In this document: positions 1 through 11,179 of the stretch, piece after piece
Numbering within the stretch: position 1 is the first letter of the stretch
Layout: each line of letters opens with the position of its first letter
Assembly (NCBI GenBank): GCA_051382305.1
Contig: JBBCAV010000201.1
Coordinates: forward strand, 1-11,179
Source: Bdellovibrionota bacterium FG-2
GTDB taxonomy: Bacteria > Bdellovibrionota > UBA1018
Reading direction: 5' to 3'
Length of the DNA stretch: 11,179 nt
Position numbers and translations under genes: made by a program
The notes under the pieces: generated by a model
Databases searched by the model: none
What the model was told of the DNA's origin: nothing
What the model saw: the letters and a program-made list of their open reading frames with translations, nothing else

Positions 1-18
1 TTGGTTTACGTGATACCG

Positions 19-246
19 CTATTGTGCGGCCAACACACTGCGGATAAAATCGATATCGCGCTCAGCAATGTTTCCCACCAGGAGATGATCACGAAAATCG
101 CAAATGAGATCCCACCGACCCTGCGCCAATTGCGCCGCCGCCTGCTCAATCCTACTTGGAAAAGGGTACCAAAAACCGGGAATCCAAAGCGCTTCACGGC
201 GGGCTGAATTTCTACGCCCTAGGGTAGGGCTAAAAGGAAACCGCGT
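19..246 (-). pseudogene. Coding-like C-terminal fragment with no ATG, in a different frame downstream of the MBL fragment
   Basis: My translation of the minus frame between TAA (247-249) and TAG (19-21): TRFPFSPTLGRRNSARREALWIPGFWYPFPSRIEQAAAQLAQGRWDLICDFRDHLLVGNIAERDIDFIRSVLAAQ*. The last ~45 codons are G-first rich and protein-like. ORF 1..207(+) is its in-register antisense shadow. Confidence 0.35.
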
Positions 247-475
247 TTAAACGGCTTATCCCCGCGTGGTCGGCATGGCGGTGGGTGAGGAGAATTGCTG
301 TGAGGTCGCCTGGAGCTCGAACACCGGCGTTCCAGAGGCTCAGGCGTAGGATGGGGCGCTCCAGGACATAGCCCGTGTCGATGAGGAACTTTCGGTCCAT
401 CGAGTCTTCGAGCAGCCAAACATTCGAAATAACAGCACGGGTCGCAAGTCGCAGATGCGGTGCTACCTTTTTCAT
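230..475 (-). pseudogene. Truncated metallo-beta-lactamase (MBL)-fold hydrolase, N-terminal fragment
   Basis: Translation has the MBL N-terminal pattern SNVWLL..FLIDTG..ILLTHRHADHAG (HxHxDH metal-binding motif). It stops at TAG about 10 codons after the motif (81 aa, whereas the fold typically needs over 200 aa), so the downstream His/Asp/His ligands are absent. Confidence 0.8.
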
Positions 476-512
476 GAGGTCCAGAGATACATTTCCTAAA
501 CCATTACGAAAT

Positions 513-540
513 TTGTCTATAACAAACTTTGTGCTAGAGT
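513..540 (+). promoter_or_regulatory. Putative sigma70 promoter for map (-35 TTGTCT, 16 nt spacer, extended -10 TG-C-TAGAGT)
   Basis: TTGTCT at 513-518 and TAGAGT at 535-540 preceded by TGn. The ATG is at 547, 7 nt downstream, with no Shine-Dalgarno. Confidence 0.45.
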
Positions 541-546
541 TTTTAC

Positions 547-1311
547 ATGGTCACAATCAAATCTGCACGCGAAATTGAAGCCATGCGAAAAGTTGGGGCG
601 CTCGCCGCCGAGTGCCTCTCCGCGATGTTAAAGTTGGTGAAGCCTGGAGTCTCCCCGCTCACGCTTGATCGCGCTTGCAGTGAATGGACCTTGGCGCGTG
701 GAGCGATTCCCGCGCCTTTGAACTATCATGGCTTTCCTGGCAATTTGTGCATCTCGGTGAACGATGTCGTTTGTCATGGGATTCCGAACAAGCGGGCCTT
801 CAAAAAGGGCGACGTCGTGAATCTTGATGTGACCCCGATTCTCGAGGGTTTTCACGGTGACACCAACGCCACGATCGTCGTGGGAGCGGCTCATGAAAGC
901 GAAATTCTCCCTGAGGTTCATCGACTCATTGAAACGGCACGTTTATCCATGTGGGAGGGGATTCGGCAAGTGCGGCCGGGCGCAACGCTTGGCGATCTCG
1001 GACACGCCATTCAAACTTACATCGAAAAAGCTGGCTTTTCGGTGGTGGCTGAATATTGCGGCCATGGCATTGGGCGCGGGTTCCATGAAGATCCTGTCGT
1101 CCCTCATCACGGAAGACCTGGACAGGGCCTCAAGCTTCGCGAAGGGATGACTTTCACGATTGAACCCATGGTGAACATGGGCAAGCGCGAGATTTATGTT
1201 GAGGATGACAATTGGACCGTGCGCACTGCGGATGGTTCGCTCTCCGCGCAATTCGAACATACGATTTTAGTGACCTCCACTGGGTTTGAGGTTTTGACTC
1301 TAGGGGCGTGA
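547..1311 (+). CDS. map: Type I methionine aminopeptidase
   Basis: 254 aa with the MetAP1 signatures: CISVNDVVCHGIP, GDVVNLD, GFHGDT, YCGHGIGRGFHEDP, FTIEPMVN, WTVRTADGSLSAQFEHTI. Confidence 0.98.
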   Translation: MVTIKSAREIEAMRKVGALAAECLSAMLKLVKPGVSPLTLDRACSEWTLARGAIPAPLNYHGFPGNLCISVNDVVCHGIPNKRAFKKGDVVNLDVTPILEGFHGDTNATIVVGAAHESEILPEVHRLIETARLSMWEGIRQVRPGATLGDLGHAIQTYIEKAGFSVVAEYCGHGIGRGFHEDPVVPHHGRPGQGLKLREGMTFTIEPMVNMGKREIYVEDDNWTVRTADGSLSAQFEHTILVTSTGFEVLTLGA

Positions 1312-1356
1312 TTTCCAAATCTAAACTTCCACTTCGGTCTATGGACCAGGCGCTAA

Positions 1357-1407
1357 AATAGTGGACGGCTAAAACTGGACAGCTTTTTTTGAATTTTTCG
1401 ATCAACT
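1357..1407 (+). repeat. Left terminal inverted repeat (IRL) of the IS3-family element
   Basis: AATAGTGGACGGCTAAAACTGGACAG versus the reverse complement of the right end, TAAAGTGGATGGCTATAGTTGGACAG. The inner block CGATCAACT (1399-1407) mirrors AGTTGATCG (4673-4681). Confidence 0.8.
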
Positions 1408-1426
1408 ATCGTAGTAGAAGAAAGGG

Positions 1427-1717
1427 ATGGATAGTCGATTGATAAAGGGCAGAATTAGTTCAGAGGTGAAATCCAAGGTGGTTCTTGAGGCTTTGCGGGA
1501 AGTGCAGACGCTCAGTTAAATAGGGTCGCGTTATAAAGTGAGTCCAGCTCAAATATGCAAGTGGAAGAAATTGGCAGTGGGGAGCCTTCAGGAGGCGTTC
1601 TCTGGCAAGGGAAACCGCGATCTTCAGGAGAGAGAAGAGCTGGTGCGAGATTTGTATGAACAAATCGGTCGACAGAATGTCGAGATTGGCTGGTTAAAAA
1701 AAAGGCTGCAAATGTAG
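1427..1717 (+). pseudogene. IS3 transposase OrfA (HTH plus leucine zipper) with an internal nonsense codon
   Basis: My translation: MDSRLIKGRISSEVKSKVVLEALREVQTLS*IGSRYKVSPAQICKWKKLAVGSLQEAFSGKGNRDLQEREELVRDLYEQIGRQNVEIGWLKKRLQM*. This is a typical OrfA pattern (KSKVVLEAL, QI.KWK, LYEQIG...E..WLKK), with TAA at 1517-1519. It is missing from the ORF track because of the stop. Confidence 0.9.
1694..1705 (+). promoter_or_regulatory. Programmed -1 frameshift site (TTA AAA AAA AGG) joining orfA and orfB
   Basis: A8 run at 1696-1703 at the end of orfA. The -1 frame is open from here (KKAANVALSERKTWIDDSHSTLSVSNQCGLLSLPRSSFYY...) into the orfB domain, the canonical IS3 arrangement. Confidence 0.85.
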
Positions 1718-2104
1718 CACTTTCTGAAAGAAAGACGTGGATAGATGATAGTCATTCAACGCTTAGTGTCTCAAACCAGTGTGGGCTTCTGTCGTTGCCG
1801 CGATCTAGTTTTTACTACGTAAAGCGCCCCAGAGACCCTTTTGATCTCACGCTGATGCGATTGATTGATGAGCAATATCTCAAGACGCCGTTCTACGGCT
1901 CCAGGAGGATGAGTGTCGTGCTCAGCAACATGGGCTTTCCTATGGGCAGAGAGAAGGCACAGGCCTTAATGCGCACTATGGGAATTGAAGCGATTTATCC
2001 GAAGCCAAATCTCAGCAAGCGAAACCTAGATCACAAAATTTACCCTTATTTACTGCGAGCTTTGGACATCACACGGGTGAACCAGGTCTGGAGCACTGAC
2101 ATCA
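1702..2104 (+). CDS. IS3 transposase OrfB, 5' exon (HTH-like region through the first catalytic Asp)
   Basis: LPRSSFYY, TPFYGSRRM, LMRTMGIEAIYPKPNLS, HKIYPYLL, NQVWSTDI. The Asp codon GAC is at 2098-2100, and homology ends abruptly at the intron's GTGTG. Confidence 0.9.
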
Positions 2105-2360
2105 GTGTGCCACAGAGCACAAGAAAGGAGCTCAAGATGAGCTGAATGATCTTGTCGAAGCTGCATAGGAGATGGAGGACCTTGGCCCTCCGAGGTCGGT
2201 CTGTAGGGGTCGGCCTCAAACCACCCTAAGCGGCATTGGTCAAAAGCCGTTGTCGTGAACGTTAGGGAAAAGGCGCAGTTTATGCGTCAGGTATGGATCG
2301 AAAAGGCGCACAAAAGTAAACCATCATTCAATTGTCGAAACGCTTTAGACGACATCGGAA

Positions 2361-2382
2361 CCGGGCGTTGATGTTGACCCGG
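2361..2382 (+). ncRNA. Intron domain Id3 hairpin carrying EBS1 (UGAUGUU, 2369-2375)
   Basis: Stem CCGGG/CCCGG. The loop sequence UGAUGUU is complementary to the last 7 nt of the 5' exon, GACATCA (2098-2104), with one G-U pair. Confidence 0.85.
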
Positions 2383-2656
2383 GATAAATCCATCGGGAAC
2401 CTGCTTACTGGGTGGATGGTGTCCGGCATAGAGATGGCGCGAGTTCGATCCGGGCTTCTGTGCGGAACTGTGGGAACCTGCGGCTTGATGCAAAGGGAGA
2501 AGGCCAAGAGATGATCTCTCAAGGCTCAGAGTACCGAAGCAAGTTTGCAGGGGCGGACCAACTTGTTGTAGCGAAGAAGGGCCTGTAATGGGCTTGGAGC
2601 GAAGGGGTTGGGTTATCTAGCTGAATTCGTATGTCAACCAGGAATGGGAGGAGCAA

Positions 2657-3904
2657 GTGAAGACAGCAAAGTCGTTTGAGATTTCCAAGCAACAAGTATG
2701 GGAATCATACCTGTTGGTCAAAAAGAACGGATGGGCCGCGGGAGTAGATGAGGAATCTCTGGAGGATTTTGACAGAGATTTGAAGAATAACCTTTATCGG
2801 ATTTGGAATCGGATGACATCGGGGAGTTATTTTCCTCCTCCGGTGAAAGCAGTTCCGATTCCAAAGAAGTCAGGTGGAAAAAGAATCCTAGGAATACCGA
2901 CGGTCTCGGACAGAATCGCGCAGATGGTGGTGAAGCTTTGCCTGGAGCCTAAACTGGAGCCTCATTTTCATGAGGATTCATATGGGTACAGGCCGAACAA
3001 ATCCGCGCATCAAGCGATTGAAGTCACTCGCAAGCGTTGCTGGTGGCATGACTGGGTGCTGGAGTTTGATATTCGGGAACTCTTTGACAATATCGACCAT
3101 GAGCTTTTAATGAAGGCGGTTCGTACTCACACGGACTGCAAATGGATGCTACTTTACATCGAACGCTGGCTGAAGGCGCCGATGCAGATGGAAAATGAAG
3201 AACTGCTGAAGCGGGAAAAGGGCACCCCTCAAGGGGGCGTCGTTAGTCCACTCCTTGCAAATCTATTCCTCCACTATGCCTTTGATAAGTGGATGGTGAC
3301 CCGTTTTCCGACGCTCCCATTTTGCAGATACGCAGATGACGGACTTGTTCATTGTCGTAGCCTGGAGCAGGCGCAGTTTGTGCGGAAGATGCTCGATGAG
3401 CGATTCCGAAGCTGTGGCTTGGAACTTCATCCCGATAAGACCAAAGTGGCCTACTGCAAGGATATTCATCGACCGAAGGAGCACGAGCACATTCAATTTG
3501 ATTTTCTGGGATACACATTTCGACCCAGGAAATCGAAAGATCGATTCGGACGCATCTTCACGAACTTCGCTCCTGGTATGAGTGGCAAGGCTGCAACAGC
3601 CATTCGTCAGGAGATTCGGAGTTGGAGAATCCAATTGAAGAGCGATAAATCGATTGAGGATCTGGCCAAGATGTTTGCGCCAAAGATTCGTGGATGGGTG
3701 AACTACTACTGTCGGTTCCACAAGTCTGCTTTTCACGGTACTGCCGATCATCTAAATAACGCCATCAAAAGATGGGTTATGAGGAAATACAAGAAGCTGA
3801 AGGATCATCCACGCAAAGCGGGATATTGGGTGGGAGGAGTTGCGCATCGGCAGCCCCATCTGTTCCCACATTGGGGGATTGGTTTTAAGCCGTCGGCTGG
3901 ATAA
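2657..3904 (+). CDS. ltrA: Group II intron reverse transcriptase/maturase (RT plus X domains, no HNH endonuclease)
   Basis: 415 aa, GTG start with GGAGGAG RBS. Motifs: AAGVD, YFPPPVKAVPIPK, RILGIPTVSDRIAQ, SYGYRP, GTPQGGVVSPLLAN, YADD (3329-3340), LELHPDKT, FDFLGY, IRGWVNYY. It ends just before domain V. Confidence 0.97.
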   Translation: MKTAKSFEISKQQVWESYLLVKKNGWAAGVDEESLEDFDRDLKNNLYRIWNRMTSGSYFPPPVKAVPIPKKSGGKRILGIPTVSDRIAQMVVKLCLEPKLEPHFHEDSYGYRPNKSAHQAIEVTRKRCWWHDWVLEFDIRELFDNIDHELLMKAVRTHTDCKWMLLYIERWLKAPMQMENEELLKREKGTPQGGVVSPLLANLFLHYAFDKWMVTRFPTLPFCRYADDGLVHCRSLEQAQFVRKMLDERFRSCGLELHPDKTKVAYCKDIHRPKEHEHIQFDFLGYTFRPRKSKDRFGRIFTNFAPGMSGKAATAIRQEIRSWRIQLKSDKSIEDLAKMFAPKIRGWVNYYCRFHKSAFHGTADHLNNAIKRWVMRKYKKLKDHPRKAGYWVGGVAHRQPHLFPHWGIGFKPSAG

Positions 3905-3907
3905 TGG

Positions 3908-3981
3908 GAGCCGGATGAGTCGAGAGGTTCATGTCCGGTTCTGAGAGGGCCTGGGGGTGCGATTCCCCCGGGCTACTCACC
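3908..3981 (+). ncRNA. Group II intron catalytic domains V and VI
   Basis: DV is GAGCCGGATGAGTC-GAGA-GGTTCATGTCCGGTTC (34 nt, AGC triad, GNRA loop). DVI is GAGGGCCTGGGGG...CCCCCGGGCT-A-CTC with the branch A 7 nt from the 3' end. Confidence 0.95.
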
Positions 3982-4418
3982 CCTATTTACCTTTGGAAGG
4001 CGGCTTCGCGTATCTGGTAGCCGTTATTGATTGGTTTAGTAGATATGTTCTCGCATGGAGAATCAGCTCGACGTTGGAAAATGCATTCTGTATCGAAGCC
4101 CTTGAGGCAGCCCTAAGCACTGGAACCCCTGAAATTTTCAACACCGATCAGGGTTGCCAGTTTACCGCAAAACACTTCACAGACATCCTATTGAGCAACA
4201 ATATCAAAATCAGCATGGACTCAAAAGGACGGGCATTGGACAACATTTTTATAGAGCGCCTCTGGCGCTCCTACAAATACGAGGACCTTTACATCAAAGG
4301 ATACAGGACGATTCCCGAGGTAAAAAGAGGCACTCATGACTACATGAATTTCTATTGCAACGAGCGCCCACATCAACCCCTCAACTACCAAAACCCGTAT
4401 TCGGTCTTCATGACCTAG
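3982..4418 (+). CDS. IS3 transposase OrfB, 3' exon (integrase core with the second D and the E)
   Basis: YLPLEGGFAYLVAVIDWFSRYVLAW, PEIFNTDQGCQFT (Asp 4146-4148), SMDSKGRALDNIFIERLWRS (Glu 4254-4256, D-35-E spacing), ERPHQ. Confidence 0.93.
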
Positions 4419-4672
4419 GATTACTGATTATCAGAAACCCTCACCATTTTCCGGGATGCAATTGCCCTAGGCGGTAAGAGGTCGCCTCGTGTAGGTCATC
4501 CTGGGAGGTCATCTTCAATAATAAATCTGAAAAACTTCTCTCAGACGGAAAAGCCTTGAGCTACATCAAGAGATCCGAGATACTTAAATCTGGAAAAAGA
4601 AAATCTCAAATCCTTTTGATTGACAATCATTAAGAGGAAAGATAATCCAAATCACAGAAGTTACACAATCTC

Positions 4673-4724
4673 AGTTGATCGCAAAAACACTTCTTAAACT
4701 GTCCAACTATAGCCATCCACTTTA
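4673..4724 (-). repeat. Right terminal inverted repeat (IRR) of the IS3-family element
   Basis: CTGTCCAACTATAGCCATCCACTTTA (4699-4724) plus the inner AGTTGATCG (4673-4681), mirroring the left end. Confidence 0.8.
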
Positions 4725-4732
4725 CCTCTGCC

Positions 4733-4975
4733 ATGGAGCTGCCCAATGGAACGATGGTCATCGGATCCGATAGCATGGTCGTCAGTTTTCTAAAGACAAA
4801 GCCCACCGTAGACAAATACACAGTCACGATGGTTCCATGTGGAGAATTACGTGATGAATTACCTGAGGCGCGAGACCCCCGAAAGTTCACAGGCAACGTC
4901 AAGGGCGGGGTGGGCGGCGCGGGGACCTCAAAAGGTAAAGATCATTCAACGGGAGCGGGAAAAGCGCAGGAGTAG
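4733..4975 (+). pseudogene. Short ORF, probably the 3' remnant of a gene truncated at the IS right end
   Basis: 80 aa with a protein-like composition and a Gly/Lys-rich tail. The ATG lies 8 nt from the IRR with no RBS, the frame stays open back into the IRR, and a strong hairpin follows the stop. Confidence 0.45.
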
Positions 4976-4990
4976 GAGCCCCCAAACACA

Positions 4991-5020
4991 GACGCCCCCT
5001 GTGCGAACACAGGAGGCGTC
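4991..5020. terminator. GC-rich hairpin between convergent genes, probable bidirectional terminator
   Basis: GACGCCCCCTGTG-CGAA-CACAGGAGGCGTC (12 of 13 pairs), enclosed by a weaker outer stem GAGCCCCCA...TGGGGATGGCTC. It lies between the stops at 4975(+) and 5047(-). There is no clear U tract. Confidence 0.55.
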
Positions 5021-5046
5021 GATACTTTGACTGTGGGGATGGCTCT

Positions 5047-5811
5047 TTAGAAAGCGCCGCCGACCACAAGCCCGCTGAATTTGTTGGACTCCGGCGAGTC
5101 ATACGAGCCCGGCTTTACGGCATCCGAAAGTTGCGAAATCGATTGAAGCGCGATGTAGCGTTTTTGTCCTGCCCCATTGTCACGGGTCAAACGAAGCTCT
5201 TTTAACATCTCATCTGAGACCAACTCATTGACGCCCGCAATTTGTGCACGAGTTTTTCTGCCAAGAGTTCCATCGAGTCGTGTGGCAGAATCGAGCTGAA
5301 GTCCAAGCCCAACTTCTGTATTGATCTCAAGCCCTGCGCCAAGCGCCGCGGCCTTCCCATGCGCTCCGATACCAACGTAAGGGCCAATTTCGGCTTTAAG
5401 CTTCACTTTGAGCGGATAGGAGGGTTCGCCCGTTGCTTCAAATCCAACCTTATATAAGGTGGCGATTGCATGACCCCTTCCTTTATCACCTACCACAGCC
5501 TGCAAATCAGCGCTGGTTGGAACATAGTAGGCCATGGCGTTGCGAGCGGTGTACTCCTTCAACACTGGAACCTTGTTATCTTCAAGCTGCAATCTAAACC
5601 GTGCCTGATCTAGACCTTCAACCATGATAGAACCCGTAGCCGTTGTCTTGCCATCATTCCCCGTCTTCTCAACGCCCAAGACGCCTTGTCCTGATGCTCC
5701 TACACCTAATTTAGTGTCAACAGACGTTGTCTTAGGGGCGTCGCCCGCGAATCCTAAAACTGGGCTAATCAAAAACGCACCTACAAGGGGCAACCAATAT
5801 AGCTTTTTCAT
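5047..5811 (-). CDS. Secreted hypothetical protein, probable outer-membrane beta-barrel (254 aa)
   Basis: Start at MKKLYWLPLVGAFLISPVLGFA (signal peptide) with AAGGAG/GA-rich RBS. It has many alternating-polarity Gly-rich strands and ends in FSGLVVGGAF, a terminal Phe resembling a beta-signal. Confidence 0.8.
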   Translation of the reverse strand: MKKLYWLPLVGAFLISPVLGFAGDAPKTTSVDTKLGVGASGQGVLGVEKTGNDGKTTATGSIMVEGLDQARFRLQLEDNKVPVLKEYTARNAMAYYVPTSADLQAVVGDKGRGHAIATLYKVGFEATGEPSYPLKVKLKAEIGPYVGIGAHGKAAALGAGLEINTEVGLGLQLDSATRLDGTLGRKTRAQIAGVNELVSDEMLKELRLTRDNGAGQKRYIALQSISQLSDAVKPGSYDSPESNKFSGLVVGGAF

Positions 5812-5840
5812 ATTTTCTCTCTCTCCTTGCGGGCAGTAAA

Positions 5841-5857
5841 AGCAAGGCCGATGCCAA
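5841..5857 (-). promoter_or_regulatory. sigma54 (RpoN) -24/-12 promoter
   Basis: The minus strand reads TTGGCATCGGCCTTGCT = TGGCAT-N5-TTGCT with exact GG-N10-GC spacing. The predicted TSS near 5830 is about 20 nt upstream of the ATG at 5811, and an AT-rich tract lies upstream. Confidence 0.7.
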
Positions 5858-6005
5858 ACTGCATTACTTACTACTTCATTAAAAAGGCATGAACTCAAGA
5901 AACTGAAATTATTGAATTTAATTTGAAGCGTGAAATTAAATACTCCACTACGCGCTCGGTTCCAGACTCGCAAGGAGTGCGCAACCGACCAAGGAACTGA
6001 CAGTT

Positions 6006-7634
6006 TTACTTCAAATTCCCCTTGGGCTTTTTGGCATTAAAAATCAAGGACACCGCCGATTTGAATCCCTTTTCATCTTGCATATAGCGAAGGGAAACCC
6101 CCTCAGCGATTTGCATCCAGACCATTGTTTCAGGCTTCATTCGCGAATCCACAAACCAATTAACGCCGGTGCAATCGGACTCAGGAATCCAATGTTTAAG
6201 ATTATGTTTCGATTGTTTGAGACCAAAACAATCCAGTTTCCCATTTCCTAAAAAATCAAACGTGCACTTCTCGCCAGATAAGCATAGGCCCTTTTCTTTG
6301 GGAGCGCGCCCAGCCATGCCGTCACTCCACTCGCACACAGCAAGTGTGCCATCCACAAAGGATGCCGCATCCACAGGGGGAAAGGGGTCCATATAAGCAT
6401 CATTGTGAAAGTTATAAAGAATGTTCCAGGCTTCCCGAAAATCCGGGCAAACGCCTTTTTTGTCAAAATCTTCCCGCAACTCAGCGCCCATTGAGGCCAC
6501 AACCCGATTGACTTCAAGCGGAGAATACATTTGTTTAATTCGTGCCAGGTGTTCGAAATCGAGCTGCCCGGGACAACGAACGGGGGGCTGCATGAGATTG
6601 CGAAGGCGGACATATTTAGAGACCGCCATGCGCAAATCACAGGACTTCAGGCACTGTTCTTTGCTTACAACCGATTTGCCAGCCTCGAGAACACTGTCCA
6701 TCCGATGACTTAAAACACCTTCTTTTGCAGAAAACGGGAGTCTCGTATTTTCATCAAAAATGGCGCCCGACAAGTCAGCGCCCGACAAATCAGCCTGACT
6801 CAAATCCACGCCACACAAGCAGGCACCGCGAAGCTTAGCATCGCGAAATTTTGCGCCCTTCGCGGACTTCACTAGAGAAAGATCCGCGCCGATAAGAATA
6901 GCCCCGCTCCAATCCGAATGATCCAGCACGGTATCGCGCAACTTCAAGCCTTCAGCAGCGACATTTCTCGCAGTGACATGGTTCAAATCATGACCACCAA
7001 AATTTACGTCGCTTAAAGTGGCGTAATCGAGTTTTCCCCCCTTGAAAAATTTAAACGGAGAGTTTCTACGATCATTAACTTCTTGCAGGCCTTTTTTCTG
7101 CACATCCTCCCACTCCTTCTGAGCCAGCGCCTCCCTTTGTGCCATCAGTTTTTCGCGCCGTTCAATGCGCTGCGAATGATAAAGTGTCTCTTCACTCTCC
7201 GGGTCGTGGGGCAGACGATCAAAACCCGGAGGAGAGTTTCGCCCACGCATTCTTGTCTCATCGACCATCGGATCGCCTTCAAACGGCAGTTCAAAATCCA
7301 TGACCATGCGGGAGGCATTGCGCAGTCGTTTACCGCCGTAGATATCCTGACGTCCTGGGATCGAGTAAGGATCCTCATTTTGAAAAGGGAGAGTGAGAGA
7401 CAAAAGCCATTCGAGCATCAAGGGCGCGGGTTCTTTAGAAAAATCCTTTGCATGCAAGTCTCTTCCCCGCAAATTTAACGGCAAATTTCCAAAGACATCC
7501 TTCTCAAGATAATCCCGCTGACTCTCTTCATTCGTTTGATTGAGATCACTGCCTTGTGTATGCAAAAGCACCGCGCAATTCACCACTCCCCATACAGCGA
7601 TTAAAATCGGAGAAAAAGAAATTCGCATCTTCAT
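6006..7634 (-). CDS. Secreted or membrane-anchored pentapeptide-repeat protein with a Cys-rich C-terminal domain (542 aa)
   Basis: Start at MKMRISFSPILIAVWGVVNCAVLL after a G-rich RBS. Central A(D/N)LXX repeats (GAILIGADLS..GAKFRDAKLRGACLCGVDLSQADLSGADLSGAIFD) at about 6750-7030, preceded by a coiled-coil-like stretch. Confidence 0.85.
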   Translation of the reverse strand: MKMRISFSPILIAVWGVVNCAVLLHTQGSDLNQTNEESQRDYLEKDVFGNLPLNLRGRDLHAKDFSKEPAPLMLEWLLSLTLPFQNEDPYSIPGRQDIYGGKRLRNASRMVMDFELPFEGDPMVDETRMRGRNSPPGFDRLPHDPESEETLYHSQRIERREKLMAQREALAQKEWEDVQKKGLQEVNDRRNSPFKFFKGGKLDYATLSDVNFGGHDLNHVTARNVAAEGLKLRDTVLDHSDWSGAILIGADLSLVKSAKGAKFRDAKLRGACLCGVDLSQADLSGADLSGAIFDENTRLPFSAKEGVLSHRMDSVLEAGKSVVSKEQCLKSCDLRMAVSKYVRLRNLMQPPVRCPGQLDFEHLARIKQMYSPLEVNRVVASMGAELREDFDKKGVCPDFREAWNILYNFHNDAYMDPFPPVDAASFVDGTLAVCEWSDGMAGRAPKEKGLCLSGEKCTFDFLGNGKLDCFGLKQSKHNLKHWIPESDCTGVNWFVDSRMKPETMVWMQIAEGVSLRYMQDEKGFKSAVSLIFNAKKPKGNLK

Positions 7635-7709
7635 TGTGCCCCCCTGCACCTTGTCTCCTTCAAGAGTATCTCGAACCGATTGATAATGCATCTGCCAGGA
7701 AATTGACGC

Positions 7710-9704
7710 TCAAAACGAAACTTTCACACTTCTCAGATCAATCAACTGACGAGGCGCCGCCAATATCCCGGGGATCCCAGGCAGGCCCAGCACGCCAGGG
7801 ACAGCAGGTACAGAGGCAGAAGCAATCCTTACAACGCGGCCCCGATCCGTTTGGAAGATTTGAGTCAGCGAACCGAGCTCAATAACGACGGACTCCCGCT
7901 TGCCCACCCCGTTATCAGGCATGACATCGTATAAAACTCTCAAAGGCGCGGTGGAATCCCGCACAAACAACACGACACTCTCCGAAGTCGCCTCGAAAAT
8001 CTGAGCATTCGTAGTCACAAAGTTTCGTAAAGTGCCCAATACCACGGCCGAGTAATTAGGACTCGGAACAAAGCTTAGGTAAAAGACCCGATGCTCCGGT
8101 CCAAATTCATAGGTCATGCGCTCCGCGGTTTGCCCCCGCAGGGCATCGCTGGGCAGAGGGAGAGTGATCAAATTCACGGGCGAAAAAACGGGCGCCGAGT
8201 AGTCACTTGCTATCGGACCGCCCAGTAAATTGCCCGGGCCCGTGACTTTCCGCAACCGAAGATCCGCAAATTGTCGAAACAAAGAGGTGTTCCGATGAAT
8301 CTCTGCGATATTGTCAGTGACCAAATAAGCATCGTTGCGAACCTCTCCCCGAACCTCGCCAAAAATACCCGCGCGCAACGCGGCCTCAAGATTCTCTCGC
8401 TCGACGTTCAACACCTGATCACTGCTCACGAGCACGCCGATCGTGCCATGACTGATCACGGCGATCGCCGCCGTCACCAAAGCGATCAAGACGATCAAGG
8501 AGTAACGAAGCATCGGATAAGAATGGATTCTCGCCATACTCATCAGTCTCCAACACCCAAGCGCCGCAAGCGTAATGGCTCCGAAAAAAGAAAGCAGCAC
8601 AGGGAGATAACTATAACCCCAGCCGATCCACGTGGAGGCCTGGTATTTAGGAGAAAATACGATGAGTGCAACGGGCAAAAACACAAACAGAAGTCCCAAC
8701 ACGAGAATCCCCAATGGATTGATTGACCGTCTAGAATCTCGCACAGAGTGTACGACATAGCCCACGACCGCCGCCTCCGATATAAAAAGGCCGACGTCGA
8801 GCCAGCCCAGTTGATTCCAAAGCAGCCTAAAAAACTCATTGAGCGGAAAGTGAAAATCTTCGCGCACCCCCGCGAGACTCACAAAACTTAAGGGAACGAC
8901 CGCACTCACATGCCGAAGCATTGAGACAAACACTCTGTTGATATCAAACAGCGGAATGTACGCCCCATTGTTTCCCACCCAGTGAAGCCCACCCGCAAGT
9001 CGCAAGAGAAGAACCGTACTCGCCGCAACCAGCGTCGCGCAGAAAAAAGGCATTCCGGCCCACAACAGTTCGCGTACTTTGATCCCCTCCCCGGTCTGTT
9101 TTCGGTGAATCACCCAAAGGGCCATGGGCATCAGAAAAAAAGTGTAGGTCATTTCGTAAGAAAACAAACCGATAACAGCCAGGGATAAACTAAGAAGCCA
9201 AAGCCTTCGGGAATTGCGTTGCAAGTAGTCCCAATAAAAACACAAAGACAGTGCCGTCAGCAGAAGGACCCCTTGCATCAACCAGTGGTAGCCAAGAATA
9301 GGATCGGGCCCAATTCGAATTTGAAAAAAACACGGGGCCAGAACCAAAAACAGCAACGCCAATCTGAGCGATCCCGAAACCCGACGAACTAAGCTTGCAA
9401 ACACTGCGATATCTAGAACGATCAACAAAATCGACCCGAGCTTGTACGCGAAACGCCCCAGAAAATACATCGGCACCGTGGCCGAGACTGCGGACAAGGG
9501 GAGAAAACGCCCCTGCCCAGCAAACAGCGCCCGAATCCCGACCGCCATGATCCCCAAAAGCCCGGTGTTGTGCTCCCGCATCGCACCCCGGACGGTTGAA
9601 AGGATGTGATCATCAAAAGAATAACCGCTGTCCGTGATGGGCCAAAGAACCACAAGCGCATTGAAAAGCGCAAGAATTGCGATGAGCCAGAATCTACGCC
9701 TCAT
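7710..9704 (-). CDS. Polytopic membrane protein, probable GT-C-fold glycosyltransferase (664 aa)
   Basis: About 11-13 hydrophobic segments. There is an acidic pair in the first external loop after TM1 (GYSFDDH), followed by GRFLPL, an FSYE motif and a soluble C-terminal domain. The CDS call is secure; the function is inferred. Confidence 0.7.
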   Translation of the reverse strand: MRRRFWLIAILALFNALVVLWPITDSGYSFDDHILSTVRGAMREHNTGLLGIMAVGIRALFAGQGRFLPLSAVSATVPMYFLGRFAYKLGSILLIVLDIAVFASLVRRVSGSLRLALLFLVLAPCFFQIRIGPDPILGYHWLMQGVLLLTALSLCFYWDYLQRNSRRLWLLSLSLAVIGLFSYEMTYTFFLMPMALWVIHRKQTGEGIKVRELLWAGMPFFCATLVAASTVLLLRLAGGLHWVGNNGAYIPLFDINRVFVSMLRHVSAVVPLSFVSLAGVREDFHFPLNEFFRLLWNQLGWLDVGLFISEAAVVGYVVHSVRDSRRSINPLGILVLGLLFVFLPVALIVFSPKYQASTWIGWGYSYLPVLLSFFGAITLAALGCWRLMSMARIHSYPMLRYSLIVLIALVTAAIAVISHGTIGVLVSSDQVLNVERENLEAALRAGIFGEVRGEVRNDAYLVTDNIAEIHRNTSLFRQFADLRLRKVTGPGNLLGGPIASDYSAPVFSPVNLITLPLPSDALRGQTAERMTYEFGPEHRVFYLSFVPSPNYSAVVLGTLRNFVTTNAQIFEATSESVVLFVRDSTAPLRVLYDVMPDNGVGKRESVVIELGSLTQIFQTDRGRVVRIASASVPAVPGVLGLPGIPGILAAPRQLIDLRSVKVSF

Positions 9705-9727
9705 GCGCTTAGGCCCGAACCGTAGTG

Positions 9728-10936
9728 CTAAAAACAGGCGCTTGCGGCGTCAGCAGTCAGCGCCGTCGTGAACTGCACTTCATGCAAAGCACTGAGCGGA
9801 ATAAGTTTGAAAATGAATGCCGCATCCAGCGGCAAAGAGCCTCCAAACGCCGTCGCGCACTCCGAAAGCGGGACAAATTTAGCAAGAGCGACTTTTGCGC
9901 CCAACTTTACACAGCGTTGGCTTAGGGGACTGTCCTTCTTCGCCGCAATGTCGGCGGCGGTCAAGGGAACCGTCGCGGGATCCCAACTCTGTGCATAGAT
10001 ATGAGTACCCGCATCGTTTGATTTAATGCGGTTGATGTATTTATTTGCCCCCTGGTCTCTCACCTGAATCGTTTCAAAAGAAGAACCACTCAGAGTGCCT
10101 GCGTAACCCGACAGACTTGGTCCGTCCGCCCCATAGCTACTCAGCGTGGACCCCATTCCGAAGTACATCACAAAGTTATTAGTCACGTCTTTGATGCCCG
10201 CATTAAGCATTGTAGAGTCAATACTTACAAAATATTTCCCTTTGGCTGGATCGTTACTCACGAACCCCCACCACATTGAGCCGCCCTGGGTGCTGTCCTT
10301 TGAAAACCCGTTGATAATGGGGCTTTGTGGAACGCCCCAGCTTGCGTACCAAGGGATCGCCGTCGAAATATCTACTGCTTTTCCAGCGGACGCCTTACAG
10401 GTATCGAAATTGGCAACATTAGAAACTTTGGAATCAAAAGCACAAGGATCAAAACCAAAGTTCACATACTTGGCTTCCATCGAACTCAATGTGGCACAAG
10501 CCGTAGGGTCAGAAATCATCGTGGGTTTGTTATACTTGGTGCCCGCCGAATTGCAGGAAGGACAATCAAAGCAAGTCCCGGCGGCAATTCCGGCAGCCGT
10601 GCACTCCCCGTTGTAATCCATGGCCCAGACCTTCGAAAAAATTTCACCCGAGAAACTGTCGGTGGTGCTCACCATGAGACATTCATCACCACTTGCGCAA
10701 CCGTCTGCGAGATAAGTGCTCTGATTCTCAGTCACCAGATCCATGACGGAAGTGTCAATAAAGGCTGCAGTACCCCCTGTTTTAAATCCGCTCGGCACCG
10801 CATCGCTCGTGAGTTTCGCAAAATCCGCGTAGGCAGCCCCCGGATGCTCATCCCCGCTTGATTTTCGCCCGCACGAAACAGAGGCGAGAACGCTACAAGA
10901 TAGAACCAAAACAATCCCCAAACGAACAGCTGTCAT
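9728..10936 (-). CDS. Cys-rich hypothetical lipoprotein (402 aa)
   Basis: ATG at 10936 preceded by a strong AAGGAGG RBS. Signal MTAVRLGIVLVLSCSVLASVS-C-GRKSS with a lipobox-like Cys22, 12 further Cys, and a Ser/Thr/Ala/Gly-rich composition. Confidence 0.85.
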   Translation of the reverse strand: MTAVRLGIVLVLSCSVLASVSCGRKSSGDEHPGAAYADFAKLTSDAVPSGFKTGGTAAFIDTSVMDLVTENQSTYLADGCASGDECLMVSTTDSFSGEIFSKVWAMDYNGECTAAGIAAGTCFDCPSCNSAGTKYNKPTMISDPTACATLSSMEAKYVNFGFDPCAFDSKVSNVANFDTCKASAGKAVDISTAIPWYASWGVPQSPIINGFSKDSTQGGSMWWGFVSNDPAKGKYFVSIDSTMLNAGIKDVTNNFVMYFGMGSTLSSYGADGPSLSGYAGTLSGSSFETIQVRDQGANKYINRIKSNDAGTHIYAQSWDPATVPLTAADIAAKKDSPLSQRCVKLGAKVALAKFVPLSECATAFGGSLPLDAAFIFKLIPLSALHEVQFTTALTADAASACF

Positions 10937-11179
10937 ACTAAGCCCTCCTTGACTGTAAGTATTCGATCGCTTGATTATTTCAGAGCGGGCTCGTTCTAGC
11001 AACAAAATAGAAACGGCTATCTTCTGGCCACTTCTTGTTCCGTAGACACCCTGAACGTAAGCATTCAGTAAACCCGCGTTAGGTTTTTCTGATGATTCCG
11101 AAATAAGAGCTGGACACACCAAAGAGTCCGCGATAATGTTTCTGTAGCGCATGTGCTACTCATCCTCGCCGAGCAATCA

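Follow-up and report, generated by a model that had tools for sequence, protein, structure and literature searches.

A predicted RmInt1-like group II intron interrupts the first-Asp motif of an IS3-family transposase gene in a Bdellovibrionota genome

The window, an 11,179-nt stretch of contig JBBCAV010000201.1 from Bdellovibrionota bacterium FG-2 (assembly GCA_051382305.1), carries on its forward strand, as do all features described below, an IS3-family insertion sequence at positions 1358–4724 (3367 bp), which measures 1490 bp once the intron that it contains is subtracted. Its ends were set where other copies stop matching, using the C333 and C404 contig ends, the X2 contigs and a copy in genome G001, with the C404 and X2 contig matches ending at 4724. 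The terminal inverted repeats are imperfect and about 26 bp long, the left repeat (ATAGTGGACGGCTAAAACTGGACAG..., 1358–1383) aligning with the reverse complement of the right one (4699–4724), and the same 28-nt end is found on contigs C58, C194 and C365. The 3–4 bp target-site duplication expected of the IS3 family adjoins the IS ends neither in the window nor at the G001 copy. The first gene, orfA (IS3 OrfA, 96 codons, 1427–1717), has an in-frame TAA at 1517–1519 in its translation and matches positions 22–81 of profile NF033516 weakly (E 6.6e-4). It includes an A8 slippery run at 1696–1703 (A AAA AAA G in the orfA frame), which, from what is known of the IS3 family, we take to be a programmed -1 frameshift signal; the -1 frame continues from 1702 as orfB, and the intact G001 copy has the same orfA/orfB layout.

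The second gene, orfB, lies in two pieces. Exon 1 (1702–2104), with matches to HTH_21 and to NF033516 positions 88–223, ends in ...W-S-T-D-I plus the A of a Thr codon, and exon 2 (3982–4418), matching rve, rve_3 and NF033516 positions 225–365, opens with the CC of that codon and continues as Y-L-P-L-E-G-G... to a stop at 4416–4418. The one profile residue missing between the pieces is the split Thr codon, and their NF033516 scores of 81.2 and 148.9 bits are each below the whole-protein cutoff of 160. The first catalytic Asp of the DDE enzyme lies in the W-S-T-D-I-T-Y motif, and W-x-x-D-x-T aligns with W-x-x-D-I-T of retroviral integrase, albeit at weak E-values of 0.01–0.1. As a preliminary description of this DNA had stated, the D-35-E follows in frame downstream, with 35 residues by hand count between Asp55 (NTDQG) and Glu91 (ERLW) of the exon-2 protein, and the joined OrfAB would amount to about 371 aa, made up of 92 orfA codons to the A8 run and 279 codons of exons 1 and 2. 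A non-coding IS stretch of ~280 nt (4419–4698) separates the stop codon of orfB from the right repeat; it is also present in intron-free copies, and no Rfam family was matched in it.

The sequence that separates the two exons (2105–3981, 1877 nt) is very probably a full-length RmInt1-type group II intron, class D/IIB3-like, that has retrohomed into the sense strand of orfB of the 1490-bp element, as judged from Rfam matches, empty-site alleles and alignment to RmInt1. Reading the sequence, the 5' exon terminates in ...TGGAGCACTGACATCA at 2104 and the intron opens with GTGTGC at 2105, where GTGTG agrees with the GUGYG required of the 5' end; the intron closes with CTACTCACC at 3981 and the 3' exon opens with CCTATTTACCT at 3982. 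The insertion point is thus between bases 1 and 2 of the Thr codon in W-S-T-D-I-T-Y. An Rfam scan had been proposed as a check on the intron's identity, and both families score above their gathering scores: the domain 1 core (2174–2292) matches group-II-D1D4-2 over the full model (1–118) with 100.6 bits (gathering score 36, E 3e-20), and domains 5 and 6 match Intron_gpII at 3906–3981 with 54.3 bits (gathering score 40, E 1.2e-08). In the Intron_gpII alignment, domain 5 (3908–3941, 34 nt) has the AGC triad, a 2-nt bulge and a GAGA tetraloop, with a fold of -42.7 kcal/mol (z -3.68), and domain 6 (3943–3978) presents, in the Rfam alignment and fold, a bulged branch-point A at 3975, the seventh base from the 3' end. 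With the intron unspliced, the orfB reading hits a stop codon at 2143–2145, 13 codons into the intron, which is the stop that the preliminary description had placed at 2145.

The intron-encoded protein (IEP, 2657–3904, 415 aa) comprises a reverse transcriptase (RT) domain with YADD, a maturase X domain and the C-terminal motif VGGVAHRQPHLFPHW. It matches RVT_1 (E 1.3e-40) and GIIM (E 2.1e-16), and its open frame scores 416.6 bits against TIGR04416, the group II RT/maturase model (cutoff 300). No D/En domain was detected, RVT_1 and GIIM being the only domains matched and the protein ending 24 residues past GIIM; together with the Rfam matches, these profiles bear out the earlier reading of an endonuclease-less group II intron that is complete. 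When the RT was searched against the PDB, RTs of classes C, ML and CL came up (E 1e-32 to 1e-41), which confirms a group II RT yet does not help to assign its class.

In the case of the class, several features point to ORF class D and ribozyme type IIB3, an RmInt1-like assignment in which, as part of the explanation as a whole, our confidence is high. The IEP is 53% identical to that of RmInt1 over residues 3–406. The class D C-terminal motif is given as LX3AX3PXLF[V/A]HW in PMC4615759; the window motif (VX3AX3PXLFPHW) agrees at six of the eight fixed positions and deviates by V for L and P for V/A, whereas RmInt1 matches strictly. A looser pattern, XX3AX3PXLFXHW, with positions 1 and 9 free, occurs in 10 of 21 RTs examined, RmInt1 included, and is absent from the RTs of E.c.I4 and contig C19. 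In an RT tree from which 14 of 35 RTs were omitted as partial, and in which one class D and one class A intron served as references with none for B, C, E, F, CL or ML, RmInt1 nests inside a 19-row clade containing the RT of the window; an SH-aLRT of 99% sets this clade apart from E.c.I4 and from an unrelated RT encoded in the same genome. The RTs of introns at the IS3 site are compatible with a single clade at a weak SH-aLRT of 47. The 3' end, CUACUCACC/CC (the slash marks the splice site here and below), is non-consensus, with CC rather than AY, and identical to that of RmInt1 on pSymA; the CC end and the run of four C residues over the splice site are described as RmInt1/class D peculiarities in PMC4238363. 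Other classes were considered and set aside. A 5-nt D5 loop marks IIE/IIF according to PMC3753933, and the window D5 loop is the 4-nt GAGA, so classes E and F were rejected. Class C was rejected on the grounds of a 34-nt D5, a full-length EBS1 and no terminator preceding the intron. An E.c.I4-type (class A) identity was likewise rejected, the RT being 28% identical and the insertion point 6 nt off.

Exon recognition was analyzed by complementarity scans and by comparison with relatives. EBS1 (UGAUGUU, 2369–2375), located in a hairpin loop of the predicted fold, can pair with IBS1 GACAUCA (2098–2104) over 7 bp, one of them G-U. Among eight IS3-site relatives with a 5' junction, all seven positions pair in five, with compensating changes at position -2, where the pair is C:G in the window and L007 and A:U in L004, L005 and L023; there is one mismatch in L009 and two each in L006 and L010, indicating that EBS1-IBS1 pairing alone is insufficient to account for all insertions. 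Where gammaproteobacterial relatives have another exon (..GAGTTGT), the homologous EBS1 loop contains ACAACT. By homology to RmInt1, in which position 329 is named EBS3 and position 452 is gamma (PMC4238363), G2431 is the predicted EBS3, partner of IBS3 C3982, and G2555 the predicted gamma, partner of gamma' C3981. Complementarity scans gave no convincing EBS2-IBS2 interaction, as the loop homologous to the RmInt1 EBS2 loop (ATGAA) forms at most 3–4 bp, and EBS2 showed no consistent covariation among the relatives examined.

The exact intron boundaries are proven by natural empty-site alleles. Genome G001, of the same genus and a sister species, has an intact intron-free IS copy at C144:4222–5711, 1490 bp long and 93–94% identical, in which OrfA is uninterrupted, OrfB reads WSIDITYLP and the junction reads ...GACATCA/CATACTTACC. 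This empty site, GACATCA/CATAC, encodes D-I-T-Y, and the same site is found in an X2 lake-water contig that joins 2104 to 3987 with CATAC between them; a paralogue on C58 (~54–62% identical) reads WSTDVTYIP without interruption. The preliminary description had staked its reading on intron-free homologues encoding DITY at the junction, and these alleles read D-I-T-Y in G001 and X2 and D-V-T-Y on C58. They also confirm its placement of the intron, in sense orientation, within the first-Asp motif of orfB, with ends exactly at 2104/2105 and 3981/3982, and its claim that precise removal restores the orfB frame. The search for intron-free copies that it had proposed succeeded in part, since the free site exists in G001 and the X2 contig, but the genome assembly of the window itself contains no intron-free copy of the IS spanning the site, only contig-end fragments and the C58 paralogue. 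Its proposal that the intron can home to every intron-free copy therefore goes beyond the observed sites, the only genome with a free site being a congeneric one.

The source genome is a metagenome-assembled genome (MAG), 85% complete and in 433 contigs, some of which end in IS fragments, and a contig made chimeric from repeat copies could in principle display a nesting, or an orfA stop codon, that belongs to no real haplotype. The X1 contig set adds to this concern, because it splits the stretch into eight listed pieces and its only contig covering position 1517 has C, not T. Against such an artefact, X1 records 5 (1737–2133) and 6 (2104–4716) are independent contigs that bridge both junctions, the same nesting occurs at the same base in complete or long contigs of other organisms (L004–L007 and L010), and the window IS without its intron is 1490 bp, exactly the length of the G001 copy. 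We consider an assembly artefact highly improbable, and a genuine nested intron remains the reading pursued here.

The TAA at orfA codon 31 had escaped the preliminary description. CAA (Gln) occupies this place in the C11 fragment, in the X1 and X2 contigs and in the IS copy of G001, so that the TAA rests on one MAG contig and, given the C at 1517 in X1, is possibly a minor variant or an assembly error. As assembled, this copy would make no OrfAB even after splicing and frameshifting, unless the T is such an error; the IS copy as assembled is probably non-autonomous and would be mobile only with transposase supplied in trans. The earlier suggestion that transposase output needs both splicing and -1 frameshifting stands to the extent that the intron interrupts orfB, whose translation ends 13 codons into it, and that the A8 site is present, but the TAA would block OrfAB production in this copy as assembled.

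The nonsense codon also raises the question of whether IS and intron are both dead relics, a decaying pair in which neither splicing nor movement takes place. The missing target-site duplication beside the IS, the several truncated fragments of the same IS in the genome (C11, C222) and the clear degradation of several related loci, whose introns contain inserts or whose RTs are cut short (L003, L009, L019, L020, L023), would fit such decay. The intron itself, however, still looks competent by prediction: its 415-codon IEP frame is open and, scored with the full group II RT/maturase model, reaches 416.6 bits, and YADD, D5, the D6 branch A, EBS1 and the RmInt1-aligned EBS3 and gamma bases are all intact. 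The depth of the X1 contigs is 25.7 over the intron and 13.4 over the window's 5' exon, a weak measure, and in X1 the intron sequence is also seen attached to another 5' exon (a loose end at 2104), which was not found in the MAG and may come from a different organism; together these hint at more than one near-identical intron copy. We regard the fossil scenario as unlikely, while according it more weight than the other alternatives, and favor an intron that is predicted to be functional within a probably disabled IS copy.

The closest known system is RmInt1 of Sinorhizobium meliloti (class D/IIB3, in ISRm2011-2), which was found on pSymA; its 1884 nt agree with the length given in PMC4238363 and compare with 1877 nt for the window intron. 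Both encode an IEP of ~415–419 aa with RT and X domains and without D/En. Their 5' ends are similar (GTGTGC...GGAGNTCAANATGANCT) and their 3' ends identical (CTACTCACC/CC); domain 1 aligns throughout, EBS1 lies in the same hairpin loop, and EBS3-IBS3 is G-C in both. Each is inserted in sense orientation in an IS transposase gene, where translation stops inside the intron and the transposase needs splicing. The hosts differ, as the window element belongs to the IS3 family (two frames, -1 frameshift, rve-type DDE), whereas that of RmInt1 is of the IS630-Tc1 family, and the window intron, unlike RmInt1, is inserted in the first-Asp motif and lacks a clear EBS2-IBS2 pairing. By homology to RmInt1, the window intron may undergo maturase-assisted splicing, with precise removal expected to restore the orfB frame, and may be mobile despite lacking an endonuclease, by reverse splicing into the DNA of replication forks, where a nascent lagging strand would serve as primer.

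The similarity to RmInt1 brings with it a further interpretation, put forward for RmInt1 in ISRm2011-2, in which the intron is domesticated as a brake, being kept because inefficient or inaccurate splicing throttles the transposase and limits IS spread. The window has the four-C run over the 3' splice site (ACC/CC) that PMC4238363 links to unproductive splicing products and also notes in other class D introns interrupting transposase or integrase genes. Nothing in the sequence, though, tells a brake apart from simple selfish homing; the orfA TAA has already disabled the IS copy that hosts the intron; and the insertions of sister lineages in RT genes of other introns agree with an opportunistic choice of conserved targets. 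A brake thus appears improbable to us, and we retain the reading of a homing intron.

Related introns indicate that the site was not hit only once. An IS3-like exon is present at the homologous junction in ~12 of 28 related loci, in other phyla, and the transposases concerned are only 29–57% identical, so this lineage, as we hold with considerable assurance as part of the overall explanation, repeatedly occupies one highly conserved stretch of divergent IS3-like transposase genes in several phyla. In X5, an intron copy 92.5% identical lies in another W-S-W-D-I-T exon. Other members target a different enzyme: a second intron of the same genome (C313:13140–15039) splits a group II RT at Y-A-D-D, L016 and L024 are nested in a group II RT in the same layout, and plasmid relatives in Bradyrhizobium elkanii and Clostridium pasteurianum share this RT-nested arrangement. 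Sister lineages of the window's intron likewise hit a conserved active-site motif in the enzyme of another selfish element, the difference being that nested group II introns target an RT and the window intron a DDE transposase. Nested introns in archaea were reportedly described by Dai and Zimmerly in 2003. No transposase or RT exon is annotated on either side of the first plasmid match (Vibrio, 61% RT identity), and a DNA search in E. coli returned only ~64% identical RT-gene stretches, with the intron beside an ISAs1 transposase fragment, which is uninformative for the IS3 site.

The nested arrangement as such is not new, given the published precedents of RmInt1 in ISRm2011-2 and of E.c.I4 in IS3-family elements. 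Pr.ae.I3, Pr.vi.I1 and Zu.pr.I1 are class D introns in transposase or integrase genes (PMC4238363). E.c.I4/IntA of E. coli-Shigella homes into the transposases of the IS3-like elements IS629, IS911, ISEc16 and ISEc31 and, similarly to the window intron, is endonuclease-less and targets a conserved region shared by several IS3-family orfB genes (PMC3522654, citing Han 2004); we found 15 identical copies of its RT in E. coli IAI39, in agreement with that account. E.c.I4 belongs to class A (PMC3552965), and its RT is 28% identical to that of the window over residues 20–379 and has no class D motif. The E.c.I4 copy examined follows W-V-A-D-F-T-Y plus G; it interrupts the same motif 6 nt downstream of the window's site and splits not the Thr codon but the one that follows Tyr, its 3' boundary having been deduced from the reading frame and an AC end, not from an empty site. 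The different class and insertion point suggest that the two introns arrived independently and are convergent on one target. Literature searches for class D introns at the D-I-T-Y position of IS3 transposases brought up the E.c.I4 and RmInt1 papers but none that describes the present lineage; the Zimmerly intron database or supplementary tables may list such introns.

The locus is a clear-cut natural case of one parasite nested inside another, and the empty and filled sites in congeneric genomes provide a ready target for class D retrohoming and splicing assays outside rhizobia. For annotation, split 'IS3 transposase pseudogenes' flanking ltrA should be taken as one interrupted IS. Hits at the same base across phyla, a class A intron 6 nt away and sister introns in YADD may explain how endonuclease-less introns maintain a large supply of harmless homing sites that travel between hosts. 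Going further, a cross-phylum class D sublineage could be specialized on first-Asp codons (GAY-ATH-A/CN-TAY), with its sisters on YADD codons and E.c.I4 convergent 6 nt away; active-site-codon targeting would then be a strategy to which endonuclease-less group II introns have turned repeatedly and by convergence, a proposal for and against which we see equal weight. If true, this specialization would let the intron hop between IS species whose transposases are 29–57% identical, and the targeting of active-site codons in selfish elements would constitute a strategy rather than a set of anecdotes.

The group II intron at positions 2105–3981 (1877 nt) is real and complete, far beyond chance, because it contains Rfam matches to domain 1 and to domains 5 and 6 (D5 and D6), a reverse transcriptase (RT)/maturase frame and a D5/D6 fold. 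On the plus strand, the 5' exon ends at 2104 with ...TGG AGC ACT GAC ATC A and is followed by the intron start GTGTGCCACAG...; the intron ends with ...GGGCTACTCACC at 3981, and the exon resumes as CC TAT TTA CCT. Both Rfam models are matched over their full length on the plus strand, group-II-D1D4-2 at 2174–2292 (100.6 bits, gathering score 36, E = 3e-20) and Intron_gpII (domains 5–6) at 3906–3981 (54.3 bits, gathering score 40, E = 1.2e-08). The region separating the two matches holds an open plus-strand frame of 415 amino acids with a GTG start (2657–3904). The domains of this intron-encoded protein (IEP) are RVT_1 (E = 1.3e-40) and GIIM, the group II maturase domain (E = 2.1e-16), with no others, and its score against TIGR04416, 'group II intron reverse transcriptase/maturase', is 416.6 bits for a cutoff of 300. 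The fold of 3906–3981 (−42.7 kcal/mol, z = −3.68; 0 of 200 shuffles equally stable) comprises D5, a hairpin capped by a GAGA loop and carrying a 2-nt bulge, and a D6 stem with a single unpaired A at 3975, seven bases before the intron end. The Rfam matches, IEP profile scores and D5/D6 fold thus confirm the complete intron proposed in the preliminary description, with ribozyme motifs and IEP intact.

The host IS3-family element extends from 1358 to 4724, since other copies and fragments stop matching at these positions; the limits are shared by two contig ends (C333 and C404) of the metagenome-assembled genome that holds the window (G000), by lake-water run contigs and by a full copy in G001, a genome of the same genus. 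Its terminal repeats are imperfect, at about 26 bp. On the plus strand, orfA translates from 1427–1717, an A8 run in the typical A AAA AAA G context occupies 1696–1703, and orfB starts in the −1 frame with an HTH_21-bearing N-terminus (1702–2104) and continues in exon 2 with rve and rve_3 (3984–4415). Unspliced, the orfB frame stops at 2143–2145, and the two orfB pieces match positions 88–223 and 225–365 of the NCBIfam IS3 transposase model, just the split codon being absent between them. Counting the fused protein gives 92 + 279 = 371 amino acids, the size predicted earlier for OrfAB. In the exon-2 protein, 35 residues lie between the second Asp (in NTDQG) and the Glu (in ERLW). The Asp of the W-S-T-D motif we take to be the first catalytic residue of the DDE triad; the W-S-T-D-V-T-Y of an intact paralogue on contig C58 of G000 aligns with the W-x-x-D-I-T of retroviral integrases at weak E-values of 0.01–0.1.

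About 280 nt of non-coding sequence (4419–4698) separate the orfB stop from the right inverted repeat and are kept in the intron-free copies of G001 and of the lake-water run; an Rfam search of this segment matched no family. Many separate matches to the IS ends (77–93% identity), limited to its first 140–190 nt or last 125–260 nt, occur on contigs C196, C94, C42, C194, C82, C37, C84 and C143 of G018, a genome of the same family and another genus, which suggests either a related IS whose ends are conserved or short MITE-like forms that are non-autonomous. Elsewhere in the window, a pentapeptide-repeat protein (6006–7691) adjoins three long minus-strand ORFs of 308 (5047–5973), 664 (7710–9704) and 474 amino acids (9728–11152), for which Pfam and NCBIfam gave no match.

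The exact boundaries of the intron follow from three intron-free sequences that cover the insertion site. The paralogous IS on C58, with orfB pieces 54% and 62% identical and the IBS1 sequence GACGUGA, reads uninterrupted through ...NQVWSTDVTYIPMDSGFMYLVAV.... A contig of the lake-water metagenome X2, from another study and compared as a contig, covers 1604–2104 and 3987–4724 at about 91–94% identity and has only CATAC for 3982–3986, so that exactly 2105–3981 is skipped. The G001 copy (C144:4222–5711) is 93–94% identical and 1490 bp long, exactly 3367 minus 1877; its empty site reads GGAGCATTGACATCA|CATACTTACC, its OrfA is uninterrupted and its OrfB reads ...VNQVWSIDITYLPLEGGFAYLVAIIDWFSRY.... 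The D-I-T-Y reading expected at the junction of intron-free homologues was found, and the codon differences between filled and empty site (ACC versus ACA, TAT versus TAC) are synonymous. Within the G000 assembly, no intron-free copy of the window IS spans the site, the matches being fragments only (C333, C11, C222 and C404).

The orfA of the window copy reads ...EVQTLS*IGSRYKVSPAQICKWKK, with an in-frame TAA at 1517–1519. As assembled, this sequence cannot encode OrfA past residue 30 or, despite splicing and frameshifting, full OrfAB; the copy would require transposase in trans. CAA replaces TAA in the C11 fragment, the X2 relative and the G001 copy, as well as in the single contig of run X1 that covers 1517 (depth 29.2 of 29.2), and the C58 paralogue has Glu at this position; the T at 1517 may reflect a minor variant or an error in the assembly. 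The fragments C11:3366–3462 and C222:1–118 correspond to window positions 1511–1607 and 1649–1766 and give way to unrelated sequence within the element. Truncation into relics, additional insertions or breaks in the assembly may account for this, and the C222 junction recurs as a loose end in X1.

For comparison, RmInt1, the class D/IIB3 intron of S. meliloti, was located on pSymA by searching that record with the window RT, and measured 1884 nt, the length given in PMC4238363. RmInt1 begins with GTGTGCTGCAGAGGCACGGAAGGAGTTCAACATGAACT and ends with GGCCTACTCACC|CC, the window intron begins with GTGTGCCACAGAGCACAAGAAAGGAGCTCAAGATGAGCT and ends with GGGCTACTCACC|CC, domain 1 is alignable throughout, and IEP identity is 53% over residues 3–406. 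The CC 3' end instead of AY and the run of four Cs across the 3' splice site are singled out for RmInt1 in PMC4238363. The C-terminus of the window IEP, VGGVAHRQPHLFPHW, retains six of the eight fixed positions of the class D motif LX3AX3PXLF[V/A]HW (PMC4615759), which RmInt1 matches fully; nothing similar occurs in the E. coli intron E.c.I4 or in an unrelated RT of G000. Of 35 RTs, the 21 of full length entered a quick maximum-likelihood tree (the 14 partial ones were omitted), with one class D reference and none for B, C, E, F, CL or ML. In it, RmInt1 was nested among the relatives of the window RT, and a split with 99% SH-aLRT separated this group from E.c.I4 and the unrelated G000 RT. We file the intron provisionally as class D/IIB3-like. 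Classes E and F, whose D5 loop has 5 nt (PMC3753933), are argued against by the 4-nt D5 loop.

For recognition of the 5' exon, EBS1 lies in the hairpin loop 2369–2375, where UGAUGUU is complementary to GACAUCA, the seven bases at the end of the exon; the corresponding pairing of RmInt1, UUUCGUC/GAUGAGA, uses the same loop. All seven positions pair in five of the eight IS3-site introns with a readable 5' junction (the window, L004, L005, L007 and L023), including a compensating change at −2 (C:G versus A:U), with one mismatch in L009 and two each in L006 and L010. In relatives whose exon differs (..GAGTTGT), the EBS1 loop contains ACAACT, and EBS1–IBS1 complementarity covaries across relatives. 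In the alignment with RmInt1, G2431 corresponds to its EBS3 (position 329) and G2555 to its gamma (position 452), as numbered in PMC4238363; they could pair with C3982 and C3981, respectively. Neither complementarity scans nor the loop homologous to RmInt1 EBS2 yielded an assignable EBS2.

A scan with one genome per prokaryotic species returned 28 loci with RTs 46–75% identical to that of the window, of which 12 have an IS3-like site, four share another target and two lie in Y-A-D-D, ten being without a call. In tblastn comparisons, the intron is abutted by the end of an IS3-like exon 1 in L004, L005, L009, L010, L020 and L023, and an IS3-like exon 2 begins directly 3' of it in L004, L005, L007, L008, L009, L010, L019, L020, L021 and L026; by eye, the junctions read W-V-A-D-I|T-Y-I in L006 and W-A-G-D-I|T-Y-L in L007. 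The 12 loci belong to Desulfobacterota, an alphaproteobacterium and Candidatus Velthaea. Identity to the transposase pieces of the window is 29–57% (as low as 23% in L008), and the site consensus is GAY-ATH-A|CN-TAY. One site has thus been hit recurrently by this intron lineage. In run X5, an intron 92.5% identical to that of the window occupies another exon, ..W-S-W-D-I-T|K-I-H-T. A loose end before 2104 in an X1 contig joins intron sequence to a different 5' exon, encoding ..Q-V-W-S-W-D-I, which points tentatively to a second IS3-like site, also filled, in that sample; this exon is not present in G000.

Other targets occur as well. The loci L011, L014, L015 and L018, all from gammaproteobacterial MAGs, form a sister group with another shared target (5' exon ..GTCAA-N-GA-N-TTGY) and matching changes in EBS1. 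In L016 and L024, the intron interrupts a group II RT at its Y-A-D-D motif. G000 itself holds a second class D-like intron (C313:13140–15039; 66% nucleotide identity, RT 56% identical), which is nested in the RT reading frame of a further group II intron (C313:12299–15614, equivalent to L044:3300–6612), exactly after Y-A-D-D, with the Leu codon split behind its first base and the host RT pieces matching TIGR04416 positions 7–215 and 219–352. L016 and L024 have this layout too, as do plasmids of Bradyrhizobium elkanii and Clostridium pasteurianum. Insertions of 1.4–1.9 kb in domain 1 or the IEP region of L003, L009 and L020 represent nesting within nested elements.

The IS3 motif has a precedent in E.c.I4, a class A intron (PMC3552965) found here in 15 copies in E. 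coli IAI39, as already listed in PMC3522654. In one copy, the 5' exon ...L-W-V-A-D-F-T-Y plus G precedes GTGTGCCC, and after ...CTCTAC the frame resumes as (V)-S-T-W-Q-G-F-V-Y, the 3' end being placed by frame rather than by an empty site. Insertion is in the same motif, 6 nt downstream, and the RTs are only 28% identical, so on sequence grounds the shared motif looks like convergence. Since E.c.I4 lies in this motif, the concept of targeting it is already in print. The preliminary picture of a nested parasite, with transposase output dependent on splicing and −1 frameshifting and an intron able to home to empty IS copies and travel with the IS, was largely right, but overstated for the window copy, given its orfA TAA, and in novelty, given E.c.I4.

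By analogy with RmInt1 (PMC4238363, PMC4615759), the intron would splice from the IS transcript with the help of its maturase and reverse splice into DNA, where priming would come from nascent lagging strands because the IEP has no endonuclease; exon ligation at the C-run is possibly deliberately poor. More generally, we see evenly balanced chances that endonuclease-less introns recurrently specialise on the active-site codons of other selfish elements, namely the DDE Asp of IS3 transposases and the YADD of RTs.
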